From Paraspadella gotoi (lineage: Eukaryota; Animalia; Chaetognatha), in NCBI GenBank assembly GCA_051294375.1, contig CM119265.1, positions 1,914,280 through 1,978,279 of the forward strand: DNA of 64,000 bases, in the 5' to 3' direction. The notes beneath the pieces are model-generated. The model did no database searches. It was given only the letters and a program-made list of their open reading frames with translations, and was not told the DNA's origin. Positions 1-64,000 of the stretch are shown in pieces. A program made the translations under genes and the position numbers. How positions within the stretch are numbered: the stretch's first letter is position 1; each line of letters starts with the position of its first letter.

Positions 1-97
1 CAAAATTGAGAAGAAAATACGAAGAGAACTTGAAAAAAGCGAGAAATGGGAAATGTCGTTGACGTGGATTGTTGGCCGAACCCGCGGCGCTTCTCTT

Positions 98-3000
98 CTA
101 CTCTTCTCTCCTCCACTCCCCTTCTCTCCCCCCTTCTACACTCCCTCCACTCTCCTCCGCCACCGCCGCCACCCTGATCACGTTCTTGCCCAGCGTCGTT
201 CCCTGCCGCAGCCTCTCAAAGGCCAGGTCGGCGGCGTCGAGCGGGAAGACGGCGTCGACGACCGGGTTCACTCTCCCTTCCTCCACCAAGTCTTTGACCA
301 GCTCCAGTACGGCGCCGTAGGGTTTCCCCCGGAGCATCCAGCGATAGTGGCGGTCGAAGAGGAGCCGCTGCTCCAGTCGGGTGCGAAGGAACTGGATAGT
401 TTTAAAATAATTAATTCATTAATAAATTAATTAATAAATAATCAATTATTTAATTATAATCTAATAATCTATTTAGGAAACATGAACATAAATGTCAAAT
501 ACTTGAAGAATCACTGAAACTGTCAACGTCTCCTATTTGTAACTTGTTTAATAAAACATTGGTCTATACTCTAATTAATTTTAATTGATTATCATTATCA
601 TTACATGAAAATCATTTCAAGTTATTACCAGAATTCTAACCTGCCACTCCTGAATAACTAAATCTGATTTTATATTGATGGATAAGTTAATTCCTTACAA
701 TTATTAAAAATATCAGGTAACGACACGTCCTCTTCCCTCCACCCCAATTCCTCACCTTGTACCCTGCCAACAAGCTCCCGCCAAGCAGCCCGTATCGTCC
801 GGTGAGTCCGACAATTGGCGGCAAGAGCGTGACCACGTGACCGCCTTCCTTACATAGATATAGGCAAGAGTCGCAGGCCCAAGGACCGAGGCTGTTGACG
901 ACGAGATCGAACTTGGGCTTATGCATGAGGACGTCCTCGAAGTGGTCGCCCGAGACGTCGACGACTTCATCGGCGCCGAGTTCGCGGACGAAGGCGACGC
1001 CGCTCGGGCCGCATGTCGCCGTCACGTGACCGCCCCAAGCCTTGACGAGTTGGACGGCGACGGCGCCGAGTCCGCCCGAGGCCGCGTGTACGAGGACGCG
1101 CTTGGCGACGCAGTCCAGCGGATCGAGGCCGCCCTTCTCAACCAGCGCCGCCCAAGCCTCCGTGGCGGCGTGTGGGAGGGAAGCCGCTTCGTCGAAGGTG
1201 AGGTTGCGAGGCTTTCGGGCCAACTGAGAGAAGGGTGGGAAAAAGAGAGGGAGTTAAAAAGGTAAGTTCATACGAGCTACGCCCACCAAGTCCTAACCTG
1301 CCACTCCTTGACGACGACAAGCTCAGCCAGCGCCCCCTGCTCAAAGTGTTCGGCGGCGGCGAAGACTTCGTCTCCCGGTTTGAAAAGCGTCACCGTCGCA
1401 CCGACGGCCTCCACCGTCCCTGCGATGTCGCGGCCGAGAACGAGGGGAAACTCTCGACCCTCGCCAACAGGGAGACCTGAAGGGAGATCAAGTTATTTGT
1501 AAATTAAAATACATAAATTTATTTCTAATTTATTAGTTATGGCAACAGTCGGGTTGCCTCAGATGCCCATTGGGATGGGGCATCTCACTGTTGGCTTTGG
1601 TGGCTTCCGACCCCCAGTGACGCCTCCAGTCACTGGCGCGGTTACCCTAGGACGGTCTCGCTTTGCCAACGCAGAGGGAAGTCGTTAGGACAGTTGATGG
1701 AACAGTACGCCTGGGATGGTGCGTTCCCCCTCTGAGCCAATGGATTTGGCTGAACGATGGTGGATGTGAGGCGGTGTGAATATACCGCCACATAGTATTA
1801 TTTATATATTTTTCATAGACTAATAGGTAACGAATTGACCAGCTATTAAACAACGCCAGGAAAGATTAAAGTTGTAAAGTCCTATTTCATATTTTTTAAA
1901 TTGTTTTGCGACGTAACACGGGCATTGTACATTTGTACAATGTTCATTGTACAAGCAACAAGACCTGGAAAATTGATAATTTAATCGCAAATCATACGCA
2001 TCTTAACTTATTAATTCTGTCTTTCTCTCTCTCCCCCAGACTATCTGCCTCTCACCCCTCATCCACCGCCACAGGTTAAAGAGCGGCAGCCCGAATCCCG
2101 ACTGAATCTCTAGATCCGCTGGCGACGCCGACGACGCCGCCACGCGGATCAACGCCTCGTCGTTGGCGCGGAGTCGCGGCGCCGGCAACGCCTCCTCCAG
2201 ACGCAGGACCTCGGGTCCGCCGCGCCGAGTGATGGTGACGGCGCGCATGCCCGTCACGTCGCCGGGCGGGATGCGGGCGGCGACGGGCAGGTGCGCCTTG
2301 AGGAGGGAGATGGAGAAGGTGGTGGCGACGGAGATGAAGAGGCTGGAGGCCATTTGACGTCTACGGGGAAAGAGGGGGGATGGAAGAGAAGACGAGACAC
2401 TAATTAATAGAAATGCAAAATCTTTCTCTCAGCCAAAAAATCAAAACCTGGAAATCGGCGGCGAAGCAATCCTCAGCCGCTTCGGTCCCAAGAACCACCA
2501 GAGCAGCGGCAGCGGCGTCATAAGCGTCGGCAGTAACCACATCGTCGACACGCTGTACTCTACCCCTTCCACGCCCCACCCCAGCAGCCGTTGAAGCCGC
2601 GTCTTAGCCGCCAGCGCCACCTCAAGCCACCGCTTGTGGGGAGAGTGGAGACAACGCCGGAAACTCTCCCGTCTGGAGACGGCGGCGTGCCACTCAAGCA
2701 GGCGGGGATACTCGAGGAGAGGGAAACCGATGTCTTTGAGAGTCTGAATCACCACCGACCAAATCACGTCGGCTTGAGTGAGAAAGGGGAGGCCGAGGAG
2801 AGAGGGAGAAGGGGAGGGAGGGGAAGCGAGGGAGGAGGTGGAGGAGCGATGATCTCCGCGGCGAGGAGAGTCGTGGGAGGAAGAGAGTAGATCCTCCAAA
2901 TGCTGCAGGGGACGACGGACTTCGGCGATGCGGCCTTGAAGGTATCTTGGAGAAGAGAAGGGGTTGGTTATAGAAAAGATCTCGGTTTTTTTTAAATTTT

Positions 3001-3575
3001 ATTATTAACTAAATTTGTAAAAAATATTTACTTAAATATTAATTAACATTAACTATGATTCAAATTAGCCCCCACCTTCTCGAAAAACCCCTCGACGCAG
3101 CTCTATAGAAATCTACGAGTTCCTTGTTGGCGGCGGCCCGCTGCGCTGCCTTGAGCCGCTTGAGATCGGCGAGGTGCGCCCCGCGAAAGTAAAAGTGGAA
3201 GACGAGGACGGACAAGGCCCTCTGGACGCCGCGCTCCAATTGGACGAGCCTCTCCATGGCGACGCGATCTCCGTTGGCCGGTGGCGTCAACGTCGGGTCG
3301 GGGAATTCCGAGTCGAGATGACGGACGATATCGTTGGAATCGGAAAGGATTTGCCCGTCGTGGATGAGGACGGGAACCGTCCCGCAAGGGTTGACTCGCA
3401 GGAAAGGCTCGTCAAAGTTTTCTCCCGCGAACAAGTCGACGTGATGCTCTCGCCAGGGAAGATTCTTCTCCTCCAGACACAGGCGCACCTTCCTGCTGTT
3501 GTGGGAGAGGGCGTAGTGATAGAGATGGAGGCCGCGGAGGTGAAGGGTCTCCGGGCAAGGGGGCAGCACCGGCAT
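98..3575 (-). CDS. Predicted fusion protein: GDAP1-like glutathione S-transferase (GST-N/GST-C plus hydrophobic segments) joined to an RTN4IP1-like MDR-family NAD(P)H quinone oxidoreductase
   Basis: Exons 3575-3076, 2945-2448, 2360-2056, 1476-1298, 1223-756, (optional 649-641), 391-98 join in frame via GT-AG introns. GST-N: LYHYALSHNSRKVRLCLEEK...RVNPCGTVPVLIHDG. RTN4IP1-like: EFPLVLGRDIAG, FKPGDEV, VLVHAASGGLGAVAVQLVKAWG, GKNVI. Confidence 0.8.
1538..1792 (-). mobile_element. Solo-LTR-like element, family A copy 1 (tRNA-like core, Helenus-like)
   Basis: TGTGGC...GCCATA termini; TAGT direct repeat at 1534-1537 and 1793-1796; similar to 42928-43089 and 47495-47717; in an intron. Confidence 0.8.
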
Positions 3576-3986
3576 TGTGTTTTTTTTTGGTTTTTTTATT
3601 GCTATATTATTAATCGCCAAGAGCCGAGAATCACATCTCCTTCTGCTTTTTTAAGTTTGTTTTGTTTTTGTTTTTTGATCAATCTGCTGTTTCTTGTTTA
3701 CTCCTTAATACTGGCATCTTTTTTCCCTAAGAATAGACGAAAACTTTTCTAGGCTTAAATAATCAAATTTAACTTAACCGTAATCACAAATAAAGCACTA
3801 ACGCATAATTTCCTGATTTTTATCTTTTTTTTGTGTGATCATTTATCAATTCTAGTGGAATAATGATTGAAACTTCAAACGACGACGAACATGAAATCAC
3901 GGAAAAGAATTCTGTCAAGGAATCAGAATGGAACCGCGACTGCCTTCACAAATGACGGCGGCATCTTCGTTCGAGCGCCTCTTCAT

Positions 3987-6900
3987 CTACTCGTCCGGGC
4001 CATGCGCGGGGACTTCGGATCGAGAGGCTCTTCTCTGAAGGACTTGGATGAGCTCTGGCTCTTCTTCTTCTATAGGCGGACGAGTCGTTCCGTGAGGAGA
4101 GTCCTCCACCTTTCTCAGCTTCACGTTCGGAGGTCTCCACTCGACGGTCGTGTCCGTGGCCGAAGAGAGAGGCTCCAAGTCTTGGCCGGAAGAAGAAGCG
4201 TGTTCCACGTCGATCGAGCAGCACAAAGAGTCCATCAGACCAATCGGAGAGGTCGAGCTTTCCTCGGCTCCGGACGGCGAAGTATCCAAGATTTCGGTCG
4301 AGGACAAAGTGTTAGCGACTCTGGACAAAGGGTTTAATGCTTCGACGGCTGAGGACAAAGCTTCGTCGAGAGAATCGACGAAGGTCAAGGCTTCATCGAG
4401 GGAGTAGGAGAAGCCGACTGGTTCTTCGTTGGAGTCTTGAGAAACGGCGAGCTGGTGGGGGGGAGAAATATAATAATAATATAATAACATAACTAAATCA
4501 ACTTCCATCAACATCCATAACTTCATTAATTTGATTAACATCCAAAATTTAAATAATAATCCTAATACTTTTAACCGATTAATCTTTGCGAATGGAATAA
4601 AATCCGCTTATTAAGATTATTGGTTTAATTTAATTTCCACGTTAGAAATTGTTAACATACTTCTAGTATTGTCATTCGTAATCCCATACAACCAATGAAG
4701 AGACCTTCCCTGTTACCCACCCCCATGGGCAATTCCGTGTTCGAGGATTGGGTCGTCCCGACGGAGGATTCCGGCTCCGTCACGTCGTCTTCCTCATCCT
4801 GGTCGGATTCAACAGCCTCGTCGGATTCCGGAGAATCGCTGTGAACCCGCGAAGGCGTCACGGTTTCGGGACCCGAAGACATGACGTTGCCCGGTCCGTC
4901 TGCTTTATCGCAGCCGCTACCGCTGAAGCCGCTACCGCTGACGCCGCTAAAGACGCTGGCACCGCTGGCCGAGTAGACATCGCGAGTTCTCCGCGGAGAT
5001 GGGAATTCGCCGGTGGAGGAAGGAGCCAAGCTGGGGGAGGAAGGATCAAAGGCAGAGCGGGATTTATTTAGGGCGGGGGGGGAAGCCCCTAGGGCAGAGG
5101 ACGATGGATCTAGAGCAGAGAAAGAAGAATCCAGGACGGTGGAGGAATAAGGGAATGCGGAGGCAGTAATATTTAAGGCGGGTAACGCGCCGCAGACGCA
5201 AGCCGCGTCGAGAGTGGAAGAGGAGAATCTGTCCGGGTAGGAGCAATCGTCGCCAGAATAGGTGCGATTTGCGTAACGATAAGGCCCGCTAGCAGACGAT
5301 TGGTGGGCGTAGGGACAAGACACGTTGGGAGGCGATTGGTGGGCGTAGGGACAAAGCACGTTAGATGGGGAGTAATGAGCGTAAGGACAAGGACTGGGAG
5401 GAGGAGAGTCGTTCGCCATTTGACAAGAGTCGTGAAAGGCATGATGAGAAAAGTGACAAGGACTATGAAGCGGGGGACTAGAGTACGCACAAGTGGCATG
5501 GACGGCGTGTTTAGAGTACGGGCAAGCATCGCTGGTCGGGACGTGGGCATGAAGGCAGAGTGCGCGGGAAGCTCGAGGATGGAAACGATAATCGCTCCCA
5601 GATAAACTTCGATCGACGACGAAATCTTCTCCGTGTCGTCCGTTAGAATCTCCCTCGGCGTTGACAGGATAAGGCAGATGCAGCCGCCGCGGAGAGCTGC
5701 CGCCGATGGACATTGACGAAACGTATCCGCAGCGTCCGTCGAACAAAAGACAATCTCGATGATGCGATCGACCGACGGGCGCCACTGGCGAAAAATCGTA
5801 GAGATGAGGATCCTCGGTTTTGCTCTTCGTGTCATCCTTTGTCGCGTGACGAGCTTCTTCCATCGTGGCGTCGTTCAAGCGACGATAAGTCACGCCCGCT
5901 TTTCGTTTCGTTCCGCCAAAGGATCGAGAGAAACGCCCTCCTCCTCCGGCGGCGGCGGAGACGTTCAAGTCTGAGGGTTCGCCGCCGTCGCGATTGCAGA
6001 CGAGTTTTCCGCTGAGGTAGCAAGCGAAGAGAATCCCGGAGATGATCGCGGTGCAAGACCCGACCAAAATGGCGACCAATGGATTCGATCGCCTCGGCGG
6101 AATCGTCGGTTTGACCGGAAGGTAGTGCTCGGCTTCCTCCATCGTGGTCGAAAGGGCCGGATGAGTCGTTACCGTGGCGGTGTGGGTAAGAGGAGGAGGC
6201 GTCGGACGGTTGGTGAGAAGCTGCCTCAAACGATCCACCGGAAGGTCCACATACCTTGAAGAGAGAAAAAAGAGATGAGTTTTTATTTCCTTCTGTTTTT
6301 CACAAGAATGTGAGGGAGAATTGTCTTCTCGTCTCACCACATCTTCACATCCTCCATCGACGCCTTTCCGTTTTTCGTCTTTTCTATGAGAAATCCCAAA
6401 CAATAAGCGAGCATGAGGTGTCCCAAGTGGATCGTCCCGGTTCGTTTGGTGGAGCCTTTGTAGATCTTGACCCAGTTGGCCTTGGTGGAGTTATGACAGT
6501 CGGCGTCGGCCGAGCCTTCGATCTCGAAGAGGAGCGGAGCCGAAGCCTCCTTCACCGCCGTGAAGGAAAAGTTGAGGACGACCTGAGGTGAATTTTACAA
6601 TTATAAATATAAAATTATCTAACATCAAATTATCCATTCATTCAATATATAATCTGGCTTTCTTATCAATGAAGTGGTATAATATTAAAAAGAACAGTTT
6701 TAATTGCATGATCAGTATTAGTATTAGATAAATATTTAATCACACGCCATTTTACTTTTACTTATAAGATCAACTTCCATCAAAGAAACGTCCCTTTAAA
6801 GTTTAATACCTGCAACCGCGAGAATTTCCAGAAGAGGCGAATCGGGAGAGCGTTGCCGGCGCCGCTCCGCCACGAGGAGACGTAACCCTCAGGGAAGACG

Positions 6901-7673
6901 GAGGTGGAGTTCTTGCGGTAGTCGACGCAGGCGCGAGGGGGCGTGTTCTGGTCAACCTGAGACGGGGGGGGGGAGAAACAATGCCTGATTTTCTAAAAAG
7001 ACCTCCAGCTCCTTCCTCTCCCTGTTAGATGTTAAACTGTTGTTGTCATATTATTGTCAGTCATATTATAAAATGATATCGGTATTTTTTTCTGACCAGA
7101 TATAGTTGAACATCAAAATTCGTATTGATAGTTCTATTTATCTAATCATTTTTCTAAAATTCTATCAGAAAGTTTGATGGGAACCGTGTCTTTTCAGAAA
7201 GAAGCCCGATAATATCGGGCTATATAGGCGATATCATTTAATAATATGAAGCTTTCTGTACTTGTTTGTATATAACCAAGGAATTCAGTTGTTCAGTCCC
7301 TAACCTCAGTCAACGGACAGACGCAATGGTTGTTATCGTTGCCGCAAAATCCGAAGGGCGAGCAGCAGGGCTTGTTGCTGCGAGGGTCGCAACCGAGGAC
7401 GGTGCTGCAGATGCCGCTGTTGTCGAAGTAAGCGGTGGGCGTGGCTTTGACAAATGCCTCCAAGGGATGGTGGTGGACTTTGGAGACTTTGCCCGTGTCG
7501 TAGGCGCCTTCTTTCGCCGCCTTTCCCGATCGTAGCAGCTCTTTCCAATCGGCCGACTTCGACGCCGCCTTCAACGTCTGCTTGAGTTCATCGTATGAGC
7601 TCATGGCCGTCGTGGTCGTCGTCGTCAACGACGACAACAACGACGCCAGAGTTGCTAATAAGTTTAGTCTCAT
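3987..7673 (-). CDS. Type I membrane protein: signal peptide, hevein/ChtBD1-like cysteine module, one TM helix, long low-complexity tail
   Basis: Exons ~7673-7305, 6956-6810, 6582-6338, 6254-4721, 4451-3987. N-terminal MRLNLLATLASLLSSL; CDPRSNKPCCSPFGFCGNDNNHCVC...CVDYRK; TM LVAILVGSCTAIISGILFACYL. Confidence 0.65.
7061..7249. mobile_element. Candidate MITE (~190 bp)
   Basis: Terminal inverted repeat TCATATTATAAAATGATATCG / CGATATCATTTAATAATATGA (20/21 match) and internal palindrome GCCCGATAATATCGGGC; no clear TSD; single copy in the window. Confidence 0.4.
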
Positions 7674-8914
7674 AATTATAATATTTTATTGGAGGAGAGA
7701 TGCTTTTTAACTTTCTGATGGAATCAGCGAGAAGGGCGGACCCTGTGGCCCGACATCTAAAAAAAGTCAACTTGTGGGCGGGAGGAAAAAAAAATTAATG
7801 ACACGACTACAAAAGGATAGAAAGAAAACAAAATCAAATTAAGAAAAAAACTGGAGAAACTCGACTCAAATCTTTCTCAATTCAACGTCGAAGAAATTGG
7901 TGGTTTTGCTTTTGTCTCTTGAGGCGTCAGAAGGAGAAAAGCGGAGGTCGTCGTCTTTTTGCAGAACCGAGTTTCTTAACTCGAATTGACTTCTTAAAAA
8001 TAGCGAGGAATAATTAATAATACTTAGTCGTTTGACTCTCATTCTCTTTTCAATTGCTGATTCAAGTTCTCCGATTCACTTTGTCGGTCCGTCGGTCCTA
8101 CCCCAAAATCTTGTCGGAAAGTTACTTGGATCATGTCAGAACATCATATTATATACATGTATATAATGTATATATATATAAATATAATCCCTTCTTAGCT
8201 TTAAACCATTAACGATTAACTTAAAATTTTGAGTGAAGCTAAAAAAGTGTGTTATTGAGCTTAAGTGGAAATGAGTTTAAATAGAAAAATCAAAAAAAAC
8301 ATTTCAGTCTTTGATTAAGCTTTTTTTCTTTTTATATTAATTAGAAAAACAAAGTGCACCTAAAAAACAAAATATTGAAAGGAAATCTGAAAAAAATACT
8401 TGATTAATTAATTAATTTAATAATTATTTAATTAATTTCTCCTATTTTTCATCTGATCAGCTGCTTACCGCTCATGATCGTGAGCAGATCCGATTTCGTT
8501 TGCTCAAACTTTTTTTTTTAGTCATTGTATTATTTCTGTCGATTCGTTGGAGACAAAACGTAATAACATTTAAATGGTTTACAAACGATGTTTACAACAA
8601 CAACAACAACAACAACGTTTTTTTTAATAACGGCTATGAGGTATGAAAAATAAAAAATAAAATCGCTTCTTTCCGATTTATTAAAAAACAAAAAAACAAA
8701 CAAAAACAAAAACAAAAAAACACGAGACGAGTCATTGCACTTAGCGGAAGCGCATTATTTATAAATAAATAAATAAATAAATAGCGTATATTTAATAACG
8801 AAATAATCTTGAACATGTTAGCTTTAAAAAAAAAAAAAAACAGGAGTAAAAAAATGGCTTGGATATGAGGGGGGGGAGGAAGATGGAAGACTAGAAGGAG
8901 ACGAAAATTCTTAG

Positions 8915-11900
8915 CTAATCTAATTTGACTAAAAGCGCGGCGAGAAGCAAGCCGCCTTGCTCCTTGGTCCGCCACTCCAACTCGTTGTTGGGAAGGTAAG
9001 GTTCGGCCACGCTGCGGTCGGGTTGGCGTTGAGCGGCGGATGAGGTGGAGGTGACATACGAGCCTGGTTTGACGAGCATCTGGAGAGCGACGCGGGCGCG
9101 GAAGGAACGGTTCGTCTTCCGATCCGAATAATCCACGGGAGACGCTTGGGGGCTCGAGTGGATCACGCTGAATTCATTTATAATGTTATTAATGTTAAAA
9201 AATCAACGAAATTAATGAACAACAAAAATATAGCGAACTTGATGGAGGGCGAAAGGATGACTTCGGTTTTCAACTCCTCTCGATGCGCCGTCTCCTTGTT
9301 CCGCTCGGAGATGTCGCCGCCGGCCAAACACCACGACACGTCCGTCGACGGATTGAGGAATTCCCCGGGATCCTCCAGTGAGCCGGAGTCCAGCGTCGGT
9401 CTGGAAATGTGGATAAACGCTTGTGGATTGATAATTTTAATTATAAAGAATTAAAATAAATAATCATAAAAAAACCTAAGACACTCGACGGGTAGAGCGT
9501 GAAAGGCTGTGTGCCATTTATCTTGATACTTTTGCCGGCGGCCGCCGTGATGCAGCCGGAGCCCGAAGCGGCACCAGCCGACGGGGAGGGAAAAGGCTTT
9601 CGGGGGTTCGCCGCCCACACGTTTGGAACTCGTCGTCGACTCGGCGCGGAGGCGAAGGCAGTTTTCGCAAAAGCAGAGACTTTGGTCGAAGCGGAAAAAA
9701 CCTGGGGGGAAGAGGGGGAAAATGAAATTATTATTCCAAACTCTCCCACACCGCGCAACTGACCCATGGGAAGTCCCAGCGAAGCCACGAAACGCTTGGC
9801 GACGTTGAGGATCTCGCAATTGACGATGACGGGATTCCGAGTGGGCGTGGCCTCTCTCGACGACGACGACAAGGAATCGGGTTGAGAAGGCGGCGAAGAT
9901 CGGCGTTGAGGAAATTTGCTCGTTTTCTCCTTTAAACCTTCTTCGTCTCCCTTTTCTTTGGTTTCGTTCGACTTTTGATTTGGTGGCGGAAAACGAAAAA
10001 AACAAAAAAATTTTTTTGGGTTAATTTTGATTAATATTAATCTCAAGTATCCACCACCTGAGCGCCGCCTCTCTCCAACGGCGCCGCGCCGTCCCTCGGC
10101 GCCGTAACGAAGGTGACGGCGTCGCATTGACCGTAGACATCGACGACGGCGTGACATCCCAGCGGAAGTCCGTGGGCGACGGCTCCTTGGTCCACGCCGT
10201 CGATGAGCAGACGCAAAGAGGCGTTCTCGTCCACGACCACGCCCACCGAGCGACCCGGCGACAAAGCGTCCAAATCCGGCGTCGGGGCGCCGAGTTTTTC
10301 GGGAGACACCGCCCCGCCCACTTTGACGCCGTCGTGGTAGAGGTGAGAGTGACGGAAAATCCAAGAGCCTCGTTTGAGGCCCATGGAGGTGAGAGGAAGG
10401 GCGAGGCGGTCAGGACTGGAGAGAGAGAGAGAGAGAGGAAAGAGAGAAGTGAATTTATTTATTAAAGAAAGAGAAGAGAAGAGAAAAGTGAAGATGAAAC
10501 GGACCCGAAAGCGATGACGCCGATGGCGAGACCCGACGTCCATCGATAGTTGACCGAATCGACGAGGACGTGGAAAGGCACGCCGGGTTTTAAAGGCGTC
10601 GATGAGACGACGAGGCCCTTGAGTAAGAAAAAGGAGGCAGAGGAAAATTAAGTTACAAATTTACTTGCTATGATATGAAATAAAATAGAGGGCGGCAATC
10701 TTATTGTAGTATTGGAGTAATAAGTTATTCCAAGTATCGCAGGTTTTGTGTTCTGTTTTAATATTTGCTTTATTTTCGTTTGATTTATGTTATTACCGTT
10801 TAATTGTATAAATGAGTCACAGAAGTTCAAATAATATTTTACAAGCAATGACCATAAGCTCAGCACATTCATATTAATCACAAGCCCCTATGTAAAAAGA
10901 GAAACCGAGAAATCTTTTCTCTCTCTCTCTCTCTCTCTTTTGCGCGAGAACCTGATTGTAAGAGGCTGTCCTCTCGGCGTGCTCGCGATTGTCTCCCGTC
11001 AGACGAACGTTCTTCCCGTGATTCGGGTGGAAACCGTTCGGCGTCTCCTTTTTCGCCTCGTTTGAAAAGAGCAAGTGCAAATTTAATATTACTAATTCTT
11101 TATCGTTGATTATAAACAATTTTAAACATATATGGAAACTATAATGTACTTGGATCTTCTCGTCGTCCGTTTGCGTTTTGATGATCGTCGCCTCCGATGT
11201 TTCGTCTCCTTCCAACTTGAAAATAAATACATATATACATATATACAAGGATACAATTATCTAATTAATTAAGCCACCTTCTCACCTCTCTCGACGACGA
11301 CGCGGCGACGGCGCCCATTTCCTCGGCGCCATCCGGCGTCGTGGGTTCCATCGGCGGCGGCGCCACGACGGCGATCTTGGGCGGCGGAGCGGCGACGGAT
11401 TTAGCCGCCGATCGGTTCTTCGTCTTGCACGCGTTGGTGAGCGGGACGGACGAGACGACGCGCACGGACTCGACGCGTCCGTACAAGTCGAGGACGGCAA
11501 AGACGCCGCGCGGGACGTCGGTCGCGGCCACGCCCATGTCTTCGCCGTTGACGAGGACGTGCATCGTGGCATCGGCGCATCGCTTGACGCCGACGCGGGC
11601 GTTGACGCCGAGACGGTCGAGGGAACTCGCGTAATTCTCTTTGATGACGACGCCGTCCTTGTAGACGTTGCCGTCGATCATCGCCCAGACGGGCTTCAAC
11701 GACGCCAGACCGTCGGAGCTGTTAGCCATGCTCGTCGACACAATCTGAATAATGGGTTTGTTAAGAAGTAAGTTTAATTTAAATGTTTAGAGTTATTTAA
11801 TTTATATTAATTGATATGAAATTGGTATAATGAATATAAAAATTACGAGATTCCCTCTCTTTCATTTAACAATCTATAGACAAGGTTTCAAACAAGATTA

Positions 11901-14900
11901 TCTAGTTTATGAACTTCCAGAGTGCTTGGCTTCCCTATCTCACACAAATCACTTAACAACTCACGTGAGATCCGTTGATATTAAGGTTGGTGAATCCGAT
12001 CTTCAACGATCCCGAATAGTGAGAATGCAGCCGAAGGATGCGAACCTCGAAGAGCTCGTCGTTTGCGAGCGGTTCCGCGCTGAAGACGAGGCCGTTGGCG
12101 AAGATTTGGTCGGGACGGGTGGCGACGAGGTTTTCCGCGGAGATGACGACGTGCTTCCCGCAGAAGGAGTTGAAATGATGAGAAAGCGCTGAGGAGACGA
12201 AGTGGTGGCGAGGCTTGGTGAGTGTTTCGACGGAAAGGAGATTCAATGTAGATATTAAACTCACCAACGGCGTCTTGAGGGGAAACGGTTATGGCGTTGC
12301 CGTTGTTGTCGGCGACGACCGCTTCGCCGGCGGCGACAGCGGCGGCCGCCACTTCCGCCCCGCGAGCGGCGGCGAGGGCGCCCGAGTGTCTCGCCCGGGC
12401 GGCGTCTTGTACGATCGAGACCTGCGAACATTGACCGTACAAATCGATGACGGCGTGGACGCTGGGCGGGACGCCGACGCAGGCGGGGCCCATGTCTTCG
12501 CCGTTGAGCCAGAATCGCAGCGTCCCGTCGGACGAGCGACTCATCCCCACGCGGGAGTTGACGCCCAAAGTGTCGAGATCGAGAGCGTAACTGGAAATGT
12601 AAGAGATAGATTCTTAGAATGTGATTGAGATTTCATCAATCTCATTTGCATATAGTAGTAAATCATAAAGATTTTACAATGCTTTGCTATATTGTTTAAT
12701 TGATTCATAGATACTTCATAACCTGAGTCCCACTCTTATAGAAATGTGGCGCGACTTTTGAGAAATCAATTATGTTAAGAAATTGGTACAACAAATAGCT
12801 GATATAAATTTATTTATTCATTCATAGGACGATGGACAGGTTATGGTGGTTTAAGGCTTCCATCACACTTACAAGATAATTACAGCAGGACCCTGCAAGC
12901 TTTCAATCAAGACTCTCACACAGTCTCGTTTATTCACTCCCAGCGAACCTGGCTTCCTAATCATTGAAGGGGCATAATGTTTTTAATAACTGTTTCAATT
13001 GTATAAAACGGACCATTCTCTGTACTCCACACTAGCCTAAAAATACAAGGAGCTGACTATTATAAGATTAATACAACCGATAAGATATAAGAATTCGGTT
13101 AAATGAGAACGAGACTTATCTTTTTATCATTACCCGTTTTTGACGGGCGTTCCGTCCTGCATGACCGCGGAGCCGCTGAGCATCCACGTGTCGTAGTCGA
13201 TGTCCGTCATCGTGTTGGGGAAGGCGATGGCGTCCGGATCGATGGTGGTGACGCCGAGTTCGATGGAGCCGCTCCACCGGTCAACCATCTTGTCGATTAT
13301 CACTTCGAATATCTGAAGGAGAGAGAGAGAGAGAGAGACGTTAATCGAAGCCACGCCCCTCATCCCCTACTCTCTCCCACGTCCCTTTGTCAAATATTCC
13401 TTCAGCCCCTACCTCGTCATCAATGATCGGTCGATGTGAGATGACGATGGCGTCGTTGAATTCACCGCGCGCGTGAGGTCGCGTCGCCGTCAGCCCGTTG
13501 TTGGTGATCTTGGCGTTGGCGCCGTGGCGAGAGTGGAACCTCAACGGGTTGTTCAGAGATCCGGAGAGAGCGTTGCCGAAGGGCCGCTCGACCAGGGACG
13601 CCTGCGCCGCTTGACCGTAGAGGTCGATGACCCCGTAGACATTGGCGGGGACGTTGAAGGCGGCGAGGCCTTGGTCGACGTCGTTGACGAAGAAGTGAAG
13701 CGTCCCGTCCGCTTTGCGAGTCACGCCCACTCGATCGTCTTTAAAAGGAAAATATGATCAACGGACTTAATTGGCCTCGTGATGTGATTGCTCGTCTCCT
13801 TCACGAATCATCAGAAAGCCGACGAATCACATGCCTTACTTTTTAACCTTACACTGACCAATGACCGACAGTCGGGATTGCTTAGATAACGAGGCATTCT
13901 GCTCAAAATGAAATCTCATGAAAGAACCCTTCAAATAATTAACGAATAATTAAATATTGTCACCGCCTTAATCATTGTCCATCGTTATCAAAACTATTGT
14001 CAACCTAATACGTTTGTCTTCATTTGTTATCTCCTCTCCTTAATTTGATTAACGATATATGAAAAGAAAAATGAAAATTTTTCCGAGAAATGAATTTCTC
14101 GTCCTCTCCTCATTCCCCCCCCCCTCGACGACTCACTTTCTTGGAGTCGATCCAAGTTTTGTCCGTAATCGTCGATCACAGTCGTTCCGTTGTGCATAAC
14201 TCCTGAAAAAGGTGAGGCGACCAAAAGGTGAGGATGAAAAGGAGTCATCGGGGTGAGCGAGGGGGGGGGGCGTGGCTAACCGTTTCCGGTCATCATCCAG
14301 GTTCCGGATCGAATGTTGGTCATCGTGGATGGAAACTCGAGTTCGGAGGGAGAGTGAGTCGTGACGCCGATCTCGATCGATCCCGCCCACTTGTCCACCA
14401 GTCGGTCAAGGTTCACCTAAAATGGAGTAAATAAATAAGAATAAACAAATTGAATAAATAAATAAATTGAATGCTTGCGGGGTCCAGCTATGTTATTATC
14501 TTGTAAGAGGGATGGAGGCAATTAACCACCAAAGCCTGTCCAAAGTCAGGGGCAAGATAGCTTATTTATTGAATGAATGGATAATGTTGAATTGGTTGAA
14601 CAAACTTAATAATTGTGTGATCATTTTAAATTAAGAATAAATAACATTTGGACAAAAACAATAAATAAATAAATAAATTAAATAAATAAATAATAAATAT
14701 ATACTGACAGATAGAAGTAAAAGGATGAGAGCAGAGAGGATTAGGCATGTTGAGATGGCGTTGAAAGACTGTGGAAAATATTTGTTGTTCATTTGAGAAA
14801 GGATTTAAACAGGACTATTGGGTTGCCAAATTTGTGGTTCCAAATGGAACCGGGATTCTTCATGGTTCTTCCCCACCAACAAAGTGAGCATCTGCTCTGC

Positions 14901-17900
14901 AAACGCGACATCTCCCGAGAGAAAAACGAAGAGGAAACCCTCTCCCCGCCTTCTCTTCCCCTCCCGTACGCTACCTCAGTACGCCGACACGAGACAGAAT
15001 CACTCGTAGCCAAGCAAACCAAGAGGGGGGAATCCCGCGAAGACTTCCGGTGAAGCGCCACGCCCACTTGACCGGACGTCGTAGAAGGGGGGATGAGAAA
15101 CCGAAAAAACCAGTCCATGGACGAAAACCGGGTCTGGAGAAACTGACGGCCGGACGAGGCAACGGCCGAAAGAGCTGTCGGGGATCAGTCGGCGTCCTTA
15201 GACGTCCCTGGAGCCCCGCCCCTACGCTTGGAGGCGGCGAAGACTTGCGAGGCCGGTAGGGAGGCGAGCGGGACTACGCGGACTGCCACGCCCACGCTTG
15301 CGGCTAGCAGAAACAGCGCAATTGTGTGGCGCCCCGGAGCGGAGAAGCGAAGAATGGAACGCTTGAGTGACGTCTGTGGAGCGGTCTCCGAAAAAGAACG
15401 ACGTGGAGGGCGGAGAACTGGACAGAACTGTCTTGAGATCCGAAGGGGCAGCGTCGACAACTAAGCGCCGAGACTCGGAGAGGGCCGAACCAAAAATCGC
15501 CGCCAAACCCGACGAGGCGTCTCCAAGGGGCTTGGCAAGATCAAGGTGGCCTGCGTCCACTGCACCGGGCCCCTCCGAGCGAAGGGCCTCAACCATGAGG
15601 CGGAGAGCGTCAGCGACAGAAAAGACAGCATGAGCGGACGCTCCGGCGTCCCTCATGATGCGCTCAAAAGCCTTGAAAGCGCGCGTCTCTTGGAGTCCTT
15701 CCGAACGGCGTCGAACTGAGCGGCAAGGCAACTCTCTGAGCAGGAGACGAAAATCCGCCGGCGAAGAGACATCCGACCAGCGCCGGAAACGCGTATTGGC
15801 GGAAAGCACGTCCCACGACGGTAAAAGAACGTCGTCCTGGCCAACTCTGCGCAAATCCCTCCACTGCTGTAGGACCCACTCCGAAGGCTGTACAGAAGCA
15901 CGACGAGACAAGAGTTGTCAAACCCCGCAGCAGACTCTTCAGAGGAGGAACCCTCCTCTGATCCGGAAACGGAGGCGTCGTCGTCGACTTGCGCAGATGG
16001 GGCTCGACGAGGAAGGCGTGACGCAGTCACCCACTCGGAGCGTGAAGGCCGATCCGCCGCCGAAGAGGCCGCAAAGAAACGCGAAGACTCCAAGTCGCTG
16101 GCGTACAAACGAAGATCGACGAAGAACGGCGAAATGGCGAACAGAGGCGTCCAAGAACCATGAAGAAAACGTACATGGAAAAAAAGAGATCATTGAAAAA
16201 TGACAGTCTCAAAAAGAACCCCAAAAAACACCCCACCAAACAAGACAAGCGAGCCTGAGCCGCCCTCCACCACGCGGTGGTGCCAGGGGTGGACGGTGGG
16301 TGGTTGTTGGTGGGGAAGAACCATGAAGAATCCCGGTTCCATTTGGAACCACAAATTCTATCATGTAGTTCTTCCCCACCAACAAAGTGAGCCTGTAACA
16401 AGACCAGGCGAAGGCCCGACAAAAAACAAACACAAACAAAGTCGAGTTAGGTGGGGCACAGGAGGAAAACCCCTCTGTACGCCGAATGTACGCCAAAAAA
16501 AGGCAAAAAACAAAAACGAAAAGAAAGAAGAACTCACCGCCGAAGACTCTCCAACTCGGAACGAGACGAGCGGCAAAACTCCTTAAATTCGCGACGAACG
16601 CTAGAAAGAGCGTTGCTAATTTGGAGAAGAACTGCCTCCATCTGAAGGGGCATGACTTCGGCCTGACCAGAAAAGCCCGGAATGGCTGTGGTGGAGGCGG
16701 TGGAGGCGGCGGCGGAAGAGACATGAGGGTAGTCGAGTTGAAAAACACGCGCCTCAGTCCAAAAAACGAGAGCACTGGACAAACAAGGGGGCCGAAAACA
16801 AAGTTCTTCCCCCTGCAGCCGTCTAAGCGCCGTGGGCAAACGAGAGGGCCGAGTCGCAGCTCTTCCCTCCGCAGCCGCGCAGGGTGCGTCGAGGGCAAGG
16901 AACGAAAGGGCCGAGTCAAGGCTCTTCCCTCCGAAGCCACACACGAAGACGAAAAAGATGGCGGCCGTGAAGAGAGAACTTCAAAAAGCCACGTGTTGAA
17001 GAATATCTGTATTCTGAACTCCAAAAAAAGAGAAACGAAAAATATGCAAAATTATTCAACAAAAATAATCAAAAATAAATTTTCGTAAAAAGCCGGGAGA
17101 CTGTGAGCGCAAAGGCGCGAACAGAAGAAGTGATTCTGTCTCGTGTCGGCGTACTGAGGTAGCGTACGGAGGGGGAAGAGAGGCGGGGAAGAGGAGGTTT
17201 CCTCTTCGTTTTTCTCTCGGAGATTCACTTTGTTGGTGGGGAAGAACTACATGATAGAATTAAGTGGCAGATTGGGAATTTTCAAAAAACGAAATTTATT
17301 GGGGATTGTAATGGGTGCATTAAATGAAGATGGAACTATGGAGTGGGGAAACTTCATTAAACAAGTTAGAATTGGTTATTGGAACTTGTTTAATCAATAA
17401 GGGTATCCGGTATTGGTTATTGAGGGACCACATGTAAATAATTTTATGTAGTAGTGTCTGTTATCGGTTTATAGTATGATATAGTATTTCTATTTGCTGG
17501 TGATGTAGGGATTATTCTTGCTCTTGCATTTTCGTGAAGTAGTTTTTTGTTTATTTGTTAGTATCTCAATTTTGTTGTTAGCGTTAATTTTTGTTTTCAT
17601 TAGTGTCTTTTGTTTTTATTAGCGTCTCCTTTTGTTTTATTAGCATGCTTATGAATATGTGTTGATTGTAGTTTTTTTTATTTTTATTATTAATTATTAG
17701 AGCTGTGTTATACATAGTATATAACAACTTATACTCATACATTATTATATTATTATATTTATACATTTGTTATGGACAATTTAATAATGTGTTACCTTTA
17801 TGATGTTAGTTTTTACGTTATATTTTTTATCAGTGTAGTTTTTATTTGTTTACTGTGTTCCAGTCTTTTTACGCTGTTATTGATCTGTTACTAGTTTTGT

Positions 17901-18255
17901 TTTCAATTATCTTAATATCGTTTTTGTTAATAATAATAATAGTAATAAAAAAAACAAAACAAAAACTATAATCCCACACTAAAAATAACGTCACACACAA
18001 TATCCCCCACCAAATTTCGACCTCAAACATCTCGTCCGGAAGAAGAATCCTGTTGGAGAGGACGACGCCGTTGTTGAAGTCTTCGAGGGCGTGCGGTCGA
18101 TGAGCAGTCCGCATGTCGGGGCCCACCACGGCGGCGCGGGTTCCGCAGCGCTGGTGGAAGCCGAGCGACGCCGGGGGCGGGTCGCCACCTCCGCCGCCCG
18201 TGATGGAGCACACGGAATCGAGCACTTCTGGGGGTTTGAACTTTAACATAAGAGG

Positions 18256-18307
<52 letters not shown>

Positions 18308-19294
18308 CAAATCGTTGGTGGGGATTCCGGCGACAGCGAGATCATTGCGCATGGAAGCCAATTGGTTGTCGGGCGGAAATTGTCGGGCAGAAGGTGATTG
18401 CAGCATCGTCACCTGCGAACAACAAATTCCATTTTAATAGAAATCTTTTTTCAAACTTTGACAGTTATATTCAATTATCTGTTTGTTTATTTACTTTGAC
18501 CGTCATTCCGTATAGATCGACGACGCCCCACAATTTAGTCGGAACTCGCGACGCTGCCATTCCCTGAGGAAAGCAAAGACCAAGGTCATTCCATCCGCGA
18601 CTCCAACCCCATCTTTCTACATCTCTCTCTCCAGCCCCATCAACCTCTACCTGGTCGACCCCGTTGATGTAGTAGTGAAGAGTCCCGCAGGTTTTCCTCG
18701 TAACTGCGATGCGACTTCCTTCGTTAAGCTCGTCGAGATTGTAATGCCCGTATTCGCGTCGGGATCCCTAAAGAGGATCGTCCACCTTAGCTTCAACAAT
18801 TCCATTCGGATTCAAGGCTCAGTCCTCGAACTCACCTTTCCGTTGGTAAGAATCCCGCAGCCGCTCATCATGATAGTGCCGCTGCGCAGGTTGGTCATCG
18901 TCGCCGGGAAATCGATCTCGGACGGATCGTGGGTCGTCACGCCCATTTCGATGGAACCGGACCTGATCCCCAGAAAAAAAGTAAGTCGCCAAAAAAAAAC
19001 CTTACCCCCCCTTAACTTACCATTTGTTGACGAGGCAGTCGATGCGAATCTCGAAGAGCTCGTTATCCTTCAAGGGTCGGTTCGTCATGACGACGCCGTT
19101 GTTGAACTCGTCCATCGGGTAGCGCCGCTCCGCCGTTCGTCTTTTGTTCGTCAACTTGATGAGGGATCCGTGGCGTCATGGGAAGCAAAACACGTCCTGA
19201 AAAAAAGGGAGAAAGTGTGTGTGTGTGAGAGAGAGAGGGAGAGAGGGGGGGAGAGAGAGAGGAGAGAGAGAGAGAGAGCGAGAGAGAGAGCGAG

Positions 19295-19338
<44 letters not shown>

Positions 19339-20562
19339 AAGAGAGAGACCTGATGCGGAGGCAGCTCGGAACCGGAATCCTCGTCAGAGTCTTGCTCTTC
19401 GTTTGAGAGATGTTGACGAGTGAGAAGCGCTGTTCGTCGAGGGTCTAAAGAAATGAACGAAGGGATGAATGATTTATAAAATAAACAAAGAGATGAATGA
19501 TTGAAGGAATAAACGAAATGAATGATTTAAATTTTAAGGAATGAGAGAAAGAAGAAGGAATGTACAGCGAAGAAACTCACAACGAAGTTCATTAACCATC
19601 AGACAATGAGCAAGAAATCAAAGCTCAAAAACCTGCGGGGCCGGATCCTCCGACTGGCATCTGGCGATCCAAAACCGCCTGTTGGAAGGCGGTGCTGGGC
19701 GACCAATTGGAAGTAGGCAGCGCCGTGATGGAGACACACTTCCCGTAGAGATCCAGGACCGCGTGGCACCACAATGGAACTCCGGAGGCAGCCACGCCCT
19801 TGCGTTTGGAAAGGATCGTCGAGGATGGTCGATTTAAGTTGGTGGAACTTGTCAGTTACGAAAAGAGACTCCATCCTCTTTCACCTGATCGACGCCGTTG
19901 ATGTAGAAGTGAAGGTCTCCGGTAGCGCCACCACCGGCGGCGGCATCGACGCCCACGCCGACAGTGTCGCCTTCTTTCAGTTTGTCCAGGTCTGTCCCGT
20001 ACTCTTCCAGGACGGTTCGGCCGTCCTTGAGGACCGACATTCCCGACATGATCCATGTCGGCTCGCGAAAACCTGTAACGAAAAGAGAATAAAATAGATT
20101 CACTATCCTGGCCTAAAAATTGTGCGCATAAAAAAAAACTTTTGTCGCTTTTTTTTTTTTCACCAGTTGCGCTGGAGGGAAATTCCACTAACTCCGGATC
20201 GCAAATGATGACGCCGATCTCCAAGGATCCGCTCCAGTTCCCGATCTTTTTGTTGATTTGAATCTTGAACGGAAATAAAAAATTAAATATAAATTAAAAT
20301 AATAATAAATACAAGACAGCACAACAGCTAATTTACCTCGAAGGTTTGTCCCTCGTGCAGCGGTTCCCGACTAAGTACGACACCATGATTAAATTCTTGG
20401 TAATGATTCGTCCTGTCAATTTAAAGACATTGAAAATGACCATAATCCGATGGCCAAGAATGTTATATTCAACATTGACGAATCTAACCTGGTTGCGGTG
20501 GTATCATTATCCGTGAGCCGCACCAGCGACCCGCAACGAGGGTGAAACAGAGGGACGGACAT
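8915..20562 (-). CDS. NEURL4: Neuralized-like protein 4 (multiple NHR domains, C-terminal ADP-ribosyltransferase-like domain), multi-exon
   Basis: Repeated NHR motifs ([45 protein letters not shown]) over many exons; C-terminal WHTAFH and [15 protein letters not shown]...[12 protein letters not shown]. Individual exon ends not all resolved. Confidence 0.93.
12628..12950. repeat. Dispersed intronic repeat family B (longest copy)
   Basis: Blocks ATCTCATTTGCATAT, AAATTGGTACAAC, TGGACAGG..GGTGGTT, ACAAGATAAT..GCAAGCTTTCAATCAAGACTCTC recur at ~14468-14570 (reverse), 27800-27870, 33470-33580, 34420-34535, 44455-44490, 47405-47490 (reverse), 53255-53365, 57755-57800. Confidence 0.65.
14829..17260 (-). 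mobile_element. Non-autonomous DIRS1-like (tyrosine-recombinase class) retroelement, copy 1, in a NEURL4 intron
   Basis: Inverted terminal repeats (14829-15004, 17129-17260); ICR 16304-16392 complementary to both outer ends; ATT at both termini; no RT/RNaseH/YR ORF; near-identical copy at 53411-55870. Confidence 0.88.
15222..16653 (-). pseudogene. Spliced gag-like ORF of DIRS copy 1 (predicted intron 16537-16098; 1-nt deletion near 15914)
   Basis: ...ELESLR-cg|GTGAGT...CCAG|c-DLESS joins in frame; C-terminal [16 protein letters not shown] resembles the P...LFG end I associate with DIRS gag; start codon uncertain. Confidence 0.6.
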
Positions 20563-21231
20563 TACCGCGTGCTGCTCTTAGAATAAAATCCCGGCGGCGG
20601 CGGCGGCGGCGGCGGCGGCGACGAGAAGCGGTTTTAAGGGCGGCGGCGATTCGAGTTTGAGGCGTTGACGAGCATCTCCCCGCGTCAGAGTCTCGACATA
20701 GTCTGTAGAATGTTTGCTCTTCGAGGTCGTTCGTTTTTTTTCTACTTTGAAACTACAACTCAGTGTTACGCGACCACCGAAGTATTCTCTGCGTTGTAAA
20801 CTACCAGGATTTCGCGACGACCGAAATAATCTAAGAGTGGAAAACGCAAGGAAGCGATCGTGACCGCGAGAGAGATTATCTACGGGAGCCAAGAACCGAA
20901 TTAAATTTAGGCCGATACGAAATGCAAACGAGAAAGAAAAAAAAATAATGATCACAATGGGGGCCAACCACTAAAGACGCGCGGAAACTAAACGAGGGGG
21001 GGAGGGAAAAGGGAAGTAGAATTAAGATTAAGATGTAAGATTAAACTGCATCGAAATTCGAGAAATCCGAAAAATTAAGAATAAAATTTAACTAGTTTTT
21101 AAAAAATAAAAGAAAAATTAAAAGTAAAATGGTTATTGATGAAACAAAAAAATTGAAAGGCTCGAATCTTGACGCAAAACCTTTTCCGCGCAGCGCCTCC
21201 TCACGTAACAGAATACGCCCACTCGACAGCG

Positions 21232-22044
21232 TCAGTGATTTTCCAAAAAGGAGACGTAATCCGTGAGCTGCGCCAACTCCATGTCGCTCGACGCCAACTT
21301 CTTCGTCTTCTTTTCCGGTTTGATTGGGAAGACGAAGCCTCCGTCGACGCGCCACCCCAACTCGACGGCGGCGCGTTTGGCCTCGTCGGCCGAGACCTCG
21401 CCGAGAAAAGTCGCCAAGTTGTCGGCCCGAATGGAGTCGTAGGCGCGGGCGACGAGTTCCACGGCGCGACGCCGCGTCTCCTCGGCTAACTTCTCGGCGA
21501 AGGGCCTGGAGCGGGGCGTCCACTCGCGCCGCAGCGCAAGGTGGACGCCGGCAAAGTCCGAAGACCACATTCGTTGCCCGACGATCCAGAGATGGGCCAG
21601 TTCAGTGTCGGCGGCCTTGACGGTCTCGGGCACGCGTTTCCATAGCAACCGCGAATTGCGGACGTCGTTTTGAAGGAGGTAGGTGGCGAGGAGGCGAGCG
21701 TAGATGTCGGGCGAGGCCGCGCCGGCTGGAGCATCGAGCTCCTCCTCCTCAAGCCGCGCGGCCAACGAGTCCCAGTCTCCGGCGGCGAACAACTTGAGGC
21801 ACCGAAGTTCGAATTCGTGGACGATCGATTCGGCGATGGGCGCCGCCTCGCCGCCGGTCATCATGTCCTCGGCGACGGGCGGCGCCGGTTCGACGGACGG
21901 CGTCTCGGTCGGAGCCGAATCGGACGACGCCGTCGCGGAATCGGAAGTGACCGCGGCGTCGGAAGGCGCCGACGAAGGAGGTCGAGGGGAAGAAGCCGGC
22001 GCCGCGTCCGACGAAGACTTGGGAGACGGTGATTTGGTCTCCAT
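21232..22044 (-). CDS. COPS8: COP9 signalosome subunit 8, single exon
   Basis: IYARLLATYLLQND..RLLWKRVP, LVARAYDSI, ELAQLTDYVSFLEN. Confidence 0.92.
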   Translation of the reverse strand: METKSPSPKSSSDAAPASSPRPPSSAPSDAAVTSDSATASSDSAPTETPSVEPAPPVAEDMMTGGEAAPIAESIVHEFELRCLKLFAAGDWDSLAARLEEEELDAPAGAASPDIYARLLATYLLQNDVRNSRLLWKRVPETVKAADTELAHLWIVGQRMWSSDFAGVHLALRREWTPRSRPFAEKLAEETRRRAVELVARAYDSIRADNLATFLGEVSADEAKRAAVELGWRVDGGFVFPIKPEKKTKKLASSDMELAQLTDYVSFLENH

Positions 22045-22361
22045 GACGACGGAAAATAAATATCTGAAGAAAAAAAGATTTTCACATGCGGAGATACAAG
22101 AGGGCGAGTTTTAAGCGTCGGCGTCATAGGAATAGAAAAAAAAAGAAGATATTTTCCGAAAAATGAAAAGAACATTATACAAAAAAGTGGGTGGGTGGGT
22201 GAGTTATCGACAATAATAAAAAGCTATTAACAGACACGGATTAATCAAACGGTTTATCTTTTTAATTAGGAGTGAGCGATAAAGTCTGTGACCAGATCAG
22301 AGAAATAAAAGTTCCTCTCGACCGACGGGGCAATTGGGGGGGGAAGGACGAATCCGCGGAT

Positions 22362-24047
22362 TCAGTCGAATTCGAGGCTGATCTCTCGCTGTTTGACGGC
22401 GACTGACGGGAGCAGAGCCTGGCGGTCGAACACGGAATCTTCGTTCTCTTCTTCGTCTTCCTCCTCGATCCTCGTCCTCTTGTATCCCCGATGAATGACG
22501 TCGACGACGACGCCGCTCTCTCCCTCCACCACGCCCTCCATCTCTAGGTCGTCCTGGTCATCGTCGGCGGGCAGGCGCAAGTAAGGGTTGTTGCATCCCG
22601 GTCGGAACTTGTAGCCCGTCACCACGAAGAAGACGAGGTTGGCCGATTCGCGGAAGAAGCTATCCAGCCACTCGTACTGAAAGGGAACTGTGACGCGCAG
22701 CAGGTACACGATGATTCGCGTGAAGTAAATGTAGCAGACGATCATGACATAAAAGTGACGGAAGAGTTGAAGTTTAGCCAGATTGATGGCGGCCTTGCCG
22801 TCCGTTTGCGACGCCTCTTGCAGATGGTGGATGGACCAGACGACGGGGAAAATTATGGCGCCGCAACAGAGGAGATCGACCAAGTAGAAGATCTTGTACC
22901 AGAAGGCGTACTCGGCGAATCCCTCTTCAGTCTCTTCCATGATGACCAAAGCCACGTTGTTGAGGACTTGAAGCGGAATCACGATCATGAAGATCTTCTT
23001 GTCTCGTTTGGAAAGGATGTGCTTGATGAAGGCCCATCCCGTCCCGATGAGAATGATGGTGATGAAGAGCAAGGCGCCTTTGAGCAAGTGGGTGATGTAG
23101 TACATGATGGCCCAGGCTTCCTCGTGCGTCCCGTTCTCTTGGATGAAGTGATAGTTGAGGCCGTGGAAAACTAAAGCCACGGATTTGAAGTAGAGAAGAG
23201 AGAGCATCAGGTAGTGGATCTTGAAGACATCGGATTGATATTTGCGGAGACAGGCGAGCCAGGCGATGCTGGCCACGAAGAAGACGAAGCTGAAGATGAA
23301 GAAGAGAGTCGGGAGAGGCTGTTCGCCGGCGGAGAGGAAGTTTCCTTCTTTGTTGCTTTCGACGACGAAGACATCGACGTCGATGCGGATTCCGTGACGT
23401 CGCTCGCAGTTGACCATGTAGAGATTGTAGAGTCCCTCCTCCTTTTCTTGGCTCACGCTCAGTCGGAATCCTTTGTCCGAACCTTTCACTTTAGGGATTT
23501 TAGATTTTTTCGAGTCTGCGTCTGAAGGGGCGGAGGAGGGTGGAGGGGTGGCGGGGTTATCAGCGGCGGCGGCGGCGGCGGCGGCGCCGTTCTCTTTGCC
23601 GACCGATCTGCGACGCCTGGAATTCTCGCAATTTTCCAGAGAACAGATTTGAATTTCCTGGAGTTGATCCCCGTAACGCGAGACGTCGTAAGTCCCGAAA
23701 GCGACGCTGATCGCTTGATACGATTTGGAGTTGGCGTCCTTCTTGGCGGCGAGGGTCTTGAGGGCGCATCCACCCTGCGCGTCCATGAGAAGCGAATTGG
23801 CGGAACTCATCGTTTTCTCGATGACGAAACCGAATTTGTTGGAGGTGGAGTTGACGGGTTTGTGCTTGGCGTCGTAGACGGACAAACTGCTTACGTTGAC
23901 GAGCAGAGTCCCTCCCTTGAGGAACCCGAAGGTGCTGATGGAGATTTGGGATCGATCCTCGTTTTCCAGAGTCAAGTGATGCTTTCTCGCCAGACCAAAG
24001 TTCAATGCACCCAAAAATAGCAACGCGTCCAGAATGTACGGCTTCAT
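22362..24047 (-). CDS. GPR107: GPR107/GPR108 (LUSTR/GOST 7TM) protein, single exon
   Basis: Signal peptide; FLSAGEQPLP, VFKIHYLM, LIGTGWAFIKHILS..DKKIFMIVIPLQV, VWSIHHLQEASQTDGKAAINLAKL, TGYKFRP..NPYL. Cannot separate GPR107 from GPR108. Confidence 0.9.
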   Translation of the reverse strand: MKPYILDALLFLGALNFGLARKHHLTLENEDRSQISISTFGFLKGGTLLVNVSSLSVYDAKHKPVNSTSNKFGFVIEKTMSSANSLLMDAQGGCALKTLAAKKDANSKSYQAISVAFGTYDVSRYGDQLQEIQICSLENCENSRRRRSVGKENGAAAAAAAADNPATPPPSSAPSDADSKKSKIPKVKGSDKGFRLSVSQEKEEGLYNLYMVNCERRHGIRIDVDVFVVESNKEGNFLSAGEQPLPTLFFIFSFVFFVASIAWLACLRKYQSDVFKIHYLMLSLLYFKSVALVFHGLNYHFIQENGTHEEAWAIMYYITHLLKGALLFITIILIGTGWAFIKHILSKRDKKIFMIVIPLQVLNNVALVIMEETEEGFAEYAFWYKIFYLVDLLCCGAIIFPVVWSIHHLQEASQTDGKAAINLAKLQLFRHFYVMIVCYIYFTRIIVYLLRVTVPFQYEWLDSFFRESANLVFFVVTGYKFRPGCNNPYLRLPADDDQDDLEMEGVVEGESGVVVDVIHRGYKRTRIEEEDEEENEDSVFDRQALLPSVAVKQREISLEFD

Positions 24048-24049
24048 TG

Positions 24050-25087
24050 TCAATTTATTTTTTGAAAAATTATTTATATATAAGTTCATATAATTAAACC
24101 AGCGTCAACAGGTCATCATTTTTTTGAGGAAAAAAAATTCTCTGACCTGATCTTGGCTCTATTGATTAGTGTCAGATTCAGAGACACGAACTGAAAATGG
24201 AATTTGACGTGACAACTTTGTAAAATATCTCAAAAGTGACATGAATGAAAACTGAAAGAAACGAGCATCGGTTACGTCATTATCCGAGTTTGTCGACGTC
24301 CGCTAGTCGCTCGAGGCGACAACTGGATGAAAAAACGGAACAGTGTTACATTTGAAATCTGCAAGATAAAATCATCTGTACATAATAACTGACATTGTAT
24401 CAGATATAAACTATAAGTAACTAGCAATAAGTTACTTATTTAATTTAACAAGAAGAATTCAGCACGGATGAAAAAAAAGTGATGAGGAATGACGCAAATA
24501 GATTTGAGTCAATCGATGATTGGCTGACGATTTTCTCATCTTCGCTCTTATTGGTTGTCAAATCCGGGATCTCCAAGGTGGAGTATAAGAGGATGACTTC
24601 AACCTCTTCGAGCGCTGATTGGTTGTTTAGCGACCCGAACCGGGAAAATATCATTGGATAAATTAAGGATTTCGTTTTGGTTCTTACCGTTTGAATATAA
24701 CTCTCAATTAGCGGACGTCCGATTTCAATAAATTTGATTGGTCAATGGTCATAACGTGGTATAAGTTGCGCGTTCTCAAACTAAAATTCTTCATTGGTCC
24801 AAAATAGTGAAGGGAATCCCCTGATTGATTGGAATTTTAAAGGTGAGGCGCTGTACAACTCCCGAGTTCTGCTCAAAAGATTTTGTTTTATTTTGTTGTT
24901 TTGTTTGCGACGAATTTTGTTCTTTTGTCTCGAATTGGATTCTGGCGCGGAGGAGAATCGGCCCCCCGACGCTCCGGGGCCTTCGCTCGACGAGGCAATC
25001 GATGCCATCGTGGGGTAACCGTCTTTAATTTCGAAATGAGTCCATCTTAAAACTTCTCATTCCTCAGTTATAAAGGACAAACTCATT
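24050..25087. promoter_or_regulatory. Divergent (bidirectional) promoter region at the only strand switch
   Basis: Head-to-head GPR107/NOL12; four GATTGG (CCAAT) motifs near 24518, 24617, 24736, 24827; CRE-like TGACGTGA ~24205 and TTACGTCA ~24272. Confidence 0.5.
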
Positions 25088-26075
25088 ATGGGTAAAAAGG
25101 GCGGAAGACGAAACGTGGCTGGGGCCCAGAAACTCATTTTGACCTACGACGAGGAGGAACAACGGGATTACGTCCTCGGACTTAGAAAAAGAAAAGATGA
25201 GAGGAGGAAAAAGGCTAAAGAGGAGAAGAGAGAAGCGATGAAGGAAATGAGGAGAACGTTGAAGAAAGAGAAGTTGGATTTCGTCAAAGACAGGTCGGTT
25301 GGATGAGGCCTTGGTTTGGGTTTACTTATGTCAATGTCATTAAAATAATATACATCGTTGAAGGACGCGGTTATAGTGAATTATACTGCTTGATAATAAT
25401 AAATAAGTAATAGTTGATTTGGATTTAGATCTGTCTGGGCGTTATAATTAAAATGCCATCTTAACGTGTAAGAGATAATTTTTTAAAATGCTAAATTCTA
25501 AAAGCAACGTTGATTCTCTCTTAGCTTCACCTACGGTACTATGTCCATCCCTCTTTACTTGGGCGGTAATACTGGATTATACTGATTAAAATTAATAAAT
25601 AATTAATAAAGATTAATAAAGAAACTGATTTCCTTTCAGAGTTAAGAAAGTGAAGCACCTTCTACCCACGAACATTCTCAACGGCGACGAGGAAGACTCC
25701 TCTACCTCCACCTACCCCCCGCCTCCGCCCCAACAGGTCGTCGACTACGACGACCACACCGTTGTCGTCACCGACCTCTCCGCCGCCGCCGGTTTCGCCG
25801 ATCGCCCGAGCTACAGGGACACCAAAATGGCCTCCATTGACTCTGACGAAGAGGAGGAGAAAGAAGAGGAGGAGGAAGATGATGATGAGGAGGATGATAA
25901 GGATCCCTCCTCCAAGTCCAACTACTCCGTCGACGCCTACAAAAGGAAATCCCGCGAAATTTGCCAGAAGCTGCAGTCGATCGAAGGGAAGAGCGTCAAT
26001 AAGAAGCAGATGTTCCTTCAACGGAAGCAGAAGAAGAAAATACAGAGGAAGATGAAGAGGAAGGGGAAGAAGTAG
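25088..26075 (+). CDS. NOL12: Nucleolar protein 12 (Rrp17 family), 2 exons (~25088-25293, ~25640-26075)
   Basis: KLILTYDEEEQRDYVLGLRKRKDERRKKA; YDDHTVVVTDL; acidic stretch then basic C-terminus. Confidence 0.8.
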
Positions 26076-26470
26076 GAGAGGAAGAGGAGGAGAGAAAGAG
26101 GAAGGGGAGGAAGTAGGAAATGGAGAGGAGGAAGAGGAAGAAGAGGAATAGGAGGCAGAATTAAATGAAGGGGAAGAAGTAGTAGAGGAAGAGGAGGAGA
26201 GAAAGAGGAAGGGGAGGGAGTAGGAGAGGGAGAGGAGGAGGAAGAAGAGGAAAAGGAGAAGAAAAAGATGAGGAGAGAAAGAGGATGAAGAATTAAAGGG
26301 AGGTGAAGAGAAAAGGGAAGAAGTAGGGGAGGGAGTAGGAGAGGGAGAGAAAGAGTAAGCGGAGGAAGTAGGAAAGGGAGAGGAGGAGAAAGAAGAGGAA
26401 AAGGAGGAGAGAAAGAGGAAGATGAAGAAGTATTAAAGGAAGATGAAGACGGAGTAGTTAAAGAGGAGGA
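26076..26470. repeat. Purine-rich low-complexity tract
   Basis: Almost entirely G/A between NOL12 stop and DHX34. Confidence 0.8.
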
Positions 26471-26649
26471 GCGAAAGATGAGAAAAGTTTCCCCGATTTC
26501 CAAATCTCATTGCGGCACCAATTGTTCTCTCGCCGATTCCGTCTTGTTTGCAAAACCGTTGATTGTTGTTATTTGTTGCTTCCACAATCAGTTGACTCGA
26601 AACCAAGGCTCCTGCGAGAAGTCGACTTTTCTTGAAGACTCTCTCGAGG

Positions 26650-28928
26650 ATGTGCGACGACGCTGATGACGAAAGGTCGGAGAGGAAGAAGCGGAAGAGG
26701 AAAGGAGAGAAAAAGAGCAAAGAAAAGAAAAAACATAAGAAACTGAAAGAGCGAGAGAGAGACGTTTCCTCGCCTCCTTCTTCCTCCGATTCCAACGAGG
26801 AAGACGATTGGTTCCGCCAACGCGGCGTCGTGAAGAGAGAGACGGCGTCGACTTCCGGCGCCATTTTGAAATTGGCGTCGGACATTGTCGAGAGAAAAGA
26901 CGCGGATGGAGACGGCGGCGCTCGTGTGAAGAGTGTCGCCGGAGAGAAAACGACGCCGGATCGAGTTAAAGAAAGAAGGCGTAGCGAGGAAGAGGAGAAC
27001 CGGCGTCGTGAAGAAAACCGGCGTCGTCGCTACTCTAATGATCGAAAAGACAATCGACGCCGCCCCTCTCCCCCCCCTCTTCCCGCCGACCCCCTCCCCT
27101 CTCTCTCCAAATCCCTCTCTCTCGCCCGCATGGAATGGCGCCGTCATCGCCGCGATCTCGACTCTCTCTTCTTTGCCCCAAATTCGCTCGTCAAGAAGGG
27201 TTCGCCCGAGTACGAAGATTTTTGGGCGTTCCTCGACAAATTCCAGGCGGCACAGACGAGGAAGCTCGTGGCGGAGATGGCGGGATCGGCGGAGGGCGGG
27301 AAGGGGAAGAGGTGGGAGGCTGAGGAGAAGAGGCCTCCTTCGAAGGATGTCGATCTCCCGAAGGCAGTGCGGGAATTGCCGGACAAGTTCGACAAGAGGT
27401 GACCACTGACCACTGATCACATCTTTGACTTTTTTGGCAAAATGATCAGTGATCAGCCTTTTTTTTTTATTCGTCTCTTTTTCTTCAACGATCGATTCAT
27501 CGATCCTCTTTTCTTCTCAGGTACAAAGTGAACTTCTCTCTCCTGACGGAAGACTTGAGGCGTTCCAAGGAAATTCGCTACGATTGGGAAGGACGAATCG
27601 TCGGCGGCGACGAGGGGATGACAAAGTGAGAAGTCCAAGGTTATTTCATCCTTTTCTGCTTCTCCTTTCACTTTTTTGGCGACGAGGGGATGACAAAGTG
27701 AGAAGTCCAGGGTTATTTCATCCTTTTATGCTTCTCCTTTCATTTTTTTTTCTCTTTTCATTCTTAATCCTCTATTAACTCCTTTTTCCTGTATGAGAGA
27801 TGAACCTTTGATACAACCAAAAATAAAATGGATCTCATCAATCTCATCTGTATATTGTCGTTTTGACATTGACTCGTCATGAATTCTATGACCGTGTCAT
27901 TTCATGGTCTTATATCACGAATTTATTATTTTCATTAGTGTGGCAATTGATGATAATTATTGAGAGTAATATCAATTATTATTAATTTTATTATCATGCT
28001 CCTATTTCCGTTGACCCCTTTAGACTCTCGAAAGAGGAACTGACAGAGTTCCGCTCCATCCTCCACTATTATTGCGACTTCATTCAGAAGCAACACTTCG
28101 CCAAGATGTTGAAGATGAAGCGCGACCAAGCCGCCTTGCCGATGCATCATTACAAGGAAGAAGTCATCGAGGCCGTCAGGTAGTTTGTTATTAATGTCAT
28201 TATCAGTTTATTTCATTTCATTAAAACATTAAAAGAATGTATTGTGGCAGCAAGACTTAAAGCTGCCTCACTGCTGTCCGTCCTCAGCCTCGTCTCAATG
28301 GCTGAGCAGGCTAAATCATCTCATTCCATCCGTGCGTCCCGGGTTCAATCCCTGGGTATCCCGGTTCTGGCTTAAATGTGACGGTGCCGGTATAAACATG
28401 CCAGTGACAGGAGGCGGTCACTGAGGGTCCGCAGCCCCTACGCCAGTTGGTGAGATACCCCGCGCCCCAGGTATCACAGGCTATCCTCCCGTTGCCATAG
28501 TATAATGTTTTATCCACGACCCGCTCCAGAACCAATCCCGTGACCATCGTCGCCGGCGACACCGGTTGCGGCAAATCCACCCAAGTACCGCAATATTTGA
28601 TGGAGGCGGGATTCGAACGCGTGGCCTGCACGCAGCCGCGACGGATCGCCTGCATGGCACTCGCCAGACGGGTCTCCTTCGAGACGCTCAACGCCCACGG
28701 AACCAAGGTCGAGGGCAGATGAGATGTTCTGAGATGTTTTATTTTAGGACCATTTAAGCTCTCTTACATTTCTAAATATCTCTTCTTCTCAACTTTTTAG
28801 GTCGGATACCAAATTCGTTTCGAGAAGAAAAAATCTTCGCACACTCGACTCCTCTTCCTCACAGAGGGAGTTCTTTTGCGACAGATCATCTCGGACGCGT
28901 TGCTCAAGGAGTATTCCGGTGAGGGAAC

Positions 28929-28967
<39 letters not shown>

Positions 28968-31900
28968 GACCCTCTTCTCCTTCAGTGATCGTCCTGGACG
29001 AGGTTCACGAGCGTCACCTCTTCGGAGACTTCCTTCTCGGCATCTTGCGGCAGATGTTGCGGCATCGAAAGGATCTTAAACTCGTCCTCATGTCCGCCAC
29101 AATCAACATCAAACTCTTCTCAGATTATTTTGATCAGGTCTTGCGAATGATGTAGTCTTTAATGTTATAATGTATTTTGTTTTGCTTATACTATATTAAA
29201 ATCATTTTCTTTCCATAGGCGCCCGTGATCAGCGTCCCCGGAAGACTGTATCCAATTCAACTTGAATATCATCCCCTCAAACCTCAGGTACTTATTCTCA
29301 CTTTCTCATAAAGCGATTGCTTTCCCCTGAACTTTACCAATTTCATTGTTCATTGTTTCCTCACCGTCTTTCTCGAAAGGAAGCTCAGTTCGAATCGAAA
29401 AAGTCTGGGCGCCTCAACCCCGCCCCTTACATCCGCATCCTCCAACTCATCGACAAGCGCTACCCCGTCGACGAACGCGGCGACCTCCTCATCTTCGTCG
29501 GCGGGATGAACGAGATCATGACCATCGTCGACGCCGCCCGACAGTACGCGCTCGAGACGGGCAAATGGATCGTGCTTCCGCTGCACAGGTCAGGCGTCGA
29601 GGCGGCGATAAGAGTATAAAAGATAAGTAATGTAATTGATACATGAACTTTTTCTGCAGCACACTGTCGGTGGAGGACCAGGAAAAGGTGTTCGACCTTC
29701 CGCCGGAGGGAGTTCGAAAATGCGTCGTCTCTACTAATATCGCCGAGACATCGGGTAAAGACTCTTAAGGCGTTTCGGAATCGATTAATTGTATGTCGCT
29801 TCTCTGGATATTTCTCGCACTGTCTCATTCTCCCTGATTTCTTTTAAACTTAATTCTATTAATTCAGTAATAAACCGTTCATAAATTAGCAGTCCCTGAG
29901 CTTCGGATCAGGCGGTAGAACCCTGAGGGTTAAACATCCCGTTTTAAATAACTGCTTGGTGAGGCCACCAGGCTAGAACCCTTGACATTTGGTTTGAATG
30001 ACTTGCCCCCGCCTCCAGTGACCGTTAGGAACTATTAATTAATTAATTAATTAATTAGCATAGTAGTCGCACTCTGAGCTGTTTTCCATCCCTTTCTAAC
30101 TCATTCACTTCACTTTTTATTCCTTTTATACAATGTATAATTATATGTATAATTGTATATATTGTATAATATCCATACATTTCCCAGATCTTTTTCTTCA
30201 GTGACCATCGACGGGATTCGCTTCATCCTCGACTCTGGAAAAGTCAAAGAGATGAACTTTGACCCTCAACTCAAGATGCAGCGACTTCAAGAGTTTTGGA
30301 TCTCCGCCGCGTCGGCTAATCAGCGTAAAGGACGCGCGGGTCGGACGGGTCCCGGCGTCTGCTTTCGTCTCTACGACGAATCAGACTACGAATCTTTTCA
30401 ATCTTATCCGACGCCGGAGATTCAACGGGTGCCGCTCGACAATCTCGTGCTGCAGGTGGCGAAGAGAGAAAGTTATTCTTTTTAAAAAATGGTGCCCTTT
30501 TTTATTCTCATTTTTCCCCCCCAAAGATGTTGGCAATGGGTCTTCCCGATCCGCGCGCCTTTCCATTCCTCGAGGCGCCCGACGCCGGCGCCCTTGAGAA
30601 CGCCATCTCATTTCTCAAGGAACAGGGCGCCGTGACGCCTGAAGAGACACTGACGCCCATCGGCGCCATGTTGGCCAAGATGCCGGTCGACGTCATTATC
30701 GGTGAGAAGAAATGTTAAAAATAATTAGTAATATAAATATTTCATTAATTGTTTTTAATTAATTCCTTTTTAAGGCAAAATCCTCCTCATGGGCGCTCTC
30801 TTCCGCACCGTGGATCCCGTGTTGACGATGGCGGCTGCGCTCTCCGTCCAATCGCCCTTCACGATGCGCGCGCATTCGGATTCGTCCTGCGTGGCGGCGA
30901 GATCTGATCTGGAATCGGATCACGGTGAGGCTTTGATTTAAACTAAAATTTAAACTAAAATTAAAGAATGAAAGACCGTGAATACGTTTGGTTCCAATGT
31001 CCACCCACCTCGACCACCTCAGGCGACCCCCTCACTCTCCTCAACGTTTTCGACGAGTGGATCCAAGTCAAAGCGGAAGGAAGAGACACCAACAAGTGGT
31101 GTCGGCGTCGAGGACTCGAGCAGCAGCGCCTCTACGAGATGGTCAAGCTCAAGAACCAATTCTTTCAGTTGCTCAAGGTCTTGGTCTCTCTCTGTCTCTG
31201 TCTTAATAACTAAAAGGCCATATAGGCCGCAGTAGGCGTGCCCAAGGCAATATCCCTTCAATGAAATTCATTCTTTCTTTCTTTCCCCTCTTCCCCAGGA
31301 CCAAGGCTTCTTCGACTCGTCCACCTCCGACGCGACGGACGCTTCCGTCGACGCCGGAAGTCAAGACGCCGACTCGAAGGAAGAGAGAAAAGAGAAGCAT
31401 CTTCGTCGGCGTCGATTCGTCGAACTCAAGAAGGAGGAAGAGAAAAGACAATCTCGGAGAAAGATCTTGAAGTTCACTGAGAACAACGACATCGCCGTCT
31501 CGGGGGGTGAGGGAGAAAGGGCGGGGGGGGGAGGAGGAAGAGGATTGGTGTGACTTAGTGATGTTGTCTTAATTATCTTAGCGGCGGTGATGGAGGAAGA
31601 CGAGGATGCCCACGACGCCGACGACGGAGACATCAGCAGCAAATTGAAGGATCTGGATTTTCGGTGAGTCGCTGGAGTGGGGGGAAGATTTAAAAAAAAA
31701 TGATAAATGAGAGCTGGATAAAGCGGAAAAACGAGAATATTTCCTTCCTCTCTCTCTCTTGTCTTTCCCTTTCCCTTTTCCTTTTTCTGCTTTTCCCTCT
31801 CTCTCTCTCCCCCTCTTTCTTCTTTTCCCTCCGTCTCTCTCCCTTTCCCTCTCTCTCCCTCCCCCTCTCTCTCTTTCCATTTCTCTCTATCTCCCTCCCT

Positions 31901-33939
31901 CTTTCTTCTTTTCCCTCCCTCTCTTTCCCTCTCTCTCTCTCTCTCCCTCCTTCCCTTTCTCCCTCTCTCTCCCTTTCTCTCTCACTTTCTCCCTCCCTCT
32001 CCAGCCTCAAATTCGACGTTCGCAAGTTGGCGGCGTCTTCTGGTCTCGTCCGCGATCTCTCGGTCGGCGAAGTCACTCTCCTAAAGATAATCATCTCCGC
32101 TGGACTCTATCCTCAGGTTCTAAACAGAACGAAGAAAAATAAAGCGGAGAGAGACAGAGTGTCCCTATAAAAGCCCCCCCTCCACTTCTTTCCTAGGTGG
32201 CCATCCCCGACGACTGCAACTCCTTCAAGAAAGACTCTGAACAGATGTTCCACACTCGTTTCAAGGGATTCGTGACGCTGCACCCGACGAGCGTCTTCGC
32301 GCGATCTCCGCATCTCCTCAGGCCACCGGACATTCACGTGGAGAAAAGGTATGGATTTAAAAGTGTTTGACGATTCTTTTGCTGGTGAGTAATTGTAGTA
32401 ATGGGCCTTTATCTTCGCCAGAGTGAAGGCGGACCCTTCGAACAAAAACGTGTCCACGGAATCTTGGAGCCACAAACACGAACTGCTCGTATACGTGAGC
32501 CTCCTCGAGACCAAAAAGCCTTACCTCACCAATATTTTGAGGTAAGTCTTCTCTTTCTCTTTCATTTCGACTCGCTGATCTTCATTTCTAAGAAATGCTC
32601 TCTTCCACCACAGAGTTCCTTCTCTCCAATTCCTCCTCCTCTTCGCCGCATCGATCGACTCCAACGCTTCCCTCAGTCGCGTCGTCGTTGACTCGTGGCT
32701 CGAGCTGAGGTTCTCCTCGCCGGAAGAGGGGCAGGAGGTGTGTGTTGTGAGTGAGAGAGAAAGAGAGAGAGAGACAGAGCACTTTTATTCATCCTCTTTA
32801 CAGATGTTGGTAGCGGTGTTAGCGCTGCGCGACGCGTGGACGACCCTGTTGAACCTGAAACTCGATCGTCGGACAAAAGTGGCAGACGCAGACTTTGACC
32901 AAGTCGCCCACGCCATCAAGGTTTGTTCCATTTCTGATCAAAAAATATTTAGGGATCCATTTGATCATTTGACTTCGTAGGTGAACCACGTGGAAGCCAA
33001 ACTGCGCGCTAAACTCGTTGAATTTCTGCAGAGCGAAGTCAAGTACACCTTTCGGAGAGTTTTGCCTGCGGAACAGGTGAGGATTGCATTTTAACTAGTG
33101 TTATTAGTGTTATTAATTTATCTTCATTTCCTGTAAACAGGCTCACTTGTATTCGGGTCCTTCAGGCTCGGCAGCCAAACCTTTGATGAAGGTAAGTTAT
33201 TACAATTTTTTTTCTTTTTAAATCTTTATTAAAAACTTCCCTCGCCTTTTCTCTCTTTCTAGACTTTCAATTCCATCTCTTCATCCTCTCCTCACCCAAC
33301 GAAAGGCGGTTGGCGAATCAACTCTTTCTTCACCCACTCTTGCCTTCAAGACGACGATGTGGCTGAGGCTTGGAGTCAGTACGGGTCCGAGGCCATGCTG
33401 CGGCATTGGACTTGTCCCAAATGCCAGGTTCATCTCGTCTTGTCTATCATGGAAAGGTGAGTTAATAAGTAAGCTATCTTGCCCCCGACTTTGGACAGGC
33501 CTCCTCCATTCCTCTTACAGGATAATTACGTAGCAAATTTTCAATCAAGACTTTTTCAAAATCTCCTCTATTCACTCCTATTAAAGCATGTTATTATTAT
33601 TTATAATTATAATCGTGATTGTTATTTTAATAAATCTTAAATCACCGCAAAATGTAAATGAGATAAAGAAATTCAAACAGTTTTTTTTGCATGATAAATC
33701 ATCATTCTCTCTCGACTTCCAGACTCAATCACGAAGCAACGTGTTCCGGCGGGGACGCCCCCTCTTCTTCCTCCTCTTCCTCCGACGTGGCACGCATCCT
33801 TGTCGACGCGGAGACGGCGAAACTCGAGTCTCTCGCCGAGAAAAATCGCAGCTCGTTCGACTGCGACCGCTGCGGCGAGAGGCTGCTGCTGACGCCGCTG
33901 GAGGCGCTCAAGCATCGGCGCAACTGTCGACGAGATTAA
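26650..33939 (+). CDS. DHX34: DEAH-box RNA helicase DHX34, multi-exon
   Basis: [67 protein letters not shown]-terminal CDRC...LKHRRNC zinc finger. Confidence 0.93.
28243..28499 (+). mobile_element. Solo-LTR-like element, family A divergent subfamily (tRNA A-box/B-box)
   Basis: TGTGGC...GCCATA; GTAT direct repeat at 28239-28242 and 28500-28503; TGGCTGAGCAGG and GGGTTCAATCCC; 3' half aligns with family A. Confidence 0.75.
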
Positions 33940-34131
33940 TAAAAAGGGGGGGGGAATGACGAAGGGGAAACAACATTTAAAACTGGTCCATGACGTCAGA
34001 TAATGAACTATTTTACGTTTTCGTTTATGCCATTGCTGTTTTCGTTATTCTTTACTAAAAATCCATCTGTATCTTTTTAAAAAAGGCGAATAAAAAAAGA
34101 AACGGATTTTTTTGGAAGGAATTTAAAAAAA

Positions 34132-36906
34132 ATGACGATGATATCGTCGAAATTTGCGTCGTTGCTTTTTCCACGGACGGCGTCGCTTCCTTCCGGCACG
34201 GCTTCGTTAAGCGGCGTTATGGCAGGGCGTCGCCACGCCTCCACCACCGAAGCCAAACTGGAGACGAAACCTTACAAGTATCACAAGTTGGAAGAGAGAG
34301 TCCCGGATGTGGGAACCGTGACGAGAGAGGAAGGGCTCAAGGCCTACAGACAGATGGCGATAATCAGGTAGAGGTTAGACGTGAGAAGATCTTTTTTGTA
34401 ACTAACTTTTTTGTGACCGAGATTGACTCTTTAAATCTCATTTGCATATTGTCGCGTTTCGTTTAGGTATGTCATTGATCAATTTTCATTATGAAATTGG
34501 TACAAACAATATAAAAATTATTGATTCATTGCATATATAGGCTAATAGGTTGGCTTGGAATTAATATTATTGTTCCTTGTTCTCTTTTTGCGTACGAAAA
34601 GTGGTTGACAATGTGCGTATGTTAAGACTTTCTCCTCCATTCCTCAGACGCTTGGAGACGGAGGCTGGGAATCTCTACAAGGAGAAAGTCATTCGCGGGT
34701 TTTGTCATCTCTATTCTGGTCAGGAGGCCATCGCTGTCGGAATGAAGGCCGCAATGATTGAGGGAGACTCTATCATAACCGCTTACAGGTAGAGGGAGTC
34801 TCTCTCTCTCTCTCCACTCTCTCTCCACTCTCTCAGTTTCTCCCCCTCCTCCACTCAGAGCCCACGGATGGAGCTACATGATGGGCGTCTCGCCAGTCGG
34901 CGTTCTCTCTGAACTCACCGGCCGTCAATCCGGCTGCGCTCTCGGCAAGGGCGGATCTATGCACATGTCAGTCGCGGGGACCGGATCTATTTTTAGATTC
35001 TTCTTCCCAACCAATCACTATTCGGTCTTCATTCTCCTCTCTTTTCCTCTTCCTCCTCTTCCTCCTCCCCTTTCTCCTCAGGTACACAAAAAACTTCTAC
35101 GGAGGCAACGGTATTGTAGGCGCCCAAATTCCCCTCGGCGCAGGCGTCGGTTTCGCAAACAAGTATCTGGATAACGGGAAGGTCATCGTCGCTTTGATGG
35201 GAGACGGAGCCGCGAATCAGGTGTGTGTGTGAGCGTAAGAGAGAGAGAGAGAGAGTGCGCGCTTTGATAAAGGAAAGAAATCAAGCTTTGATAAAGGAAA
35301 GAAATCAAGCTTTGATAAAGGAAAGAAATCAAGCTTTGATAAAGGAAAGAAATCAAGCTTTGATAAAGGAAAGAAATCAAGCTTTGATAAAGGAAAGAAA
35401 TCAAGCTTTGATAAAGGAAAGAAATCAAGCTTTGATAAAGGAAAGAAATCAAGCTTTGATAAAGGAAAGAAATCAAGCTTTGATAAAGGAAAGAAATCAA
35501 GCTTTGATAAAGGAAAGAAATCAAGCTTTGATAAAGGAAAGAAATCAAGCTTTGATAAAGGAAAGAAATCAAGCTTTGAAAAAGAAAAAAAAAAAAACTT
35601 ATGTAAAACCCCACTTCTAACCTCAGAGATATGAAAAGACTTCGGACAACCATTCCGGTGAACCCTTTCCATTTTTTCCTTTACTTTTTTTTTTTAAATC
35701 CTTTTTGTTATGATTTGGTTTTGTTTGTTCTTTCCTCTCAATCCATCTTTAGCTTTCTTTCCCCCCCCCATCTCTTTCCTCCAGGGTCAAGTGTACGAAG
35801 CCTACAACATGGCCAAACTCTGGAATGATTTGGTTTTGTTTGTTCTTTCCTCTCAATCCATCTTTAGCTTTCTTTCCCCCCAATCTCTTTTCCTCCAGGG
35901 TCAAGTGTACGAAGCCTACAACATGGCCAAACTTCTGGAATGTTTGTTCTTTCCTCTCAATCCATCTTTAGTTTTCTTTCCCCCCCCATCTCTTTTCCTC
36001 CAGGGTCAAGTGTACGAAGCCTACAACATGGCCAAACTCTGGAATGTTTGTTCTTTCCTCTCAATCCATCTTTAGTTTTCTTTCCCCCCCCCCATCTCTT
36101 TTCCTCCAAGGTCAAGTGTACGAAGCCTATAACATGGCCAAACTCTGGAATGATTTGGTTCTGTTTCTTTCCTCTCAATCCATCTTTAACTTTCTTTCCC
36201 CCCAATCTCTTTTCCTCCAGGGTCAAGTGTACGAAGCCTACAACATGGCCAAACTCTGGAATGTTTGTTCTTTCCTCTCAATCCATCTTTAGTTTTCTTT
36301 CCCCCCCCCATCTCTTTTCCTCCAGGGTCAAGTGTACGAAGCCTACAACATGGCCAAACTCTGGAATCTGCCCACAATCTTCGTCGTCGAAAACAACGGA
36401 TACGGTATGGGAACCGCGATCGAACGCGCCTCCGCCTCCACCGACTATTACACGAGGGGCGATTACATCCCTGGAATCTGGGTCGACGGTTAGTTATGGG
36501 GAGATGATGATGATTATGAATGGTGATTATCATTGAATAATGAAGATAAATTCCCAGGCATGGACTTTGTCACGGTCCGAGAGGCCACTTCTCTCGCTCT
36601 CTCCCTCTGTCGCAAAGGCCAAGGTCCCATCCTCATGGAGATGGCCACCTATCGATACGGCGGCCACTCGATGAGCGACCCCGGGACGAGCTACCGCACC
36701 CGCGAGGAGGTGCAGGAGGTGCGGCAGACCCGCGATCCCATAACCAGCTTCAAGGATCGGCTGGTGGAGGCGGGGCTGGTCGACGCCGCCGAGATGAAGA
36801 AGCTCGACCAAGAAGTGAGGAAGGAGATTGCAGAGGCCGTGCAACAGGCCAGGAGCGACGCCGAGCTCCCTCTCGATGAGCTCTTCACGCACATTGTTTA
36901 CAAGCC

Positions 36907-36956
<50 letters not shown>

Positions 36957-37131
36957 GTATTAAGCTAGTATATTGATTACATTCAATGTTCTCACCCTTC
37001 CATTCCTTACTCCTTTCATCAGCGAAGACCACTCTGTCCGCACCTGCGAACCCGGGGTCTACGTGCGACCTCGCCTCGACGGGATCATCGCCGACCACGC
37101 CACCGGCGGATCCAAGATGATGTCCGCCTGA
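34132..37131 (+). CDS. PDHA1: Pyruvate dehydrogenase E1 alpha, mitochondrial, multi-exon
   Basis: [72 protein letters not shown]. Confidence 0.96.
35261..35579. repeat. 24-bp minisatellite (GCTTTGATAAAGGAAAGAAATCAA) x ~13
   Basis: Perfect tandem copies in a PDHA1 intron. Confidence 0.95.
35711..36367 (+). repeat. ~105-115 bp tandem repeat x6 of a PDHA1 intron 3' end plus exon start
   Basis: TCCTCCAG|GGTCAAGTGTACGAAGCCTACAACATGGCCAAACTCTGGAAT with exon-like starts at 35785, 35899, 36004, 36110, 36221, 36326. Confidence 0.93.
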
Positions 37132-37597
37132 TTCCGCCCCAAATGAAATCTCTCCGCCGAAGTGACCAACTGTTCTTTTTAGAACAGGAGGCGAAGTCTT
37201 TCTTCGCCAGATACGAAGTCGATCTCTTTAAAAAAAACGAAAGACAACAACAACAACGACGACAGCTAAAAAGCCACCACGACCACTATTGACTGACTCT
37301 CTCTCTCTCTCTCCTTTCTTTCCCCCCCACGCCCCCCGCATTTTCTAAATAATTTATAAACAACAAAAACTAGTCCATGTATACCAGCTTTCTATATTTT
37401 TTATAATGGGTTGGTACGAAAGACCGTGTGGCACAAATCCTTTTGAATAGATTTGTCCAAAAAGTTTGTAACGTCATGTTTTTAACCATGATGTGAATGA
37501 ATAATACAAACGTACGCCCTGTAGTATTTTTTCGTTCAAATTCATTTCGCCTCATGTATCAAGTTTTAAGAAAGAGAAAATTAAATTGATAAAAACG

Positions 37598-39462
37598 ATG
37601 GCGTCTTCGCTTCCCCGTATTTTCACTTCGCTTACCATCCCGCGCCGCTTTCCCGGCGCCCTCGCCGCCATCGCCGAACCAAAACTGATCAGCGGCGCCG
37701 CGTCATCGGCGGCGTCTTTCGTAACTTCAGCGCCGTCGAGACAAGAGGCGTCGTCGGCGGCAGAGGAAGACGCTCCAGAAAGGACGGCGAAGTCTCGCGT
37801 GAGTGGGTAAGTTTTTAATTACGCCGCGAGCTCCTAAAGAATAAAAGACGAAATTCCGATGCAGTGCTTGTCATAATTTTATATTGATAATAATAAACTT
37901 GAGGGGTATTGAAGGCGTGAAGGAAATAGAGAGAAAATCATATATTTCGCGAAGACTAGTGTAGTCGGGCATTGCCTAGGTTCACCCCGCCTATAATTAT
38001 GACACTTTCAGTTGTGACCCGGTGGCTCATTGAGTAAAGCCATCAGCTCACGACCACTAGGTACCGGGAAGCGTGAGGACGGCCGTAAGCCGCCTTGGGG
38101 GCGTGGCAAACCCTAAAGCCTGGTTCCAAGCCCAGGGACCAGTTCCATGGAAGGAGGAGGAGGAGTAAAAAGTAGGAAGAGCAAGGGGAGAATGGGACGG
38201 CAAACTAAATCCTCCTCTCATAAATATTAATAAATAAATAATAATAATAAATATAAATAACAAATCTATGAAAAAATCTATAAATCAAATGATCTATCAA
38301 TCATTATCAGTGGCCTCGCCAATACCAACTTATTTTGAATAATTTTCTTAATTTGCATAATTTTTTTATTTTGATAATTTGGTCAACTTGCATATGATGA
38401 GCGGTATTTATTGTAGAGAGCTCACCTCGATTCAGCTTGATACTGTTTGGGTAAGTTCAGTGGATATTGGTGATCAAATAAAGTTCTTACGAAATCGAGG
38501 TCGGATCATGGGCCAGTCATAGGTTGAGAGCATATTGTGACGGAGTGAGACAGGGTCGGATCTGCTAGGGATCCGCTCGGGAAGATGCCCAATGCCACTC
38601 GAATATCTCTCGGGCCTGGTAAGCCTGCCAACGGCTTTCTCACCTGCCTGTGAGGCGGGTAAATGCCTGTTCTTCCTCTCCCTCCTTTAAAAAACGAACA
38701 TTAGTTGCCGAAGCATACTAACAACTTTTCCTTTTTTATTTCAAAATAAAAAACGCAACGAAAAGAGAGAAAAACAATAAATCCTGGTTCCAATCTCAGG
38801 ACCCGTTCTAATGCCAAAATACGGGATAATAGTCTTAGTCCTACTCCCACTTAGCGCCCTATCCATAACTTTATATTGTGTTTATCCTCTTCCCTAACCC
38901 TTTCTGAGAATTGGCCAATTCCACAATCAAGTGACGCTCTTGGGTCGCGTCGTCCGCAACCCCATCATCGTCTCTAATGGAAGGTTGGCCTTTTTGACCC
39001 TCGTGACGAAGAATTACTACAGTGGTAAGTTGCGATGTTGGCAGGAAAATCGGGTCTGGTTTATGGGGCTGTGTGTGTGTGTGTGTAAAGACGGGATTAT
39101 AGCGACAGCCGTGTGGCATGTGATCCAATCTGTGCGTGAGAGGCTCCCAGTCACACCTTGATCATCTTTCGGGGCTTTCGATTTATAAAGAATCTTTTTC
39201 GCTGATTATTATTTTTTCATTAATACGATTATTATTTATTAATTAATAAGGCGATGGGTCGGAGGTTCAAGAGGAACGTCAGTTCCACAACGTGAAAGTC
39301 TTAAAGGAACATCTACTCAGCTTCGTGGAACGTCGCGTCCGTGTTGGCGACCGCATCTTCGTCCAGGGGAAGCTCGAGTATTTCATGAAGCCGCTCGAGG
39401 ATGGGACGAGGCAGAAGTCGACCAACATCTCCGTCGACGAGATCATTTTGGTCGGGGAATGA
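37598..39462 (+). CDS. SSBP1: Mitochondrial single-stranded DNA-binding protein, 3 exons (37598-37806, 38909-~39024, ~39251-39462)
   Basis: Transit-like N-terminus; NQVTLLGRV..NP, QFHNVKV, VGDRIFVQGKLEY, TNISVDEII (OB fold). Confidence 0.8.
37960..38150 (+). mobile_element. Repeat family C copy 1 (TG start, tRNA-like A-box)
   Basis: TGTAG(T)CGGGCATT..GGTTCACC, GGCTCATTGAGTAAAGCC, TAGGTACC, GGGCGTGG, AAGCCTGGTT shared with 41827-41990; fragment at ~38782-38810; 3' end not defined. Confidence 0.55.
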
Positions 39463-39798
39463 GGAGTGAAGTCGATGTGGTCATGGACATGGAGGAAAGA
39501 ATGAGGGGAAAAAAGGGGGTTTGCGTGATGTAATCGTCCCAGAAAACTGTCGAAAAAGGTTGATTCTCTTTGTTTTCATAAACTGTTGTTTTATTTGTCC
39601 CCAATCTTTTTTTGATTTTGAACGTTCATTTTGTTTTTTTCTTTCTAGACTTGAGCTGTGATATCAAAAGATTTAGTATCTACGAGAAGATTGTGATATT
39701 GAAATATAAAGGAAAAAGAAGGAAAACAAATAGAAATCCGTAGAAGAAAAAAACTGGGAAGATTAAAGGAAGAAAATTGATATCGAAACTCGAAGTCG

Positions 39799-41733
39799 AT
39801 GGCGGGAGGCGACGGCGACGGCGTCGGCAGCGCCATCTTCGAATCCCTCATCGCCGCCATGTCGCCCGACGTGGAGACGCGAACGAACGCGGAGGCGAGG
39901 CTCAAAGCGCTCGAGGTGAGAAAAACCGAAATTAAAAAAAACGAAGGAATTGAATTTTTTTTTTTAATTTTGCCCATCGATTTTCGTCGGCGCAGGTGAC
40001 GGACGATTACGGCGTGCACCTGGCGAGATTCACCTGCGACCCACGAAACGGCGTCGACGTCAGCGTTCGACAGATGTCGTCTGTGCTACTGAGACAGTTG
40101 AGTATATGGTGTCGGATCTCTCTCTCTCTCTCTCTCTCCTTTTTGTCAATACCCTTTCCCCCCCCCCTCACCGCAGATACGTTGAGAGTCATTGGAGCGC
40201 TGAGGCGGACAGGTTCCACGCCCCTGAGACGCCCGCTTCCTCGAAGGCCTCGATCCGCGCCCTGCTTCCTGTCGGCCTCAAACAAGACGCCGCTAAAGTT
40301 CGCGGCGCCGTCGCCGCCGCCATCGCCGCCGTCGCTCATTGGGACTTTCCGGAACAGTGGCCGGATCTGTTCAGTCTTTTGATGGAGGTCGGGGGAAAGA
40401 GGAGAAAGGAATGAATAAATGAATGAATGAATGAATGAATGAATGAAGGAATTTTAATTTTTAAAGAATAAACCCACGGCCTTCAGGCTCTGACCTCCGG
40501 CGACTCTAACGCGGTTCACGGGGCGATGAGAGTTCTCACCGAAGTGTCACGTGATGTCACTGACATGCAGGTTCGTCCTTTCGAGTCTTCCCTACCTTTT
40601 ATCTTTCGTTTATTTCGTTTCATTTATTGAATTTTTTATGGTCAATGTTTTTTCAGTGTAGGAGATCAACTTTTGACTTTTTCATGTTTCTTCGTTTTAG
40701 TAATTTATTGTTGGAGTGGAAATGTTGATTGGATTGCCTAATCACCCTAATGCAAGTTTTTTTTTTATTTATAAACCACTCGCTAATATTAGATCGTTTA
40801 ATTAGCGAGCGGTTTTAGATTATATTAGTTAATGATATTTATTTATTTTCCTTCTTTTTTTTATTCCCCAGGTTCCTCATGTCGCCCCAGTCGTCTTTCC
40901 TGAACTCTATCGGTAAATTGACTTGATACCCTTGGCCTTATCTTAATTTATAAAGCAGAGTAACTTGTGGTTCATTTCAGATTTGATATTGTAGTAGTCA
41001 AGAGTTGACTATTTTAAGCTCACTTTAACTTTTACTTACTTTTATACTTACTTTCTTCCTCTTGTCTCCCCCCCACACTACGCCCCCTCTTCTTTCCTCA
41101 GAATTTTCTCGCAACCTTCCAACTTCTCGGTTCGGACTCGAACCCGGGCCGTCGAGATCTTCTCCACCCTCGCATCCCTCATAGTCAACATCAATCAGCT
41201 GCACAAAGGTTAGTCCTTAACGATTCTTCGTCCTCATCGTTTCTCAAATAATCTTTTTGTTTAATAATTTATTTAGTCGTTTTATTTATTTGTTTGTTTG
41301 TTTAGGCATCGCTAAGCAACTTCTCTACCCTTACGCCTTCCCCCAGTTCATCGAGGCTTTCATCGAGGTGAGTGACATGGAAAGAATCTTAACTGTTAGA
41401 CCTGACATCGACATCGACATCCACCACCTCTCAGGAACTCTCCTCTCCCGGCAACGGCCACCGATCCGATTCTGGGGTCAAGATGGAAGTCCTCAAATGT
41501 CTCTCCTCCTTGACGAGGAATTGCGGGTCTCGAATGGCGCCCTTCATGCCACGCCTCCTCCCCGTCGTCTGGAATCTTTTGACGGCGTCGGCGCGCCGGT
41601 ACGTGGATAGCGTGGTCAACGGCGACGCCGGGGGATTCGCCGACGATCCGACCGACTCGGATTCCGGCGAAGTCTTCAGCTTCGAGAATCTCGTCTTCAA
41701 TCTCTTCGATTTTCTCTCCAGGTTCGATTGGAT

Positions 41734-41766
<33 letters not shown>

Positions 41767-42388
41767 AGAGATGTCGGAGACAATATTCAGTACTTCACCC
41801 TCTAACAGATGAGCGATTAGAAGCTGTGTAGCGGGCATTACTCGGGTTCACCTCCTCCCTAACATAGGGGCTCATTGAGTAAAGCCTTCTGATTATGGCT
41901 CATTAGGTACCAGGCTTAATCCAATCCCCGGGCGTGGACAACCCCCAAGCCTGGTTTCAATCTCAGGAATCGTTTCATTGCTGTCGAGGCGGATGAAAAA
42001 AGTTAATTGTTAAATATTATTTATACTAGTATTACTTGTGATTGCTGCTATTTGCTGTGCTTTCCACTCAAATCTTCCTCAACCCCTTTCCCTTAACTCC
42101 AGCATGATCGACTCGACCAAATTCAAGTCGGCCGTCAAGTCCGCCCTCACCGATCTCATCTACTACATCATAATCTACATGCAGGTGATGAAGTCACTCT
42201 TGATCCCTTTCGATGCAGTCTCACATAATTTTCCATGCAGTCTCGCATGATTCTCGATGCAGTCTCACATCATTCATGCAGTCCACATCCTCGATTTCAG
42301 ATAACCGAAGAGCAAATCGAAAAGTGGGACGAGGATCCTGACAAATTCGTCGAGGACGAGGACGAAGAAACCTTTTCATACTCCATCA

Positions 42389-42423
<35 letters not shown>

Positions 42424-45400
42424 TCAAGAGTCAAGCGTTTCATCTCCTCTTCAGGATTGAGAGATCGAGACAGACAGAGAAAAAGAGAGAGAGAAAGAGA
42501 GAGAGTCGTCAAGAGTCAATGTTGGACTCAAACATTTGCGAAATGTCGGATTTGAAGTAGCTCATCATCAAGTGTTTCATCTCCTCTTCAGGATCTCGGG
42601 TCTCGATCTTCTTCTCAGCCTCGGATCGGAATTCGAGGATGAAGGACTCGCCGAGTCGCTCGTCGCCGCCGTCGACCGACACCTCCAGGTCCTTGTTTTG
42701 TTGTTGTTGTTGTCGTCGGGGAGGAGGAAAAAATGCTAGATTTGTCCTTCATCTTTTCAGGAATCGGAGGCTATGCGTCTCTCGGCGACGACTTCCGGCG
42801 CCAATTCGTTTTGGTGGAAAATTCGAGAGTCAGTCTTTTTGGCTGTGGGGTCGCTCAAGGTTTGGATGGTGAGGGTTTGGGAGTGGAAGGTGGGGGCGTA
42901 GAACTGAGGGGTTGAAATTAGTGGGGGTATGGTAACAGTCGGGTTGCCTGTGATGCCCATTGGATGGAGGATCTCACTGTTGGCTTTGGGGGCTTCCGAC
43001 CCTCAGTCTGGGATGGTGTGTTCCCCCTCTGAGCCAATGGGATTGGCTGAACGATGATGGACGTGACGCGGTGTGAATATACCGCCACAGGGGACTAAAA
43101 TTCAGTCTTGTCTTTTCTTCCTTCATTCTTTTCTTCTTTTCTTCCTTCATTCTTTTCTTCTTTTCTTCCTTCATTCTTTTCTTCTTTTCTTCCTTCATTT
43201 TTTTCTTCTTGTCTTCCTTCATTCTTTTCTTCTTTTCTTCACTCTTTCCTTCCTTCCGTCAATTTATTCTTCAGTCCTTCTTTCCTTTTCTCCTCTTATA
43301 ATCACCTCCCCAAACTAACCAACTTCCACTTCCCCCCCCTTCAGTCAGCCTTGGAAGAAAATCGAAGTTTCGACGTCGGAGATTTCGGCAGTCGCGTCTT
43401 AATGAGCGACGCTTCATCCTCCGCTTCGCCTTATTTATTGGGTAAGGGACTGGTGAAGCGGAATGCCATGCCATGCTATTTCACTTACTCCTTCCCCCTC
43501 CCAAGGCCGGTGCCTTTGGACGGCGTCTCGCTTCTGCTCCTCCCTCGACGACTCTTCCAACAACAAGCTGCTCTCCGCGACGGCTACGGCGCTGCAGCCT
43601 CCGCTCGATCCGCAGCAGCAGCAGCAGCCGGCCTGCGTCCGCCTCTCCGCCGTCCGCGCCCTCTACAGCTTCTGCGAACACTACAAGCTGGTCGAATCGA
43701 CGGCGAAATTGAAGCCGTTCGCCGCGCCGTTTCTGGATGGTCTCGTTGCCTTGGCGATGCAGGTGGTGTTGCCTTCAGAGGCTCGGAGGCGTTAATGATA
43801 ATATTTTATCATTTATTATATTCTAATCCTTTCTTTTGACCTCCAGTATTCGACGGACGTGTTGTGCCTTTGTCTCGAGACTCTGGTCATATTTGTCCCC
43901 GTCGATCGAGACTTTGTCGCCTCAAGAGAATCCGTCGTCTCGCCCTTCGCCATCGCCGTCTTCCTGCGGCACAGGTCAGTGGAGACAAATGATCTCGAGT
44001 GGGTCTCCATCTCTTGAGAGTTTTAATTTGAAGACTTTGTCTAAATTTTCCCATTTTGCAGTTCTGATCCCCTCATCTCTTCCCTCTGTCAAGACCTCTT
44101 CCGCGAGCTTTGTCTCTGTCCGCCTTCTTGTCGTCTCTCCCTCCAACAGCGCCTCATTCCCACTCTCGTCTCCATCCTTTCCTCCTCTTCCTCCTCTCTG
44201 GACACCGACCTTCCTTCCCTCGCCCTCGACCTCCTCACCACTCTCGTCCGCAACACTCCGCCTCCTCTCTCCGACACTCTCATCACGCAGGCTTTTCCCG
44301 CGGCGGCGACGGCGACGCTCCGTTCCGACGACACCGGAATCCTCCAAAGCGGCGGCGAGTGCCTTCGCGCCTTCCTCTCCGTCGGGGGACGTCAACAACT
44401 CGAGTCTTGGCACGACGAGAGCGGGAACAACGGTCTCTCCTACGTCTTTCAGGTTGGTGACTTTTAATCTCATTTGCATATTGCAGCGAGCGAAGTTTCG
44501 TTTTCTATTTCTGTCATAAGATTTAGTTGTGAAGTTTGGTTTTGTAGAGCTCTTTGTTTTTTCGTGGCTTCCTGGCTTCACCTTATTATTCCTTTTATTG
44601 GGTGGGGGGAAAGGTCGGCAAGGGGGGCATTCGTCTGTTAAAGATATCAATGAAGGCAAACAAAATGGCGATATTTATCCTTCCCGTTTTCTCCTCCAAC
44701 CAAGGTGGCCAACAAAGTCCTGGACCCCAAAAGCCCCGAGTTCTCCTCGTCTCAAATCGGCAAGCTCATCTCTACTCTCTTCCAAAAGACGGGCGACGCG
44801 GGAGACCTCGGCGAACACCTCGAACTCGTCCTCAGAGCAGTCCTCTCTAAGATGCAGCAGGCGCAGACCCTCAGCGTCGTGCAGAGCCTCTGCATGGTCT
44901 TCGCCCATCTCTTCAACACCAGGCTGGGTTGGTAGAGAGAGAGAGTGAAATAGAGAGATATATATAAATTTTATTTTTCTCCTTCCTCCAGAGGCGGCTT
45001 TAGAGTTTCTCTCTGCACTTCCTGATCCTTCGGGAAAACCAGCCCTCGATTTCGTGCTCAACGTTTGGCTTTCGCGTCAGCATCTTTTCTTTGGGCGGTG
45101 AGTGTCTGAGTAATTGTCTCTGGAATGCCATTGTCTCTGGAATGGCATTGTCTCTGGAATGGCATTGTCTCTGGAATGGCGTTGTCTCTGGAATGGCGTT
45201 GTCTCTGGAATGGCGTTTTCTTGGGGTGGGGTTGTCTTTGCTTTGGTGTGGTATTGTCTTTGAAGTGGCTTTGTCTTTAGAGTTTGGTCAATGTGATCAC
45301 TCCCTCTCTCTCCCTCTCCCTCCAGATACGAGACGAAAGTGTCGATCCTCGCTTTGGCCAAACTCTTCCTTCACACAATCGAGACTAACGACTCCAGGAT

Positions 45401-46183
45401 TCACGCCATTCAAGTGAGATTAACAACAACAACAGTAAAATACAATTTTGAGGCATTGAGATTGGCATCTAGATTCAGATACTCAAAAAGATGTCCTCAG
45501 CAAATTCGTTGTTTCGGTCGACCACGTCAATCAATCTCTCGATCTGTCCGTGTGATCAACCTTTCCATCACGTGCGACCACTATGTCCCCTCCCCCTCCC
45601 GAAACAGGTCCAAGGCGACCAGATCCTCCCCGACGTCGACGCCGCCATCCAAACTCGTTCCAAGTCCCGCGCGGCGCCTCCTCCTCGCTTCGCCTCCATC
45701 CCCGCCGCCGTCAAGATCTACAAACTCCTCGTGGGCGAGATCGGCCACGCCCTCGAAGACCGGGAGGTGGCGGGCGGGGAGGAAGGGGAGGACGAGTGGG
45801 AGGACGAGGACGAAGAGGAGGAAGGCGGAGGAACGGCCATTTCCGATCTTCTGGCCAGCGGAGATTCGGGTGAGTTCAGCGGGGGGGGGATGAGTGAGGT
45901 AAGGATCTTCATCTTTTTCAACCCCCCTTTTCCCCCCTCGGCCTTTTAAGGCATCAACGATCGCTTGGCCTCGGACTTTCGCGACTTTTGCGACGAAGCC
46001 GACGACGATGAAGAGGAAGACGACCCCGACGTCCGCGCGGACCCCGTCCATTCGATGGACGTGACGCGTCACTTGTCAGACCTCTGCCGTCAACTCGCCG
46101 CCCACTCGTTCCACGCCGAGCTGACGAGCCACTTGACGCCGGCCGAGCTCAAGACTCTCGAGAAGCTGGGCATTCCGGCGTGA
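39799..46183 (+). CDS. IPO9: Importin-9, multi-exon
   Basis: [87 protein letters not shown]. Confidence 0.93.
41827..41990 (+). mobile_element. Repeat family C copy 2
   Basis: Aligns in blocks with 37960-38150; in an IPO9 intron. Confidence 0.55.
42928..43089 (-). mobile_element. Solo-LTR-like family A copy with internal deletion
   Basis: Both termini present (end ACCATA); GGGG direct repeat at 42924-42927 and 43090-43093; ~90 bp central deletion versus 1538-1792. Confidence 0.8.
43110..43240. repeat. 24-bp pyrimidine-rich tandem repeat x ~5
   Basis: TCTTTTCTTCCTTCATTCTTTTCT units. Confidence 0.8.
45112..45216. repeat. 17-bp tandem repeat x6
   Basis: RTTGTCTCTGGAATGGC units in an IPO9 intron. 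Confidence 0.9.
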
Positions 46184-46916
46184 TGCTTCCCACTTTTTTG
46201 TTTGTTTATTTTAGCTGTAGAGAGTCTACGGCACGATGGAGCCTTTCTTCGTCGTAGTTGTTACTTCTTTCCAAAGTTGGAATCTGATGGGAATTAAAAA
46301 TACACTGTGCTGTATTGAAGGGAAGCATCCTGTCTCTTCTTTTCGTTCGTTTTTTCTTGAAGGACTGAAGAAGGAATTCGTTGTGTTTACAACGAAGAGA
46401 TGATTATTAGATTTGACAATTTCTCGTGAATAATTTTCAAGCGAACAACGAGTTATAGAAAAATATTATATTTAACTGACGTTTACATAGTAGTTCAAAG
46501 TGAAACCGAGAAAAGCGGAAATGAAAAAAGCGTCGGTTTACTGCTTGTTATGATTAATATTGTTATCATGACTCAAAATAGGAATTGATGCCCATTCGAT
46601 TAAGTATTTCTCAATCTATTAATTTGGATTTTTTAAAAGAAAAAACAAAAGATTCACAAACTGACGTGCAAATTTAATCGGATGGCAAATTAGTTTTTCT
46701 CTTTGGGCCGAGAGGGGAAAGTCATTTGCTTACTTTGAGGCTTCATATTATTGAGGATTAGATTTTTTTCAAATACGAACTTTTTGATCTTATTGGTAAT
46801 TGATTTTTCTGTTGACTTTCCCGCAATTTCCAGAATGATCGCCTAAATCTGAACAGCGCGGACTGTTTTTTAACTTCGTTTTTCGGTCCGCTCTTCCTCC
46901 TCCTCCTTTCGTCGGA

Positions 46917-49900
46917 ATGTCCTCCATGATTTCGGCGGGATGGAGCGGCCTTGGCGAGACCTTCTACCGCAATTTCGAACTCTACTCGATGGAATGGGAT
47001 CCCAACTTCGTGGACTTGTCCCGATGCCAAGTCGCCGCGGCGCCTTACGGCGGCCCGATCGCCCTGGTCTCGCGCCCGGTGGCGCCGGCTAAGCCCATCA
47101 TCGACGTCTACAACTGTTCTGGTCGACCGCTGAGTTCCATCAAGTGGAATAGCGGGAAGTTGGTCGGAGTCGCTTGGTCGGCGTCCGAGGATCTCGTCTG
47201 CGTACAGGAGGACGGAACCGTCCTCATCTACGACATCTTCGGAGACTTCAAACGGACCGTCAGCATGGGACACGAGGCCAAGGAGATGAGGGTTATTGAT
47301 TGCAAAACCTTCGTCACCGAGCAGGTAAAGACTGATGAGTGAACTGGCTAAAGGGCGCCCGTCTACGAAATCCGCTATATACACTTTTAAAATGTTATAC
47401 AACAAGCCGGGTGAATAAACGAGAGTGAGAGTCTTGATTGAAAACTTGCAGGTTCCTGCTATGTTATTATCTTGTGAGTGTGAGGCCTTAACACACCGCC
47501 TCCATCGTTAAGCCAACCCCATTGGCTCAGAGGGGGAACACACCATCCCAAGCGTTGCGTTCCATCCTAACGACTTCCCTCTGCGTTGGCAAAGCGAGAC
47601 CGTCCTCGGGTAACCGCGCCAGTGACAGGAGGCGTCACTGAGGGTCGGAAGCCCCCAAAGCCAACAGTGAGATGCCCCATCCCAATGGGCATCACAGGCA
47701 ACCCGGCTGTTGCCATAACACCTCATTTAATAAATGAATGGATAATTCTTATATTGGGTCTAACATTTTTCTGTATAACTAATTCGGTTATTTCATTGTT
47801 TCTTTATTAATCCGACTTTCGATGACCGGATTATATAAAGCATTGAAGAGACAGAAATAGCGGTTATGAGTTAGTGACAACAGAACCATTAGCCACCTTT
47901 ATCCTGATAAAGTTCCATCCTTCGAAAAGATCCGGAATAAAACTATCTTCCTCCTCCTCCTCCCTCAGGGTACCGGCGTGGCGGTCATGACGACCGCCTT
48001 CCGCATCTTCGTCGTCAACCACATCGAGAGCAGCGACCCGCGCATCCGTCGCCTGGCGGAAATCCCCGGCCTCGCGTCGCCGCCAAACGCCTGGACGGTC
48101 TTCTACTCTGACCGTCAAACCAAAGCCCTGGTTGCCCACGATAAAGGCCTCTTCCAGGCGGACGCTTCCGGCCAACATCGACGCCTGACGCCGCCCGTCG
48201 GCGACCGCTACGACGCCGCCTCGTGGCGCGTTCGGTTCATCGCCGTCAGCTTCAACCAAAAATATCTGGCGCTTCTCTCGGATTCCGGCGTCGTTTGGGT
48301 CGGCGAACTCGATCTCGCCAAGACTCACGCCGTTCAAACGCTCAGCGGCGTTGCCGGCGCTACGAGGATGGAATTTTGCGGGGCGGGCGCCGTGGTCGTC
48401 GCTACTGAAGAGTCGCTTCGCGTCGTCGGCAAAGCGGACGAGTTTCGCATCTTTTGCGACGAAGGACCCGTCGCTCTCGTCCCGGAATTAGACGGACTTC
48501 GACTCATCTCCGTCGCGCGCCACGAGCTGTTGCAACGCGTGCCCCGACCCGTCGAGGACGTCTTCATGATCGGCTCCATGCGCGCGGGCAGCATGCTTTA
48601 CGAAGCCTACAAGGAATACGAGAAGAAGAGCAAGCGGGCGGACGAGTACATTCGGGTGATCCTAGAGCAAGGCTCCATGCCTGACGCCGTCGATCAATGC
48701 GTCATGGCCGCCGCGGAAGAGTTCGAGTCCAAACTGCAGAAGGAGCTGCTAAGGGCGGCCTCCTTTGGGAAGTGCTTCGAGACCGCCGTCGATTCCAACA
48801 AGTTCGTCGACGTCTGCCGCAGCTCGCGCATCCTCCACAACGTCCGCCACGACAATCACGTCGCCATCCCGCTCACCTTCTCTCAGCTCAAACAGCTGAC
48901 CGTGCCCGTTCTGGTGGACAGGCTGGTCCTCCGCCGCCAGTACGGCCTCGCCCTCAAAATTTGTCAATACCTCAAGATGTCCGAGGCGGAGGGAGCCGCG
49001 CGCATCCTCGCCCACTGGGCTCGATTCAAAGTGCTGCAGCAGCATCTTCCCGACGATCGCATCGCCCGCGCCATCGTCGACAAGGTCAAGGATACGGCGG
49101 GCATCTCCTACGCGGATATCGCCGAAGAAGCCTACGAACGAGGCCGACCCGAGCTGGCCATAGCCCTGCTGGATCACGAGCCAAAGGCCAGCAGGCAGGG
49201 ACGCCTGTTGCTCAAGATGAAGGAAGAGAAATTGGCGCTGAAGAAGGCGATCGAATCGGGCGACACGGATTTCATCTACTTGGTTCTCCTCCACATGAGG
49301 TCCTCGCCCGATTCATCCCCTGGACAGTTCTTCATGATTCTTCAGAACAAAGAATTCGAGCCCGCCCTCCATCTCTTCGTACAGTACTGCAAGGAGAGGC
49401 CGGAACGGGCGCAGGATCTCCAGTATCTCTACGAGCAAGAGTTGAATCCCAACGCGATGGCCGAGTGGCATCTGGAGGAAGCCCTTAAGTCGGGAGATCT
49501 CAACGCGAGGCTTTCCCAGTTGAGGGCCGCTTCGGAGAAGTTCAAGCTGCAGAACGAACAACATTCCAGGTGGGTTGACCAGGAAAAAAAAAGGATATTA
49601 AAGAAAGAGAATATGGGAAAAAGATCATGAAAAATGGATGAAAAATTCGGTCTTCTAGGAAGAAAAGGTGTAAGAGAAAAGGTCTAAGAGAAGAGGTCCG
49701 GAAAAAAACCCCAAATTTCTTAATTAAAAAAATTAATTTGTGTTGTATATTTTTCCTTTTTCCTTTTTCACTCCAGATTCACCGACGATCAAATCAAACT
49801 GTTGCGATTCCAAAAGAAACTTGAAGACGAGTTGGAGAAACCTTTCCTCGATCTCAGTCTCCAGGAGACGATGTTCTCTCTCACATCCATCGGCCAACAC

Positions 49901-50299
49901 AAACACGTGGAGCAGTTGAGGAAAGACTTCAAGGTGGGCGACCGTCGATTATGCTGGATGAAGGTCACCGCCCTCTCCGAAGCGGGCGACTGGACAGAAC
50001 TCGAGCGATTCTCCAATTCCAAACTCGCCTCCAAATTTGGCGGAGAGCACTTTGTCGACGTCTGCCTCCAGCACGACAATAAGTTCGAGGCCAAGAAATA
50101 CTTGCAAAAAGTCAGCAAGCCCAATAAGGTCAAATACTGCCTCAAGGCCGGCCAACTGGAGATGGCCGCCGACTTTGCGGCCGCCGCCAAGAGCCCCGAC
50201 GATCTCTTGTCGGTCTTGCAGCGCTGCGGACCCATGGACTCTGTGCTGGCCGACAAAATTCGTCTCTTGCGTGGGCAGTTGTTGGAGAGAAGCAAATGA
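46917..50299 (+). CDS. VPS16: Vacuolar protein sorting 16 (HOPS/CORVET), 3 exons (~46917-47323, ~47969-49569, ~49777-50299)
   Basis: AAAPYGGPIAL, LLRAASFGK, ILAHWA, GISYADIA, ALKKAIESGDTD, WTELERFS. Confidence 0.95.
47495..47717 (+). mobile_element. Solo-LTR-like family A copy lacking the first 5' bases, inserted in a family B repeat
   Basis: High identity to reverse complement of 1538-1792; ACAC at 47491-47494 and 47718-47721. Confidence 0.75.
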
Positions 50300-50627
50300 G
50301 AATTTCTTTTTATTTCTAGTCAAGAGTTTCGCGTTATGGTTTCTTTACCTTGTTGTTTTCATGTCCCGCAGCGCCCGGAATTTCCCTAAATGGGTCAGAA
50401 TATCGTATGAATTTTGTTATTAGTTTGCATATTTTACTGTAGCTCACGAAAAAATTCTTTTTCAGCCAAAAAAAGTTATAAAACACGATGCCTTAAAATC
50501 GCACCGACTGCAATATTTTTTTAATTCTTTGGTTTTGAGCCAAAATGTAAAAAGACGACCCTCGACGCTTTTTCTCAATATTTTTCCCCTGAAAGAGAAA
50601 GAGAAAGAGAGAGAGAGAGAGAAAAAA

Positions 50628-52994
50628 ATGGCAGCGATTAATTTCGAATTTTTGCGAGACGACGACGACGATAAAAAGGACGACGACATAGACAAAAACC
50701 AAGGTGAGTCACTAATATAACAAAAGAGTTGTCTTTATTTATTTATTATTATTATATTAACTTTATTTCTACCCCCCCCCCCTCCGAATTCAGTCGACGC
50801 GGACACGGAGAGTTCCGAATGCGGAGAACCGGAAATTGACGTCGCCGACGAGACCCTCCTGACGCCGATGCAGCGGCTGGAGAGGTTAGCCCGCTGCTTC
50901 TGCTTCCGCTGCTGCTGCTTCTGCTGCTATTTTGGTTTACCTTAAACATTAAGCAACTCCTCCACCTCCCCCCCTCCCCCCTCCAGATACCTGAACAGCG
51001 AGAACGCTTTCGAACGCCAGATGGTCGCACGGACTCTCTTGGACGGACTGAGGGAGAGTCTCCACGATCCGGATCAAACGGCGGGAATGCTCGATCACAT
51101 GAGCAAACTCTCCCACGATTCCGAGCCCATGGTGCGGGCGGAACTCATGGAGCAGATCCCTCACATCGCGATGCTTTGTCACGTCAACGCTCCCGCCGTT
51201 CCAAGGTCAATGGAGAGAGAGAGAGACAGACAGACAGACACGAGTCTCTTCTGTCCCTTAAATTAGACGAGAATCTCGCTTAAAAAAAAATTCAAAACAT
51301 TTTTCTAATAGAGAATTCCGTTCAAATCTGACTACCCAAATTGCAAACGCGTTTGCCAGAAATTCGGTTAAAAAACACTTGTAAAAACGCTCGATTCCGA
51401 GAGCGTTGCATCTGAAGAGCTTGTCCTATTCGTTTTATGTGCATTTGATAAAGGATTTAATATCAAACAAGCCAGGGGAAATGCACTACTCATCTCCGGA
51501 GAATTTTCAAACCTCATTTTTACTATAGAAATGAAAGGGAAAGTTTACAAACTTAAAATATGCAAACGGGATTGGCTATATGTTCCTGTTACATGAGCGA
51601 CTTCGAATTTTCGCGATTCTGATAGCTTTGTGTCTGAAGAGCTTGTCCTATTTTTCTTTTTCATTTTATAATGATTTTGACATAAAATGATCAGGTTTAA
51701 ATGAAATAGTCCGCGTTTGAATCGCAAAATTTTATTTAAAAAGAAATTAAAAGGAAAGGTTGAGAAAAAAACTGATTTTCTTTAATATCTTTTGAAGGAA
51801 TAAAGATAAAGGGATGGTAATAGTACCAAATGGAAGCCATTAATCATAGGCACATACAAGATACAATTTTAGAATTACTTATGCTGAAACCTCCTTTACA
51901 GGTGAGTGTCAAACTAAGTCAAAATTATAATGAATTTTAAAAACTATGACACCCCATAAGAATAAATGAAGATTTAATTCTTTTTAATGATTCTTAAAGA
52001 AAAAGGCTAAATTGTACTCTAGTAAAACTTTAAAGTTTTTTGGATAAAGAAAATGTGAATTTTTTGTCACTTAAATATTTGCTTGTCTGATTTTACAAGC
52101 ATGCTTACAAAATTCTACAAAATATTATTCACCCCATCACGGCCTAAGTATTTATCTTTCTTTTCCACAGCAAAAAGTAAACATTATTTTCTGAGAACAG
52201 GATGTTACTGAAATGAGCCGGAAGACATTCAACTCTTCACTTTACTGTCATTTTTCAATAATAAAATAGGCGAATTTTTTAATTATTTAACTCTCACAGG
52301 CTTCAAAAGACATTATACGTTCATAATATCCCAATGTTAATGTAATTTATTATATTTTTTACCCTTCGCTCGTTTAAGAAAAAAAAATTAACTAGCGGAA
52401 TTATAAGTTTGTAAGAGGAAGTCAGAATCGGCGAAAATCTTAAAAGGGGAGAATGTTGAAAAAAAGGGTTGGAATTTTGATTGGTTTCCTAAGATTTCTC
52501 CACAATGTGAGGTCCGATTAAAGCGAAACTTGAGATTTACAATATTCCCGTCATTCCACATCTATCGATATAAAAATATAAGAAAAAAGTCACTGGCTTC
52601 TTTTTCTATAACGGCTTCCTACTTAAATCTTAAGCGAATCCAATTCCTCTTTCTCCGCTCAACCCAGGGTCATGCCCGAGCGCATTCTCCCCATTTTGGT
52701 TCATTATCTTCGCGACAACAACAACCAAGTGAGGAAAACTAGTCAAGCGGCTCTGCTCGTCCTTTTGGAGCAAGGTAAGTCTTTCCGTCTCTCTCTCTCT
52801 CTCACTCCCTTATTAGATTCTTTTATAATGCCAGGCCTGCTGGACTCGGCGGACGTGAACCGCCAAGTGTGCCCCGTTCTGGAGGAGTTGACGGCCTTCG
52901 AGTCTGTCGACGATTTTCGGACGGAGGCCGTCGCTTTGATGACGAGGTGAAGAAATGAATGAAGGAGGAATAAAAGAAATGATTAAAAGGATCT

Positions 52995-53033
<39 letters not shown>

Positions 53034-56000
53034 GTCTCTTTCTCACAGAATGGCGTCGTTTTTGGGTCCGGAAATCACGGAAAATTTCTTCCTCCCTCGA
53101 TTCACGAACCTCTGTTCGGATAATCTCTTCCACGTGCGAAAAGTCTGCGCCGCCAACATCGGTCAGTTTTTTTTTTTTTTAAGTCGAGCGAATCTCGTTG
53201 CGGATGAAGTGAATCGCCGTCGACAATATTTTAAAACACAACGCGAATCCCTCATTTCCTTCATCATGAATTTGGTACAACCAATATAAAAATTATCCAT
53301 TCGTTTAATAAATATTAAATAAGTTATCTTGCCCCTGACTTTGGACAGGCTTTTGTGGTTTAGGTTTTTTTTTCTTTTCCGCTTTCTCTTATAAACTTCT
53401 GTAAATCTGTATTCTATCATGTAGTTCTTCCCCACACAAGTGAGCATCTGCTCTGCAAACGCGACATCTCCCGAGAGAAAAACGAAGAGGAAAACTCCTC
53501 TTCCCCGCCTTCTCTTCCCCTCCCGTACGCTACCTCAGTACGCCGACACGAGACAGAATCACTTCTCTGTTCGCGCCTTTGCGCTCACAGTCTCCCGGCT
53601 TTTTTACGAAAATATTTTTTGATTATTTTTTGTGAAATAATTTGCATATTTTTTCGTTTCTCTTTTTTTGGAGTTCAGAATACAGATATTCTTCACACGA
53701 TGGCTTTTTTGAAGTTCTCTCTTCACGGCCGCCATCTTTTTCGTCTTCGTTGTGCGTGGCTTCGGAGGAAGAGCCTTGACTCGGCCCTTTCGCTTGCCCT
53801 CGACGCACCCTGCGGGCTGCGGAGGGAAGAGCCGCGACTCGGCCCTCTCGTTTGCCCTCGGCGCTTAGTACGGCTGCAGGGGGAAGAACCTTGTTTCGGC
53901 CCCTTGTTTGTCCAGTGCTCTCCGTTTTTTGGACTGAGGCCGTGTTTTCAACTCGACTACCCTCATGTCTCTTCCGCCGCCTCCTTCGCCGCCGCCTCCA
54001 CCGCCGCTCACCGCCTCCACCATCAGCCATTCCGGGCTTTTCTGGTCAGGCCGAAGTCATGCCCCTTCAGATGGAGGCAGTTCTGCTCCAAATTAGCAAC
54101 GCTCTTTCTAGCGTTCGTCGCGAATTTAAGGAGTTTCGCCGCTCGTCTCGTTCCGAGTTGGAGAGTCTTCGGCGGTGAGTACTTCTTTCTTTCGTTTTTG
54201 TTTTTTCGCCTTTTTTTGGCGTACATTCGGCGTACAGAGGGGTTTTCCTCCTGTGCCCCACCTAACTCGACTTTGTTTGTTTGTTTTTTGTCGGGCCTTC
54301 GCCTGGTCTTGTTACAGGCTCACTTGTTGGTGGGGAAGAACTACATGATAGAATTTGTGGTTCCATATGGAACCGGGATTCTTCATGGTTCTTCCCACCA
54401 ACAACCACCCACGTCCACCCCTGGCACCACCGGTGGTGGAGGCGGCTCAGGCTCGCTTGTCTTGTTTGGTGGGTTTTTTTGGGGTTCCTTTTTTTGAGAC
54501 TGTCATTTTTCAATGATTTCTCTTTTTTTCCATGTACGTTTTCTTCATGGTTCTTGGATGCCTCTGTTCGCCATTTCGCCGTTCTTCGTCGATCTTCGTT
54601 TGTTCGCCAGCGACTTGGAGTCTTCGCGTTCTTTGGCGGCCTCTTCGGCGGCGGATCGGCCTTCACGCTCCGAGCGGGTGACTGCGTCACGCTTCCTCGT
54701 CGAGCCCGTCTGCGCAAGTCGACGACGACGCCTCCGTTTCCGGATCAGAGGAGGGTTCCTCCTCTGAGAGTCTGCTGCGGGTTTGACAACTTCTTGTCTC
54801 GTCGTGCTTCTATACAGCCTTCGGAGTGGGTCCTGCAGCAGTGGAAGGATTTGCGCAGTTGGCCAGGACGACGTTCTTTTACCGTCGTGGACGTGCTTTC
54901 CGCCAATACGCGTTTTCGGCGCTGGTCGGATGTTTCTTCGCCGGCGGAGTTTCGTCCTCCTGCTCAAGAGAGTTGCCTTGCCGCTCAGTTCGACGCCGTT
55001 CGGAAGGACTCCAAGACGACGCGCGCTTTCAAGGCTTTTGAGCGCATCATGAGGGACGCCTGAGCGTCCGCTCATGCTGTCCTTTCTGTCGCTGACGCTC
55101 TCCGCCTCATGGTTGAGGCCCTACGCTCGGAGGGGCCCGGTGCAGTGGACGCAGGCCACCTTGACGATCTTGCCAGCCCCTTGGAGACGCCTCGTCGGGT
55201 TTGGCGGCGATTTTTGGTTCTCTCCGCGTCTCGGCGCTTAGTTGTCGACGCTGCCCCTTCGGATCTCAAGACAGTTGTCCAGTTCTCCGCCCTCCACGTC
55301 GTTCTTTTTCGGAGACCGCTCCACAGACGTCACTCAAGCGTTCCATTCTTCGCTCTCCGCTCCGGGCGCCACACAATTGCGCCTGTTCTGCTAGCCGCAA
55401 GCGTGGGCGTGGCAGTCCGTGTAGTCCCGCTCGCCGTCCCTACCGGCCTCGCAAGTCTTCGCCGCCTCCCAAGCGTAGGGCGGGGCTCCAGGGACGTCTA
55501 AGGACGCCGACTGATCGCCCGACAGCTCTTTCGGCCGTTGCCTCGTCCGGCCTCAGGTTCTCCAGGCCCGGATTCGTCCATGGACTGGTTTTTTTGCGGT
55601 TTCTCATCCCCCCCTTCTACGACGTCCGGTCAAGTGGGCGTGGCACGTCACCGGAAGTCTTCGCGGGATTCCCCCTCTTGGTTTGCTTGGTTACGAGTGA
55701 TTCTGTCTCGTGTCGGCGTACTGAGGTAGCGTACGGGAGGGGAAGAGAAGGCGGGGAAGAGGATTTTCCTCTCGTTTTTCTCTCGGGAGATGTCGCGTTT
55801 GCAGAGCAGATGCTCACTTGTTGGTGGGGAAGAACCATGAAGAATCCGGTTCCATATGGAACCACAAATTCCGTTTTTTCTTATCGATATTCCCCCCATC
55901 CCTCTTTCCCATATTCCTTTTTTCCGCCTCATTCCTATTTCCCCATTCCCTTTTCCCCACTTTTACTATTCCCCCCCCCTCCGCCCCCTTTCTCCGTTCT

Positions 56001-59000
56001 TTTCTCTCCTCTCTTTTTTACCCCACCCCCCATCTTCCCAGGCGACATGTGCAGCGTGGTGGGACGCGGTGCCACCGAAGAGTATCTTCTCCCCAAATTC
56101 TTCTACCTCTGCGAAGACGGAGTGTGGGGCGTGAGGAAGGCCTGCGCTGAGTGCTACATGAGCGTCTCCACGGCGTGTTCTCAGGGAAGGCGTCAAACGC
56201 AACTGGCGCCCATGTTCGTCAACCTGCTCTGCGATCAATCCAGGCAAGAGGCGCGAGGGCATTCCGGGAAAAGGATGTGAATGCGTCGCTTAAGTCTCAT
56301 TTCTTTTTCTTTTTTCTTTTTCTTTTCCTTTTTCTTTTCCTTTTCCTTTTTCTCATATCTTTTTCTTCTGGAAACGTTTACTCAAGCTTCTCCATTGTCT
56401 GTCATCTGGCAGACTCTTCCTCTCTCATCTCTCACAGGGTTTTGTCTCACCGTATTTTTTCTACTCCTTTTTCAATAATCTTACATGAGCCAGTTTAAAA
56501 TATACAATGTCGCCTTGTCACTAGCCACTAACTTTAAGTGTTATAGGGGAGCGTTTTACTTCAGTGTTGTATGGTTACTTTGTTGTCCTGGAGGTTGACT
56601 CTGATGTTTAGTTGTTTTACTCTTGATGGCGCGGTGATGTTGTCCTCTGATGTTGATGTCTTATTATTTATTGTTTTCCTCATTTCCTCCCCAGGTGGGT
56701 CCGCATGGCGGCCTTCCAACAACTCGGTCCCTTCATCTCCACCTTCGCCGAATCCGAGGAGCGAATAACGGAGAACGAGGACAGCAGCATCATGAGTCAA
56801 GCGGACGAAATGCTCGGCGGCGCAGCAGCCAAGCCCGCCGCAAACTCCACCTCCGACGCGACGACGCCGCTCGTTGCCAACGCCACGCAACTGGCGAATT
56901 CATCCGCTCCATCCTCAGCGGCGACATCGAGTCACCCCGCCGCTCCGCCAGTCCCCGCCTCCGCCGCGCCGCCGCCGCCCGCGCCGCCGACTTCCTCGTC
57001 GGTCACCATCGAGATTGAACCCGCCGACGCCGCCGAATCCACGCCGACCAACTTTTCCTCGGTTGCCATGGAGATCGACGCGGCGTCGACGCCCGACCCC
57101 GCCCACTCAGACTCGGACGTCTCCTCGGAGGAGCGAAGAGCGGCTTGGTTCCTTTGTATCCGAGAATCGTCCGGCGAACCGGCGCCGACGCATCCGTGCG
57201 GCGTCGTCACGGCGTCCATCGCACAAACCTCCCTCGAATCAATCAATCCCGCCGAGCCGGAGACGTTGACGACGACAACCACCACAACAACGACGACGAC
57301 GACGACGACTCCGTCCATGGAAGATGACTTCAACAACTTCAACTACTGGTACATCCCTCCGCCAGCGATCGAGGATCTTGCGGCGGCGGCGACGACGATC
57401 CTTTCCCCTTCGATTCCTCGACCGACGGGATTCTTGGATGGAATCATCGGCGCCGAAAATGGAACGATAGAGGGCGTGGAGAGGCTCACCATTGAAGAGG
57501 CCAAGGAAGAGGAGGAGGCGAGAGTTTGGGACGAGCGGGAGGAAGAGATTCCCGAAAATCTTAAGGCGAGTTAAGGGAGAGGGAAATAATAAAAATAATA
57601 ATAATAATAGAAATAATAATAAAAATAATAAAAAATAAAATGGTAAAAGCGTTTAGAAATTAACCGTTTGTTAAGGAATGAGGTTATCTTGTCTCATGGA
57701 AGGTTCCATCCGTTTTATTTTAAACCGTTTAGTTTTAATTTTAACCGATTATAAGCTGAATGAATAAACGAGAACTGGGCTGAACTGCAAGCTTTCAATT
57801 TCGTAGCCTCGTCCTTGGTTTCCTTATTTGAGATTGTCAGTTTAATAATAATTAAGCAAATAGTAAATAATATATTTGACTAGTATTTGGTGTGTTTTCC
57901 AGGATCCTCCCTTAGCTATGTCTTCGCCGGACAAGGCCGACGAGTCGACGACGACGAGCGACGCGAAAGAGATGATCGTCCACGATCCCGCCGCTCACTT
58001 ATTCGCCGGTAAATCTTTTGAGATCCACGGCGATTAAAATGTCAACGTTCGAGACAAAGACCCATCGTGTCTCTCTCTCTCTCCCCCCCCCCCCTTGGCC
58101 ACTTCCAGACGACGACGACGACGACGGGGAACCCCCTCTCCTCCTCGTCTCACCTCAGGACGACGGCCTGACCTCTCGACGGGGCGGGGCGCTCGGCTCT
58201 TACCTCGACCCTCTCACCGAAGAGGGCGAGGAGAGGGGACGGGAGGCGGAGGCGTTGGTGTTTCAGCCGCGGCAGGTGAATAGAAAGACGAAGGAAATGA
58301 TGTAACAAAGATGAAGATAAAATGAATCCAAGACGAAGGAAATGATGTAACAAAGATGAAGATAAAATGAATCGAAGACGAAGGAAATGATGTAACAAAG
58401 ATGAAGAAAAAATGAATCAAAGAGGATGTATTCGGCGATAAACTTTTTCGACTCGTTTCCACAGAACGTCGTCCCGTCAGACTTGTTGGATTATTTCCTC
58501 TCGATGGCGGATCCCGCCAAAGTTCAGGTTGGTTTGCGAGTTTTCGATTTGATTTGCGTTTTTGAGTCTCATGATTCGTTAACATATATCGCAGCATTCT
58601 CTATTGGGGTCGGGTTGAGTAATCTTTTTTGTCGGTCGCCAGTAGTTGATATTATCTGAGAAGTAATTTAATTAAGTGGGAATTTAGGTGAGAAAATGAC
58701 CATTTTGTGATGGAGACAATATCGTGGACAATCTGTAAATTCGTAAAATTTCTAATTTCGTTGTTATATCAATTCTACGCAAGCAGAAAGTTGTAATTCG
58801 ATTTTCTTCGGGTTTTGTAGGTTTTGTTCAATTGCGAAAGCAATTTGTACAGACATGGAAAATATGATATTCAAGGCGGAAATTTAAGAATTCAAACTGG
58901 CGAAGATGGTTCTCGTAAAATTCTCAATCCTTTTCCCGTCAGACCGTGGACACTGAGTTGACGCGCCACTGCGCCTTCTCCATCCCAGCCGTCGCCCTCA

Positions 59001-60682
59001 CTCTCGGTCGCAAGAACTGGGGTTGCCTGAAGGAGATCTACGAGACGCTGGCCTCCGACATGCAATGGAAGGTCCGCTACACGCTCGCCTGCTCCTTCCA
59101 CGAGATGTCCAAGATCATGGGGCAGGACATCACGACGAGGGATCTCCTCCCGGTCTTCGACGGATTCCTCAAAGATCTCGACGAAGTCCGCATCGGGATC
59201 CTCAAACATCTCGCCGACTTTTTCGAGCTGCTGCTGCCCAAGGACAAGAAGACGGTAAAGGCGAAGGACGATGGGAGGAGGAAACCGAGCTTTTCTCAGA
59301 AATTTTCATTTTTTTTTCATTTTTGGACAGTATTTGCGACGAATTCGCGATTTCATGAACTGCGACAATCAACGGAATTGGCGATTTCGTTTGGAACTGG
59401 CGAACCAGGTGAGACGTTCTGCGGTCTAAACTGTCATCGGCAGCGCCGCCGCCTTCGCCGCTTCCGCCGCCGCAGGAATTAAACCCCGCCTTTTCTCCTT
59501 TATCCACCTTTCGCTTTCAGCTGTCGCCGCTGGCTTCTTTGTTCGAACCGCGAGACGTCGCCGACCACATCCTTCCCATCGCCTTCGAGCTTTCCTTCGA
59601 CCGCGTCGCCAAGGTCAGCATTTTTCGATCTCAACTACGTTATAATTATTATATTATTATTATTATATTATAATTTCTAAGTTTAATGATTTTCCGTTGC
59701 TAATTTTTCTTTTGTTCCTTTCTTCTCTTTATCTCCATTCCTGGCTTGTTTTCTTCTCCTTGCCGTTTTACTCCTCCTTCCCTCCTCATTTTCTTCCCAT
59801 TCTCCATCCCTTCCTTCCTTCCCCTTTCCTTCCCTTCCTTTCTTCCCCCCCCAACCCAGGTTCGCTTCTCCTCCTTCCGCGCGATGTGCGCATGCGCCAA
59901 ATCTTTCGAGTTCGGTGTCCCCGCTCCCAACTCCGCCCATTCAACCACGGAATCGCACGACGCCACTCCCTCTCCCACGAGGTACACTTCTTACTAATAT
60001 TTATATTTATTTTTAGTTCTTTTAACTTCTTCTCTCTTTCAGTTTTGCGCCGATTCCCGGGGACGAGTCACTCGTCAAGTCATTTCTCTCTTCTCTCATC
60101 ACGAGATTTTCCACTTCGTCCAAGTGGCTCGATCGACAGGTTCGCCGCATTTTATATTTGTCATTTGACTTTTGATCTAACCATTGTCTTTATCTCACTC
60201 TTTCCTATTTTCTCCCTTACTTTTCTTATTTCCTCCTTTTCCCGCCCTTTTCAGGCCTTCACCGTGGTTTCCGGCATGCTCCTGGCGCAAGAGGCGGTGA
60301 CTCAGCAACACTTTGACGAATACCTCCTTCTGCCTCTTTGCCAATTGCAAATGGACACGGTGGCCAACGTGCGACTCACCTTGGCTCGAACTCTGGCCAC
60401 TCACGTCATCACCAAACCTCACTTCAGCAGCGAAGCCTCGCGACTACGCTGCATCTACGGCGTCGAGTTGCAGCAGGTAAGTTCCATCCATCCATTCAAT
60501 CCTTCCTTCATTCATCCTACCATCCCTCCATCCATGCCCCGATCCAGGCGCTGGACACTCTCCGTCAAGACTCGGACATCGACGTCCGTTTCTGCGCTGA
60601 AGGGGGCTTCAAGAGCGACGGGGAGATGCGGGCGGGAAGCGACGACGAGGGCGAACAGTTCCTCAGCCCAGAGTACCACTGA
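50628..60682 (+). CDS. PPP4R1: Serine/threonine phosphatase 4 regulatory subunit 1 (HEAT repeats), multi-exon
   Basis: DSEPMVRAELMEQIPHIA, NQVRKTSQAALLVLLEQ, DGVWGVRKACAEC, HCAFSIPAVALTLGRKNW, LASDMQWKVR, FLKDLDEVRIG. Confidence 0.93.
53411..55870 (+). mobile_element. Non-autonomous DIRS1-like retroelement, copy 2, in a PPP4R1 intron
   Basis: Left ITR 53411-53563; right ITR plus extension 55696-55870; ICR 54318-54404; ATT at both termini; gag-like ORF (~54059-55478, with indels) with predicted intron 54175-54610. Confidence 0.88.
58287..58420. repeat. ~45-bp tandem repeat x3
   Basis: GACGAAGGAAATGATGTAACAAAGATGAAGATAAAATGAATC units in a PPP4R1 intron. Confidence 0.85.
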
Positions 60683-61996
60683 ACGGGATGGTACAGTTCC
60701 CTCGTCCCACAGTTCTCCTTTCCGAGCAGACGCCCACAGTTTCTCACCTCGAAAGATTTTTTCGCTGCGGAGCTGCGGCGCTGGGGCGCGACAAACTCTG
60801 GCGGCGAGAAAGAGAAACTCATTCCCGCGTTTGTGGCGAAACAAACTGGAAAACCAATTTCCTTGTTTTTTTCTTCGACGAAACGAAACTTTGCGCAATT
60901 AATCCGTATGAAACAAGTATTATATATATATATATACGTATTTTTGTTTTTTAATTTTAGCAAATTAAATAAGATAAGGATAAAAAAATTGTTTAGTAAA
61001 TATTAAAAAAAAAGCTAAAATGACAATTGATTAAGAAAAACATTTTTTGAAATAATATTTAATATTTATTTCGATTTATGTCAAAATTTGCGTTTAATTT
61101 TTATATAATATTATTTGTGTGCAAGTGCTGTTAAAATTTGTGTTCAACTTTTAGGTCCAATTAAAATCTTTGGGTTCACGCGTTTCCATTTATTTTTCAT
61201 TTCTTAAATTTTCTTTCCCGCTAACCTCTCCCTAATTATTTACATTCCTCCGAGAGAGCGAGTCATCCAGTCATTTTGTGTTGTTGTTGTTTTTGTTCTT
61301 TTGTCGAGTTTTCCGAGGGCGGGATACATTTTCCATCATCGCTTTTCCTTGACGAATGAGGAATTGATGATCGCTTTGCAATCGTATCCCCCGCGTTTCT
61401 TATCATCGTCTTGGAGTCGCGTCTTCCATCTTCGCCTCTTCGTTAAGTCATGCGGCGATCGTCTTTGCTTCCTTTAATCATGCGGCGATCGTCTCCGCTC
61501 TTTAGTTATTTGGTAATCGTCTTTGTTCTCATATGCGGCGTTCAGTCTAGTCACCATCATTTTTGCTTTTGTCTTCTTTACTCGTATAGCAACATCTATA
61601 TTTATACGATTGCCGAATGACTAAAGGAAAAAGGATTGTTGTATGGCTGAAACTAAAAACAATCCCTGTCCGGTAATCTCCTAACTGACGCGGTGTTTAT
61701 TATTACTTTTAGTCATAATGCACTTGTTTTTGTTATCATTGGTTATGCAACAGCTACGTATTGTCATGTAGCGATCGTCTTCGCCACCCGCGATCTTCGT
61801 CTCCCTCGTGTCATGCGGCGATCGTCTCGACCACCTTCAGTCAGGTGGCGCTGATTTTCGTCCCTGTACTTAGCTAGCGACTACAAAAATCGTCCCAATC
61901 TCAACAAACTGATTCGTTTTTTCTTTATTTTTTCTTTATCTCTGCAGATGCAAATTGAACAAAAGAATAAAGGTTCTTTCTGACTAATACTAAACA

Positions 61997-63568
61997 ATGG
62001 CGGGTTCCTCTTTCTTCCAACAAATAAACTCCCTCCTCTACCGCAACCTGCTGTTGAAGCGCAAAAACTTTCGCCAGTTGCTGGAGGAGATTTTTATCCC
62101 CATCATCGTCGCCGCCTCCTTCTCGGCCTTCAGCTTCAAACTCACCCAAAATGAGTCGCTGGAGAAGAGAGTAGCCTTTCCAGAGTATCGGTTTAAGGGT
62201 AAGAGAGAGAGCGATAGAGATGAAGAAGAAAAAAGAGAGAGAGAATAAGAAAGTAAGAGACAGAGAAAGAAAAAAGCTTCAAGCATTGAGCAATTCAACA
62301 GACATTTTCTTTTCTTTTTTTTTTTTTTTTTTTTTTTTGCTTTTCCCCACCTTCATTTCTTGGGGGAAAAAAAAGCAGACCCCCGCTTTCTCCCGTCCCC
62401 TCTCCCTTATCCTCTCCCCCTCTAATCCCACCACCCTCTTCCTCGCCTCCTTCCTTCGCCATCGTCTCCCCTTTTCTTCCGTGGAGGTGAAGCCGAACGC
62501 GTCGTCGATGGAGGAAGCGTTCGATGCTGATCCCGACGCGTTTTACGGTGGCGTCGCTTTCCAGTTCGAGGCGGGAGGTGAGTACACCGAGTAGTCGGGC
62601 CATGTTAGAGGTGTTCGATGCTGATCATGATGCGTTTTCAGTTTGTGGATGAAGGTTGGAAAGGGAGAGAGATGGAGAAAGCTTTTGTACTGATTCTCCT
62701 TTTTTTTCTTCATCCCGTCTCTTCTCCCCCCTTTCCCTCCCTCTGCCATTTCTCTTTCTACCTTCCTCCTCCGACTTTCCTTCTCCAACCTTCCTCCTCC
62801 GTTTCAGAACCCAAGTACCGCGTCAAGTACGAAATCCGTCTTCCTTACGAACGCGCGCCCAAACACTCTTCCTTTAGTTCCAGTCGTCATTGTCACGATG
62901 CCTCGGGTCTTCATCGCGGGTAAGGCCACTTGGAGATCCTCTTCATTACTCTCCCAAACCTTATCAATCTCTCCTTCTCCAGCTGCATCGCGCATTCGTA
63001 TCTTCTCTCTGGCTTCGCCTTTCTCCAAGCAACCGTCGACGAAGGACTGCTGCGACTGTGGGACTCGAATTCCTCGTCGCTGCCGTCGGCCGCCGAGTGG
63101 CTCGTCCAGATGCTCCCGAGGGAGATCGCGTCGCGCTCTTACCAGAGTCATCACGACGTTAAAGTGAGGCAGTTGAAAGAATTCACTGGTAACATTTATT
63201 TGTTTATTTAATCAACTATTTATATTGATTTATTCGGTAACTAAGTATTTAATGTCTCCACCAGGATTACGTGAAAGCGTTTTCATTCCCAATTTTTCTG
63301 CCTTTCGTCTTCTACAGCCTCATCACTTCGCTGACCATCGGCTTGGTCGCCGAAAAGGTGAGACGGAGCTCTGACTCTTTTCAATTTTAACTCAATATTA
63401 ATTTTATTTTAAATAAAAAATTCAGGAGAAAGGCCTGAAAAAGTCTCTCCGCCTGATGGGCATGTCAGAGTCGGCCTACTGGATCGCCTGGTTCATCGTC
63501 TATCTCATCGTCTGCGTCGTCGTCGTCGGTGTCGTCGTCGCCGTTTTTCGAATCGGAAGCCTTTTGAA

Positions 63569-63628
<60 letters not shown>

Positions 63629-64000
63629 TGAGTGAGATAGTCTGTCGCGTTGGTTCGATTTCTACTTTTGCTTTCGATTTATAATTTTCAATGTTTCGCT
63701 TATTTTTCTTTTCTTTTCATTCTCTCATTTTCCTGCACTCAACGTTTCATCTTCTTCTTCTTCTTCTTTTCCTCCTCTCAGCCTCATTCCTCTTACCTCC
63801 TCTTCTTCCTCCTCCTCCTCCTCTTCTCGCTCTCCTGCGTCACCTTTTCTTTCCTCGTCTCTTCCTTCTTCAAAGAGACGAAGTCGGCCGGCATCACCGC
63901 CGCCGCTTTTCTCGTCCTCTTTCCCTTCGTCTATCTCGCCGTCAAGTATAGGTCAGAAGGTCGAGGGTTCGAAAACCGAAGGGGGGCTCACGTTTTTTTT
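61997..64000 (+). CDS. ABC transporter subfamily A, N-terminal part (runs off the window)
   Basis: FFQQINSLLYRNLLLKRKN...EIFIP; SGFAFLQATVD; LVAEKEKGLKKSLRLMGMSESAYWIAW. Confidence 0.88.

What the first reader, a model, noticed from the sequence alone, without database searches (positions are those of the whole stretch)
53411..55870. Gag-only DIRS1-like element whose replication signal (ICR) lies inside a spliceosomal intron of its own ORF
Seen, in both copies (also 14829-17260, minus strand): ~150-bp inverted terminal repeats, a right-end extension with a GGTTCCA..TGGAACC hairpin, and an ICR that is the reverse complement of the joined ends. The ICR is ~0.9 kb from the left end, not next to the right ITR. 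It is bracketed by CG|GTGAGT (54175; 16537) and CGCCAG|C (54610; 16098); removing this U-rich ~440-nt segment fuses two ORF halves in frame (ELESLR-R-DLESSR). There is no RT, RNaseH or tyrosine recombinase. Known: in canonical DIRS1 the ICR lies downstream of the ORFs and templates end regeneration and circularisation. Inference: splicing acts as a switch, with spliced RNA making Gag but unable to replicate and unspliced RNA being the replicon, mobilised in trans by an autonomous DIRS. I do not recognise this architecture as described.
Basis: partly seen in the sequence, partly recalled or inferred. Interest (0 to 1): 0.88.

Follow-up and report, generated by a model that had tools for sequence, protein, structure and literature searches.

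The report
Gag-only DIRS with relocated replication signal
A 2.5-kb mobile element in a likely animal genome keeps only the Gag-like gene of a DIRS retrotransposon and carries its end-rebuilding signal in the middle of that gene rather than at the far end, inside a likely intron, so splicing would separate protein-making RNA from copy-making RNA.

Summary
The element is real. Both copies (53411-55870 +, 17260-14829 -) have about 150-bp inverted repeats, a right extension, ATT at both ends and an ICR 0.9 kb from the left end. Two copy-private variants match between each ICR and its own termini, so the displaced ICR likely works. The long ORF is DIRS ORF1/Gag: it has 18 distant homologues, one directly upstream of an RT gene, and its best fold match is LAP2alpha. 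No RT or recombinase was found. The intron is plausible but not shown. For it: the best donor of 158 GT sites sits exactly where a 70-codon upstream frame stops, the segment is T-rich, and the join is in frame in both copies as assembled. Against it: the one verified RNA run holds the acceptor unspliced, the acceptor motif is ordinary, and the frame just behind it (54629-54635) is unresolved, since 3 of 4 short-read contigs fit a one-base shift by gap count. Verdict: a new variant of non-autonomous DIRS1; the splice switch is about even odds.

The parts
53411..55870 (+). Whole element, copy A; begins and ends with ATT; no longer target duplication; lies in the sense direction inside host intron 53162-56041
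   Evidence: sequence; host intron seen as a GT..AG joint in RNA run X8
53411..53563 (+). Left ITR; outer part differs from the right ITR and matches the ICR instead
53753..53910 (+). 58-bp tandem repeat, 2.5 copies, in the 5' leader
53965..54174 (+). Candidate exon 1: ATG, poly-Pro tract, then a charged, likely helical stretch; its frame stops at the TGA inside GGTGAG
   Evidence: base use by codon position resembles ORF2; variants at 54058 and 54085 are silent in this frame; the ATG-to-frame link crosses an indel between the copies
54175..54610 (+). Putative intron (GT..AG), T-rich, holds the ICR; splicing not observed
   Evidence: unspliced contigs
54318..54404 (+). ICR: reverse complement of the joined ends, circle junction AAT at 54352-54354; folds as a long hairpin
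54412..54442 (+). GC-rich hairpin behind the ICR, shared with a deeper sister sequence that has other flanks
   Evidence: loose ends and gap rows; fold
54611..55514 (+). ORF2: low-complexity and acidic stretch, DIRS ORF1/Gag core (profile match 54797-55355), basic tail; broken by indels as assembled; ends at 55392 or 55514 depending on an unresolved indel pair at 55382/55386
55696..55845 (+). Right ITR
55846..55870 (+). Right extension with the GGTTCC..GGAACC hairpin, complementary to the ICR
14829..17260 (-). Whole element, copy B; ATT at both ends; left ITR lacks 23 nt
16098..16537 (-). Putative intron of copy B (440 nt); ICR at 16392-16304
15276..15905 (-). Gag core of copy B, the longest unbroken match
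   Evidence: profile of 17 outside homologues, domain E 1e-31 in a six-frame scan of the window

Best explanation
This is a Gag-only DIRS1-like retrotransposon, lacking RT and recombinase, whose ICR sits in the middle of the element inside a likely intron of its gag gene, so that unspliced RNA would be the copy template and spliced RNA would make Gag but be a dead end. Shown: ends, ICR, its position, Gag identity, many copies, element sequence in RNA. Inferred from DIRS-1: RNA starts in the left ITR, is reverse transcribed by a partner's RT, rebuilds and joins its ends on the ICR, and is inserted by a partner's tyrosine recombinase at ATT. Inferred here: an ordinary intron would be lost on the first retrotransposition, as marker introns are in DIRS-1, but this one cannot be lost, because a spliced RNA has no ICR. 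That ratchet explains why a strong donor persists. Untested: that splicing happens, how often, and whether it is regulated.
For: Ends and ICR. A two-T versus three-T run agrees among left ITR, ICR and right ITR within each copy, and the hairpin apex differs between copies but matches between ICR and right extension in each. Gag: 18 of 21 hits form one family. In L001 a member lies directly upstream of an RVT_1 ORF (E 3.4e-28) with an overlapping third ORF. The model's top two matches are LAP2alpha chains (Foldseek E 0.083, probability 0.91; Z 8.6, rmsd 3.6, 164 aligned, next 6.0), a domain derived from DIRS1 ORF1 (PMC4495291). Intron: the donor scores best of 158 GT sites in copy A on a crude score, and only 12 of 730 long frames in the window end in such a motif. 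T content jumps to 40%. The upstream frame looks coding. With X at every disagreement ORF2 is open for 298 codons; 1.5% of shuffles reach 290. DNA contigs bridge the donor (X9, X1) and the acceptor (X9, X7) unspliced. Literature: ICR essential, RT acts in trans (PMC7192593).
Against: RNA run X8 splices two host introns at depth 174, yet holds a 257-nt contig at depth 590 running unspliced across the acceptor (54419-54671). The strand is unknown and passive read-through of many copies could supply it. The acceptor ranks only 11 of 118 AG sites. Frame: if both alleles at 54629/54635 are real, the join shifts frame and stops near 54766, and ORF2 instead has ATGs at 54532 and 54547; 3 of 4 contig pieces over this site fit that by gap count, 1 does not. 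Silent changes are 8 of 20 against 0.26-0.30 expected, P 0.12-0.22. The fold Z is below the level the tool calls safe for helical proteins, and Pfam finds no LAP2alpha domain. A second acceptor-like site with CCTAAC upstream lies at 54317, just before the ICR.
Confidence: 0.5

Rival explanations
1. The intron was real in an ancestor, but the amplified subfamily has a frameshifted gag. The element is now a pure passenger, the intron persists only because losing it loses the ICR, and there is no working switch.
For: Gap counts of 3 of 4 contig pieces fit a one-base shift at 54629-54635, and X2's long piece fits another at 55382-55386 that would cut the tail from 67 to 26 codons, where most homologues have 70-82. 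The imperfect direct repeat at the two intron ends would suit an older, in-register heptad duplication. No significant silent excess.
Against: Counts cannot place a gap, and long T or C runs under-called in both copies could supply it. Both window copies are in frame at both sites as assembled. One X7 piece does not fit. The rest of ORF2 is open for about 250 codons.
Confidence: 0.2
2. There is no intron. The element is a rearranged deletion derivative in which a T-rich 3' block with the ICR was moved into gag, leaving a short duplication. The GT and AG are chance, and gag is dead or starts at an internal ATG.
For: Imperfect direct repeat of about 15 nt at both ends of the block (54157-54173 and 54615-54627); unspliced RNA; ordinary acceptor; in-frame ATGs at 54532 and 54547 under one reading; DIRS-1 often inserts into itself (PMC5633606).
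Against: The best donor in the element coincides with the stop of the upstream frame (1.6% background), and a divergent copy in X8 also keeps GCGGTGAGT (table 5c). Both gag halves stay open around the block.
Confidence: 0.2
3. Splicing follows another pattern: donor 54175 to acceptor 54317, and weak donor 54469 to acceptor 54610, making the ICR block a cassette exon. The reader's junction would then be the skipping product.
For: CCTAAC at 54261 and a pyrimidine run before TTACAG at 54317; 54469 is tied second-best donor.
Against: RNA spliced this way keeps the ICR and should found copies lacking the flanking introns, but both copies and the DNA contigs retain them. The two-T/three-T variant inside the ICR changes frame, so the block is unlikely to be coding.
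Confidence: 0.1

Closest known systems
DIRS1-like tyrosine-recombinase retrotransposons (PMC3266345, passages; PMC7192593, introduction, section 20 and first part of discussion; PMC8969392, passages)
   Same: Non-identical ITRs, right extension, two-part ICR overlapping at a 3-bp circle junction, ATT at both ends, ICR of 87 nt in the canonical orientation, ORF1 of the LAP2alpha type.
   Different: No RT, RNase H, methyltransferase or recombinase. The ICR is upstream of the gag core, whereas these papers place it at the 3' end near the right ITR. It lies in a GT..AG segment that splits the gag frame.
TOC1 of Chlamydomonas, a non-autonomous DIRS-order element (PMC9940879, passages)
   Same: Non-autonomous member of the same order.
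   Different: Recalled, not checked: TOC1 has split direct repeats, not ITR plus ICR.
TR-GAG elements of plants (search listing only; definition recalled)
   Same: Terminal repeats around a gag gene alone, moved in trans.
   Different: Those have direct LTRs and depend on an integrase; no ICR.
BARE1 spliced gag RNA (PMC3735527, abstract) and the retroviral packaging signal lost from spliced RNA (recalled)
   Same: Splicing divides RNA into a translated pool and a replicated pool.
   Different: Shown by experiment there. Here the signal removed would be the end-rebuilding template, which in DIRS-1 acts after first-strand synthesis.
Penelope-like elements that retain introns (PMC8557442, passages)
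   Same: Retroelements that keep an intron through retrotransposition.
   Different: Different class; introns in the 5' UTR overlap the promoter, and that paper calls the reason for retention unknown.

Membership tests
DIRS1-like retrotransposon | Inverted terminal repeats, non-identical at the outer end | tested here: met
DIRS1-like retrotransposon | Right extension complementary only to the ICR | tested here: met
   55846-55870
DIRS1-like retrotransposon | ICR complementary to both termini, overlapping at a 3-bp junction | tested here: met
   AAT at 54352-54354
DIRS1-like retrotransposon | Same NTT trinucleotide at both ends, no longer target duplication | tested here: met
   ATT at all four ends, with unrelated flanks; empty sites not seen
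DIRS1-like retrotransposon | ICR at the 3' end of the internal region | tested here: not met
   ICR is 907 nt from the left end, upstream of the gag core
DIRS1-like retrotransposon | ORF1 (gag-like, LAP2alpha type) | tested here: met
   homologue is first ORF before RT in L001; best fold match 2v0x at modest scores; no Pfam hit
DIRS1-like retrotransposon | RT, RNase H, methyltransferase | tested here: not met
   tblastn of L001 pol finds nothing in either copy; Pfam blank
DIRS1-like retrotransposon | Tyrosine recombinase | tested here: not met
   Pfam blank on 13 element frames; L001 ORF3, which is cut short, finds nothing. Filed as a non-autonomous derivative that works like DIRS1, not as a canonical member
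DIRS1-like retrotransposon | Replication through RNA and single-stranded cDNA | not testable with these tools
   indirect only: ICR and ends co-vary within copies
Spliceosomal (U2) intron | Donor and acceptor motifs | tested here: met
   donor best of 158 GT; acceptor 11th of 118 AG, crude scores
Spliceosomal (U2) intron | Branch point near the acceptor | tested here: inconclusive
   the only YTRAY match inside the segment is at 54262, suited to AG 54317 rather than 54610
Spliceosomal (U2) intron | Removed from RNA | tested here: inconclusive
   unspliced acceptor present in RNA run X8; contigs cannot show absence of a minor junction
Spliceosomal (U2) intron | Removal restores one reading frame | tested here: inconclusive
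   in frame in both copies as assembled; unresolved indel pair at 54629/54635
TR-GAG | Direct LTRs around gag | tested here: not met
   repeats are inverted

The most novel reading that the evidence does not exclude
The ICR-in-intron layout is a working splice switch and is not a one-off. It was inherited from a clade of DIRS1 elements, autonomous ones included, in which protein-coding mRNAs are spliced and thereby lose the ICR while only intron-retaining RNA can be copied. Hints: L001 has a pyrimidine run and CAG at 67-85, just ahead of the acidic stretch of its gag, and the homologues sit on contigs of about 5 kb and about 2.6 kb, the sizes expected for full and gag-only elements.
Probability: 0.2. 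Interest if true: 0.8.

Novelty: new variant of a known kind. Interest (0 to 1): 0.55.

Why it matters
How DIRS elements balance translation against replication is open; only DIRS-1 has been tested among the papers I read. A natural element with the ICR moved 1.3 kb upstream shows that the ICR likely works away from the right end, which constrains the replication model. If the intron is real, it gives a simple reason for a retroelement to keep an intron (the spliced form cannot be copied) and a switch that one RT-PCR can test. It also warns TE curators that gag-only DIRS copies can be missed by RT- or recombinase-based screens.

Tried and rejected
No whole genome is held, so no census of copies and no partner search in the host. 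No run is on record as RNA. No 54174-54611 joint appears among the rows shown for the 7 distinct runs laid; 6 and 23 joint rows were hidden and contigs drop minor forms, so this is no evidence of absence. The same holds for intronless DNA copies. Pfam on element frames and on homologues gave no relevant family. The word-based protein search found 0 of 4323 candidates for the copy B frame, and 4 for the alignment. Sequence search of the PDB with the profile found nothing useful. Related loci: none in five protein-based viral scans, none for the ICR pattern, none in two prokaryote scans; one locus in metagenomes, lacking both ends. Rfam gave 0 matches. The strong fold of the intron (z -6) is at least partly the ICR hairpin; pairing between the intron's 5' and 3' parts is only modest (z -2.0 and -3.0) and was not built on. 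The first silent/replacement count used the wrong frame and was replaced. The alternative exon-1 frame was rejected: no acidic residues, 25% W/C/F, and a reverse base pattern. The L001 acceptor ranks only 8 of 140 and is a lead, not evidence. Three of 21 search hits (long repetitive proteins) were dropped as unrelated. Exon 1 was not searched for homologues.

Full report
Setting. The window is eukaryotic, with Vps16, GOST, CSN8, Neuralized and GST domains; I infer an animal with compact genes. No whole genome is held. Copy A lies in the sense direction within a host intron, 53162-56041, which run X8 shows spliced as a GT..AG joint. The name PPP4R1-like for that host gene is recalled; Pfam gave no family for the one frame of it I scanned.

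The element. Copy A is 53411-55870 (+) and copy B is 17260-14829 (-). They are 94% identical, with 50 substitutions and 79 gaps in the global alignment, mostly of one base. Self-comparison gives ITRs at 53411-53563 and 55696-55845, a right extension to 55870, and an ICR at 54318-54404. [quoted passage not shown] All four ends read ATT, with unrelated flanks. This is the anatomy given for DIRS1-like elements, where ATT is the commonest terminal triplet and the ICR lies at the 3' end (PMC3266345, passages; PMC8969392, passages; PMC7192593). Here the ICR has the canonical orientation but lies 907 nt from the left end.

The displaced ICR likely works. A run of two T in copy A is three T in copy B, and this holds in the left ITR, the ICR and the right ITR of each copy. 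The apex of the terminal hairpin differs between the copies, yet matches between ICR and right extension within each. That is what end regeneration on the ICR predicts, though it rests on two sites in two copies. The ICR folds as one long hairpin, in line with an earlier scan note on another genome (e1-9036628), which I treat as a lead only. Single contigs of the element have depth 505 and 692 in DNA run X7, against 8.9 and 16.5 for unique host pieces. That suggests tens of copies, roughly.

The ORF is DIRS ORF1/Gag. A search of 1.84 billion representatives with 205 residues of copy B gave 21 hits, best E 1.7e-10. Eighteen form one family of mostly 250-390 residues with an acidic stretch, a conserved core and a basic tail; three long repetitive proteins were dropped. 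A profile of 17 of them matches copy B at domain E 1e-31 and copy A in pieces, with nothing else in the window below E 0.14 (the homologues were found with this query, so that score is not independent). The one locus recovered, L001, has a member directly followed by an RT frame (RVT_1, E 3.4e-28) and an overlapping third frame; reading the later pol motifs as RNase H and methyltransferase is from recall. A model (mean pLDDT 70.8) has LAP2alpha chains as its top two matches: Foldseek E 0.083, probability 0.91; Z 8.6, rmsd 3.6 over 164 residues, next entry 6.0. These scores are modest for a helical protein, but LAP2alpha derives from DIRS1 ORF1 (PMC4495291, passages; PMC9210276, passages). Neither copy matches L001 pol or ORF3 or any Pfam family at cut-off.

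For the intron. GCG|GTGAGT at 54175 is the best of 158 GT sites in copy A on a crude score and outscores two of three host donors I scored (one of those was mis-placed by a base). Only 12 of 730 frames of 50 codons or more in the window end in such a motif. The upstream frame looks coding: its base use by codon position resembles ORF2 and L001 gag, and with one X at a copy difference it runs from the ATG of copy B to the donor. Variants at 54058 and 54085 are silent in it. The segment is 40% T, has stops in all frames, and is flanked by frames with 25-26% T. A divergent copy in X8 keeps GCGGTGAGT. In DIRS-1, marker introns are lost in new copies, and an element without its ICR still makes cDNA but does not insert (PMC7192593). 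An intron can therefore persist in a DIRS only if splicing destroys replication or is rare, and an intron around the ICR meets that condition.

Against, or open. First, RNA. X8 was listed only as a guess, but it splices host introns 52775-52834 and 53162-56041 at depth 174, while DNA runs X6 and X7 cross the first unspliced. X8 holds the element, including a 257-nt contig at depth 590 that runs across the acceptor unspliced. This shows that unspliced RNA exists. It does not exclude a minor spliced form, the strand is unknown, and a second repeat nearby has a similar RNA-to-DNA ratio, so passive read-through may supply much of it. Second, the acceptor ranks 11 of 118 AG sites, and the only branch-like motif in the segment fits AG 54317 better. 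Third, the frame. I compared gap counts for 22 contig pieces taken from the 64 rows shown, leaving out host, divergent and duplicate pieces. Of the 13 that overlap ORF2, 10 fit exactly the rule that the longer allele of each difference between the copies is real, and 2 more fit once a listed substitution is allowed for. So most breaks in the assembled frames are likely missing bases in the assembly. With X at all disagreements, ORF2 is open for 298 codons, 54517-55391; 1.5% of 2000 shuffles reach 290. Three of four pieces over this site fit the shift and one from X7 does not. Counts cannot place a gap, and long T runs under-called in both copies could supply it. A similar pair at 55382/55386 warns against the rule: taking both alleles gives 26 codons after the FFG motif, the assembled state gives 67 (my count), and 15 of 17 homologues have 70-82. 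The point is unresolved. Fourth, silent changes are 8 of 20, against 0.26-0.30 expected (P 0.12-0.22; the variant rows shown by the tool were a subset). Fifth, an imperfect direct repeat lies at both ends of the segment. It fits either a duplicated coiled-coil heptad or an insertion scar.

Mechanism. [quoted passage not shown] Spliced RNA would encode a Gag of roughly 370 residues and could not found a copy. I put this at 0.5; a real but now dead intron-gag at 0.2; a rearranged derivative without an intron at 0.2; and a cassette-exon pattern at 0.1. No partner was found. The end regions are far deeper than the interior in X9 and X7, and a deeper sister sequence shares the hairpin behind the ICR, so relatives exist in the host.

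Novelty. Seven full-text searches turned up no description of a gag-only ITR/ICR DIRS, of an ICR upstream of gag, or of a natural intron in a DIRS1 gag; I read passages of the most relevant hits only. The library lacks most subscription papers, including the Goodwin and Poulter reviews, Repbase and Dfam could not be searched, and I read no supplements, so a prior entry may exist. The two DIRS surveys I checked have no occurrence of 'intron' in the main text. Analogues are BARE1 spliced gag RNA (PMC3735527, abstract), intron-retaining Penelope elements (PMC8557442, passages), TOC1 (PMC9940879, passages) and TR-GAG (listing). Scan notes held nothing like this sequence or word set. It works like a DIRS1 element but fails three defining features of the canonical family (pol, recombinase, 3' ICR), so I file it as a new variant: a non-autonomous DIRS1 derivative with a relocated ICR. 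Interest 0.55.

Noticed in passing
window 54412-54442: A deeper sister sequence (X8 depth 1482.8 against about 590) shares this GC-rich hairpin behind the ICR but has different flanks; the same loose ends appear in X7. It may be another family or the partner.
   Followed up: no
window 53480-53660: The ITR and the start of the leader are much deeper than the interior in X9 (3879 and 3280 against 74-99) and in X7, suggesting a more abundant relative that shares the ends.
   Followed up: no
L001 48-85: Branch-like CTTAAT, a pyrimidine run and CAG lie just before the acidic stretch of this autonomous relative's gag; the called N-termini of P0060 and P0010 both read like a translated pyrimidine tract. 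Rank only 8 of 140 AG sites.
   Followed up: partly
proteins P0014, P0018, P0008 versus P0010, P0012, P0013: Longest contigs cluster near 2.5-2.7 kb and near 5 kb, as for gag-only and full-length elements; the DNA could not be read.
   Followed up: no
window 17226-17222 (copy B left ITR): The left ITR of copy B lacks 23 nt that its right ITR has; deletion after insertion or assembly error.
   Followed up: no
window 54216-54240 with 54561-54608: The 5' and 3' parts of the putative intron can pair (duplex z -2.0 in A, -3.0 in B), which could mask the acceptor or bring the sites together.
   Followed up: partly
window 53266-53362, also about 14500-14600: A very high-copy repeat of about 100 bp lies near both copies; summed depth is in the tens to hundreds of thousands. 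Proximity is probably chance.
   Followed up: no
window 51700-52620: A second, AT-rich multi-copy repeat in a host intron, present in DNA and RNA runs.
   Followed up: no
window 1536-1768 and 47494-47719: Another dispersed repeat, two copies in opposite orientation, 85-95% alike.
   Followed up: no
window 35165-35668 and 35710-36414: A 24-bp tandem array and a neighbouring array with a unit of about 105-115 bp.
   Followed up: no
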